Of a stretch of 64,000 nt of DNA, positions 1-64,000 are shown in pieces. The position numbers were made by a program, and so were the translations under genes. How positions within the stretch are numbered: position 1 is the stretch's first letter; the number at the start of each line of letters is the position of its first letter. Where the stretch lies: contig OZ024742.1 of the NCBI GenBank assembly GCA_964016885.1, positions 38,192,001 through 38,256,000 on the forward strand, in the 5' to 3' direction. The notes beneath the pieces are model-generated. The model saw only the letters and a list, made by a program, of their open reading frames with translations. It did no database searches and was not told where the DNA came from. This stretch comes from Eledone cirrhosa. Taxonomy: Eukaryota.

Positions 1-959
1 TCAAAATATTGAGCCTCACAGAGAAGATAACAAAAAAAAAAAAAAACAAGTAGAGGGGCAGTGCTAGTAAAAACACGTCTAACTCAGGTAAGCATAGAAA
101 ACTGATGTAATATGATGATGATAGCTATAAGGGAATCATCATCATCAACATTTAATGTCCATTTTCCCTGCTAGCAAGAGTTGGGCATATCACAGACCAG
201 TCAGTATTCAAACATATCCTCAGACCTCCAGGTGGGCCATGAACTTGTGCTCTACCAAGTGCATTTTATTGTGGCACTAACTAAGGAAGCTGTCATGTCT
301 TTGGCATAGTTTAAGAATCTTCTTGCTCTTTTGTTTGGCAGGTTTATTATATCTGGATGCCCCTCCTATCACCAATCCCCAACACTGGTAAGGTTGCCAC
401 ACCTGTCATGCAACTGAAGAATTCATCTGACTCTGTTTAGAAAGTTTTCTACAATTGGACGCCCTTGCTATCACCAACACTAACTGGATTGTTGTGCCTC
501 TGATATAACTAAAATGTCCTCAAGACACTTTGGGCATATTACATCGAGCTGCTCTGCCTATTGCTCACCACCTTACAGGGTGTACTGAGTGCATTTATCA
601 TGGCACTGGCACTTGACTGGTTGTCACGGATTAAACTGAAGAGTCTTTTCTACCCTATGAATGGAGGTAAGTAGGTGACAAGTGTGGAGAGATTTGATAA
701 GATGAAAGGTAATAGGTGGGAGAGGTGACCTCTAGCAGTGTAGGAAGTACTGTGGTGATAACAGCTACTAAGAGCCTATGACATGTGTCTGAGTATGGGG
801 TTATCTAGAATAGAGTGGATGTTGACTGTAGAGTGAATGTTAGACTTTAGGAGCAGTGGAGTTGGGTATGGGTGCAGTGATAGTGAGGAGGAATACATAG
901 ATGGGTCAGGTCAGGTAAAGTTTTAGGCTGGTAGATAGGTCTTCATCAGCACAGCATGT

Positions 960-1170
960 TACCATTCCTCACAGTCCAATGTTATTTCTGTTGTTAGGTT
1001 CAGCTTCTTAATGTCAGCCCACTCTACCTCATCCACTGTTTTTCTGAGTCTTATTCCATGAGTTCCACCCACTGAGATTCCTTTATATTGCTGTCATCTT
1101 CCATATGCATCACAAGTGCATACCAACGCAGTATTTTCTCTTGCTCACTACATCAAATTCCTCTTATGCC
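960..1170 (-). mobile_element. Highly degenerate RTE LINE 3' coding fragment
   Basis: Reverse complement resembles the RRLRWYGHVMRM...KCQEI..GRPRKTW C-terminus of the better RTE copies in this window, with many disablements. Confidence 0.5.
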
Positions 1171-2111
1171 TATGAAAACCTACTGATATAATTTCTTTTT
1201 TCAGCAGAGATCAGCAACATCCTTTTGTGATGGCCCTCATATATACATCTTATATACAAAAATTTGAAAAGGTCTGAGGCTCACACAGAAAACCTCAATG
1301 GCCCACAGTCATCATCATCACTGTTTTACATATACTTTCCATGCTTGCATGGGTTAGATTAGTGAGCCTAGACAGGTCAGAATACTGTCTTGCTCATATG
1401 TTTCATTTTGGCATCATTTCTATGGCAGAATGCCCTTCCTAATGCCAACCACTTCATGGCATGTAGAAAGTTCATTTCTCCATGGCACCACTACTACCAC
1501 CCGATAGTTGCTTAGATGCATTTTCCATGGTATCAGCACCACCACCACTTTACTATATATCTTACAAATAAAGATTTTAAAAGGTTTGAGGCCTTACAAA
1601 GAAAATTTATTTCCAATATATTACTGATTCTTAAAAATTATCATCATTATTTAATTTCTGTTCCCCCTAATACCAAGTGTTAGATGGGTCATCACAGACC
1701 AAATCAGTACTTCATTAACTGTAACTTTTCAGTCCTTAATGCTGACATTTCACTTTCATATAACATATTTCTAATATGAAGTGGCTACTTCTTTTATCAC
1801 AAACAGAATTTTTATCTGGTATATTTTAAATGTATCCTTACATAAACAAACATAGTTAATACAGGTCAGAGAACAATCACTAACTGTCCTTTATTGTTTC
1901 AATAAATTTATTTCATTTGTTAAAGAGCTGTAGTAAAAGTTCCAAAGCTGGAAAAATGGTGTAGAGTGAGTCAACATAAATATCAAAATACATAAAATCA
2001 GTGCCATGTGGGATGATCTTACTGAATATGTAAGGAAGTTGTTAGATACACAGTATTATGTAATAAGTACAAAGCAGGGGAAGCACAGTATATCATTTGA
2101 AATATTCGAAT

Positions 2112-2310
2112 ACCATCATTTAATTTTATGTCCGCTTTTCTCTGCTTGCAAGGGTAGGACGGGAACTGATTCTGGCTTGATTTCTACAGCTGGATGCCCT
2201 TCCTAACATCAACCTCATTTACAGTGAGTGCTGGGTGCTTTTTTTCCGTGGCACCTACACGTCCACTTTGCAGTGTGGGTTGGGTGCTTTTTTGCTGTGG
2301 CACCTCCATT
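2112..2310 (-). mobile_element. RTE 3'-UTR-derived short repeat (SINE-like RTE tail)
   Basis: Nearly identical to the 3' UTR of the RTE at 17641-17950 (ctgatctggcttgatttctacagctggatgcccttcctaacaccaacc). Related copies at about 1310-1550, 6720-7010, 11740-11995, 14280-14530, 37615-37800, 38300-38755, 39435-39760, 39950-40170, 61220-61570. Confidence 0.75.
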
Positions 2311-2604
2311 TGATGTAGCTTATTAATCGCCGGTAATATTTGAACATTTTATATATTCTCTGTGGATATTTGGAATGTGTCTTTAGTTTCTTAGGTAAAC
2401 TTTGGATTTGTGATCATGTATTTTTGTTGAGTATGGCCAAAGCAGATACAAGAAAGCTGAAGTAAAGCAGTTGGTGCAGTAGAGAAAAACTTGTACGGGA
2501 TGTGTCAGAAAAGTAACAGGACTTAGTGTGCTGTGTGAGCTATGAGTGGGGTAGAGATTGGTGGGTTGTGTGACTATGGGATGTACTATCCATGGTGTAT
2601 ATAA

Positions 2605-2660
2605 ATAATAATAATAATAATGAAAATTATTGTATAGTGCTCAGGTGCACTGCAACTCAT
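2605..2660 (-). mobile_element. Extreme 3' tip of the CR1-like LINE family
   Basis: (taa)n-tgaaaattattgtatagtgctcaggtgcactgcaactcat matches the 3' terminus of the CR1 copies at ~12920 and ~16530. Confidence 0.7.
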
Positions 2661-2679
2661 ATGTATGCATATAATAATA

Positions 2680-2956
2680 ATTGTTTCCACTTTTGACACA
2701 AGGCCATCAATTACCCAGTACATTACTACTACTTTATTTTATCGACCCCGTAAGGATGAAAGGCAAAGTTTACCTCGGCGGGATTTGAACTCAGGCCGTA
2801 AAGGGACGTAACTATGCTGGAAAGCATGGTGTCGACCCTCTACCGATACTGCCAATCCACCTGCATATATGTATATAATTGTTTCTACTTTAGGTACAAG
2901 GCCAGCAATTAACCAGTGCATTACTGATACTTTATTTTATCGACCCCGTAAGGATT
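2680..2956 (-). mobile_element. tRNA-derived SINE (Meta/MESC-like core), one full plus one partial copy
   Basis: Minus strand has B-box GAGTTCAAATCC followed by gaggt-aactttgcctttcatccttacggggtcgataaaataaagtaccagt and an (ATT)n tail. Family copies also at about 28180-28530, 41872-42020, 56846-57250, 59020-59125, 60470-60610, 62312-62500. Confidence 0.8.
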
Positions 2957-3714
2957 AATAATAATAATAAAAATTATTATTATTATTTATATATCAGCTC
3001 TTTGCAGCCATTGTATGTTTTTTCATGTACTTTTGTTAACAGCTCCCCAATTTTAAGCTGTTGGGCGATGGGCACAGAGCAATGAACTAACCTTAAGTTT
3101 CTGGTCCAGCTGGGAAAACTCCATCAGAAGCACTCGGAATGATGCAGCAAGTGTACAGAGATGAGACAATATCAGGCTCATGGATTTTTGAGTGGCACAA
3201 AAAGTGTAAGATGACCCTAGGAAGGCCTTCAACAAGCAAGACTGAGGCCAACGTTTAGCGTGTGAGGCAGGTGGTGCATGGTGATCGTTGACTGACTGTT
3301 CAACTGATCACAAGTAAGCTGGATGTGAACCACGACAGATTTGGGTATGTGGAAGATCTGCACGATGATGGTGCCAATGTTACTGAATGATGATCAGAAG
3401 GAGCAGGGCATGTAGGTGTATCAGGACATCCTTGTGTCTTTTAAAATGGAACCAGACTTGCTGGTGAGAGTCATCACCGATGATGAGTCATGGATCTTCG
3501 AGTACGATGTGTTTTCCGGACATGGAAGCCATCCAAGAAGGCCGTGACGACAGATCTGCTGAGAATCCTTCTACGAGTGCATGGAGGCATGGTGAGAAGG
3601 ATAGGAAAATGTATTAGACTCAGGGGGGATTATTTCAAAGGGGAAAACTTATAGTTTAGATTTGAAATATTTTTTTGCAACCTCAATCCTGTTTCTTTTC
3701 TGACCTACCGCGTA

Positions 3715-5057
3715 AAACTCTGAACTCCAAAGAAAAAAATGGTGTACATATGATAAAGAATTATGGGCAATGGTTTGGGCTGTTTGACATTTTCGGCCAC
3801 ACTTAGTAATGCACAAATATATAGTGGTTACAAACCTCAGGCTGCTACTCAATGCACAGAATCTTCAGCCTGGTAATGACCTCACTGGACGCCGAGAGAG
3901 ATTGTCAATTGAACTCAGCACTTATGACCTTGCAATGGAAATAAACATACAAATGTTGATGTACTCTCTAGAACACAGAGTAGCAAAACAGATGTTCATT
4001 TAGAATCTACAGCAGTGACTGATGATGATTCTGAAAATAGTAGTGACTTATTTTCCAAGGTCAGTACAGTGCAATGATGCCGATATTTGGAAGATTATAC
4101 AGTAGGAGAATCCATGGTTCAACAACTGGTGCTCATCTAGAATTTGATAAAATGTTTTCAATAACAAAACAAAGATTCTTTTGGTATACCATGAGACAAA
4201 TTGTAAAAATATGGTGTTCAATAATCTCAATGTGTGCAAAGGGAAAGTCCCCAAGTCCTAAACCTAGAGCTCCAATGGATATATTAGGGCCACTTCCAAC
4301 AACAGAAATGGGGAACAGGTATGTATTAGTGGTTTCCAATTTTTTTTTAAATGGCCAGAGGCTTTGCCTTGCCAGATTACTGAGCAGAAACCATTGTTGA
4401 AAAGCTTGATGAAATGTTTTGGTGTTCCAGAAAGAATACACGTAGATCAAGGTGTGGATTCTGACTCTCAATTAATACATACAATATGCAAGCTGCTGGA
4501 CATTGAAAAAAAAAAAAAAGGGACAACCCCTTACCATCCTAATCAGATGGACAAGTTGAACACCCGAATCATACTTTTTGCCAGATGTTAAAAATGTTTG
4601 TTAATGAAAACAGAAGGCCTGGGACGAGGTACTTCCCAAAATGTTATTGGCATATTGTTTAATTGAACATTCAGTCACAAAATTTAGTCCCCACTTCATT
4701 ATGACAGGGAGGGAAGTCAATTTACCTGTTGATGTAATGTTTGGGGTTTCACAAAGTAGATGTGAAAATATGCCAGATTATGTAGGCAAAATTTGCAAAG
4801 CCTGGAAAGAGGTTTTGAATTAGAGAGAATATTACTGCAACATACAGACACTAGAAAATCTGGTATGATAGGCGAGTAAATAGTCCAAAATATAAAGTTG
4901 GTGATTAAGTTCTATTGTATTTTTCAGCTGTGAAAAGGGTAAGGACAAGGAAATTACAGGTTTCATGGAAGGGTCTCTTTAAAGTGATCAAAGTTATAAA
5001 TGATGCACTATACAGAGTTCAACTTATTGGTGGACGATATAGGACAGTTGTTTATTT
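3715..5057 (+). mobile_element. Ty3/Gypsy LTR-retrotransposon pol relic (RNase H, integrase, GPY/F)
   Basis: Frame-broken motifs KELWAMVWAV*HFRPHL (RNase H), MDILGPLPTTEMGNRYVLVV, FGVPERIHVDQG, TTPYHPNQMD, SPHFIMTGREVNLPVDVMFG, KLQVSWKGLFKVIKVINDALYRV. No LTRs recognised. Confidence 0.85.
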
Positions 5058-5373
5058 TATCATCATCCTTTTACATCTGTTTTTCCATGCTTGCATAGGT
5101 TTGGCTCTTCTCCAGCACAGATTTCCCCCCCTTGTTGCATTCCTTTGTCATTTCTTCTGTGAGGTTCAGCATTCTGAGATCTCTCACACCTTCTGCTCAG
5201 GTATTCCTCAACTACAACTTCCTTCCACTAGAAACTACAATAAAACTATGTCAGCCTAGAAAAACAGATAGATCTTATTCCATATAAGTTTTCTTTATAA
5301 TTTTCTTCAGACACCAGTTGTCACACATCAAAATCACCAGTTTACATATTAACTTAGTCACCATCATATTTTA

Positions 5374-6542
<1,169 letters not shown>

Positions 6543-9149
6543 CTGAAATAAAAAGACAACATAAGACATAAGGAACAATGAAGTAATTTCTCTTTAAACA
6601 AATAACCATAATCTCTTGCTCACACATAAATATCTACTCTCTCTCTTCTATTCACCTCTGGTGCAACATCAAATGGTGAGTTTCTCCTTAGCTTCACAAG
6701 ATCCAAAACAAGTGATGGCACCACATTAAAATACACCCAATACATTTTGTAAAGCTAGTATCACTATAAAATGCATACTTTGCAAAGTGGTAATGTTGGT
6801 GGCAAGATACAATGTGGTAGAGTTAGTGCCACAATAAAATACATCCAGTACACCCTGTAAAGTCGTTGGTGGTAGGAAGGGTATCCAGTTGTAGAGACCT
6901 TGGAATATATGAACAAGAGCTGGTTCTTGAACAAGTCTTGTTTGTGACTGTGACAGCCTCTCCAACCTATGTCAGCATGGAAAAACGAACATGAAACGAT
7001 GGCGTTTAATGTCAACAGTGAATTCAACACACAATCTCACTATACCATTTATGGTGATTTTCTTTCACCCATGTTCACAATATCATCACTATTCTCGTGT
7101 CGTTCGTTTACCTAGTCAACCACTAACTTCTCTTAATTTAAATCAAATATTTTATTGGGATTTATTTTGTTTAACTCGAGGCGGAGTGGACTGACCCAAT
7201 GAACAAGTATGTAATGGATTAATTCGGGTGGCTGCTTCTCTATACAAATAATGCTACATGGCGGAGTCTTGACGCGACGAGTGTACGCCACCTTCTAAAT
7301 AAGTCTGTCCCAGGTGGAAGAATCTGCTCTAAATTGATGGGTTGCAGCATCAATTGTGGTTTTACATAGAATAAAATCCTACTCATGTATAACTGTCCAA
7401 GAACATCTGGACAAATATCTAATCTAATGTATGTATATAAATCAATGAAGAAATTGTGGATAATGAAAAACTACTTCGTTGAAGGGAACACGAAATAATA
7501 TGGAGCAAGAATAAATAACATGGATAAAAAAAATTACAAAAGAGGGAGTTGAAAGAATTAGAATAAAATAATATATATTTCTTGAAAACTAGATTAACTA
7601 CGGAGTTCGAACGTAGAGATAAACGAAAACAGGTTCTTGTAGGAATCTAAATATAAAAGAGATTTTTTCTATAAATGAAATATGTAAAATATATGAATGC
7701 TACTTACATAACAATGTAGTTAACAATAAGATGAATAATGAGAGATGTGCTGAAGTAGTGACACTTGAAATTGATGAAGACATTGATAGCTTGAGCAAAA
7801 CTTTCACTAGTTAATGAACAATTACAGGAATTAAAGAGTTATTACTAATACAGTGGAAATAAATATTAACAAATGATAATAGATTTATATTATTTGTAAA
7901 CAGAGTGTAGAGAACATACCGGAAGTAGTATTAATGGTCTAGAAAAAATGTATCTCTAATGATTAGAGAGTTTATGGTTAAATCCTATTTCGGGTTATAC
8001 AGTTTTTTGTGCTCATTTGTCCAGTCCTGTCCACCCTGTCTTATCTTCAAATATAGTATGTCTCTAAATAAATTTGATAACCTTTCATTTAAAGATCAGA
8101 AACATTTTTCGCGAGTGAAAATGATAATTTTTATTAACATAATTGTAATCTACTTTTTCGAAAATGTATCTGCAAAAAGCAAAGTCAGGTGAGGGCACTA
8201 AACTGTAATTATGTCGTCTTTGTATATACTATGGGTATGGTGTGGTGTGCGGTGGCCGGAGACTGGGGAGTGCTCGACCGGAAGAGCTTGACCGGAAGGG
8301 TGCTTGACCAGAAGGGCCAGCAGGTTTGCCTCTCTCTAAGGTGGTGGACGTCAGTTTTAGAGCTCCCGGTTAACGAGTTGGATTGTACGCACGTGGGAGA
8401 GGAGAAACCAGCCATTGGATTACCGGTGCCAGCAATAAGTGGTTAGTGAATTAGCTTTTCTAACCACACATACATACGTACATGTGTGTGCACTATTACA
8501 GTTTGAAGGATTTCCTATTATTCAATGTAACGTTTCTTGATCCTTAATCCCAGGTGAGTACTGATGTAGAAGGCATTTGATTCGAAGACATTCCAGCTGC
8601 GTGACCATGACGTAGTGTATCTCAAACTACAATGTCCTCAGTGCCCTCCTATGTTTCTGACAGTAGAGTGTAATTTGAGTAAGACAGTGTGTGAAAAGAA
8701 GGTAGTAACCATTAGCTCCATTGTATCTTTACCATCGATAATCTTTCAGTTACTATATGATGTCTTCATTTTAGGTCAGTTTTCCACATTAGCATGGGTT
8801 GGATGGATCATCACGGTCCAACACAAGGCATGATCTGATAATCACATCTTGCTCATATATTCAATATTTTGGCATGAATTTTACAGTCTGATGCCCGTTT
8901 TAATGCTAACGACTTTACATGGCATCAACAAATGAGAGTTGACATGCTTGACCAAACTGAAAAGTCTTCTCTACCCTATATTGTTTCAATCATCAACCAC
9001 TTTACAGTGTACTGGATGCTTTTAATCATGGCACCAGCTCTAGAACAAAGGGATCTCTCTACCATATGTCAACTTAGTTACTTTACCAGGGTTACTAAGT
9101 GCATTCCATCAGATTGTCCTGTCCACTGCAGGCTAAAAGGGATATTTCC

Positions 9150-10880
9150 ACATCATACAGTCTCCAATCTCTCATCATGTTTACCATTAGCATTGTCATG
9201 CTTGTAATGGAGGGTCTTCTCTTGCATGGCGAGTGACCAGTCATCACATTTTCTCTCATCTTCATGAGATTCAGTTTCTTGAGATCATTCTTCTCAACTT
9301 CGTCCCATGTTTTTCTTGGTTTCATTGTTCCACAGATTCCATTAACTTCAAGTACTCAGCATTTCTTTATAAAACTCTTGCTCTCCTTATACATTGCATG
9401 TGTATACCAGTGCAATCATTTCTCTTGCACACTACATTTAATTACTCTTATATTCAGCTTATCTCTTAGTTCATTCATGCTCCAGCATTCTTGTATGCTC
9501 ACATTTCACATTCAGTGGACATGCATGCTTCATTCTTTCCAATTGGTGTAACTCTTCTGCATTTATAGCCTATGTCTCACTACTATACAGCATAACAATT
9601 CAAAACACAAGCATCACTTTTGTTCTCAGCAGAGTAACAGCTCCCTGAACATCTTTCACCCTGTTCTCACTCTGGCTACAACACTTTAAGTACATCCACC
9701 TCCATTGCTAATGAGGTTACCTAGATAGCAAAAGATATTTACTATTTCTAGAGAACCTTCCAAGCATTTGAGGGAGTTTATTTTATAAGAAACCTTACTA
9801 TTGACTACACCTGTCACATGTGAAGCCTGCTTTCTCTTCCCGCTTACTTGTAATCTCACCATATCTCTTGTTCATCTATTGTATACACAGGCAAACTGTA
9901 TGGAGTTTCTATCTACTCCTTTCCTACATAGTGAACACAGCCATTTACCTGGTGGTATCTGGATCTTTCCTACTTACTAAAACTTTAGACTTTGTTAGGT
10001 TTACTGTGAGGTCCTTTGATTTCAGATTTTGTTTCCTTGTCTGGAACGTCTGTAATTCTTCTATGGTTTCTGCTATGAGTGCTAGTTCATCAACATACAG
10101 AAGCTCAGTCTTAAATTCCTGTTATGGCCAACAGGACTGTAATAAACAGAAAGAAGCTGAGGACTAATCTGTGGTGGACTTCCACATGCATGCTGAATTC
10201 AATGTTGCCCCTCACCTTGCTGACTGCATTTCTAAACATGGCCTATACAGCCCTCACAAACTATTGCTTTAAGCCTAGTTTCCTAGGTGACCACCAAATC
10301 ATAGAGCATGGGATTCTGTCAACAAATTTTCCAGGTTAATCAATGCTAAATATAGAGGCTTACTCATTACTAGGTATTCTCCTCCAGTTGTCTCACTAGG
10401 AAAATGGTATCAGTACTGACACAAAGCCAGATTGCAGCTCATCAACATTAATTTTATTCCTAATCAATTATGCAATTATTCTTTCTAGAACTTTCATAAC
10501 CTGATCCAACAATTTGATGCCTCTGAATTTCCTCTCTCCAGTGCATCTCTTTTGCCCTTATTGAAGTTGACAGTGATGCTGCTATACCAGTCATTGGATA
10601 TGACACCTTCCTGTGCTACCTGAATAACTATGTGACTAACTGACCTGTGCCATACTCTGGCCAAATAGTTAAATCATCTCAGCAGACAATTCTCAAAGGG
10701 CCAGCTACTTTCCCTATATTCATATCCTTAATCATTTTACCTACTATACCGCTATCAACTACCTGTGGCAGACATACACTCTATCCTGCATTCTCCTTAT
10801 TCAGCAACCTCTCGTAGGGACTCTTCCATGTATAGTTCTTTTCAGTGTCAATAATGGTGAGTGTGCGGCTGTAATTCTAC
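9150..10880 (-). mobile_element. Old, degenerate 5'-truncated RTE LINE
   Basis: Minus-strand remnants MKPRKTWDEVEKNDL, LYVDELALIAE, YLGNLIS and NFRGIKLLDQVMKV-like segments are collinear with the intact RTE at 17952-20436. Confidence 0.8.
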
Positions 10881-12911
10881 ACACATACGCATGCATGCAA
10901 AGTGAACTCCTTAACCACATAGGCATGCTTGCACATAGTTAGGTAGATAAATTTGTAAGATGACAAAGTATGAGGTATTGTGATAATGGTGGTAGAAAAA
11001 AGGGTATTTAATGTGAATAGCCAAGTAATAAGGGAAAGGCTGATAATATATGTGAAAATATTTCAATATCAAGTATCACAAAATTCACTGAATGCAGAAG
11101 GTTGTGTTCATTAATATGTGTATTAGACAACACAAACTCATGCATATACACAACTACATCTACCACTTATACAATGTGCAGTTGTATTTTTGTAATTCAA
11201 TTGTCTTTTTTTACCTATTTGACACCAAACCACCCCTAGTTCTACAATACAAATCCATTTATTTTAAAATGTTTATATTTATCTAAAAAAACTTTCCATA
11301 GTTTTATGTAAGAAATTTTAAGTTATGCTCCAAACATCTGTTTAATATGAAGAAAGTTGGTTATATTACTAAATTCTTCAAAATTTCTTGAACATTATAG
11401 GTAGTATTTTTCATTAGAAATAGCTTAATGAAAGGGTTAAAGGACTAGCTCATCAACACATACCAGCATCCAAAGTTTGGGCAAACCTTCTGCTTTCACT
11501 CACTCCTCCAATTCACCTTCCTCACCCAACCTATATCAATATGGAGAACATATCCCATAATATAATTCCAGATCTCTCATTCGCCTTAAGGCCACATCAT
11601 GACCTAATGCTTCCTCACCCATAGTGACCACCCGCTCCTCAGACAAGCAGCATATAGCCAGCCCCCACTCATTTTACTCCTTCCCTTCTCAGCAATGTCT
11701 CCCCAGCCTGATCAAGGATATAACAAGCATCCTAGTCTCATGAGGTTGTGCTGGTGCCACAATAAAATACCCACAGCCCACTCATGGTATTGCTGGTGCC
11801 ATGAAAAAAATACCCAGTCCACCCTGTAAAGTTTTGGTGATAGTCATGATAAAATGTTCCCAGCTGTAAAGTGGTTGACATTAGGAAGGGTATCCTAAGC
11901 CCAAAACGAACCATATGAGAAAGATATGATCACCTAACCAGTCTAACCTCAAACCCATGGAAGCATGAAAAATAGACATTAAATGGTGATGATGATACAT
12001 AGTAAATAGGTGCATAGATATAAAAGGGAGAGAGCTTTTGTTCCAAATTAAACTAATAAAGAATTATGAAAATATCCTTAATAAAAAAAAATTGAACTAA
12101 ATGCAGGCATGTCTAATATATATGTATGTGCATGTGTGTTATTGTAAGTGATCACTGATGTTGAGTAAGAACTCTGAAATACATGTTTAACAGGCCACGG
12201 AAAGATAGTCTGCTAACTGACCATAGTTGCGATTGAGCAAGAACTAAGAGAGTGACCACTGTCTGCTTTGCCTTTTATAGGGGAGGGTGGCATCACCCTG
12301 TGTTTGGTTGTTAGCAGGATTATTTTTTGTGCTAAAATTAGTTGAATATTAATATGCCAATACATACATTAAGAAAATAACAACTGTTTCAGAGGTGACA
12401 ATAAACTGGCTACGTACAATTTCATTACACATTAATATAACATTCTTACACAGGTATTGAAACAGCTGTGATGTGATCACAGCTTAAAAATTTCATTGCA
12501 AAAGTAAATGTATGTCTATAATACATAAACATATTGTATATGTGTCTATATATGTTTGTAATCCTATGTATGCAACAAAACAAAAAAAGAAGATGGTCAC
12601 AGCTTGGAATGCTTTTAATCATTTCAGCTGACCTGAGGTTAATTTGTATTAAGTTGCCACATCGAATTAATAATAGATCAATGCCATTATTGTAGGCAAG
12701 TGTACAGCTTCTGCCCCCAATAAGAATTTGAAGCTTAAACCAGTTAACTAGAGGAACTTCCACAGGAAACTTGTAGTAGTGACAGAATGAAGTTTTAGCT
12801 CAGCAATTCCCAACCTGGGGTCCACGGATCCTTGTGGCTCTAGTACTGGGGATCCATGAGCCAAGTTCAAATTTTCAAGTACATTGTTATACTAGGCAGC
12901 TCTTAACCACT

Positions 12912-13039
12912 ATAATAATAATAATAATAATGAAATTATTGTGTACAGTGCTCAGGTGCACTACAACTCATCAAAGGTGCATGTATAGTACATAGAATAA
13001 TGTACAAATGTCAGGAAAATGGACAGTGTATGAGTCATG

Positions 13040-13072
<33 letters not shown>

Positions 13073-14271
13073 AATATTGTGTACAGTGCCCAGGTGCACC
13101 ACAACTCATCAAAAAGTGCATGTACAGTACATAGGTCAATGCACAAACATCAGGAAGATGAACAGTGCATGAGTCATGATACACGTGTGCATGTGTATGG
13201 AAGGGGTACATCAGGTGTAGTTTTGGCGTATTTCGGGAAGCATGAGTGTCTTAAAGGATGCAGTGTCTCGGCAACTAACAACTGACGCAGGCAGTTTGTT
13301 CCATGCTTCAGCAACTCTGAGCGTGAAAAAATGTCTACGAAAGTCATGGGAGCTGTGCTGTTTTCTGATTTTGTAGGCATGTCCACGTGTGTTAGACACA
13401 TGGAGATCAAAAAGGTGCTTAGGGTTGCAATTGGCGAGGTGGTTAATAACTTTGTGGGTATTTACCAAGTCCATTGCCAGACGTCGGAGCTTCAATGAAT
13501 CCATGCCCAGGGAAGCAAGGCGTTCAGAGTATGGTAGGTGTCTGATGGAGGGTATGCGCTTGGATGCACGTCTCTGAACAGTTTCCAGGAGGTCAATGTT
13601 CTGAGCAAGATAGGGGTTCCAGACTGATGATACGAATTCCAAGTGTGGTCGTACCATAGCTGTATACAGTTTTAAATAGATGGCTGGAGAGCGGCTAACA
13701 AAGGTCTTGCTGAGTGATGCCAGGACACCCTCGGCCTTCTTGACAATCTTAGAGACATGCTTTGTCCAACGCAAATCGCTGCTGACAGTAATGCCCAGGT
13801 CACGTTCACAAGAGGACTTCTTGATATCAGTTGTGGAGGGAGTATGTGGACGCTGGATTTTTCCTCCCAAAATGCATGGTGGTACACTTGTCCACAGCCA
13901 GCTTCAGTTGCCAGTCTGTGATCCATTGCTGCATTGTGTCCAGGTCTGATTGTAGGAAAGAGTTGTAGATTTCAGGATCAGTCCTTTTGATTTCAAGGTA
14001 CAGCTTGATGTCATCTGCATATTTCAGTACCGTGGCATTCTGTAAGTTGGCATCTATGTCATTAATATATGCCACAAACAAAAGGGGACCAAGAACAGAT
14101 CCCTGTGGTTCACCAGATGACATCTCATATGGTGAAGAATGCTGTCCTAGAACCGTGACTACTTCTTTTCGGCTGAGAATGAAGGGTTTCAACCAGTCGA
14201 AAAGATCATCCCTCACACCCACTGCAGAGAGTTTTGCCATAAGTCTTTTGTGTGGCACAGAATTAAAAGCC
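12912..14271 (-). mobile_element. 5'-truncated CR1-like LINE (RT C-terminus plus duplicated 3' UTR)
   Basis: PQGSVLGPLLF, YADD, ERDLGI, LYTAMVRPHLE, RRHFFTLRV motifs; 2-bp frameshift near 13830; very similar to the copy at 16528-22847; (TAA)n tail. Confidence 0.95.
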
Positions 14272-14532
14272 CTATACATCCACCCACTCCTGTCCACGCC
14301 ACTCTTACACTGTAAACAAAAAGCACCCAGCCCACACTGTAAAGTGGTCATGTAGGAGTCACAACAAAAAAATTCCAGCACACACTGTAAATGTGGTTGG
14401 CGTTAGGAAGGGCATCCAGCCATAGAAACCTAGCCAGAAACAGTTCTATATGAGCAAGACACAGTCACCTGACCCAACTTGCCTCTAATGGAACAACTCA
14501 TCTAACACATGCTAGCATGGAAAATGGACATT

Positions 14533-14888
14533 CACTTTAGCATTCACATTATTCTATATATACTCATTCTGAGTTTGAATCCCGCCGAGGTTAACTTTGC
14601 CTTTCATCCTTACGGGGTCGATAAAATAAAGTACCAGTAATGCACTGGGTAATTGCTGGCCTTGTGCCAAAAAGTAGAAACAATTATTCTATATATACTG
14701 TTATATTTTCATGGTAAAGGCTTTACCTTGCATAATTATCTCACATAATATTGAATCTATGAGATTTTAAAAGTATTTATTTTGTGAACAATACTTTAAC
14801 ATCAGTATGAGTGACAAGTTATAGTCAGTTTCAACAGAAAGAGGTAGAGAATTCTTACCGGTTTTGGTCAGTTTGAACATTAAAGGGT
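14533..14888. mobile_element. TTAA-type MITE interrupted by a SINE (14565-14682) with a 17-bp TSD
   Basis: Same family as 25113-25320. The inserted SINE is flanked by the direct repeat attattctatatatact (14548-14564 and 14683-14699). Confidence 0.8.
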
Positions 14889-15764
14889 TAAACGATGATG
14901 ATGATAATATACACATGCAATTGGTATCCATTCTTCTCTAAGTATAAACATTTCTCTCTTTCAAATATTGTTATCACCTTATAATAATCTAGGAGGGGAG
15001 TAACTGTAGCAGAGTTAGGAGGGGTTAGTGGGAAAATTCATTCAAATAAAAGGGGTTCGTGGGTAGTAACAATGTTGGAAACCATTGGTTTAACTTCAAA
15101 TAAAATCTATATTGATGAAGAGAAATTCTCAATTGATATAACAGACAAGGGAAAATAATCACGATAAACAAAAAAATTTTCAAACTTTGCTGTATTGTGT
15201 TATCAAGGGTATTAGTACTGTCTGGGAGTTGTGTCCTTGAGCAGGACATTTTATTTTATGTTGCTCCAGTTCATTCAGTTGGCGAAAGTGAGTTGCACTT
15301 GTATTTCAAAGGGCCAACTATGTCACATTAAGTATACACATGTTTGTGGAATGTTCAGTCACTTGTATGTTTTCACAAGCAAGCTGTTCTGTTATTTGAA
15401 TAACTGGAATGCTCATCATCAAAATCGACAGAGGTCTAACAAGAACAGCACTATTGCATTATTGAACTAATCAGGGGTTTTCCTGCAAATTAACCCTTTC
15501 ATTAACATATTTCTAATGAAAAACAGTCTGGTTTTCAAATAAGTTTGAAAATAATCAAGAATTGGAGGAATTTAGTAATATTCTTTCCTTTATTCTTTTA
15601 CTATTTTAATTCATCAGACTGGCCATGCAGGGGTTTCACCTTGATTTAGTTGATCATATCAACTCCACTACTTACTTTTTCAAGTCTGTTATTTTATCAA
15701 TCCATTTCTTTAGCCCTCTATATGGTCATACAGAGAGAGAAAGAGAGACACACACATATATATA

Positions 15765-15970
15765 TCATCATCATTGTTTTTACGTTTATTTTGAGGTCAG
15801 CTCTCACCATCTCTGCCCTTGTCTTTCTTGGTCTAACTCTACTGTGGCTTCCTTCCACTGGTATTTCCTGGCATTTTTTCACCCATCGATCATCATCCAC
15901 GTGCACCACATGTCCTTACCAATACAGTCTTCTCTCCTGCACACCACCTTGGATTCCTCTTAAACTCAGC
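15765..15970 (-). mobile_element. Short RTE 3' fragment
   Basis: ORF 15718-15909 DDRWVKKCQEIPVEG..RPRKT. The same subfamily recurs at 58755-58975 and 61590-61880 on the plus strand. Confidence 0.75.
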
Positions 15971-16792
15971 TTATATATATATTGGTCAACCCAAGGTAAT
16001 AGAAGACATTTGCCTAAGCTGTTGCACAGCAGAACTGAACCCAGAAACACATAGTTGTGAAGCAAACTTCTTATCCACTCAGTCGTACCCGAGTCTTAAA
16101 TTTCTTATTATCAAGCTGGTGTTTGGACATAACTTAACAAAGGTTCTTACATGAAATTAATTAATGGTAGACACTTCAAGTGTAAATATGAGCACTTTAA
16201 AACAAACAACTTAATATCATACATAGAATCAGGGTTGGTTTCAGGCAGTTTGGCATCATAAGGATCCCCTTATATAATTATCGTGGGGGGGGGGGGGGGG
16301 GGGGGTCTGCCTCAATATGAAGAAGACATTGCAAATGAAGTGTTAAACACATCTCAACCAAACAATATGTAATTGAAAGCTTTTAACATTTTGTTAATAG
16401 TGGGTACCTCTTAATTGTGGCAGAAAAAAATATTTTTATAAACAAACAAGACTTGGTTGACTTATGAAACATCCAAGAATTTGAAATTTACAATGCAGAT
16501 ATATATAATGAATATAATATATATATATAATGAAATTATTGTGTACAGTGCTCAGGTGCACTACAACTCATCAAAGGTGCATGTATAGTACATAGAATAA
16601 TGTACAAATGTCAGGAAAATAAACAGTGTATGAGTCATGATATAATAACAATAACAATAATGAAATATTGTGCACAGTGCCCAGGTGCACCACAACCCAT
16701 CAAAAAAGTGCATGTACAGTACATAGGGCAATGCACAAACATCAGTAAAATGAACAGTGCACACATGTGTGCATGTGTATGGAAGGGGCACA

Positions 16793-17634
16793 TCAGGTGT
16801 AGTTTTGGCGTATTTCGGGAAGCATGAGTGTCTTAAAGGATGCAGTGTCTCGGCAGCTAACAATTGACGCAGGCAGTTTGTTCCATGTTTCAGCAACTCT
16901 GAGCGTGAAAAAATGTCTGCGAAAGTCATGGGAGCTGTGCTGTTTTCTTATCTTGTAGGCATGTCCACGTGTGTTAGATACATGGAGATCAAAGAGGCGC
17001 TCAGGGTTGCAGTTGGCGAGATGGTTAAAAACTTTGTGGGTATTCACCAAGTCCACTGCCAGACGTCGGAGCTTCAATGAATCCATGCCCAGGGAAGCAA
17101 GGCGTTCAGAGTATGGTAGGTGTCTGATGGAGGGTATGCGCTTGGTTGCACGTCTCTGAACAGTTTCCAGGAGGTCAATGTTCCGAGCAAGATAGGGGTT
17201 CCAGACTGATGATGCGAATTCCAAGTGTGGTCGCACCATAGCTGTATACAGTTTTAAATAGATGGCTGGAGAGCGGCTAACAAAGGTCTTGCTGAGTGAT
17301 GCCAAGACACCCTCGGCCTTCTTGACAATCTTAGAGACATGCTTTGTCCAACGCAAATCGTTGCTGACAGTAATGCCCAGGTCACGTTCACAAGAGGACT
17401 TTTTGATGTCAGTGTTGTGGAGGGAGTATGTGGACGCTGGATTTTTCCTTCCAAAATGCATGGTGGTACACTTGTCCACAGCCAGCTTCAGTTGCCAGTC
17501 TGTGATCCATTGCTGCATTGTGTCCAGGTCTGATTGTAGGAAAGAGTTGTAAATTTCAGGATCAGTCCTTTTGATTTCAAGGTACAGCTTGATGTCATCT
17601 GCATATTTTAGTACCGTGGCATTCTGTAAGTTGG
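16793..17634 (-). CDS. CR1 ORF2, C-terminal part (YADD onward)
   Basis: ANLQNATVLKYADD...EIRQNYT*. Joins 20437-22345 in frame once the RTE and one TSD copy are removed (1909+842=2751 nt, 917 codons). Confidence 0.9.
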
Positions 17635-17640
17635 CATCTA

Positions 17641-20436
17641 TCATCATCATCATCATCATCATCACCGTTTTACGTCCGTTCTTCCACGCTAGCATGGGTT
17701 AGACGGGTTGTCCTGTTGTGGGCAGTGTCTGGTCGGCTGACCATGCCTTGCTCATACAGGAACTGATCTGGCTTGATTTCTACAGCTGGATGCCCTTCCT
17801 AACACCAACCTCATTTACAGTGAGTGCTGGGTGCTTTTTCGTGGCGCCTACACGTCCACTTTACAGTGTGGGCTGGGTGCTTTTTTGCCGTGGCTCCTCC
17901 ACGACCACCTTGCGGTGGGGGGGGGGTGTGGGGGCATATTGTTTATATGCTTCAGCATGTACCCATGGGAGGTCGGGTACCCTGTATTACTGCGTGACGC
18001 CAGAAGTCACGGTCGTGTGTCATTGACTTTGAGAGGTGTAGTTGGGTAAGGTCGGCTTTTATCACCTCATCCCAAGTCATCTTGGGTCTCCCCACTCCGC
18101 GGTTTCCATCAACTTCTAGTGCTCTGCACCTTTTTATGCAGCTGTCATCCTTCATACGCATCACATGTCCATACCAGCGTAACCGCCTCTCCTGCACGCA
18201 GCATTTGATTCCTCTTATGCTCAGTCTCTCTCTCAATTCATTTATGCTTTGTCGTTCACGTATATTACTGTTACACATCCATCGGAGCATGCAGGCTTCG
18301 TTTCTCTCTAATCTACGTAAGTCTTCCACCTTCAGCGCCCAGGTCTCACTACCATGCAACATCGCTGTTCGGATACACGCATCATACAGTCTGCCTTTCA
18401 TTCTGAGGGAGAAGCCTTTTGCAGCTAGCAGTGGTAGTAGTTCCCTAAACTTCTTCCATCCCGTTCTTACCCTAGTTATTGTACTTTCTGAGCACCCACC
18501 TCCGTTGCTAATTCGGTCACCTAGGTAGCAGAAGCTGTCTACTGTTTCTACAGGGCCCTCCCAGAGATTGGTGGTACTTGTTTCCTGTGGCTGTTTGCTT
18601 GCTGTTTCAGCACAGCTGCTGCATGTGAATCCTACATTCTTAATTAAGCTTCCTGAGATCCCGCTACATCTCTTGTGTACCCATTGTTTGCATTTGGGGC
18701 AAAGAATGGAGTTCCTACCTACACCTTTCCTACATACTGAGCAAGGCCATTTCCCTGAGGGGATCTGGGTTCTGTTTTCTCGTCTACTTATAAGGACCTT
18801 AGTCTTTGTCATGTTGACTTTGAGGCCCTTTCTCTCTAGTCCCTGCTTCCAGGTTTGGAATTTATTCTCTAGTTCTACCATAGATTCAGCTATGAGTGCG
18901 AGGTCATCAGCATACAGGAGTTCCCATGGGCATCCGGTCTTAAACTCCTCCGTTATTGCCTGCAGGACTATGATGAACAGGAGAGGGCTAAGAACAGAGC
19001 CCTGGTGGACCCCAACCTGTACGCTAAATTCCTCGCTATACTCATTGCCAATCCTAACTTTGCTGACTGCTCCCCTATACATGGCTTGTACCGCTTTCAC
19101 AAGCCATTCATCTACTCCTAGTTTTCTAAGAGCCCACCAGATTACTGCACGTGGAACTCTGTCAAAGGCTTTCTCAAGGTCGACAAATGCCAAGTAGAGT
19201 GGCTTACTTTTAGCTAGGTACTTTTCCTGTAATTGCCTCACAAGGAAGAGCGCATCAGTGGTGCCTTTCCCTGGAACAAACCCAAATTGCATCTCGTCTA
19301 TATTCACCCGGTCCCTAATCAGCTGTGCTATAACTCTTTCTGTTACTTTCATGACCTGGTCCATCAACTTTATACCTCTATAGTTTCCTCTATCTAGTGC
19401 ATCGCCTTTACCTTTGTAGCAGTTGACAATGATGCTACTGCACCAATCTTTTGGTATGGCCCCCTCTAGTATTACCTGGTTAACGATACGTGTGGTTATA
19501 GTGTGACCTACAGACCCAGATGCCTTCAGCATCTCGGCAGCTATACCCGATGGACCGGTTGCCTTCCCTATCTTCATATCTCTGATTGCCTTACTTACTA
19601 CGCTGCCGCTGACTTGTACTGCTGGTCCCTCTATAGGGTCTACGTGGGGTAGGGTCTCTTCTTCCCATGCATTCTCCTCATTTAGTAATCTATCATAATG
19701 ACTCTTCCATGCATCTTTCTTCTCAGCACTTGTGAGGGCAAGCTCACCTTTATCATTCCGGATACACTTCTCTCCAATGACATCACAACTATCTCTGACA
19801 CACTGCCTCGCAATCTTGAATACCTCCTGTTTCTGGTCCTCACGTTGTAAAACATGCTTGAATTTTCTATCCTCTGCTTCCCTCCTAGCTAAGTATACTT
19901 GTCGCCTAGCTTCCCTCTTGGTCTCTATGTAATGTACCCTGCTCCCCCCGTTCTTCCATTCTTTCCATGCCTGTCTCTTGGCCTTGACTGCTTCATCTAC
20001 CTTATTGTTCCACCACCAAGTCACTCTCCTCCTGCTTGAGGTCTTACTCCAGCCACAAACCTCATCCGTCGCCTCTAGTAAGTTATTTTTTAGGAACTCC
20101 CAGTTCTCTTCTACGTTAAATGTCTCTATCTGTTCTTCTTTACTGTCGTAGGCGTTGAGTAAAATATCTTTAAATCTGTTACTGGTTGAGGGGACTTTCA
20201 GCTTCCAGATCTTTCTTCTCCAGGTTGGCCTCTGTTTCAGGGCTCGTCTAGTTCTGACCGTGAGGTCGCTGACAACTAAGCTATGTTGGGATGTACATTC
20301 CTCACTAGGGAAGGCTTTTGTGTTTACGACCGTCCATCTGTCACGTCCTCTGATGAGGATAAAATCTAACTGACTAGAGTGCTCCCCTGATCTATAGGTG
20401 ATCAGGTGGTTGTCGGGTTTTTTAAAGTTTGTGTTA
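17641..20436 (-). mobile_element. 5'-truncated RTE LINE inserted into CR1 ORF2
   Basis: Reading frame open from 20435 (NTNFKKPDNHLITY) to the stop at 17952, with RT motifs (NYRGIKL, AFVDLEKAFD, GVHQGSVLSP, LYADD, YLG). (GAT)n tail at 17641-17663. TSD catctat at 17635-17641 and 20437-20443. Confidence 0.95.
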
Positions 20437-22405
20437 CATCTATGTCATTAATATATGCCACAAACAAAAGAGGACCAAGAACAGATCCCTGTGGTACACC
20501 AGATGACATCTCATATGGTGAAGAATGCTGTCCTAGAACTGTGACTACTTCCTTTCGGCTGAGAATGAAGGATTTCAGCCAGTCGAAAAGATCATCCCTC
20601 ACACCCATTGCAGAGAGTTTTGCCATAAGTCTTTTGTGTGGCACAGAATTAAAAGCCTTAGCAAAGTCAAGGTAAACAACATCCACCCATGAGCCGCTGT
20701 CAGTGATCCGGGTGATGTCCTCAAGGAACTCGATAAGCTGATCACAGCAGCTGGAGTTAGGGATAAATCCAAACTGTGAGGGCCGGATGAGGCTGTGAGA
20801 GCTCCAGAAGTTCCAAAGTGTTTCTCTGACACAGGATTCCATCAGTTTGGCCATACAGCTAGTAAGACTGACTGGACGATAGTTGACAGGTGACATGCGG
20901 TTGCCCTTTTTGAACAGGGGAATGACACTGGCAGTTTTCCACTGCTCTGGAGTAGCACCATTGCTGAGACAGTATTGAAAGAAAAAAGAAAGCTGGCGCA
21001 AAAGGAAATCCCCGCCACGTTTGAGAAGCAGGTATGTCACACCATCAAGACCAGGGGAGGCATAGTTGCGCTTATTCTTAAGGTGACGTCGCAACATTGC
21101 AGGTGTAAATTCCATAGTTGTTATGGAATTTGATGTTAGAGATGGTGGAGATGGTACATTCTGGTTTTCAACAGTAAAAATACTTGCATAGCACTCAGCA
21201 ATGAGTTCTGCGCATTCCTTGGGATCGTCAGTGATCTGGCTTGTGTGGGGATTGCGAAGAGGACCAACTGGAGAGTGAGGTCTCTGCTTTGAATGAACAT
21301 ATTTCCAGAACACCTTACTGTCGGGATTGGTTGCGATGCACTGTTCAAATTCAAGCACTGCCTTCTTTGTCACTTGCTTGAGATGGTTAGAAGATTTATT
21401 CCGCTTTTTTCTGTTGGCATCTGATCTATGCAGTTTATATTCCCGTTCAGCGTTCCGACGTTCTTTCCTGGCAAGTCGGACTGCTGAAGTTTCCCAGATT
21501 GCACTTTTGGGGTGGTTATTTTTCCGCTTCCGTGGCACTGATGCTGCACACGCTATCCATATTGAGTCCAGGATGCTCTGGAGTATAGAGTTCACATCTC
21601 CAGAGTTATACATCTCATGCCAGTTTGGGCGCTGTAGCTCAGTGCAGTACAAGTTCCAATCAAAGCAAGCAGATTGGATATGGCTCTGGTTTTTGTTGCT
21701 GCCCTCAAGTGCCAGATTGGCAATGATCATAGCATGATCAGAGTCGCCTAGAGGTTCCTCAGTAGTACAACTGATAACCACTTCAGGAGTAGTGGTGAAG
21801 ATCAGGTCCAAAGTGTTGTCACCTCTTGTTGGAGAGGTGACTACTTGTGACCAGTTTGAGTCCAGCACTAGTTCAAGGAAATCGTTTGCACCCTGTGGCC
21901 AACGAAAGGTTTCCCAATCGATCTCAGGATGATTGAAGTCACCTGCAATAAACACATAAGTGGCTGTTTTCTTGGCAGCAACTCTGAGGATATCGCAAAG
22001 CTGTGTGTCCTGATGGTAGTTTGGGGGGCGATAAACAACACCAAGCAGAAGTGTTGACATGGTCATACGTATGTCACAGAAAAAAACTTCTTCCTGTGAT
22101 TCGTTCAAATCAACGCAAGGAATTACCGAAAAGTTTGAACGAACGTAGACCATCACACCACCACCACGGCGGTTAATGCGGTCCTTGCGGAAAAGGTTGT
22201 ACCCAGTAATGGTGAAAACCCCATCACAGAGTAAGGAATGTGCCCATGTTTCCGTGACTGTGATGAAGTCAGGGTCGATGCTTCTGACGTAGGATTCGAA
22301 CAGATGTATCTTGTTGCATAAACTGCGAGCATTTAAGGACAACAATTTGTACCCTGCTCGCAGTTTATGATGGTGTGTAGAGGGTGGCAGGTTGTTCTGG
22401 TTTAG
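20437..22405 (-). CDS. CR1 ORF2, N-terminal part (APE endonuclease plus RT), no AUG start
   Basis: Frame stays open upstream of the TTG at 22345 through the ORF1 stop (LNQNNLPPSTHHHKLRAGYKLLSLNARS). Confidence 0.88.
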
Positions 22406-22845
22406 TTTCCCAGAGTTGTAGCAGTTTTTACATTGCCAGTTATTGTGGGTAGATCACACTCAGACCAGCTGGTATCTCTCTTCCACGTTTCACCAGCCTT
22501 GACAAACCTCCAGATCTGCCCATCATCACGCAGACTGAAACTTTCATCTTGTGCTGAGTTCCGATTCAAGGAAGCTGCAGCACGTAGTTTTGGACGTACA
22601 TGGGGTGGTAGGCCTGGGCGTGTTCGGAAGGTAATCCGATTTTCACGCCCAGCTTTAGCAGAGGCGAGATGATATGAGGTTGCCTCTGCGGGGTCCGAGA
22701 AAGACAGCCTGATGAGTCTGGGTTTTGGACCAGGTCGACCAAGGCGGAGGGCACCCTTTGGGGGAACACAGCCTAGGTCTTTGGCCGAGCTGGCAGCAAA
22801 TGCCTGAAGATCGGCCTTGTCCTCTGGTACCCCAATGGCAATCAC
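22402..22845 (-). CDS. CR1 ORF1 C-terminal fragment
   Basis: Open frame with GVPE..., RLGRPGPKPRLIRLSF (RRM-like pattern typical of CR1/L2 ORF1) directly upstream of ORF2; ends ...TTLGN*. Confidence 0.7.
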   Translation of the reverse strand: MIAIGVPEDKADLQAFAASSAKDLGCVPPKGALRLGRPGPKPRLIRLSFSDPAEATSYHLASAKAGRENRITFRTRPGLPPHVRPKLRAAASLNRNSAQDESFSLRDDGQIWRFVKAGETWKRDTSWSECDLPTITGNVKTATTLGN

Positions 22846-23119
22846 TTCATGATAACTATAATAATAGTTGATAATTATAGATAATTGTTAAATAAATCAG
22901 GCAAAGTACCACAGGAGACAGATAAAGTGGACAGAGATGTCTGGGGAATAAAACCATGCATCTTTCCTATGACAAGTGTCTCTGTGAACCTTTTTCTGTC
23001 TTCAGAAGTATTTGATATGATTTATTCAACTACTATATATAGTTATCTGCATTGTGACAACTATATTTTCAAATTTCTTTTATTTTTGTGGTATAACTAC
23101 AACTAGTAGAGGCCTAGAG

Positions 23120-23494
23120 CAGTGGCTCCCAAATGATTGTTTGTTTTTTAGCTCATGGAACATTTTAGAACAAGTAAAAATATTTTGCTGCAGTTTGTAC
23201 CTAGATTTCAAAATTTATTCAAAAGAAGTATTTATACATAATTAGCATAGCATAAAGTAGAAATATAGATAATTAAAAATACAGAAAAATTATATGTATT
23301 TCCTTTTTTAGTCAATAAATGAGCAAAGTTATCAATGAGAAACATGCAGTTTGTTGGAGTTTAGTTTGTTTCTCATTTTGTCGGTTAATTTTGTAATTTT
23401 TATATTTTGAAATAGAATCTTGCTCTTTTGTGGTACATTTAATTACATCTCAGAATGCACCATTATATTACAGCACACAGATTAGGAACCACTG
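23120..23494. mobile_element. hAT (Charlie/MER5-like) MITE
   Basis: Termini cagtggctcccaaa and attaggaaccactg; flanks gcctagag and gtctagaa fit the NTCTAGAN target preference. Confidence 0.65.
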
Positions 23495-24136
23495 GTCTAG
23501 AAAGAAACAAAAACAGTATTGCCTGAAATATAGTACAAGTAAAAATAAAGACCCAATTTTCAGTAATACTACAGTGCTAAGTTTATGAAATGGAGAAAAT
23601 GAATTCACATTTGATGAGAAAGAAAAAATAATTGTATTTTAATTTAAGACGAAGAAAGATGAATTTGGTTTCAGTCACATTTATTCATTACATTCATATG
23701 GGAAAAAGAAAGTGAATTAATTAAAAAAATGCCATAATTTTCTGCTAAGTTCGATTGGAGTGTGATTGAAATGGGTAGTCACCCATGTCAAGCCCAATCA
23801 CTCACCCTGTTTTACCTGTAAAAATCTATTTGAAAAGCAGATAAAGATTCTGTAGAGCAGAGATACTAGGAAATGCTTCAAGGTTAGTCCACTAAAGTCT
23901 GAGTAAGTTAGAAAGCAATGGGCGAGCTATTGTCTAGAACTGAATAATATTTAGCAACTACAAACAATGTACATTATATAATATACATATATATATATAC
24001 ACACACACACATACACATACTAGTCAATAGACAAATGTAAATAATATAGCTGAAATAAAAAAAATTGTGATTAACTTCCTGGCACTGCTTGTTATTTAAA
24101 AAAAAAAAAAAAATCTTAGCTATTATAAATTATATT

Positions 24137-24168
<32 letters not shown>

Positions 24169-25112
24169 TATATATGTATTATATATATATATATAGTGAA
24201 AAATATATACACATATATATATGTGTGTGTTAGTTTGAATGTGGAAAACATCCAAAACTAAATGTTGCTGAACACACTAACAGACATGACGTATGAGAAA
24301 ATATTTATTCTATACTATAGGATGGTTTAATTTATTTTAGAAGGTATTTGGCATCAGACTTTGAGTTGCATAAGCTGATTTCTAAGGATGCCTGCTTGCA
24401 ATGCAAAAGATATGTGCAGGTAAACCAAACAACACTTGCATTGTGCAGTATGTCAACAGAAGGTTTATGCAAATTTCAGTATCTTTTGATATCAGTCATT
24501 TATTTATACATACATGTGTGTGTCTGTTGGACTTCTGTCAGTTCCGAAGATGAGTGTCTCAGTTGTTTGATCAATGGAACAGCCTACAAACTCCTTAACC
24601 AGACCACCATGTCCATGTAGAACTTTTATATGAAACAACAGTAATATACTGTTGGTAACCACGTGAAACATGGTTTGAAACCCACATATTCAAATGTATA
24701 AAACTAACTGTTTACAAAAAAAATGGTGATATATTTTAATTATTGGCCCCCTGTTGGTTCTGACGTGGACCTGCTCATGAAATTAATGAGGTTGAACATT
24801 CCACAGATACATGTACCTTAATGCAAGTCTCAATCAAAAGAGCTGGAGCTTTGAATTACTGGTACTGTTCATCTGATGGGCTTTCAGTCTGTCTATCCAA
24901 TTTCAGTCACACATGAATTAATTGAAGAGAAGATAGAGTGGAGGTCAAAAAGTCATACACAGAATAAAACAGCCTCATAATTGCGAAGTGAACTTCTAAA
25001 CAACTTGAGGATGACTACATATATGTACATGACAACTAATGGGTTTCACTAACAATCATTTTCATCTGTGACATGTATGGTCAACTCCCCATATATGTAT
25101 GTCCACATTTAA

Positions 25113-25320
25113 CCCTTTAGCATTTACATTACTCAATATTTACTATTGTATTTCCACAGTAAAGGCTTTATCTCACATAATATCGAATCTATGAGATTTT
25201 GATGTTATTTATTTTGAGAACAATATGTCAACATCAGTATGAGTGGTTGATTATAGTCGGTTTGAACAGAAAGGGGTGAGAGAATTCTGGCCATACATGG
25301 CCACTTTAAATGCTAGAGGG
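25113..25320. mobile_element. piggyBac-like MITE with TTAA target site
   Basis: TTAA|ccctttagcattta ... taaatgctagaggg|TTAA. Family copies at 47752-47972, 55891-56109, 59742-59949. Confidence 0.85.
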
Positions 25321-25929
25321 TTAATGTAACATCCAGAATGCAAGGAAACTGGTAGTGATCTATCAACAAAAGTTAATCCAGAAAATATTGTAGAGAAAAA
25401 TAATTCCAGTGAGTTGATTTGTTGTGGGGAGTGAAAAATACACCATTTCAGATGCTTGTCTTTCTCCAGATAGAAAGGATTGATTAATACCACAATCACA
25501 GAATGGTGAATGAATAATGAAAGAGGTGAAAGAGTAATGTGGAGTGGTAGGTAAGAAAAGGAAAGTGTGAGTAATGTGGGAGAAAGTAACATGCAGGAAA
25601 ATGGGGTGAAATTTTGTATAAAGAGCCAAGTCAGTTGAAATAGGAAGGAGATAGTAACAGCCAGTGTCCCAAGTTAGGTGTCTTGTTGGAACGATGAAAC
25701 AATTTGAAATTGAAGGATCATGTACCTTGTTTTGGAAGTAACCACTCAGTCTCTCAACATGTCTGGAACTTGTTTAGTAAGCATGTGAGAGGGGCGGAAA
25801 TGGAGATATCTGCCAAGAATCGAGAACCCAACATCGGAGATGGGCAAAGCCTGTAAAGTTGCGATAGCTATGGGGGTGATTGAACAACTAACAAGTTGGT
25901 GGAGTTTGAATATTGTTTTTGTGTACACT

Positions 25930-26220
25930 TTACATAATACCGAAAGGCAGCAAATTGGCAGTCATTAAGGAATAGAGCCTCTATTTGTTCTGGCTCATTT
26001 TGCACTCCGAGTTCAAATCAAGGTCAATAAATAAAGCACCACTCCAGTGCTGGAGTTAATTATTCCTCAATCTCTCATTATCACTTTCTCTGGAAGAAAT
26101 CGGCTGTGATCCGACCTTGTAAAGGAAGGACTCCACCAGGCTTCAAAAATGTCCAAGAAACACCATATGTTAAGACAGTGCTACCGCAGCTCCATCAAGA
26201 GTTAGGAGCTCAAAATTAAT
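25930..26220 (+). repeat. Unclassified SINE-like interspersed repeat
   Basis: Shares a ctctggaagaaatc...ccaagaaac block with 62520-62700 and, more weakly, 43970-44160. Confidence 0.45.
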
Positions 26221-27682
26221 AATACTTTACATACTATGTCATATTTGTGCAATCCTTGTAGACAGTGTACTTTATTTTTGTCTTGTAAATGCTTGCATTG
26301 TATTATGCACATATGTGTAATTTTTTATTTTCACAATTCATAGCATGCCTCAAATGTTATTACTTACTTTCATAACACTGTATGTGTGGTTGTTTTATTC
26401 TGTAGTTCCTTTTGTCCATCATTCTATCTTCACTTAATTCATTAGACATGGTCCTCACCACCTCCCTCTCATTTGAACTGACCTGGCTCTTGCTGCAAAC
26501 TTTCACCACACCTACACTCCACATTACTCTTCTCATACACCCACCTTCCCCTACACTCACCATACCACATTACTGTCTTCACATTTTCCTTTTAGTGAGC
26601 GTGGTATATTGGTATATTAACTTCTGTATTTTTCTTGCAGGAAGATATGTGTGTATATCATCATGTAATGTTTATTTTTCAGATGTTTATAGTATCTTTA
26701 CTACTGGATAAATTGTTGTGAAAATTTATAATGTGATGGATACAGTTTGGCATTTTTCATGACTCTCTAGCAAATATGGTACACAATCTTAAGAGTCAAC
26801 ACTCTTCAGTTAACTTATTCTAGCATACAGACTTTTCTAAGACATCCATCTATTTTCGTTTAAGATAGGGACTCAGTGATGTGTGTAACCCATCTGCAAT
26901 AGTATTTCTATAGTTTCTTTGTAGTTATCCTTGACAGACTTACTATAGATGTTTTCCATTTGAAGGCTCTTTATTTATTATAAGCCCTATCACTGTAGTC
27001 TGCTTACAGTAGTGCTCCACTCCCTATCTCCATTGTAAACTGTACAGCATGACCTACTGCAACCTGCAGCCATTATCATGTCAGCTTCTGCATGCAAACA
27101 ACCATAGTTCAATTCACTGTTGAGCATTTGGTAACTTCTATAACATGTCATTTGTAACCCCCATTTATCACCACTGGTAGATCATGTAGTTAGTCTTGAC
27201 AGGCTTACTGTACAGGCTCACCATATGATGTCTGTATCTTAGATTGGAAATACATACAATATACACCAACACACTGCTCATTTCGCACTCTTCAACTAAC
27301 AAAATGTATGTCACAAAAATTAAGTTGGAAAGTTCAAATTTTCAAGTCCAAGAAAAGTTAACAGGCAGGAAAGTCAACACTAATATCTTTACCAGTCTCC
27401 CCATAAGATTTAAACTTCACAAATCACTCATTTTCACTCTCTTCCATTTAAAATCAATTTTGTTCAGCATTCAAGATAACTCAGAAAATAGATCATCACA
27501 CTTGTAAAATATGTTTAAGGAATCACATGTCAGTATGTGCAAAGAATCATCTAGAAATGAAAATAAAACAAACAAAATTGTTCTCATTGACCTTTTTTTT
27601 AAAACATTTTTCCTTTTAATGGTTAAAACAAAAAAAAAAAAGAAGCAAAACAAGAAGAAAAAGAAACAAAAAGTATGAATAT

Positions 27683-27799
27683 GCACACACACACACGTGT
27701 GTATGTATATATGTGTATATATATATATATGTGTGTGTATATGTATATGTGTGTATATATATGTATGTGTATATATGTGTATGTATATATGTATACATA

Positions 27800-27841
<42 letters not shown>

Positions 27842-27868
27842 GTCACACACATACAACATATGTGTGTA
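27683..27868. repeat. (TA/TG)n microsatellite
   Basis: Direct inspection. Confidence 0.95.
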
Positions 27869-29784
27869 GATGAAAATTAAATGAAATCCAAATATATTAG
27901 AACTGATGATATATGAAATGCTGATATGACAACCACATGGGTACGTCAGAAGACTATAAAAACACCTATCACATCCCTTGCCGAATACTTATTACATTGA
28001 CATTTCCATACAAGATATAGAGGCAAATGCCAAAGAATGAAAAGTTGAAAGTGAGACTGCTTTGCTTTTGTAAGATTTAAAAAAAATCTTTTAAATGTCT
28101 TTTAGTTTTTGTTATTTTCTTTTAGATTTCCCTATGAACCTTTATGAAATAAGGGTTTGTGATATAAGCACATGGCTAGCAAATTGAGGGGAAGCACAGA
28201 AACTCGATTATATCGATTACAGTACTTGATTGCTACTTTATTTTATCGATTTCAGGATGAAAGGCAAAGTTGTCCTTGGTAGGATTTGAACTCAGAACAT
28301 AAAGAGCCATAACTAAATAGTGCAAGGCATTTTGTAAAACACTGACGATTCTGGCAATCCATTACTAAACGGTTTCTCATTTAGGCACAAGGCCAGCAAA
28401 ATGGGGAGTCAATTATATCAACTCCAGTACAATGAAAGGCAAAGTTGGCCTCAACAGGATTTGAATTCAGAACAAACACGGCAACAAAGCATTTTGTCTG
28501 ATATGCTAATGACTCTGCCAACCCTCAAACAATAATAGTAATGTTTATTTATAATTTAGTCACAATTTTACAATAAAAACTAGGGGAAGGAAGGTATAGT
28601 TGATTAATTAACTACTGTAGGATCTGATTGGTACTTCAATTATTTTCCAAGCCCAGAGGGATGAAAGGCAAAGCTGTTTGTCTCCCGAGGAACTTAAACT
28701 TAAAATGTAGAGAGACATAATTAAAACTAAAAAACAGCAGAACATTTTGTTCATTGCTCTACTGAATAAAAACAATTTCTTACATTGACACAATGCTGCA
28801 AATGTGTGGGTGAGGTTGTAATCAATTAAATCAACCTGGTTATCTGACAGACCTCAAATGATAAGAAGTTAAGTCAATTCCAGATTTATTTGAATACAGA
28901 ATGTAAAGGGAAGTAACAAATTACTGCAAAGCATTGTATTTTCTGGTGTATAAAATGCACATATTTTACCAAAAGATTTGATGTCCAAATCTGCCAGTGT
29001 TATGCACCAAATGTGTGTATGCAATACATGCATACACACAAACACATATATTGATAACCAATAAAGGATAACAAAACAAGAACGAATATTAATCCATTGT
29101 TTTATGTAAAACAATGGATTAATACTCATTCTTGTTCTCTTATACTTTCATTGGTGATCAATACATCTAATCTGTATTTTGGGTACTCATAGATGTATAG
29201 AGTTCATAGTACTACATGAGTAGATGGCATTGTATATCAATTGAGAATACACATCATCAATCCAATGAGTTCTAACAATATATATATATATACACACACA
29301 CATTATATGCATATATATATATATATTATACACAAGCCATTAACATTTTCACTTAAAATAAGAGTAGGGTAGTGTGTATGACACTACTCTTTTTGCCAAT
29401 AATAATAATAATTGTTTCTAAATTATCTAAACACCATATGAGCACATTTTTGTATATCTAAGACCAAGAAAACCTAACTTTTTTACTTCCTCATCAAACC
29501 TTAAGTTAGATAATATACACACGTTCATCGGTCTCTCTCCCTCTGTGTATACGCACACACGCATTTATGTATATATGTATAGCAAAGAATACATACATGT
29601 GGTCAAACACAGACATTGTGCATCCAGGTCTCTGTGCTTAGCATAGAATTGGATAATGTTGCAAGACTTTTATATAAACTGAGTCATTCATATTACAAAA
29701 CGTTCGACTGTAAATTAGGAATGGTACTTACATTTTATTGGATGCTCCAGTCAAGTAGGATTACTGTCGGCATCTGGGATCCGA

Positions 29785-35246
<5,462 letters not shown>

Positions 35247-35247
35247 T

Positions 35248-35415
35248 AAAAGGTAAACAGAAATAACAACATAATCGGTACAGTATATGGAAGGTATATA
35301 TTAGGTTAACGCTTGATATAGCAGGAAGAGGGTTTCGGACGCTAGTCCTTCATCAGAAGAAAGAATGAGAAATAAAATAGATTGAGGGGACGGGCAGGTG
35401 TCTGTGTAAGTAGAT
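35248..35415 (-). repeat. Short element between (TA)n tracts containing a partial hammerhead core
   Basis: Minus strand CTGATGA-A-GGAC-TAGC-GTCC-GAAAC at 35356-35332. Confidence 0.5.
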
Positions 35416-35601
35416 GTGTGTATATATATATATATATATACATATACATCAATGTGTATGTGAAAAAAAATGATATACATATATATATATCCTTAAAACA
35501 AACAATATATTTAATTAATTCATTAATAATAATATTTTTTTACCTTTTTTTTTTTAAATCAGAAAAATATTAATGGAAACAGAAAAAATTTTAATTCTTA
35601 A

Positions 35602-35971
35602 CCCTTTTGACACCAAACCTCCCAAAACTGTCCCTAGTTTTATGATATGAAACCATTTATTTTAATGTTTATATTTATCTAAGAACCTATGTTATCTTCC
35701 AAACATGTTAATAATGAGAAAGTTAGTTATTTTACTAAACCCCTCCAAATTCTTCGATATTTTCAAAACAATCTGAGAATCTTAAGTAGTAGTCTTTCAT
35801 TAGAAATATGGTAAACAAAAAAGTTGCCATCATAATTTTATATAAGAACCTTTGTTAACTCATGTTACAAACACCAAATTTAAAATGAGAATGTTAGTTA
35901 CTTGACTAAAATTATTTGAAAACTATAAGGGACTGTAAGTATCATTCATTAGAAATATGGTAAAAAAAGGG
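35602..35971. mobile_element. Degenerate TTAA-type MITE (second family)
   Basis: ttaa|cccttttgacacc ... ggtaaaaaaaggg|ttaa. Related pieces at about 11215-11440, 15490-15600, 37860-38085, 54083-54300, 54432-54907. Confidence 0.55.
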
Positions 35972-36555
35972 TTAAAAACAATTAAAATAATTTAAAATAA
36001 ATAAATAAGAAGAAGAATGAAACAATGGCAATGCCCCAGCATGGCCACATCCTGTGGACTGAAACAGGTAAAAAGAGTGAGAAGGGTGTAGGGAGAAAAC
36101 AATTGAAAAAATAAAAATGAAAACAAAAATGATTTTCTTTGTAGATGTTGATGAAAGTAAATATGGACATAATCCCATCTTTGTTAATATTTTGCAGTTT
36201 TACAGGTTTTTTTGCTGAGTAAAATCCTTCAACTCAATGATGTCCTGTTTCTTCTTTTCATTGTTTCCCTTCTTTTTTTTAATTTTTTGTTTTCTTTTTA
36301 CTCTCCCATTGTGTCTGCACTGCCCCCAACACCCAGCCTACATACACACAAATACACATGCACACACACAGACACACATTAACACTTACATACATTCACA
36401 AAAGTTCCACAATATCCTGGGAGAGGGGGTTCTTTTTTTGTGTTCATTATTCTATTTAAATTTAAATTTTTGTTTTTTTATCCCTTCTTTTAAAGTTTCT
36501 CGTAAAAATGTTATTGACTCCTTGCCAATCAGATAGAGCTGGTATTTTAGTTTTT

Positions 36556-37407
36556 TCAAGAAACTTTTTTCAAAAGCTTCTGTTTCCTAATGTACGCATT
36601 GTAGAAAAAATGTGCAAAGAGGAAGAAATAACTACAATACATCAGAGTTGAGTATTTTATATTGTCATAGCTCTGGTTGCAGTATTCTCCTCGTGCTTTG
36701 ATTTGGAATGACCAATAATTTATGAGACAGCCAACAACCATTTGTAATATCTGCAGCGATGTGACGGTCATGTTAACCACCACCGGAAGATAGATACGCA
36801 TCGCTCGCAAAGCGTAGTATGTATACATGATAGAATGTACGATATAGTTCATAACCATGAACCATCGTCCAGGGGCTGTATGATCAGTGTAGCTGTACCA
36901 AACATAGATCAACGTGGCGATATGATGGTACCAGTGCAGGAATATTAACTGCTGTTTCCGCAGGACTATAAACAGCGTATCACCCAGCTCAAATACCTTC
37001 GACACAGTGAACATATATGCCCAGAAGCTGGTCACACCACGGAAATACGTTGGAACACAGATGGAATATTGTAGGCTACGGTTTTGGATTGTTGAAATCA
37101 GCTCTGGCAGTGTACGTATGGCGCCTGCAATGCTGAACAAAGCCAGGGTTCCACTCCACACAGCCAAAGCAGGTCGGAGGTCAAATTTGTTTCTGGCTTT
37201 CATCCAGCACTGCCCACCAAAGATGAGAACTATATAGATAACTGAATAAATAAAGCAATTGGTCCAGTTCTTGAGCATGTACTCCATGAAAGATGGTTCA
37301 TCGAAGAGCTTCTCAAAATTGAAGACTATGGAATAGTTATGTTCACCATCTTCCATCATCTGCCAACCCCCCATATGACTTTGGCTTGATACAGAAGCTA
37401 CAACCAT
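36556..37407 (-). CDS. ELOVL6: Very-long-chain fatty acid elongase, ELOVL3/6 (GNS1/SUR4) family, 283 aa, single coding exon
   Basis: Motifs SKVFELGDT, FLHWYHH (HxxHH), MNYIVHSIMYTYY, TSLQILQM, C-terminal KKxx ER-retrieval signal. Acceptor ctttctttttcttcacag at 37473; an in-frame TGA upstream of the ATG fixes the start. Orthology to ELOVL6 is inferred from motifs. Confidence 0.93.
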   Translation of the reverse strand: MVVASVSSQSHMGGWQMMEDGEHNYSIVFNFEKLFDEPSFMEYMLKNWTNCFIYSVIYIVLIFGGQCWMKARNKFDLRPALAVWSGTLALFSIAGAIRTLPELISTIQNRSLQYSICVPTYFRGVTSFWAYMFTVSKVFELGDTLFIVLRKQQLIFLHWYHHIATLIYVWYSYTDHTAPGRWFMVMNYIVHSIMYTYYALRAMRIYLPVVVNMTVTSLQILQMVVGCLINYWSFQIKARGEYCNQSYDNIKYSTLMYCSYFFLFAHFFYNAYIRKQKLLKKVS

Positions 37408-39389
37408 GATGTCTGGGGAAGAAATCTCTTCAGCAACAATACTGGATGGACAATCTTCTTGGTGCCTTCAATCTGTGAAGAAAAAGAAAGAATGAAAAGC
37501 ATTGATAAGATGGTCAATAAAAGTCAACAAATAAAATATATATTAAGGTGGGTGGAGGGAAGAATCAAATTGGAATAAAAAGGTTTAAAATACCTATAGA
37601 TTTAATGTGTGCATCATCATCATCATGATTGTCTAACATGTCTTCCACACTAGCATGGGTTAGATGGGTTTGTCCCATTTAGAGACAAGTTGAGTTAAAT
37701 GACTGTCTTACTCATATAGGGCAGTTTCTGGCTGGTTTTCTACGGCTGGATGCCCTTCTTAACGCCAACCACATTTACAGTGTGTGCTGGGTGATTTTTG
37801 TGCATATGTATGTAAATATGTATCAATGGAAAATTAATACTACAAGTAAAGAAAAGTCATTCAACCTTTTCTATAGCATATTTCTCATGAAAGACTACTT
37901 GTGGTTTTCAAATAATTTTGAAAGTAAGCAACTAACTTTCTCATTATTAAACTGGTGTTTGGTACTTAGTTTCTTACATAAAACTATGATTGAAGGTTTT
38001 CAGATTAATATAAACATTTTTAAATAAATAACTTAGTATTAAAGAATTAAAGGCAGTTTCAGGTGATTTGGTATCAAAAGAGTTAAATTAACATTTCTGA
38101 TTGTTAAGAAATACAAAGTTAGTTTCTATCATGAGTTTCACATTCAGTATTACAAAGAGAAAATATAGCTATCGCATGACCAGTCATATTACAGGTGGAT
38201 ATAAATTGATTTAAGGATACTTATAATGAAATTTTAGCTGACTACTGCTTAATATTAGTTTTAGAATATACATTTTTCCATTCCATACAGTGATACTGTT
38301 AGCACCATGATGAAACACACCTAGGATACGCTGTAAAGTGATAGTGCTGGTGCTCTGATAAAATTCTCCAGTACACTATGTAAAGTAGTAGTGTTGGTGC
38401 CATGATAAAATACACCCAATACACTCTGTACATGGCAATGTCAGTTCCACAATAAAATGCACCCAGTACAGTCTGTAAAGTAATAGTGTTCCTGCCGCAA
38501 TAAAACACACCAGTACACTGTAAAGTGGCAGTGCTGTTGCCATGATAAAATGTACCTAGGATATACTGAAAAGTGGTAATGCTTGTGATACAATAACATG
38601 CACCCAATACACTCTGTAAAGTGGTAGGTATTAGAAACCATAAAAAAATGAAATGTATGAGCAAGACGTGGTTCACTGTCAGTGTCTTGTTTTAGACTGT
38701 GACAACTTTTCCAACCCATGGCAACAGAGAAAATAGACATAAAATGATGATGATAGAACTTAAAATTCAAAAATATCTTATAAAAGATAGACAAACATTG
38801 AGTGTGTGTGTGAGAGAGGCAGTGTGTGTGTGCAAGAGAATGTATGTGTGTGAGAAAGAGAAGGAAAGAAAGATAAAAAAGAAGTAGTGTGTAAGAGAGA
38901 GAAAAACAGTGTGGGTGTGGATGTACATGTATGTGTGCTTGTGTATATGCACTTGTGAATGTGTGTGTATACATTTGTACACTCACTTATTTTGAAATGT
39001 TCCAATGCCAAGCCAGATTTACATTAGACTAGTAAAAAAAAGTGATGGTGTCAAGGCTGCTGTTTCCCTTCTACATATCAGTTCAGTTTCAGAGAGGACA
39101 TTCAAAAGTGAGCCTCATTGAAAATGATACTGAAATGTTAACAGGTGAGAACTAGCTTTTTAGGTCTCACTTTGATAAACTGTCACTATTTAAAAAGCAA
39201 AACTAGCCAATGAATGAAATAGTAGGATAGTAAAATATGGTGTGAAATCCACATGTTCAAATTCTTATATTTTATTTTGTTTTGAGCATTAGAGACTGTG
39301 GTGATGCTGGGGCATTGCATTAAGGAGATTGTAACTAATTATACTTAACCCATCCTATGGATATTTCTACCAAACTTATACTACAGTAC

Positions 39390-39424
<35 letters not shown>

Positions 39425-39779
39425 TATATATATATACACCCTGTAAAGTGGTCGTTTTGGTGACATGACAAAAAGCACCCAGTCCACGCTGTAAATGTGG
39501 TTGGCATTAGGAAGGGCAACCAGCTGCAGAAATCAAGCCAGAAACAGTTCTGCATTAACATCCGCTTTTCCCTGCTTGCAAGGGTGGGACGGGAACTGAT
39601 TCTGGCTTGATTTCTACAGCTGGATGCCCTTCCTAACACCAACCTCATTTACAGTGAGTGCTGGGTGCTTTTTTTCCATGGCGTCTACATGTCCACTTTA
39701 CAGTGTGGGCTGGGTGCTTTTTTGCTGTGGCACCTCTATGACCACTTTGCAGTGGAATGATAGGGACCCCAGTCCTATC

Positions 39780-39920
39780 ATCTCATTTCTACAGCTGAGT
39801 AAACTGGAGCAATGTGAAATAAAGTGTCTTGCTCAAGAAAACAACACATCACCCGGTCTGAGAATTGAACTCACAACCTTTCGATTGCAAGCCCAATGCT
39901 CTAACCACTAAGCCATGTGC
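39780..39920 (-). mobile_element. tRNA-derived SINE fragment (second family)
   Basis: Minus strand gcttagtggttagagca (A box)...gtgagttcaattctc (B box)...ttcttgagcaagacacttt. Related copies at about 42910-43055, 54950-55030, 56470-56630. Confidence 0.7.
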
Positions 39921-39951
<31 letters not shown>

Positions 39952-40231
39952 CATCATCATCGTTTAACGTCCATCTTCCATGCTTGCATGGGTTTGGACG
40001 GGAATTTTCCCACTTGAGGCAAGATTGGTTGTCTTGTTCGTATAGGACTGTCTGGCGGGTTTTCTATGGCTGGATGCCCTTCCTAACACCAACCACGTTT
40101 ACAGTGTGGACTGGGAGGTTTTTACCGTGTTACCTACACGGTCACATTACAGCGTGCACTGTGTGTTTTTATATATATATAGTGTATTTATTAAATATGG
40201 ATTTCAATATTTAATAAATACACCATGTTTT

Positions 40232-40297
40232 TTATTCATTCTGACAACTGAAGACAGACACAACATGTCTTCAAGAAACCACTGGTAAATGAAATAA
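40232..40297 (+). ncRNA. Type I hammerhead ribozyme motif (G8 to A mutant)
   Basis: ttattcatt CTGACAA c tgaagaca gacacaaca tgtcttca a GAA ACC act GGT A aatg a aataa: stems I, II and III plus a GUA cleavage triplet. Confidence 0.75.
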
Positions 40298-40420
40298 TTA
40301 TCTTATGTTGTTTATTACATAACTAATAAGCTCTGTAGCCTACATAGAGCACTCTTTTTTCCTGTACCTTTCTGACGGAAATACTTCACACATATATCTA
40401 TATATATATATATATATATA

Positions 40421-41027
40421 TGGTGGCTGCCAACTCGTTTTCGAGTACGGCCACTACTTTATATCCATGTAAGAGAACCCCTACCGATACGCTGAACGAG
40501 TGTGACGTTTTAGTCCAGCCAGCGACTTGAAAACTCTGGTACAAACACTACACTTGTGACAATTATTGACACATAGTGCTGGGCTCATGTTACCATATGA
40601 CGACAAGTGTAGAGAGATCTCCAGATATAAAGCAATGCCTGTGCCGTGAAGCTTTTATAGTGAGCAAAGGCACTGCACAAAGCCAGTCCCACTCTCTTAA
40701 CCAAGATGATATTTACCAAAAAGAAGAACAAGTCAACATCATTGGATACCATCAAGGTTGCAGGTGTTATATCAGAGTTTTCCTTCTCCTAGAATTCTGC
40801 CTTGACAAAAGCTAAGGGGTCATCTCTCCTGGTGATTTTGGATGGCCATTGACTCTTAAGAGCTCCTTTGGCCTTTGACAGGTTTTTTTTTTTTGTCCTG
40901 CAGGATGTCCAAAGTCACCCTCCTCACCAAGAAACCTTGGTGGGGTTGCCAGTTTAGTCGCCAACGACCCGACCATGAGACAGGTTGTACTGGGATACAT
41001 GTTACCAGTAGCACCAACTGGTGACCT

Positions 41028-41030
<3 letters not shown>
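40421..41030 (-). mobile_element. Non-autonomous element in (TA)n resembling an RTE 5' UTR
   Basis: GC-richer 610-bp island bounded by (TA)n on both sides; minus strand contains ggcgactaaactggcaaccc and ctaggagaaggaaaactctga, motifs typical of RTE 5' UTRs (recognition from memory). Confidence 0.55.
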
Positions 41031-41077
<47 letters not shown>

Positions 41078-41492
41078 AGACAGGCTATTGCAGTTTCCAC
41101 CTACCAAGTTTCACTCATAAGTCATTGGTCAACCCGAAGCTATAGTCAAAGACAAAATGCTTCATTTTCATTGTTTTTCATGAAAGGACTGGGGCCCCTA
41201 TCATTGAAGCACTTAAAAAAAAACCTATGTGACATAATTTCATAGGAAGCCAGCTAAACTTACATTGGTGCAAGCCATGAATTCAATTTTTCATTCATCT
41301 GTATATTGTAAGTATTGAAACATAGTTTGAAGTGCACATTTTCAAATGTGTAGAAGCACTACTCCATATAACAGCAGTAATATGTTAGCGGTAAACTTTT
41401 AACAACCCCTTTATGTAATATGTTATGGGAAAACTATTTAACAACCCCTACTCCAATCAAATTAAACAGCAGTGTACTGTTTATATTTACAA

Positions 41493-41781
41493 CTAGCTGG
41501 CCCCGTGCTGTCAAAAATGTTGGCTAATTATAATATCTATACATAATATAAAAAAAAGAGATGTTTGTTTTTTGGTTGGTTGATTCCTTGACTCTCACTC
41601 ACACAAGTTATACAAACATACAAACACACAGCTGTGACGAATCTTAGAATGCTGGACTTCTATAGTTTCTCCCCACTTCCTCAGTCATCACATAGATGTG
41701 TGTTTATTAGACACCCCTTCCTTCCTCAGTCATCTCTAGTGTGAGATGGACAAATACACATGGCTTTTATATATTAGTAGA
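41493..41781 (-). mobile_element. Non-autonomous Helitron-like element
   Basis: Minus strand A|TCtactaatatataaaag ... gcacggggccagCTAG|T: TC start, CTAG end, AT target site. Subterminal hairpin is degenerate. Confidence 0.6.
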
Positions 41782-44249
41782 TGCATACTTGAATAAAACT
41801 TGATCTCGTATAAAAGTCAACCCTAGGACAACAGATCAACATTTGTGTATGAAGGTATTATCCTGAACATAATTGTTTCTACTTTTGGCACAAGGCCAGC
41901 AATTACCCAGTACATTACTGGTACTTTATTTTATCGACCCCGTAAGGATGAAAGGCAAAGTTGACCTCGGCGGGATTTGAACTCAGAATGGAAAGGGCCG
42001 TAACTATGCGTCAAAGCATAATAAATGTTACACAAACATAATAAATGTTACAATGAATAAAATAAATTTTTCTGTGCTATTATTTTCTGATGTTTGTGGC
42101 CCTTGTGGCCAATAAATGAAATCATTATTTTCTGATGTTTGTAAGTAAAAATGTTTATAAGAGCTACATGACCTTATTTGTTAGTTTTATTTGTTGGAAA
42201 TGTATTTTGATGTTTAGAAACATTGGGATTATTACTGTAATTCATGCTTATTTTATTTTATTCATTGAGAATCTGCTAATAATAATTTCAACTCAGAGCA
42301 TAGAAAATCATAACTAAATACCATAAAGCATTTTGTCTGACGCTCTACCGGCAATGCCATAATAATAATATGCAAATTGGCAGGTAAGGAAGTCAGGACC
42401 ACGATACTATTGCATCCAAATTCAGAGAACTCCCAGAGTAAACAGAGGAACTTGAAACAGAGTGTAAACTGTTTAGCTTGGCAGTTTCTGCTTCAGCTGT
42501 TAAATGCTGCAGGCAAAGTGCCTTGATGTGGTACTAGGTGGCAGGAGGACCCCCTGGTTCAGTCAAGAGATTAAAGATGAATCCAAGCTAAGCAGGAGGC
42601 TTACAAAGCTTGACTTCGAAATAAGTCCTCTTTCTTGCACTTGTGGTACAAGCAGGCGCGAAGTCAAAGCAAAGACAGTTAAGCTGGAAACCAACTTGAT
42701 GTCAATATGATGTACAAATGTATACTATGCCCAGTTAAATGTAGAACTTGTGATATCTGACAAAATCCATTGAGAATTTATCATACCCCACCACAATAAA
42801 CAATCTAAAACATTGAAATAATTTAATCCTAAGACATAAACCCCTCATTATTATCAACTCAGGAGGGGAAGAGTAACTTTTAATATCAAAATATTACTGG
42901 TACTTGTGAAGACACATGACCTAGTGGATAGGGTGTTGAAGACACAATCATAAGGTAGTGGGTTCAATTCCTGAATCAGTTGGTGTGTCATGTTCTTGAG
43001 AAAGATACTTTATTTCCAACTACACCAGTCCACTCAGCTGGAAAAAATGAGTTGTGGTGACGCCACCATCACCACCACTGAAACTCACTCCCGTAACAGT
43101 ATCTATGAAAAACTATATACATCTAGTCTGCTTCCACCATCATCATGATGACCATAAATGTATTATTTGTAAAAATCTCTACATAAGCACTCAGTTTATT
43201 TTGCCTCAGTATCAAGCGAGTGAGTAAACATCAATGATGATGGATAAAGATGCTGAAACATGAATGTTTGGCATTCTCACAGTTACCCGAAGTAGCTGTG
43301 ATATGATCACATCTTAAAATACACACAGCAAGACTATATGTATGTTTATTATACAAGTCTGTTATGACCATTGTCCCCACTACAATGACTACTACTGTCA
43401 TTGCTAGCATAATTATCATTGCCACCACCACCACTGTCTCCTCCACCAAACAACTAAACCACAGTTTGTTACTGTATCACACACTGTTTGCCAAAAGTAA
43501 ATTGGCAGATGGTTTATTCTTCTCTCATCTCCTCTCACTACCACCACTACCAACTACAGCAACCAACCAACATAACCACCACCATTATCAGTACTCGTAA
43601 GCAGACTCAAAGTTTTTTCCTAGACACACAACATGATTGACAAAAACACAGAGAACCCCCCCCCCCCCCACACACACACGCCAAAAAAGAAAGAAAACAA
43701 AACAAAAACAAAAGTGAATGAACTAGATTATCAAGAATTAGACAAATACATAAATGATGTATTTCTTTGGCAGAATCTCAAATTTGGAAAGTGTTCTGAC
43801 AATCTATCGTCAGCTTGTCTTGCTTAAGGGTTCGCAAGTAAAAGCAATCCACAAAAACCTGATGTGTATTACATGACAACATCTATTGATTGAAAACAAT
43901 GATTTTCTGCTACAAAGACATGTTTATCCTCCTCACCATCATCATAATCCATGTATTTATTTGTCTATCATTTATCAACTGGCAGAGTTGTTTGGGCATT
44001 GGATTAAATGCTTCTATATTTTATTCCAGCTTTCTGCACTATAAGTTCATATCCCATGAAGAAATTGACTGTTTTCCAATCTGGAGAGAGATAGGACCCA
44101 CCATATTTTAAATTCCTAAGATATGCTGCATATCAGGATGGCACCCATATAACATCATCAGTTAGAGGCTAATTTTTTTTACCTTTCAATTTTATCAAAT
44201 GACATATTCTGCCCTTTTTGTTATTGTTTAGGCACACCACCCCAATGTT

Positions 44250-44395
44250 GCCATCTATACTACATACCCACTGTTACTGTTTATACTACTGACACCCCCA
44301 CTGTTAGTCTATAGTAGAGACCCCCCTGTTACAGCCTATACTACAGACACTCCCCACTGTTACAGTCTATACTACAGATCCACCCCCACTGTTGT
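44250..44395. repeat. About 30-bp minisatellite, roughly 5 copies
   Basis: Repeats of tatactacagacaccccca-ctgttacagtc. Confidence 0.75.
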
Positions 44396-45372
44396 GCTGT
44401 ACTGCAGAAGACCTGCCTTCCCACATGCACAGGGTGAAACAAACATGTAGAGGATACTAGTCTGCACCAACCTTCTCCCTCCCTAATATCAATACCACCC
44501 CCTGTCCTATCATGAAAACAATGCTATCAAAGTGGAGTCAGCTGCCTGCAGGTACAAGACCTGCGAGATGTAGTAATTGTTCCAACGTGTCTCCCTCACC
44601 ATCCTCCAGGGTAATGTATTTTCCACCCTGTGGGCCAGAACTCAGAGGCAAAGGGTAAGTTAGTTGGAGTTAGAAGATACTCATTCAGACATCACACATT
44701 TCCTTTTCTTTCCAGAAGTTATTTCTGGAAAGGAGTTTCTTACATACATACACACATCATAGTCAGAGTTATTTAATGTGAATTGAAGAATCTTCCTCAA
44801 GAACATAACACACCATCTGAGCTATGAATCAAACCCACAACCTTATGATCATGAGCCCAACATTGTAACCATTAGACCAAGAGTTTGCTTCCTCCATAGC
44901 TCTTTTCCTGCTCTATTTTCTTCCTGTCACCACTTTTGCTGGGCTGTGTAAACAATGGAAACCTCTTAATCTTGTAACAACATATGGTAGAAGGCTTTTG
45001 CTACTTTAAACTCTTCCACCAGTGACATTAAAACAGTTGCATATTTAGTAGTTGTGCTATACAGCCCAATGTCTGTAAAGCCTGGTGGGAGACCAAGTCA
45101 ATCCTGTAGGAACCTGCTAATACTTATTACTATTCTCTCCACTCTTGTCAACAATAAATCACAAATGACAGTTTGCAGAATGTTGCTGCTTCTACTATTT
45201 GCTGACTGTTTTGAATTAATTGGTCTTTTTGATACACCAAGTTATGGGCAGCTTGACAGCAATCCAATTTTTAAGAATTATATTTCTAAACTAGTGGACC
45301 AATGCTCTCAATACTGATGATAATTGTGAACATATTTAATATTTTGTGTACAAGATTAGTATGCCATATGTA

Positions 45373-46703
45373 AGGACCGGTGAAACTAGATGAGATGCAA
45401 TTTGGGTTTGTACCAGGAAAAGACACCACTGATGCCCTCTTCCTTGTGAGGCAGTTACAGGAAAAGTACCTAGCTAAAAGTAAGCCGCTCTACCTGGCAT
45501 TTGTCGATCTGAAGAAAGCCTTTGACAGAGTTCCCCGTGCTATAATCTGGTGGGCTCTTAGAAAACTAGGAGTAGATGAATGGCTTGTGAAGGCTGTACA
45601 AGCCATGTATAGGGGAGCAGTCAGCAAAGTTAGGATTAGCACTGACTATAGTGAGGAATTTAGCATACAGGTCAGGATCCACCAGGGCTCTGTTCTTAGC
45701 CCTCTCCTGTTCATCATAGTTTTGCAAGCAATAACGGAGGAGTTTAAGCAAACAGCCACAGGAAACAAGCATCACCAAACTCTGGGAGGGCTCTGTAGAA
45801 ACAGTAGACAGCTTCTGCTACCTAGGTGACCGAATTAGCAGCGGAGGTGGGTGTTCGGAAAGTACAATAACTAGGGTAAGAACGGGATGGAAGAAGTTCA
45901 GGCAGGTACTGCCACTGCTAGCTGCAAAAGTCTTTTCCCTCAAAATGAAAGGCAGACTGTATGATGCGTGTATACAAACAGCAATTTACATGGTAGTGAG
46001 ACCTGGGCGCTGTCTGTAGAAGACTTGCATAGATTAGAAAGAAACGAAGCCTGCATGCTCCGATGGATGTGTAATAGTAATATACGTGAACGGCAAAGCA
46101 TAAATGAATTGAGAGAGAGACTGAGCATAAGAAGAATCAAATGCTGTGTGCAGGAGAGGCGGTTGCGTTGGTATGGACATGTGATGTGTATGAAGGATGA
46201 CAGCTGCATAAAAAGGTGCAGAGCACTAGAAGTCGATGGAAACCACAGAGTGGGGAAACCCAAGAAGACCTGGGATGAGGTGATAAAAGCCGACCTTACC
46301 AAATTACACCTCTCAAAGGCGATGACACATGACCGTGACCTCTGGCGTCACGCAGTAATACAGAAGACCCGACCACCCACAGGTACAAGTCGAAGCTGAA
46401 GCATATAGACAATATGCCCCCACACCCTCCCACTGCAAAGTGGTCGTGGAGGTGCCGCGGCAAAAAAGCACCCAGCCCACACTGTAAAGTGGACGTGTAG
46501 GTACCACAGAAAAAAAGCACCCAGCACTCACTTTAAATGAGGTTGGTGTTAGGAAGGGCATCCAGCTGTAGAAATCAAACCAGAATCAGTTCCCGCATGA
46601 GCAAGACAAGGTCAGCCGACCGGCTACTGCCCACAACAGGACAACCCGTCTAACCCATGCTAGCGTGGAAGAACGGACATAAAACGGTGATGATGATGAT
46701 GAT
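45373..46703 (+). mobile_element. 5'-truncated RTE LINE, same family as 17641-20436, with internal deletion
   Basis: Near-identical RT and 3' UTR; ~341-bp deletion at ~45748 removes YADD and the Cys-rich insert; (GAT)n tail. Confidence 0.93.
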
Positions 46704-46709
46704 ATACTA

Positions 46710-46744
<35 letters not shown>

Positions 46745-46747
<3 letters not shown>

Positions 46748-47058
46748 TGTACCCCTGGCATTCACCGTCCCGGTTATTTGCGGAATTTTTGTTAGAACCT
46801 AACTAATAATTATTCGTGGAAACCACCACATATTTGTGGACTTGTAAATATATTTGATTTTTTTAATGGCTTTTTCGTGGCAATATAGCTTTTAACACTA
46901 AATTAATAATAACAATATACCTCTTTGCATAATTATATTTTACATTATATTTGGACGTTTATAGGCATTTTTATGGACCACGTCTAATATTCGCAGTTTT
47001 TCCCTCTTTGTGGGTGCTCTAGGAATGTAACCTCTGTGAATACTGGAGGGGACAACTG
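46745..47058. mobile_element. pogo/Tigger-like MITE
   Basis: TA|cagtgtacccctggcattcac ... gtgaatactggaggggacaactg imperfect TIRs with CAGT termini. Confidence 0.65.
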
Positions 47059-48236
47059 TTTATATATACAAACCCTTTTCACCATACCCTCCACTCACCC
47101 CTTTTTCTCCTTCACATAACACTGACAAATCTGACAACACTTGTCATATATTCCTGTCATCAAACTTGTCAGCCTCCTTACTGCTGCCCCTCCACTACCA
47201 CTCCTCAGTAACTAATCTCATCATCCCTGTAGACTCCCTTCCACACCTTCCCTCCCTTACATCACCCTGCCAAATCCACCACAACTGCCTTACAGATGAC
47301 GTACTTTCTCATCTTTTCTCCCACACATCATCCCTTAAATCCCCGCTACATTTGACATACATCACGATACCAAATTTGTCATACTCCCTTCCCACCTACT
47401 TATTGTCACTCATCCATGACATAATTATCATCCATCTTATTCCTCCTTCCTCTAAACATGTCATCATCTTCCCACCCCATAGAGTAAAAAGGGCTCTACA
47501 GTTGAGTCAATGACCAGCAACCTCTCTAGTGCTGGTGACACAAAAAAAATCTACCCAATATGAAACATATGTCGAAATCCGAAATGCAAAAAATAACTGC
47601 AACAACAAACAATGACTAGAAAATTAGAGATGAAAAAAAAATTTCAAATTGCCCAGCACTTTCATAATTTATAAAAAACTTGTTTGCATCCAAGCTGTTC
47701 AACATAGCAACCCAAATTTGATGGAACCTGTGGTTAGCTGACTGAGTTTAACCCTTTACAATTTACATTACTCTATATTTACTATTGTATTTTCACGGTA
47801 AACACTTTATTTCCCATAATTATCTCACATAATATCGAATCTATGAGATTTTGATATTATTTATTTTGAGAACAATACTTTTACATAAGTATGAGCAGCC
47901 AGTTATGGCCAGTTTGAACAGAAGGAGGTGAGAGAATTCTGGCTGGATACAACCGGTTTAAATGCTAAAGGGTTAATGGTTAGAGCACTTGGTTGGAATT
48001 TGCAAGATACAAAGTTTGATTCTCCATAGTGGCTGATAGTTGCTCTTTTTCATCTTTAGAAGTATTTTACTTGATTTTTCTAAGCTATTATTTGTAGGCA
48101 TAGATTAGTGTTACAATTATTTTCTGCATTTAGGATTCCTAGATTTTTAAAAATTTCACTGCACCCACCACTTTGATAATTTATTAGAAACCTATACACA
48201 CACACATACACACATATGTATATATATATATATATA

Positions 48237-51200
48237 GACTGCGGAATCCTGGAGAGTGGAAGGGAGAGAAAAATCTGGACGCTCAGCGAAAATGCCAAAG
48301 TTAAAGACAAATTCACCTCGTGGACGAGAATGCGAGCACTCCTCTTTGTTTCGTCCGCGGATGGCTAACATAACCCCATCTCCCCCCGCCCCCAAACGCA
48401 ATCCAAAACTTCAGAGTTGGTACCATAAATGTAGGCACCCTAAAGGGTCGCGCTAACGAGGTTGTAGAAATGCTTGAACGTAAGGAGGTCGATGTTTGTT
48501 GTATTCAAGAGACCAGGTGGAGGGGTGGGTCTGCTAGATTCATTGAGGGTAAAAAACGATGTTATAAGCTTTTCTGGGTGGGAAACAACGATGGGCTGGG
48601 TGGAGTAGGAATCATGGTAGCAGAAAAGTGGGCAGATAAGATAATAGACGTAAATAGAGTGAACGACAGAATAATTAAAATACGACTTGTCCTCAATAGA
48701 ACTACGGTGACAGTAATATCTGTGTACGCACCCCAATCCGGACTGCCCGGCACTATAAAAGACAGATTCTATGAGACACTGATGCTAACTACCTCCCAAA
48801 TATCCAACAGTGACTATATAATTATTGCAGGCGACCTAAATGGTCACGTTGGACAACATTGTGACGGCTACGACGAAGTCCATGGAGGCTATGGGTTTGG
48901 TACTAGAAATGAGGAAGGCTCCAGAATCCTGGAATTCTGTGATGCAAATAACCTAACTATCTGTAACACTAACTTCAAAAAACGTGACAATCACCTGATC
49001 ACCTATAGATCCGGGGAACACACAAGCCAGGTAGATTATATCCTTACCAGAAGACGTGACAGAGTGTCTGTTGTAAACACTAAATCCCTCCCCCATGAAG
49101 AATGCACCTCCCAACATAGACTGATAATTAGCGACCTCATAGTCAGGACGAGACGTACTCGACAGCAGAAGAGGACTATCCTCAGGAGAAAAGTATGGAA
49201 GCTAAAGGACCCCACAGCCAGAAATAAATTTCAAAGCATATTACTTGATGCTTTCGACAGTAAGGAAGAACATTTAGAGTCGGACAATATAGAGGGACAG
49301 TGGGAATTTCTGAAAGCAAATCTGCTGATGGCGACAGACGAAGTCTGTGGCTGGAGCAGGCCTGTAGGCAGAAGGAGAGTAACATGGTGGTGGAACAGTA
49401 AGGTGGAGGGGTCAATTAAGGCCAAAAAGCAGGCTTGGAAAGTATGGCGGGATGGGGGAAGTAGAGAAGGCTATCAAGTGGCCAGGAGGGAAGCTAGGAG
49501 ACAAGTGTACTTAGCAAGAAGGGAAGCAGAGGAAAGAAAGTTCAAGCATGTTCTACAACGTGAGGACCAAAAACGTGAGGTGTTCAGGATTGCTAGGCAA
49601 TGCGTCAAGGAAAACCGTGATATTGTCGGGGAGAAGTGTGTACTTAACGATGATGGCACACTTGCCATCACCGACGCTGATAAGAAGGTAGCTTGGAAGT
49701 GTCACTATGAAAGGCTACTAAATGAGGAGAATAAATGGGAGAAAGACAGTCTCCCCCATATCGACCCAATAGAGGGACCAGCAGTGTTAGTCGAGGGGAG
49801 TATAATAAGTAAGGCAATAAAAGATATGAAGACGGGTAAGGCGGCTGGGCCTTCGGAAATAGTTGCTGAGATGCTGAAGGCATCTGGCACGGTGGGACAC
49901 ACCATGGTCACCCGGATAGTTAACCAAGTCGTACAGAATGGGGTTGTTCCGAAGGACTGGCGTAGCAGCATCATCGTTAACTGTTATAAGGGTAAAGGAG
50001 ATGCCCTAGATAGGAGTAACTATAGAGGCATTAAATTAATCGACCAGGTCATGAAGGTCACGGAAAAAGTAATAGCGCAACTAATCAGAGAGAGAATTGA
50101 CCTAGATGAAATGCAATTCGGGTTTGTGTCAGGCAAAAGTACCACAGACGCTCTTTTCATTGTACGACAACTACAGGAGAAGTACCTAGCTAAAGGTAAA
50201 CCCCTCTACTTAGCTTTTGTCGACTTGGAGAAAGCCTTCGACAGAGTCCCCCGCTTCATTATCTGGTGGGCTCTTAGAAAACTAGGCGTTGACGAATGGC
50301 TTGTGAGGGCTATACAAGCCATGTATAAAGAAACAGTCAGCAAGGTTAGAATTAACAACTACTATTTATTATTGCCCTTCAGGCTATAACAGAGGAGTTC
50401 AAGACCGGCTGCCCATGGGAACTCCTATACGCAGACGACCTGACACTCATAGCGGAATCAATGGCCGAGCTAGAGAAGAAATTCCAAACATGGAAGCACG
50501 GCCTAGAGTCAAAAGGACTTAAAATTAACCTGGCTAAGACTAAAGTTCTAGTTTGTAGGAAAGAAAACAAGGCGGCGGTCCCTTCTGGGAAATGGTCATG
50601 CTCGGTGTGTAGGAAAGGCGTAGGTAGAAACTCCATTTTATGTCCTAAATGCAAAGTATGGGTGCATAAAAGATGTAGTGGGATCACAGGTAAGCTAACT
50701 AAGAACATAGATTTTACATGTGGCCGGTGCTCTGGTGCAATAAGTAGCAGCAAGTGCCTACAAAATACTAGCTCTTTCAATTGCGCAGAGGGTTCTATAG
50801 AAATAGTGGACAGCTTCCGTTACCTGGGCAATAAAATCAGCAGTGGGGGAGGGTGCTCTGAAAGTACAGTAGCTAGAGTCAGAACTGGTTGGAAAAAGTT
50901 CAGAGAGCTTATACCACTATTAGCCGCTAAAGGGTTCTCCCTAAAAATGAAAGGCAGGTTGTACGATGCCTGCATACGAACAGCAATGTTGCATGGCAGT
51001 GAGACCTGGGCATTGTGTGCAGAGGATATACGCAGACTAGAGAGGAACGAAGCTTGCATGCTCCGCTGGATGTGTAACAGTAATATACGTGAACGGCAAA
51101 GCATAAACGAACTAAGGAAAAAATTAGAGATAAGAGGGATCAGATGTTGTTTACTCGAGAGAAGGCTACGTTGGTATGGACACGTGATGCGCATGAAAGT

Positions 51201-51755
51201 CGATAGCTGTATAACAAAGTGCAGGGCAATAAAGATAGACGGTAGCCATGGAATAGGCAGACCTAGAAAAACCTGGGACGAGCTGATAAACTCCGACCTC
51301 ACACACTTACACCTCTCCAAGACAATGTCACTGGACCGAGATCTTTGGCGCTACACAGTAATACAGAAGACCCGCCTTGCCTAAGTACAAAGCAAAACCT
51401 ACAGTCAGTAGGCACCTCTAACAAAAATACATCCCCATCCCACCACCCCCACCCCTTTCGATGTAAAGTTATGTTTGTACCACAACATCCAGTCCGAAAT
51501 AAATGAGGTCGTGTAGGTGCCACGACAAAAAAACACACAGTCCACGCTGTAATGTGGCCGTGTAGGTAACACGGTAAAAACCTCCCAGTCCACACTGTAA
51601 ACGTGGTTGGTGTTAGGAAGGGCATCCGGCCGTAGAAAATCCACCAGACAGTCCTATACGAGCAAGACAACCAATCTTGCTTCAAGTGGGAAAATTCCCG
51701 TCCAAACCTATGCAAGCGTGGAAGATGGACGTTAAACGATGATGATGATGATGAT
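48237..51755 (+). mobile_element. Near full-length RTE LINE (sister family), inserted at a (TA)n tract
   Basis: APE (RVGTINVGTL, IQETRW, SVYAPQ, GDLNGHVG, SQHR) plus RT across ORFs 48470-50389 and 50461-51384. A ~60-nt frameshifting deletion at ~50360 removes GVHQGS. 3' UTR and (GAT)n tail present. Confidence 0.95.
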
Positions 51756-51924
51756 ATTAGATAATACATTATGTATATTTATAACTCCTATTATTCAGCA
51801 TGAAAATGTGTGACAAGGTTGGCTCTTTAAATTGCAAGTACAATTTTTCCAGCTGAGTGAACCGAGCAGCATAAAATAAAGTTTCTTGTGAATGTATGTA
51901 TGCCCAACTATCATAATATTCCGT

Positions 51925-51965
<41 letters not shown>

Positions 51966-51993
51966 TAGAGAGAGAGAGGGGGGGGGGGGGGTT

Positions 51994-52260
51994 ATATAAA
52001 AACATATATAATACGTTTACATACAATAAACATTATAGGTAGCCAGCTGCCAAAGAAAAGTATTTTTTGTAACAATACGAAAAGAAAAAAAAAAATTATT
52101 TTTTTCTGTGAATAGGTCACTATGTTTTGAGAATGTCAGTCAGTGCTGTTTCAAGATTTATTAATTTTTCATCAGTGACACTCACTCAAAACATACTGGC
52201 ATGAAATAGACAATCTATATCAAATTTTGTGTGATGATCACTTGCTGGAGATGTTCATTT
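51994..52260 (-). mobile_element. Copy A (inverted, one TIR) of the hammerhead-bearing TIR element
   Basis: Reverse complement of 52426-52700. Minus strand carries tgtca CTGATGA aaaatt aata aatctt GAA ACAGCACTG AC tgaca. Confidence 0.8.
52121..52200 (-). ncRNA. Type I hammerhead ribozyme motif, copy A (cleavage triplet GAC instead of GUC)
   Basis: Long bulged stem I (tatgttttgag-tg-agtgtca / tgacatt-ctcaaaacata), intact CUGAUGA and GAAA, stem II with one mismatch. Confidence 0.8.
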
Positions 52261-52313
52261 GCATATAGTGCGAGCTTGGCTGATTATATTTAATTGACAG
52301 TAGCACTAAGATA

Positions 52314-52721
52314 GTGTTTAATCATAATAGAAGTGTATATGAAAACATATGTAATACGTTTAAATATAATAAATATATGGGTAGCCTCGCTGCTGAAGAA
52401 AAATATTTTCTCAGAACGAAATGAAAAATGAGCATCTCCAATAAATGATCATCACACAAAATTCTATATAGACTATAGTCTATTTCATACCAGTACATTT
52501 TGAGTGAGTGTCACTAATGAAAGATTAACAAATCTTGAAACAGTACTGTGATATTCTCAAAACATACTGGCAACTCTGATGTATTCACCGCGAAAAAATG
52601 AATTTTTGTTTTTTTTTATGGAAAATTTTTTTCTTTGGCAACAAGGCTACACCTATGTTTATTGTATGTAAAGGTAATATATATATTTTTTTTCATATAC
52701 ACCTCTAATATGCTTAAACAC
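52314..52721 (+). mobile_element. Copy B: ~410-bp element with ~100-bp TIRs enclosing a hammerhead motif
   Basis: 52314-52410 and 52621-52721 are imperfect inverted repeats (gtgtttaa-cata-taga-gtgtatatgaaaa...gtagcct-g-tgc--aagaaaaa-attttc). Confidence 0.8.
52490..52571 (+). ncRNA. Type I hammerhead ribozyme motif, copy B (G5 to A, 2-nt loss at the cleavage site)
   Basis: agtgtca CTAATGA aagatt aaca aatctt GAA ACAGTACTGT gatattctcaaaacatactggc; perfect stem II and palindromic stem III. Confidence 0.8.
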
Positions 52722-55474
52722 CAATTTTGTATATATATAAACGTGTGTGTGAAATACAGACAATGCATTTTTTATATCAGTCATGTTGCTACAATACAAA
52801 GTTCTCTTTTCAGGCACAAGGTTCAAGGTTTTAACCTTACATTTATTCCTGTAAACTGTTGTTTCTCTAAAGTTACTCTTACATTTAAACCTGTATGTCA
52901 TTTATACATATATGCCAAACATTTATATAATTATATCCTAGATATTAATAATTGAAATATCATTCTTATCTTTAATCACTTCTGTGTGTCAATAATCAAT
53001 ATAAACTATGGGGTTTCTCTTATTCAAATTATCAATTTATTAAAACAGAAATCTCCCAGGTTGTATGGTTGTTCATCTATCTATCATATATGAATAGGAC
53101 CCGTCCCACCCTTGCAAGCAGGGAAAAGCAGACGTAAAATGACGATGATTAACCCTGGTATATATGATATACCAATCTTGGACTCCAAAAATTAAATACA
53201 TTCAACACTATAACTGCCATTATTGAGAGCATGGGTCCACGAGTTTATTATATATTATGATTACTATAAAATCTATAATAAATATATTATTTATATTAAA
53301 TGTATTAGATTTTGAAGGATTTCAGCAGGCCAAATCAGTAAGGGATTGGCTTACTGAGCAAGAGAAGAGGGGAACATGAAGGTGATTATTCCACTAACAA
53401 AACTGCAATGTTGTTATGGCTAAGAGAAAAAATTAATTTGTGACCACAATAATCATGTTACCTGGCTGACAGCCTGTCACCAAAATAGTAATTAATCTAT
53501 TATCTGTCCAATGTTGTTGCACCAAAACCTCATATCCATCTGATTCTCATTAACATCCAGTAATGATTTAGCAGAAAATATCTAAAAATAAATTTAATTC
53601 AAATGTTTGTAGTATCTTTACTAGTGGACAGATTGTGAAAATTTGCAGTATTGGAGTAAAGACTTTAAAATATTTAAGATGATGTAGTCATAGTGCTATT
53701 TTGTATATTTCAAGAATATCTTGTTAATGTTGTTTCATGTGGTACAGGATGTTAAGAGTTAAGAAGATAATCATCAAAGAAGAGTAAGAATCTATGGTTG
53801 CTACAACATTAAGAATAACTGAGAAGAGAGGTGAAAAGCTGAGCTGACATGAGGTGAGCTGGTTAGTCACTTCACTAATCAGATTATCTAAGAGCGATAA
53901 AAGGGAGGAAACAAAGCTAGTTTAGTTAACAAAGAAGCTGTTACTGACAATGGCTATGTCAACAATACCATCTGTTGTTACAGTGATGTAATTAAATGCG
54001 ACATAAAACAATTAGAGTGGCGACTTAAAAGTTCAAACAATGACACAGCTCAATAAAATAAGTACCAGTAATGTTTTGGAATTAACCCTTTTTATACAAC
54101 CCCATCTGAAACTACTTAGATTTAGAATACAACACCAGTCATTTTAAAATGTTTATATTTATATTAAATCCTTTCATCATGATTTATTTTAAGAAATGTT
54201 TACTAAATAATGTTCTAAATATCAGTTTATTTTATTAAATTCCTCCAAATATTAGAATATTTTCAAAATCGATAATGTAAATATGAAAGCAGTCTGATAG
54301 TGTTGCCTGAATGCCCAGTCGGTTTTAAGCCCGTCTGCTTCTGGCACAACCTAAAATTACAACAGTTTATGTCACCCAAATGAAAGTCTACCTGAAATCA
54401 CTAGATTTTCATTTTTCCACAGCATATAAACTTAACTCCTTTGATACCAACCTACCTGAAACTGACCCTGTTTTTATGATACAAAACTGCATGTTGTAAA
54501 GCGTTTAGCATCATCATCATTATTACATCAATTTTTCTAGGTTGGCAGGGGTTGGACGGAACTTTTTGAGAATGTTTTACAGCCAGATGTCCTTCCTATT
54601 TATAATAAAACCTTCCATCATAATTTTATGTGAGAAACTTTTGTAAAGTTATATTCCAAACATAAGCTTAATAATAAGAAAGTTAAGCAGTGTTACTAAA
54701 TTTCTTCAACATCTTGAACCAGAATGAATTTTACTGAAGATATCCAAATAGCATGTAGTGATATTAAACTAGACATCAGTTTAATCATAACACTTCCAAC
54801 ATAGGAACCAACTCTCTGATGGGCTTTCACACTGTTTCATTAGAAATGCAGTCATGAAAAGGTTAATTCAGTGTATTTCATTAGAAATATGGTAACAAAA
54901 GGGTTAACCAATCTTGACAACTGGTTTCCACAGGCTATTACTTCACCAGCATATGGTCATGAGTTTCATTCTTGGACCAAGTGGTGTGTTGTGTTCTTGA
55001 ACAAGATACTTCATTTCATGTTGTTTTTAATGATGAGAACGCCCTGCCCCCCTCATCTATCGTTACAACACTCAAGAAACATCCCATGAAATGAAACCAC
55101 ATAGGAGACCAACAAAAATTGTATACATGAGAGCTGTAACAACAATACAATACATTAAAACACCTCAAGAAACCTTATAGGAAACCTGCTTAGGTGTGGG
55201 CTGTAAAAAATTCAAAAACATTTAAATTTCATTTCATTACTTTCTCATCAATTTACTCACCACTAGCTGAGTGAATTTGTATCATTTACTAACATGGAGA
55301 TAATAAATAGCATTTTATAATTTTTATGAAGATATTCCACATCTTCAGTAATTTATATCTTTAACTTATCTTTAGAAAAAAAATGCTTCTGAATTTAAAT
55401 ATAGATTATGATTCTGCAATATATAGATATATATATATATTGCAGAATCTATATATATATATATATATATATAT

Positions 55475-55670
55475 ATAGGAAAAAGTATGACCCCGACGGC
55501 AGAGCTCAAGCCGTTTCGACGGCTATTTCTGAGTCCAGAAATAGTCGTCGAAACAGCTTGAGCTCTGCCGTTGGGGTCATACTTTTTCCTATTTCCCACT
55601 CTACTACCCTAAGTATTGAGTACTCTGGTGCGTTATGGTCCATCTGGTTCCTTACCACAATTCCTTTGTT
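55475..55670. repeat. Element in (TA)n with a 118-bp near-perfect hairpin (55475-55592) and a unique tail
   Basis: 57-bp arms, loop agtc (55532-55535), one mismatch and two G-U pairs. Confidence 0.85.
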
Positions 55671-58600
55671 ATATATATATATATACATATATATATAAAT
55701 AAACAAATAAATAAGTAAATGAATTTATTTCACAAATTCAATTTTTTTTATTTCCTCAACTCTCCACATGGCTGCCTGCCACCTGTAACTTTTTATTATA
55801 CATTTTTAAAAACAAGTCTAGATTTCTGTTTTCAACATCAAAGATTTAGAATTGTAAAAAAAAAAAATGTTTTGGAAAACCATTTTTTAACCCTTTAGTA
55901 TTTACATTATTCTATATTTACTATTGTATTTTCATGGTAAACACTTTATCTTACATAATTATCTCGCATAATATCGAATCTGAGATTTTGATGTTATTAA
56001 CTTCGAGAACACAACCTTAATGTAGGTATGAGTGGCCAGTTTCAGCCAGTTTGAACAGAAAGAGGTGAGACAGTTCTGGCTGGATATGGCCGGTTTAAAT
56101 GCTAAAGGGTTAAATATTTTTTCTTGGGGTTCAATCAATCATCAACCATTTTTGGTTGCATTTTATTAAATCAAGGTTTTATTGACAAAAAATACTCAAG
56201 CTAAAATTAGTCTTCTTTGATGTTGAACGCAGAAATTTGAAGAACTTTTAAACACATACAAAAAATGTTACAGAGACTTGATTAGTAATTCAATTTGTGT
56301 GAAAAAAAAAATATAATCTATATTTAAAGAATTTATATAATTTAGAAGCAAACATTTTGAATAATGGAGCAACCTGTTCATGATGTAAATTGCAAGTAAC
56401 TGAACATTCCAGACACACGTACCCATAATATATTCCTCGAGGAGACTCAGTGTGACAATGTGTGAAAAAATTGGCTCTTTCAATTACAGGTACAGTTTAT
56501 TATTGCCAGTTGAGTGGACTAGATAGAACAACATCAAATAAAATGTCTTGCTCAAAGACACATGTCATCAGAAATTGAACTCACAACTTTACAATCATGA
56601 GCACCCTAACCACTAATCCATGTACCTTCAAATGAGAGCAGCACTCATATATACAGGTATGAACCTCCACACAGAAGAAAATCCAATCATATACAAGAAA
56701 AGAAAGATACATGAATGTTTACATGTTGGTTAACAAATGAAATTTAATTGAAAAAGAAAAGTATCACTCCAGCAGTACACGATGATGATAGTGGTGGAGA
56801 TGGTAGTGAAGAGAGGTTTATCAAATCAATAAGTTAATAATAATAATGGTTTTTGATTTAGACACAAGGCCAACAATTTGAGGCGAGGGGAAAGTTTATT
56901 AAATCAACCCCAGTGCATTACTGGTACTTCATTTTATCAACTCTGTAAGGACGAAAGGCAAAGCTAACCTTGGTGGTATTTGAACTCAGAATGTAAACGG
57001 CCGTAACTTTATGCTGCAAAGCATGTTGTCCGATGCTCTACCATACGATACTGCCAATTCACTTTGATAATAATAATGTTTCTACTTTTGGCACAAGGCC
57101 AGCAATTATCCCAGTGCATTACTGGTGCTTTATTTTATCAATTCTGTAAGGATGAAAGGCTAAGCTAACCTCAGTGGGATTTGAACACAGAACGCAAAGG
57201 GCAGTAACACTATGCTGCAAAGCATGTTGTCCAATGCTCTACCATTATACTGTGTTTCTCCTGTGGGAGTGAACACCACAAGCCAACAAAAAGACTAGGA
57301 ACTATAATGACCAACAAGAAGATTAAAAAATCAACAGCACAAAAACACATTGACACTGCTGATGTTCTTGGTTCCTGGATGGTCAATTTCCCCCAAATCA
57401 GAAGGATGGAGCCCCATCAAGTGTAATTGATGATGCAGCAATGGATATCACTGCCTGTTCACTGTGGCAAGGCTTTTGCCATCTTTTCGACAGGGTGTAG
57501 CTGAGATACACCATCCAGCTAAAAGTGTAGAATTTGTATATATCATCAGTTAACATATGCTTTCCTTGCTAGCAAGAGTTGGAAGATTAATCACAGACCA
57601 GGTCAGTACTCAAGTGGAGCTCTTGACCTCTCAGACAGGTAAGGAGTCAGCATCTCACATACATTCCTGTCACTTACCAAATGCATTTTATTGTGGCACC
57701 AGCACTAGGGAGGTTGTCATGACTTTGACATAGCTAGAGTCCTCATGGCTTTTTATAGTGTATACGGGGTGCATTTATCATGTAAATCGCCAATAGCAGA
57801 GAGGTTGTTGGTCATAGACTTGACTGAAGGACCCTTATGCTGTTCATGTACACTAACATTACTCATGTAGCAAAGCATGCAAGCTTCATTTTGTTTTAGT
57901 TGCCTCAGATCTTCTGCACTCAGGGCTCATATCTCACTGCCATATAATTTTATTCAGTTTCTCTTTATATTTCATAAAAGTTGAGTGTGTAATGTGGTTA
58001 AATAACTCAATTCTCAAGTTTCATTCTCACAACAGAAACTTGCTTTTTGTGTTAAAGGCAATCAAGATTTATGTAGGGTGTTCAGACATGCTTTGTATAG
58101 ATATCACCGTTTCAGGATTGTATTACATATTCGATAGTGAAAAGATTGAGAACTGTGTTGGACCTCCATAGGATCCGATAATGTTCCAGTTGTTTGAACA
58201 ATGGAACAACCTGCTCATGGATTTAGATTTTTTTCTGCTAATTCATTACAGGATGTTAAGAATTAAGCTGATGTATAAATGATAGAAAGTCAGGTTAGGA
58301 TTGTTTAACAAGCGATTAACAAAAAACAAAAATGCAAGATTTGTTCTGTTCAATACGACAAAAACTCCCGTATTTAACATAAATAACAAAAAAATACAGA
58401 TTTGCTCTAGGAAAACGTTCGCTACATTTCGGATTTTGCAAGATTGGATGTTTGGACTAGGTACGAAATTGAAGCGTGGAGTAGATAGAAAAATGTGTAC
58501 GTTACGATTACATGAGATACACCGTAGTAGGGACAGCAAATGAATTGGCGAAAGTGAGTAAACTTGAAGGGGAGTTTTTATCTTATATATATATATATGT

Positions 58601-59126
58601 AGCTAAGAGAGAGGGGGAGGGGGGGGGAGATGGATGTAGGTATTGGGGTGGCTGACCGCAGGCCCTCGTGAAGTAGATGGAGGGGGTATTTAGATAAAGA
58701 AGTAAGAACCAGTTAGCTAGTCTTTGTTACCCTTGTGGCAAATAAAAATTATTATCGTGTGTATGGATGATGACCGTTGGGTAAAGAAGTGCCAAGAAAT
58801 CCCAGTGGAAGGAAATTGCAGTAGGAAACCAAGGGAGACTTGGACAGAGGTTGTGAGAACTGATCCCAAATCACTGAAGCTCACAGAAGAGATGGCAAAG
58901 GACTATGATAGGTGGAGAGGGCCCATCAACCCATGCAAGCATGGAAGAGCAGACATAAAAATGGAGATGGTGATGATGTTCCTATTTCATGGATTGCTAG
59001 AATTGATAGAAATGGCAGAATGTTTTGTGGGACTTAGTTATGACCGTGTTCAAACCCTACCAAGGTCAACTTTGCCTTTCATCTTTCTTGAATCAGTAAA
59101 ATAAAATACCAGTAATGTACTGGGCT

Positions 59127-59293
59127 CAGTGCCAGATTTACCATTGTGCTTAGGTGTGCTTAAGCACAAGGCCCCGTTGGCCAGAGGAGGCCCATCTTCT
59201 TACAAAAAAAGTGTTTTACTTCCTTCAGGGCCCAAGTAAGGGGCTTCATAATTTAATTAGTACAGAGCCTCATTTGTCCTAAATCCAGCACTC
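59127..59293. mobile_element. hAT MITE with 8-bp TSD, inserted in a SINE
   Basis: actgggct|cagtgccagattta ... taaatccagcactc|actgggct. Confidence 0.88.
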
Positions 59294-61177
59294 ACTGGGC
59301 TCCATTTAATCAACTTTCCCCTCCAATCCAAATTGCTAACATTATGCCTTAATTAGAAGCCATTTCTTTATCCGCCAAAACAACATAAAATTGAACATCA
59401 GCACAAGACAGGACTGGTTTTCAGTCAGATTGCATTATGTGATGATAGTGCTTTCTTTAACCTACACTATTGACTGTTGTCCCTTTCACTTTTCCCCTAC
59501 ATCAACAACCTATATGCTAGCACCTCCAACAATGTCTACTCCAATGCAAATGATATGACTCTTCATTTCCCCATATATTTTCACACCCAAGTGCACTAGT
59601 GAATTGGGAAGGGGATGCAGCCAGGGCCCTCAATATTTGGCTGCCATAAATAATAAGCAAGGGTCTTTATTGAAATGTTCAACGAAGGACTTCATGCAAG
59701 CTAATCCATCCCTGCCCAAGCTTCATCCACATACAACCTAACCTTTTAGCATTTACATTATTCTATATTTACTATTGTATTTTCACAGTAAAGGCTTTAC
59801 CTCACATAATATCGAATCTGAGATTTTGATATTATTTATTTTGAGAACAATACCATAACATCAGTATTTGAGTGGCCAGTTATGGCCGGTTGGAACTGAA
59901 AGCAGTGAGAGAATTCTGGCCAGATACTGCCGGTTTAAATGCTAAAAAGTTAAATAACCCATGCCAAACCCGCACTAACTCCACACTAATCTTATCTCCT
60001 TCAACAATACAAAGACAATCACTACACATCAAGAAACCTTTACCACACCACTAAACATAACAACACACAACTAAAGTCTACTTACTACAAATGCAATGCC
60101 TCACTTATTATCATCACTGTTTAACATCCTTTCTTTTTCATGCTTACACAGGTTGGATGGGTTCTCACAAACAAGTTAGCACCCAATCACGAGTGATCTT
60201 TCTTGGTGAACACACATCCTCAACATAGCAATGACTGCATCCCATAGATTGTCCATCTTCTTCAGATTCAACAGTTACTAAACCTTCCCAAAACTCAGGT
60301 AAGCACCTAATGGAGTAAAAAGAAATGGTAAAGAGGACTTAACCCTTGATGAAATCATAAGGGTGCTGTCCTGTTACATGGCGTGTTTGAGCATTTAAAA
60401 CTTGGCAGAGCCCATCCCTCTCCATGTCAGAACACAGCCAATTTTTTCCATTGCGAGAGAGAGAATAAGGGGAACCAACACCAGTATTGGCCTGATACTT
60501 TTTATTGACCATGAGAAGATGAAAGGCAAGCAGGATTTGAATTCAGAGAACAATTAACCGGAACAAATACAGAGGCATTTTTAATCCAACGCTCTAATGA
60601 TTGCCAATTTATATCCTTCACAATGAAGTACCACTTGCTAATCTGGGATGGTGCTGTTGCTGCACAAACACAGACATCTTAGACTGCATCCAAAGAGGCT
60701 ATTCAACTAATTTATATGAAATCACTAACCAACATACACCAACCTGACTCACGGATGTGTTGTCATCTCTCTCTTTTCTACTATTATTACAGTGGTCTAG
60801 TGTCATCTCTATTTGAAACCCAGTGTTTCCTCTCACTTTGCCCCAACCCTACACTAACCACCACTCCTAGAATGTTAACTCCCTAGAATTACCTGCAGCC
60901 ATCAACTGGAATTCAATCTCATTGGTCTTGGAGCCAGTGAAGGCCTAGGGTACAGCCTCTTCTGTCAATATATATATAATTTAGAATTGGATGACAAAAT
61001 GCTAAACAGTACTATGAAAAATAAGAATAAACATGCAAGAAGCAGGTGAGTTTCAAACCCACATATCCTTGTTGAAATCTCAAGGTATCAACATGATTCT
61101 GTATGTGTATTCTGTATGTGTATTCTTAAGGTTAGCAAGTTTCATTTCATTCAAAAATATGCATATGTATATATACA

Positions 61178-61216
<39 letters not shown>

Positions 61217-61589
61217 TATAATCACCATCATTTAACGTCCTTTTTTTTACGCTAGCATGAGTTAGACAGGTTGCCTCGATGAGACAAGCCAGGTCCAATG
61301 ACAATGACTTTCTCATACAGTACTTGTTTTGGCTTGATTTTTACAGCTAAATGCCCTTCCTAACACCAACCATGTTTACAGTGTATAATGGGTGCTTTTT
61401 GTCGTGACACCTACGTGACCACTTTACAGTGTGGGCTGGGCACTTTGTGCCGTGACACCCACGCGACCACTTTACAGTGTGGGCTGGGCGCTTTTTGTCA
61501 TGACACCTATGCGACCACTTTACATGTGGAGTGAACACTTTTTGTTGCAACGCCTACATGACCACTTGACTGTGTGTGTGTATATATAT

Positions 61590-61881
61590 AAAAGGGATAA
61601 GTTGTGGTGTGCAGGAGAGAAGGCTGAGATGGTATGGACATGTGATGCGCATGGAGGATGACCGATGGGTGAAGAAGTGCCAGGAAGTCCCAGTGGAGGG
61701 AAGACGCAGTAGCGGTAGACCACGAAAAACATGGGCGGAGGTGGTGAGAGCAGACCTCAGATCGCTGAAACTCACCGAGGAGATGACGAAGGACCGTGAC
61801 AAGTGGAGAGATGCTGTGCTGAATAGGACCCGTCCAACCCTTGCAAGCAGGGAAAAGCGGATGTAAAATGATGATGATGAT
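61590..61881 (+). mobile_element. Short young RTE 3' fragment
   Basis: ORF 61576-61866 VQERRLRWYGHVMRM...GRPRKTW followed by a (GAT)n tail. Confidence 0.85.
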
Positions 61882-64000
61882 ACACACACAGGGAAATTCC
61901 TAGTTTCTGGCATGTTTACATGACTACATATTAAAAATATGTATATTTATATACAGATATAATTTTATCATACACATTAGCTGCTTATTGTACTACTTAA
62001 TATGCATTTTAATTAACTACCAGCATGAACACTAATTATATGCAAATTAGTAATCCCATTTCAGAATATTACTAAGAGCAAATGAGTATATAATCCTATC
62101 AAATGTTTTCTTGTGGTTGATTATATGATATACATGCTTCCAACTAGGTCGGAAAATCAAAGGTGTTTATCATTTCATTATTTTTTCAAGTTACAGTGAA
62201 ATTCGTATTTTCTGTCATGTTTATATGTCAAGATATTTTTTTAAATGTGTGTATTTAAATACACATTGGGTCAGTCTCAGTTAACCACTCTGTATACAGA
62301 TATAACTTTATAATTGTTTCTACTTTGGGCACAAGGCCAGCAATTAGCCCAGTGTATTACTGGTACTTTATTTTATCGACCCCTTAAGGATGAAAGGCAA
62401 AGTTAACCTCGGCGAACTTTGAACTCAGACCATAAAGGACCGTAACTCTTTGCTGCAAAGCATGGTGTCCGACTCTCTACCGATACTGCCAATCCACCGC
62501 CCTTATAACTTTATAATATATATGAGACAGCGAAGTCTTTGTGGTATTCGTTTCGGCTCTCTAGTTCTTGGGTCGATTCTTCTTCTCACTCTCTGGAAGA
62601 AATCTGTATTCAAACCTGAAGAGATAGGCCCAACCAAGTTTAAATATGCCCCAAGAAACGCCGTCAATATGGCGCTCCTAGGATTCCCTCAGGAGTTACG
62701 AGTTCATACATACATATATCATATACATGTATTCAGGGGCTTCGTTTGCCTTAAAGATGTGAGGGAGACAAACCAACATTTGTTATTAAAGGAGCATGTA
62801 TTACTTATGGTGCCTTTCCTGGACCCTATCACATAAGTAAAGTTTTACACTAATTAAATTTTATATACTCAAATGAAGTTAGGATATAACAAAAATAAGC
62901 TTAAAAAGAATTTATTATATCAAATATACAAAAAATTAAACATAGACGTTTGAAAAAAATGGAGGGGGGGGGGGGGGTTGTCCCCTGAAACAAGGCCACT
63001 GCATACAATATATGTTCAGTTTTGAGAAGCTGGGCTGCTAACAAGATTCTTCTCACTGATGGTAGCTCACTATACCGGTGTATCAAGTGATGCTTGTGAA
63101 AGTACTTAGATATTCCAGTGTCTTAGCCTCGCTATTACCTACAGCGAGCGCGTTGGCTTACCTCTGAAATTATTAGAGGGAAACCCCGGCGCCTCGTGAT
63201 TGAGCGTATATGTCTTCTACCTCCTTTCCCTACTCTTTTGTATACAAATTGTATTTGTATGCATTCTATTGAAATACACTTTGTAGGTTTTTTCTTAAAA
63301 AAGGAATATTCACATAAAATGTTCAAATTCAGACAGGAAATAAAAGAAACAAACGAATGAAACAAATATCCAGTAGTAATTTCGCGCCCCCGAATTCACT
63401 TACATAACATTTTTGGCTATCACACATATACATCTACGCCAATAATTACTGTTAGAACATAAAGACCGTGTGACATTATGATTTAATTAAAATTTGTTGA
63501 ATAAAATTTATTTTATAAATAAGACTCTCCTTCCATATCCAATGTATGTATTAACATTCAGCAGTCACATTACCGAAGGATCTCTTGTGCCACGTACTTT
63601 GAAATAATATATGCTAATTTCCTTTCTATATTTAGTCGTGTTTTTTTTAAGCCAGAATATGAAGAAAACAACGAATGAGCTATGTAAAAAAAAAAGACGC
63701 TACTCTCTCATCTCCAATTTACAAAGTGAAGAACAGTAGTGATATAGTTAAGACAGGTGACGGACTAACTACTTCTAATGAAGAACACACTAGCAGAGTG
63801 ATGATGATACCGAAATTAACCACATGTTCATAGCTTCTTATGCTAACATGTGTTCGTGTGTTTGGTGGCATTTGCCAATTTTTTAACTCTTTATACCAAC
63901 CCGGCACAAAACCGTCTCTGGTTCTATGAAACAAAACCACTCATTTACAGGGTTTCTATTTAAATTAAAACTTCCAAAATAATTTTATAAGAAACATTTG

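Follow-up and report, generated by a model that had tools for sequence, protein, structure and literature searches.

The island at 40182-40392 of the window (the whole 64-kb stretch of DNA analysed) belongs to a very abundant octopus repeat family and carries a type I hammerhead fold. We conclude that it is a damaged, dispersed repeat copy, probably a 5'-truncated terminal repeat (pseudo-LTR, pLTR) of a Penelope-like element (PLE) or a non-coding derivative of one, likely inserted in (TA)n. The hammerhead of this copy is likely inactive in cis, a prediction that follows from the replacement of G8 by A, which breaks the C3-G8 pair.

Hammerhead motif and fold

The hammerhead spans 40232-40297 and has its ends in stem I; core position 8 is A, and a C·A mismatch lies under stem II. 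Every part named in the sequence-only reading that preceded this work (stems, core, GAA, GUA and a 17-bp inverted repeat) was found where that reading had placed it. The features of the island and its flanks are as follows.

40170-40181, no strand: (TA)6 tract, 5' flank; likely insertion target
40182-40198, minus strand: left arm of a perfect 17-bp inverted repeat, an inverted copy of 40207-40223
40207-40388, plus strand: body of the repeat copy, non-coding; two listed pieces begin at 40207 and many end at 40388
40232-40240, plus strand: stem I 5' strand, from sequence and fold
40241-40247, plus strand: core C3-A9, CTGACAA in this copy; A at position 8 (40246), where the family has G
40248-40274, plus strand: stem II region; C·A at 10.1/11.1 (C40248, A40274), 8 bp, 9-nt loop; the distal portion varies among subfamilies
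40275-40277, plus strand: GAA core strand, from sequence
40278-40286, plus strand: stem III, near-palindromic, with a 3-nt loop (arms 40278-40280/40284-40286), from sequence
40285-40287, plus strand: GUA triplet; predicted cleavage site after A40287
40288-40297, plus strand: stem I 3' strand, from sequence and fold
40330-40350, plus strand: 7-bp hairpin 3' of the hammerhead; common variants at 40337 and 40338 lie in its loop
40392-40421, no strand: (TA)15 tract, 3' flank; other copies also enter microsatellite here

Positions follow hammerhead numbering, in which core position 7 is the free position, in agreement with the published PLE-hammerhead consensus. G12 A13 A14, the A15.1-U16.1 pair and H17 are all present, at 40275-40278 and 40286-40287. 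This copy departs from the C3 U4 G5 A6 N7 G8 A9 core in having A at 40246 while C3 is retained, and from the G-C (purine-pyrimidine) consensus at 10.1-11.1, where the island has C·A and other subfamilies have U-A. In the hammerhead C3 and G8 pair with each other (PMC3088659, as far as consulted), and a natural U3-A8 covariant is described there; since C3 is kept, the A8 copy is not that covariant.

At minimum energy, 40228-40300 takes the form of the hammerhead three-way junction, and stem I then has 6 contiguous base pairs. For 40207-40325 the minimum-energy form is a hammerhead with the 9-bp stem I and one bulged A that had been drawn from the letters beforehand. The two arms of the 8-bp stem II (40249-40256/40266-40273) pair with probabilities of 0.77-1.0. 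With the whole island 40182-40392 as context, pair probabilities are at most 0.08 for stem I and 0.18 for stem III, which makes the hammerhead a minority fold. Stem III, a near-palindrome of odd length, is more stable as a dimer than as a monomer: the monomer hairpin has an energy of +0.4 kcal/mol and the homodimer duplex (8 bp, central C·C mismatch) of -8.2 kcal/mol. This preference fits the dimer model put forward for PLE hammerheads in the parts consulted of PMC4209133 and PMC6765202. A longer stem I that pairs 40208-40227 with 40304-40321 in one fold was rejected; the family allele at 40219 would break one of its pairs. At the 3' end of the element (40373-40385) a core-like word, CTGACGG, is followed by AAA; it leaves no room for a stem II and is probably due to chance.

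Repeat family in public sequencing runs

The island stretch, or part of it, is present in 15 of 18 listed runs, and the analysis rests on four of the 15 (X1, X4, X6 and X13; four organism labels from four studies), which were aligned to the island. No RNA run is among those listed with the stretch. Contigs on the 211-base stretch number 2,624 in X1, which may be close to the window's own source, 17 in X4, 13 in X6 and 5 in X13. Identities of the X1 contigs are spread broadly (590 at 99% or more, 762 at 95-99%, 876 at 90-95% and 396 below 90%). That 2,624 distinct X1 contigs fall on 211 bases indicates many divergent copies; summed depth in these runs is not a copy number. The multi-copy family expected from the sequence is thus borne out by X1 together with the copies in the three other runs.

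The base that is missing here is present in most other copies. G occupies 40246 in 27,566 of 27,970 depth in X1 (98.6%, 73 contigs), as well as in the sole covering contig of X6 and of X13; X4 has no coverage at this position. Since G is found nearly throughout, the family core is CUGACGA, just as the sequence-only reading had predicted when it proposed that G8 was lost in this copy, and A8 places the island in the 1.4% of X1 depth without G. At 40241-40245, 40247-40248 and 40274-40299 no variant is listed at an 8% share, a missing row being no proof of identity. The C·A under stem II had also been put down as a deviation of this copy. It accompanies the intact core in three runs and is therefore a trait that the family shares rather than damage to this copy. 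The same reading attributed the loss of G8 to CpG decay. Deamination would give this change, but the 1.4% of depth without G and the reported absence of 5-methylcytosine from octopus transposons (PMC9476566, as far as consulted) make a plain point mutation as likely as CpG deamination.

Both position 7 and stem II vary between copies, with loose ends and subfamily stems interpreted by eye. The X1 loose-end consensus 5' of 40273 (22 contigs, agreement 0.77, median 11 letters) has GAGGA at the end of its core, and its stem II is another one, of 11-12 bp with U-A as the closing pair; relative to the stem II of the window, two pairs are changed on both sides (G-C to A-U and A-U to G-C). The 3' arm of this stem occurs in 4 X4 contigs as well, and few contigs reach its 5' arm because the loose ends have a median length of 11. 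An X6 contig of depth 1,602 on 40249-40321 combines the core CUGAAGA and U at 10.1 with the window's stem II. This contig is a perfect head-to-head palindrome centred 2 nt 5' of C3 in which the 5' strand of stem I is lost, pointing to amplification of such stubs in that organism. In one X13 contig position 7 is U, stem II measures about 12 bp and the core has a second defect, A6 to G. Stem II grows by 2 bp through a two-base insertion after 40265 (18 X1 contigs, 1 X13), and a T-to-C change at 40268 is found in 14 X1 contigs and 1 X13; no partner change is listed for the latter, leaving an A·C mismatch inside stem II. Position 7 is thus C in X1, X6 and X13, G in the X1 loose-end consensus, A in the deep X6 contig and U in the single X13 contig, and the U-A subfamilies are known from loose-end consensus letters and single contigs. 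A single X4 contig with another stem III loop, which would keep the dimer palindrome but adds a mismatch, was set aside. Variation at position 7 and in stem II is what a hammerhead under selection should show, with the caveats that each form is seen in few contigs and that long perfect stems can be homogenised at the DNA level without selection on the RNA.

Insertion site and origin of the island

The family ends in microsatellite. Among the loose ends listed, 62 X1, 2 X4 and 1 X6 contigs enter (TA)n or (CA)n at 40388, where one X13 contig does not. A second 3' end at 40321-40325 leads into (TA)n/(CA)n in 24 X1 contigs and 1 X13 contig among the loose ends listed. The two ends lie about 63 nt apart; the PLE tail is described as 30-40 nt long. 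Loose 3' ends of this kind match the insertion bias of the Neptune and Naiad clades of PLEs, which prefer microsatellites (Craig et al., 10.1101/2021.04.23.441226, in the parts consulted), and are to be read against a genome in which microsatellites are very common.

At the 5' side, the inverted repeat turned out to be nearly private to this copy and not part of the family: depth over the left arm is 41-74 in X1, compared with about 30,000 over the core, and coverage of the arm is zero in X4, X6 and X13. The arm moreover mirrors the minority T at 40219, where A accounts for 4,707 of 4,897 depth. A rare arm that mirrors a minority base points to a foldback of this copy or of a small sub-lineage, not to a family feature; the foldback at the 5' end likely arose at insertion or later. 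According to 10.1101/2021.04.23.441226, in the parts consulted, PLEs insert as 5'-truncated copies, and these often have a truncated, inverted copy next to them. Truncation with an adjacent inverted copy is seen here in the 17-bp arm, the X6 palindrome and an opposite-strand joint in X1, although it is not specific to PLEs.

The Penelope-type origin proposed in the sequence-only reading fits the anatomy. Octopus is rich in Penelope elements (PMC8967140, as far as consulted). In the parts consulted of PMC4209133, PLE hammerheads have a helix II of 7-8 bp, an extra base after A9 and a palindromic helix III, and are mostly dispersed single motifs, sometimes on opposite strands. The helices of the octopus family are of this type, with a stem II of 8 bp (11-12 bp in other subfamilies) and an 8-bp dimer duplex interrupted by a central mismatch. 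The part of that proposal that would tie the repeat to a coding element gained no such support. A Pfam scan of 110 of the 163 window ORFs of at least 70 aa detected no GIY-YIG domain, and reverse transcriptase only in ORFs of APE-type LINEs; the remaining ORFs are the 15 shortest and 38 that mostly cover LINE, zinc-finger and ELO ORFs in another frame, and the microsatellite array likewise lay outside the scan. No listed contig of X1, X4, X6 or X13 spans the whole stretch.

Under the PLE reading, RNA of the source element would be cut after GUA, probably as a dimer of two repeats paired through stem III. Copying into a (TA)n site would start at the 3' end of that RNA and be the work of the element's reverse transcriptase and GIY-YIG nuclease. 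Where it stopped early and folded back, a stub of about 180 bp headed by a short inverted piece would remain. In this copy, G would later have changed to A and so broken the C3-G8 pair. In place of the usual G-C, the pyrimidine-A junction under stem II (C·A or U-A) would predict slow cutting.

A solo monomer of a non-LTR retrozyme, that is, of a tandem repeat of 150-450 bp whose transcript is cleaved at one hammerhead after another, made circular and inserted anew, is an unlikely source. The island resembles animal non-LTR retrozymes (PMC7229834; 10.64898/2026.07.22.740005, both in the parts consulted) in being short, non-coding, low in GC, present in high copy and equipped with a type I motif with a 3-bp stem III; retrozymes are present in molluscs (PMC7229834), and some families are rich in solo monomers (10.64898/2026.07.22.740005, whose main text, as consulted, names vertebrates, three insects and a coral as species). 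The two readings overlap, because the latter source derives retrozymes from pLTRs. Unlike retrozymes, however, the octopus family has 3' ends that enter microsatellite, and the window holds neither a tandem nor any second copy of the island. Of the four joints listed, none runs head-to-tail from the 3' end back to the 5' start and one (the opposite-strand joint in X1) switches strand. A retrozyme array is therefore not seen, with the proviso that a monomer longer than the stretch, or short contigs, could hide such a junction.

A narrower version of the PLE reading, in which the repeat is the terminal repeat of a Naiad-type PLE whose predicted active hammerhead, with its pyrimidine-A junction and exchangeable stem II, is missed by standard descriptors and Rfam, is in our view quite unlikely. 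Within 10.1101/2021.04.23.441226, as consulted, Naiads are reported from Octopus spp. and reported without hammerheads, whereas Neptune has hammerheads. The octopus family shares with both clades insertion into (TA)n, 5' truncation and an inverted 5' copy; assignment to a clade would depend on the ORF, with a C-terminal nuclease for Neptune or Poseidon and an N-terminal one for Naiad. If the Naiad-type version were true, octopod genomes would contain a large, uncounted population of variant ribozymes.

It is improbable that the island is the 3' or internal part of some other mobile element (a SINE, the tail of an APE-type LINE or a foldback DNA element) that captured a hammerhead which is now a passenger. 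X1 depth over 40294-40317 exceeds that of the 5' core about 30-fold, which may mean that more families share the 3' part, and the deep X6 contig is a foldback without stem I. Much of this depth step, however, comes from subfamilies with another stem II in which the core is kept (the loose ends at 40273). The family has no terminal inverted repeats in common, and the island has no similarity to the LINE or SINE copies of the window.

We consider it very improbable that this copy still works as a variant ribozyme and acts locally, for instance on the transcript of the neighbouring ELOVL6 gene. An uninterrupted ELOVL6-like ORF (36556-37467, minus strand; 98% identical to an Octopus vulgaris protein, from which the host was taken to be an Octopus) lies about 2.7 kb from the island, which is upstream of it; the three helices are intact, and in a dimer an intact partner could still cut the GUA site of this copy. 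Against such a role, the hammerhead is on the strand opposite to ELOVL6 and is a minority fold in the whole island, A8 is a minority state at 1.4%, and retention of C3 sets the copy apart from the natural covariant (PMC3088659, as far as consulted).

Chance resemblance was assessed with a descriptor that allowed one core substitution and the mismatch under stem II, and which had a single match in the window, at this site. With stems of at least 6, 8 and 3 bp it matched none of 1,876 block-shuffled windows; relaxing the stems gave 4 matches in 1,876 at 5/6/3 bp and 66 in 1,876 at 4/4/3. The descriptor was composed after the motif was seen, and the shuffle rates are optimistic because it was fitted to the motif. 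The folding energy of 40228-40300 does not stand out (z = -1.57, equalled by 15 of 200 shuffles), and no Rfam hammerhead model appeared among 136 matches at E≤1 across the window or among 9 matches at E≤10 in 40170-40400. Exact core-to-stem-I patterns of 23 nt and 21 nt had no match in metagenome contigs and viral contigs, respectively; a 17-nt pattern found 90 loci, none of them similar beyond about 27 bases or in a hammerhead context, and these were treated as chance. A look-alike arisen by chance in an AT-rich, hairpin-rich repeat, to which the modest z-score, the absence of an Rfam hammerhead match and the tailored descriptor would all be congenial, is nevertheless largely refuted and has very little probability left, given that no shuffle matched, that exactly the missing G is restored in other copies, and that variation falls on position 7 and stem II, the fixed positions of the core being mostly constant.

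Relation to known hammerheads and to the rest of the window

Among described motifs, the octopus family is most like the form of type I hammerhead, with a helix III that is small and palindromic, of metazoan PLE pseudo-LTRs (Cervera and De la Pena 2014, PMC4209133, in the parts consulted): it has CUGANGA followed by a non-G base, an 8-bp helix II, a near-palindromic helix III and AT-rich flanks, and it occurs as dispersed single copies with several subfamilies per genome and opposite-strand pairs. It differs from the G10.1-C11.1 consensus of that source in having pyrimidine-A throughout, and from its motifs in that the stem III palindrome is of odd length with a central mismatch and that this copy is without G8. 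In Fig. S3 of the same source the basal pair of helix II is U-A in a Hydra motif, and an extra A precedes GAAA in one of 56 motifs, the text order of the figure not telling which; none of the 56 motifs is from a cephalopod.

A U·U at 10.1/11.1 is a natural exception (PMC3088659, as far as consulted), and the passages available from PMC2238771 and PMC6155905 contain nothing on this pair. Unlike U·U and U-A, a family-wide C·A at 10.1/11.1 had no precedent in the literature searched, seen in part. That literature, the scope of which lay outside subscription journals and repeat databases, likewise yielded no report of cephalopod hammerheads. Hammerhead-bearing Penelope stubs are already known across animals, and the significance of this family is modest: it adds a cephalopod example and a family-wide C·A/U-A junction missed by Rfam. 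Work by Lunse et al. (2017) on small PLE hammerheads, as cited in PMC6765202, may already cover junction variants of this type. The junction and the natural stem II subfamilies offer a cheap test of how far the hammerhead core tolerates change at 10.1/11.1. They would also test whether microsatellite-targeting PLE clades thought to be hammerhead-free hide variant hammerheads.

A minus-strand 3' fragment of an RTE-like LINE (39950-40170), with a (TA)n tract on either side, immediately precedes the island; it is 95% identical to 51529-51749. The sequence-only reading had called the island unrelated to an element near 52 kb, which is valid at the DNA level: there is no sequence similarity between the two (best blastn E 0.21). 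That element (51990-52700) follows a (TA)n tract and has long inverted arms (52141-52260/52426-52548) and a 343-bp direct repeat. By eye, it contains two hammerhead-like motifs on opposite strands, with cores near 52513 (plus) and 52177 (minus), each defective and one with a palindromic helix III. It resembles an inverted-repeat stub from a different PLE family.

Elsewhere in the window, a compound TA/CA microsatellite array extends over 5.4 kb (29793-35245) and encloses a near-perfect hairpin with arms of about 45 bp (31130-31228), which has weak matches to miRNA models and is probably a small foldback element. APE-type LINEs are located at 17952-22453 (minus strand) and 48374-51750 (plus strand), and in two RTE-like ORFs of these LINEs a PHD finger follows the reverse transcriptase domain. 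A C2H2 zinc-finger array at 5374-6360 (minus strand) is interrupted by frameshifts and stops, and LTR-retrotransposon integrase fragments are found at 4047-5256 (plus strand).

What the first reader, a model, noticed from the sequence alone, without database searches (positions are those of the whole stretch)
51994..52721. TIR-bounded, MITE-like element carrying a type I hammerhead ribozyme, present as a head-to-head inverted pair
Seen: copy B (52314-52721) has ~100-bp terminal inverted repeats around a hammerhead fold, and copy A (51994-52260) is the same element reversed and missing one TIR. The two copies carry different lesions (A: U16.1 to A and a stem II mismatch; B: G5 to A and a 2-nt loss). 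Their consensus is a complete ribozyme: gccagtatgttttgag-tg-agtgtca CTGATGA aagatt aaca aatctt GAA ACAGTACTGT C tgacatt ctcaaaacatactggc, with a ~23-bp bulged stem I, 6-bp stem II, palindromic stem III and GUC site. Established: animal type I hammerheads occur in Penelope-like element pseudo-LTRs and in tandem non-LTR retrozymes, usually as direct repeats. Inference: a hammerhead inside long TIRs is an unusual architecture, either a DNA-transposon MITE that captured a ribozyme or a self-cleaving retro-mobilised foldback family.
Basis: partly seen in the sequence, partly recalled or inferred. Interest (0 to 1): 0.85.

Follow-up and report, generated by a model that had tools for sequence, protein, structure and literature searches.

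The report
Two-armed Penelope-type hammerhead retrozyme fossil
This is a decayed copy of a 409-base non-coding repeat that carries a self-cutting RNA motif and lies here as two back-to-back arms, likely pasted in by a Penelope-type jumping gene rather than being a DNA transposon; it belongs to a known class, and its one notable extra is a promoter-like word shared with the host's U6-type genes, whose function is untested.

Summary
The hammerhead, both lesioned copies and the ~100-bp inverted similarity are real. The TIR/MITE reading is not supported. The repeat unit is a ~409-bp monomer. The 'spacer' between A and B is its tail-to-head junction, and the 'TIRs' are the same 3' tail on two opposed arms. 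Of 114 loci, 57 show the direct junction, 28 a divergent inverted arm at variable breakpoints and 2 a convergent one. Ends favour microsatellites, and 13 of 17 two-armed loci have one short and one long end. This is Penelope-like insertion anatomy, so the element is a non-LTR retrozyme. The consensus core is intact and stem I covaries between subfamilies, but copies are old (about 87% identical to consensus) and both window ribozymes are broken. Two extras: the monomer carries the 12-mer found at -77 to -79 of host U6, U6atac and MRP genes, plus a TATA box; and it shares a 12-mer with the 3' end of one host Penelope-like lineage. Against a Pol III promoter: spacing is 3-5 nt short and T5 runs lie inside the unit. 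No RNA data. The scan already noted two-armed retrozymes and this promoter motif in younger families of this genome.

The parts
51994..52429 (-). Left arm: partial direct tandem of the monomer (positions 255-409, junction, 1-30, 58-347); short form lacking the 41-bp internal repeat
   Evidence: L001 1181-1616 minus
52426..52727 (+). Right arm: 5'-truncated inverted copy (monomer 66-380, then a remnant of the long end after a ~17-nt loss)
   Evidence: (L001 1613-1908); the remnant is read by eye from the sequence
52426..52429 (.). Inversion junction with a 4-nt overlap between the arms
   Evidence: overlap -4; contigs cross it
52119..52201 (-). Type I hammerhead of arm A, broken (U16.1 to A at 52140, stem II mismatch, distal stem I loss)
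52489..52571 (+). Type I hammerhead of arm B, broken (G5 to A at 52516, 2-nt loss at the cleavage site)
52254..52265 (-). Octamer-containing box, 11 of 12 matching the U6/MRP upstream box (family consensus 12 of 12)
52465..52470 (+). TATATA box, 44 nt after the octamer box in the consensus (arm B itself is truncated inside the box)
52283..52313 (-).
52698..52709 (+). One-mismatch copy of the 12-mer shared with the 3' terminus of a host Penelope-like lineage; marks the family's short end (~365)
51928..51993 (.). (TA)n target, then (GA)n and a G-run; the latter two probably expanded from the short end of arm A (inference)

Best explanation
The stretch is one old insertion of a ~409-bp hammerhead-bearing repeat, lying as a minus-strand partial tandem and an opposed 5'-truncated copy, and it was likely written into a TA microsatellite by a Penelope-like reverse transcriptase/endonuclease acting in trans on the repeat's RNA. 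Shown: the monomer and its tail-to-head junction, the two-armed layout with variable inner breakpoints, short and long outer ends, microsatellite flanks, an intact consensus core, subfamily covariation in stem I, and broken cores in both window copies. Inferred: (1) Tandem master copies were transcribed, most likely from the U6-type box plus TATA inside each unit, with a predicted start near monomer 135-140 at the base of stem I. (2) Read-through RNA was cut after GUC, probably most efficiently as a dimer through the palindromic stem III, giving unit-length or circular RNA. (3) The PLE enzyme nicked both strands of (TA)n and primed cDNA at two sites about 44 nt apart (~365 and ~409). (4) The two cDNAs were joined at a short overlap, which creates the apparent TIRs. 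(5) The copies then decayed neutrally.
For: Architecture: 57 of 114 loci have the direct 409-to-1 junction; 28 have divergent and 2 convergent inverted arms; the 3' flank is microsatellite-like in 44 of 114 against 240 of 2280 random flank windows. 3' ends pile up at 340-369 and 400-409. 13 of 17 two-armed loci with both ends past position 325 have one long and one short end, against 8.4 expected, p=0.02 (threshold chosen after seeing the ends). These features are listed for PLEs in PMC8557442 (passages). Autonomous RT plus C-terminal GIY-YIG elements are abundant: 150 of 150 scored candidates matched out of 10,596 first-look candidates (domains confirmed for L168 and L156). One such lineage ends in the same 12-mer that marks the family's short end (5 of 8 complex 12-mer hits in 40 PLE loci, all 5 at PLE repeat ends; 3 of 30 loci are ends of that PLE). 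Ribozyme: 85.0% of cells pair against 83.7% shuffled; 77 double changes against 50.6; one stem I pair is UA in 41 and GC in 10 sequences. The consensus hammerhead fold lies within 0.7 kcal/mol of the minimum, and the stem III 10-mer self-pairs at -16.9 kcal/mol as a dimer and 0 alone. Size (409 bp) and low GC fit metazoan non-LTR retrozymes (PMC7229834 passages). Promoter.
Against: No partner PLE with extended similarity was found: blastn of the monomer against 40 GIY-YIG loci gave only TA-repeat hits in the part of the output shown, and the shared word is only 12 nt, found after the fact, in a PLE lineage younger than this family. No array of two complete monomers was seen in the 114 loci, whereas retrozymes are defined by tandem units. 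5' ends do not cluster at the cleavage site, so the insertions give no trace of cutting. Covariation is confined to distal stem I, reflects a few related subfamilies, and 71 of 500 shuffles reach the observed number of covarying pairs. The monomer folds well on both strands (z -5.7 sense, -7.4 antisense, 40 shuffles), so its stability does not single out the ribozyme strand. Against Pol III: box-to-TATA spacing is 44 against 47-49 in host genes, T5 runs lie at monomer 256 and 281, and the box is no better conserved than its flanks among copies. A and B are only slightly more alike than copies from other loci (84% against 80%; 2 shared derived changes against 2.1 expected), so a single event at this locus is not proven.
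Confidence: 0.8

Rival explanations
1. A DNA-transposon MITE with ~100-bp TIRs that captured a hammerhead.
For: The arms 52314-52410 and 52621-52721 are 79% complementary. L002 and L004 align with B end to end.
Against: The 'TIR' is the monomer's 3' tail. Most loci have no inverted arm, breakpoints are scattered, and the direct tail-to-head junction is the commonest form. No target-site duplication was found.
Confidence: 0.03
2. The unit is the solo pseudo-LTR or an internal-deletion remnant of an autonomous PLE that has not been found, with no life of its own as a small RNA.
For: PLE pLTRs carry type I hammerheads (PMC4209133 passages), and Xenopus retrozymes are homologous to pLTRs (bioRxiv 10.64898/2026.07.22.740005, parts 1-3 of 5 read). 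A shared terminal 12-mer exists.
Against: After the junction the sequence goes straight to the ribozyme and tail in every extended copy inspected. Only 1 of 93 loci (L024) had a strong PLE ORF match; it abuts the 3' end across a TA run, and a second (L190) was weak. Origin from a pLTR is compatible with the main reading.
Confidence: 0.1
3. The two arms are independent insertions or a later DNA-level inverted duplication, or the family spread by rolling-circle DNA (Helentron-like) replication.
For: A and B share no excess of derived changes. The monomer is rich in small palindromes. A few loci show recent homogenisation of inverted arms (L109 100%, L016 93%).
Against: The 28-to-2 bias for divergent orientation with arms almost touching, the long/short end asymmetry, and higher within-locus than between-locus identity in 19 of 25 inverted and 33 of 42 direct pairs (pairs not independent). 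No Helitron-type CTRR end is seen at the long end (read from the consensus; criterion recalled).
Confidence: 0.07

Closest known systems
Metazoan non-LTR retrozymes (Cervera and de la Pena 2020, PMC7229834, passages read; Li, Clavereau and Pollet 2026, bioRxiv 10.64898/2026.07.22.740005, parts 1-3 of 5 read)
   Same: Non-coding, low-GC unit of 150-450 bp with a canonical type I hammerhead, head-to-tail junctions, dispersed copies, and PLEs in the same genome.
   Different: Old and mostly broken; only partial tandems seen; frequent inverted second arm; carries a U6-type upstream box. The passages read do not describe these last two features for retrozymes. Circular RNA was not tested.
Penelope-like elements, pLTR/tandem-inverted insertions (Craig et al. 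2021, PMC8557442; Cervera and de la Pena 2014, PMC4209133; passages read)
   Same: Partial tandem, inverted 5'-truncated copy, a tail at one end only, (TA)n preference, hammerhead with palindromic helix III, opposite-strand hammerhead pairs 100-700 bp apart.
   Different: No ORF. The tail offset is about 44 nt against the 30-40 bp described. Helix I is long (~23 bp) rather than minimal.
Newt satellite 2 and Schistosoma Sm-alpha (seen only as cited in PMC2220036 and PMC6765202 passages; primary papers not read)
   Same: Hammerhead repeats with a promoter inside the unit.
   Different: Newt: snRNA-type promoter read by Pol II. Schistosome: SINE-like Pol III promoter. Here the box matches the host's U6/U6atac/MRP upstream element and not its U1/U2/RNase P upstream pattern.
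MITEs of class II transposons (criteria recalled)
   Same: Short, non-coding, high copy number, can look like a foldback.
   Different: No fixed TIRs and no TSD; direct junctions and 5' truncation instead.

Membership tests
Non-LTR retrozyme | Type I hammerhead core (CUGANGA, GAAA, UH) with three stems in the unit | tested here: met
   Consensus intact; pairing and covariation. Intact in 15 of 36 B-picked and 1 of 21 junction-picked copies; neither window copy is intact.
Non-LTR retrozyme | Non-coding unit of about 150-450 bp, low GC, no LTR/PBS/PPT | tested here: met
   409-bp monomer; no ORF of 90 aa or more wholly within it. PBS and PPT were not searched for explicitly.
Non-LTR retrozyme | Head-to-tail tandem organisation | tested here: met
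   57 of 114 loci have the direct junction; only partial tandems, and no full dimer was seen in this sample.
Non-LTR retrozyme | Self-cleavage of the RNA | not testable with these tools
   Folding energies only.
Non-LTR retrozyme | Linear and circular RNA in vivo | not testable with these tools
   No RNA holder listed.
PLE-mobilised non-autonomous element | Partial tandem, inverted 5'-truncated copy, one-sided tail, microsatellite target | tested here: met
PLE-mobilised non-autonomous element | 3'-end similarity to an autonomous PLE | tested here: inconclusive
   Only a 12-mer followed by TTAA is shared with one lineage; a 7-mer of it also lies 38-46 nt before the TA run in a second lineage. 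40 of 150 scored GIY-YIG loci were examined.
MITE | Fixed terminal inverted repeats in most copies | tested here: not met
   28 of 114 loci inverted, breakpoints scattered.
MITE | Target-site duplication | tested here: not met
   Tested only at the window locus, where only TA repeat is shared; TA targets can hide a TA duplication.
Type 3 (U6-like) Pol III promoter | Host proximal box and TATA at host spacing | tested here: inconclusive
   Box 12 of 12 identical to MRP and one U6 gene; 1 of 5000 shuffles scores as high; spacing 44 against 47-49.
Type 3 (U6-like) Pol III promoter | Mapped start site and Pol III dependence | not testable with these tools
   No RNA data.

The most novel reading that the evidence does not exclude
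These retrozymes are self-promoting RNA replicons. Each circularly permuted unit carries the host's U6-type upstream Pol III promoter, which ordinary SINE-like RNAs lose on retrotransposition because it lies outside the transcript, and the hammerhead-cut tandem or circular RNA is what lets them keep it. They also carry a short end signal copied from a specific Penelope-like partner that sets where its enzyme primes cDNA.
Probability: 0.4. Interest if true: 0.6.

Novelty: new member of a known kind. Interest (0 to 1): 0.3.

Why it matters
As a class it is ordinary: one more animal retrozyme, here as a dead copy, and the proposed ribozyme-MITE does not exist. The family still bears on two open points in the retrozyme literature read here: who mobilises these elements and how they are transcribed. 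The insertion anatomy and a shared terminal word point to Penelope-like enzymes and name a candidate lineage. The U6/MRP-type box at fixed spacing in several otherwise unalike families gives a precise, testable start-site prediction. Younger families in the same genome are better material for both tests than this locus.

Tried and rejected
Rfam scan of 49000-56000: no hammerhead family among 28 matches at E up to 10. Expression: no RNA holder listed; this says nothing on expression. Metagenome scan for the 30-nt core: 0 matches. Search of earlier findings by sequence and near this place: nothing. Idea that reverse transcription stops at the ribozyme cut: rejected, since in 21 tail-picked loci the first plus-arm starts are scattered from 1 to 365 with none at 190-191 (one main piece, L212, starts at 192). 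Idea of template jumps between different RNAs at the cut: rejected, since markers on both sides are tightly linked (139 with 291 r=0.74; 139 with 331 r=0.76; 99 copies), so the variable spot at 137-140 reflects at least three subfamilies. RTE LINE as partner: no similarity between A or B and the neighbouring RTE in a window-wide blastn. U1/U2-type (Pol II) promoter: the box has 0 matches in 20 U1/U2 loci and is absent before RNase P. The second hammerhead family (317-bp period) shares only the GAAA/stem III segment and shows no octamer box in the 150 nt before its core. No empty-site allele was seen among the joints shown (5 not shown). Rows dropped: 10-24 duplicate loci (same genomic place) before counts; TA-only hits within monomer 300-372; 11 of 93 core regions (truncated, duplicated or with large gaps) left out of alignment A1 (82 used); 11 of 28 inverted loci left out of the end test because one arm ended before 325; U6 and U6atac hits with repeat-like upstream DNA (7 of 12 and 4 of 5) were treated as pseudogenes and left out of the promoter set, with L064 dropped as a tandem sibling of L063. 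Literature: searches returned no title or abstract on cephalopod retrozymes or on U6-type promoters in retrozymes; one search timed out. Supplements were not read, and those of the bioRxiv preprint are closed; they could list such families.

Full report
Observation. The two hammerhead-like copies, their lesions and the ~100-bp inverted similarity are in the sequence as described. The folds are far better than shuffles (z -4.25 for B, -2.87 for A), although Rfam finds no hammerhead model there. DNA-run contigs cross the inversion junction without differences, so it is not an assembly artefact. The same data show roughly 300-fold depth over the core at 92% likeness, and the first search had 1,056 candidates. 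The family therefore has hundreds to a few thousand copies; this is a rough estimate.

What the unit is. Aligning 33 core-bearing copies gave a consensus that continues on both sides of B and repeats itself with a period of 409 bp. In monomer coordinates the window holds a minus-strand run 255-409, junction, 1-30, 58-347 (52429 to 51994) and a plus-strand run 66-380 (52426-52721). The 'left TIR' of B is thus the tail of the upstream partial unit of the minus arm, and the 'gap' is the tail-to-head junction. A search with that junction found it in all 40 scored candidates. Across 114 de-duplicated loci from five searches, 57 have the direct junction, 28 a divergent inverted arm and 2 a convergent one. 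The junction-picked set inflates the first count (24 of 25); without it the count is 33 of 89. Inner breakpoints are scattered. 3' flanks are microsatellite-like in 44 of 114 loci against 240 of 2280 random windows. Outer ends cluster at about 341-369 and 400-409. Partial tandems, an inverted 5'-truncated copy, a tail at one end and (TA)n preference are the features listed for Penelope-like elements in PMC8557442 (passages). Opposite-strand hammerhead pairs were noted in PMC4209133 (passages). The MITE reading fails on fixed TIRs and on a TSD.

The ribozyme. The consensus has the full type I core with a ~23-bp stem I, 6-bp stem II and a palindromic stem III. On 82 aligned copies 85.0% of cells pair (shuffles 83.7), with 77 double changes against 50.6. 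The signal sits in distal stem I, and the count of covarying pairs is not beyond shuffles (71 of 500). It reflects at least three subfamilies whose markers stay linked across the cleavage site. The hammerhead fold is 0.7 kcal/mol above the minimum for the consensus, and stem III pairs strongly only as a dimer, as described for many metazoan type I motifs (PMC4209133). Genomic copies are decaying: mean identity to consensus is 85-88%, and the core is intact in 15 of 36 B-picked and 1 of 21 junction-picked copies. Both window copies are broken. Cleavage itself is inferred, not shown.

Promoter-like module. The monomer has TATGCAAATGA(C/G) twice and TATATA 44 nt after the second, just before stem I. 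I compared host small-RNA genes. Three U6 promoters, U6atac and RNase MRP all have TATG[CG][AT]AAT[TG]AG at -77 to -79 and TATA at -30. U1, U2 and RNase P have a different upstream pattern. The monomer's box is identical over 12 nt to those of MRP and one U6 gene, and 1 of 5000 shuffles scores as high. Genome-wide, box plus TATA occurs 22,850 times against 343 for the control, mostly at spacing 43-44 among the 100 matches listed. The two main families inspected have hammerheads 89-100 nt after the box (93 in this family) and share little else with this monomer. The first box is followed by the long internal repeat in 31 and by the short form in 18 of 49 classified copies, so the box persists without one of its possible hairpin partners. 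Against a Pol III promoter: the spacing is 3-5 nt shorter than in host genes; T5 runs at 256 and 281 would stop most Pol III before the end of the unit; part of the box can also pair in an RNA hairpin; and a second hammerhead family lacks the box. I put a functional promoter role in master copies at about 0.6 and Pol III specifically at about 0.45. Internal promoters are on record for newt satellite 2 (snRNA type, Pol II) and schistosome repeats (Pol III), seen here only as cited in PMC2220036 and PMC6765202.

Partner. GIY-YIG-bearing elements are abundant, with RT and C-terminal GIY-YIG confirmed for two. No extended similarity to the monomer appeared among 40 such loci (output partly cut). 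One lineage (L146/L168, L151, L152, L162, L174; L281, L288, L291) ends in TACACCTCTATT followed by TTAA-like bases and then (TA)n. The same 12-mer sits at monomer 357-368, the family's short end. A second lineage has its central 7-mer 38-46 nt before the TA run. This is a short, after-the-fact match to a younger lineage: a lead, not an identification. The same word also occurs twice before TA runs in 487 kb of other loci; those two were not inspected. The RTE LINE just upstream (48374-51757) is unrelated.

Mechanism and verdict. Most likely a tandem master was transcribed from the internal box, cut by the hammerhead into unit or circular RNA, and copied by a PLE enzyme from both sides of a staggered break in (TA)n. 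The two cDNAs met at a 4-nt overlap. The DNA anatomy is shown; transcription, cleavage, circles and the enzyme are inferred. It files as a new, old member of the metazoan non-LTR retrozymes (PMC7229834, passages; bioRxiv 10.64898/2026.07.22.740005, parts 1-3 of 5). PMC10886601 was checked by passages and was not relevant. My promoter comparison came before I looked at earlier scan notes. Those notes show the two-armed layout and the promoter motif were already flagged many times in younger families of this genome, with split verdicts on the promoter. They are not independent support. Interest 0.3.

Noticed in passing
window 48374-51757 (+): Nearly full RTE-type LINE (APE, RT, PHD-like finger; one frameshift) with 48-bp repeats in its 3' UTR, ending in (GAT)n; a more decayed relative at 45374-46540.
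   Followed up: partly
L125:1501-1817 and other loci: A second, younger hammerhead family with a 317-bp period, stem II variants ACAC/TCAC/TTAC, many divergent inverted pairs, and no octamer box.
   Followed up: partly
L238-L267: Very abundant young retrozyme families (466-494-bp units, and another) with the U6-type box and TATA at 43-44 nt spacing; in L251 and L265 most T runs lie in the last ~90 nt before the next box.
   Followed up: partly
L207 upstream of 1501; L081-L100: The RNase P RNA gene has the U1/U2-type upstream pattern (TCAGT word) rather than the U6/MRP box, hinting at Pol II transcription; a distal TTACCTCCC-like word near -250 recurs in U1, U2, U6 and RNase P promoters.
   Followed up: no
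window 55482-55585: Near-perfect 35-bp hairpin that recurs next to U6 pseudogenes and TA runs (L065, L068, L069, L240), probably the end of another abundant element.
   Followed up: no
window 29793-35245: 5.4-kb AT-rich microsatellite block.
   Followed up: no
window 5677-6067: 84-bp tandem repeats with the period of C2H2 zinc-finger arrays (label from recall).
   Followed up: no
L161, L165, L174: Type I hammerheads with a long stem III near RT/GIY-YIG ORFs.
   Followed up: no
L109 and L016: Inverted arms 100% and 93% identical in otherwise diverged copies, suggesting recent duplication or gene conversion between arms.
   Followed up: no
L024:692-1456: A young 5'-truncated PLE (96.5% aa identity to L168) abuts the long end of a family copy across a short TA run.
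   Followed up: partly
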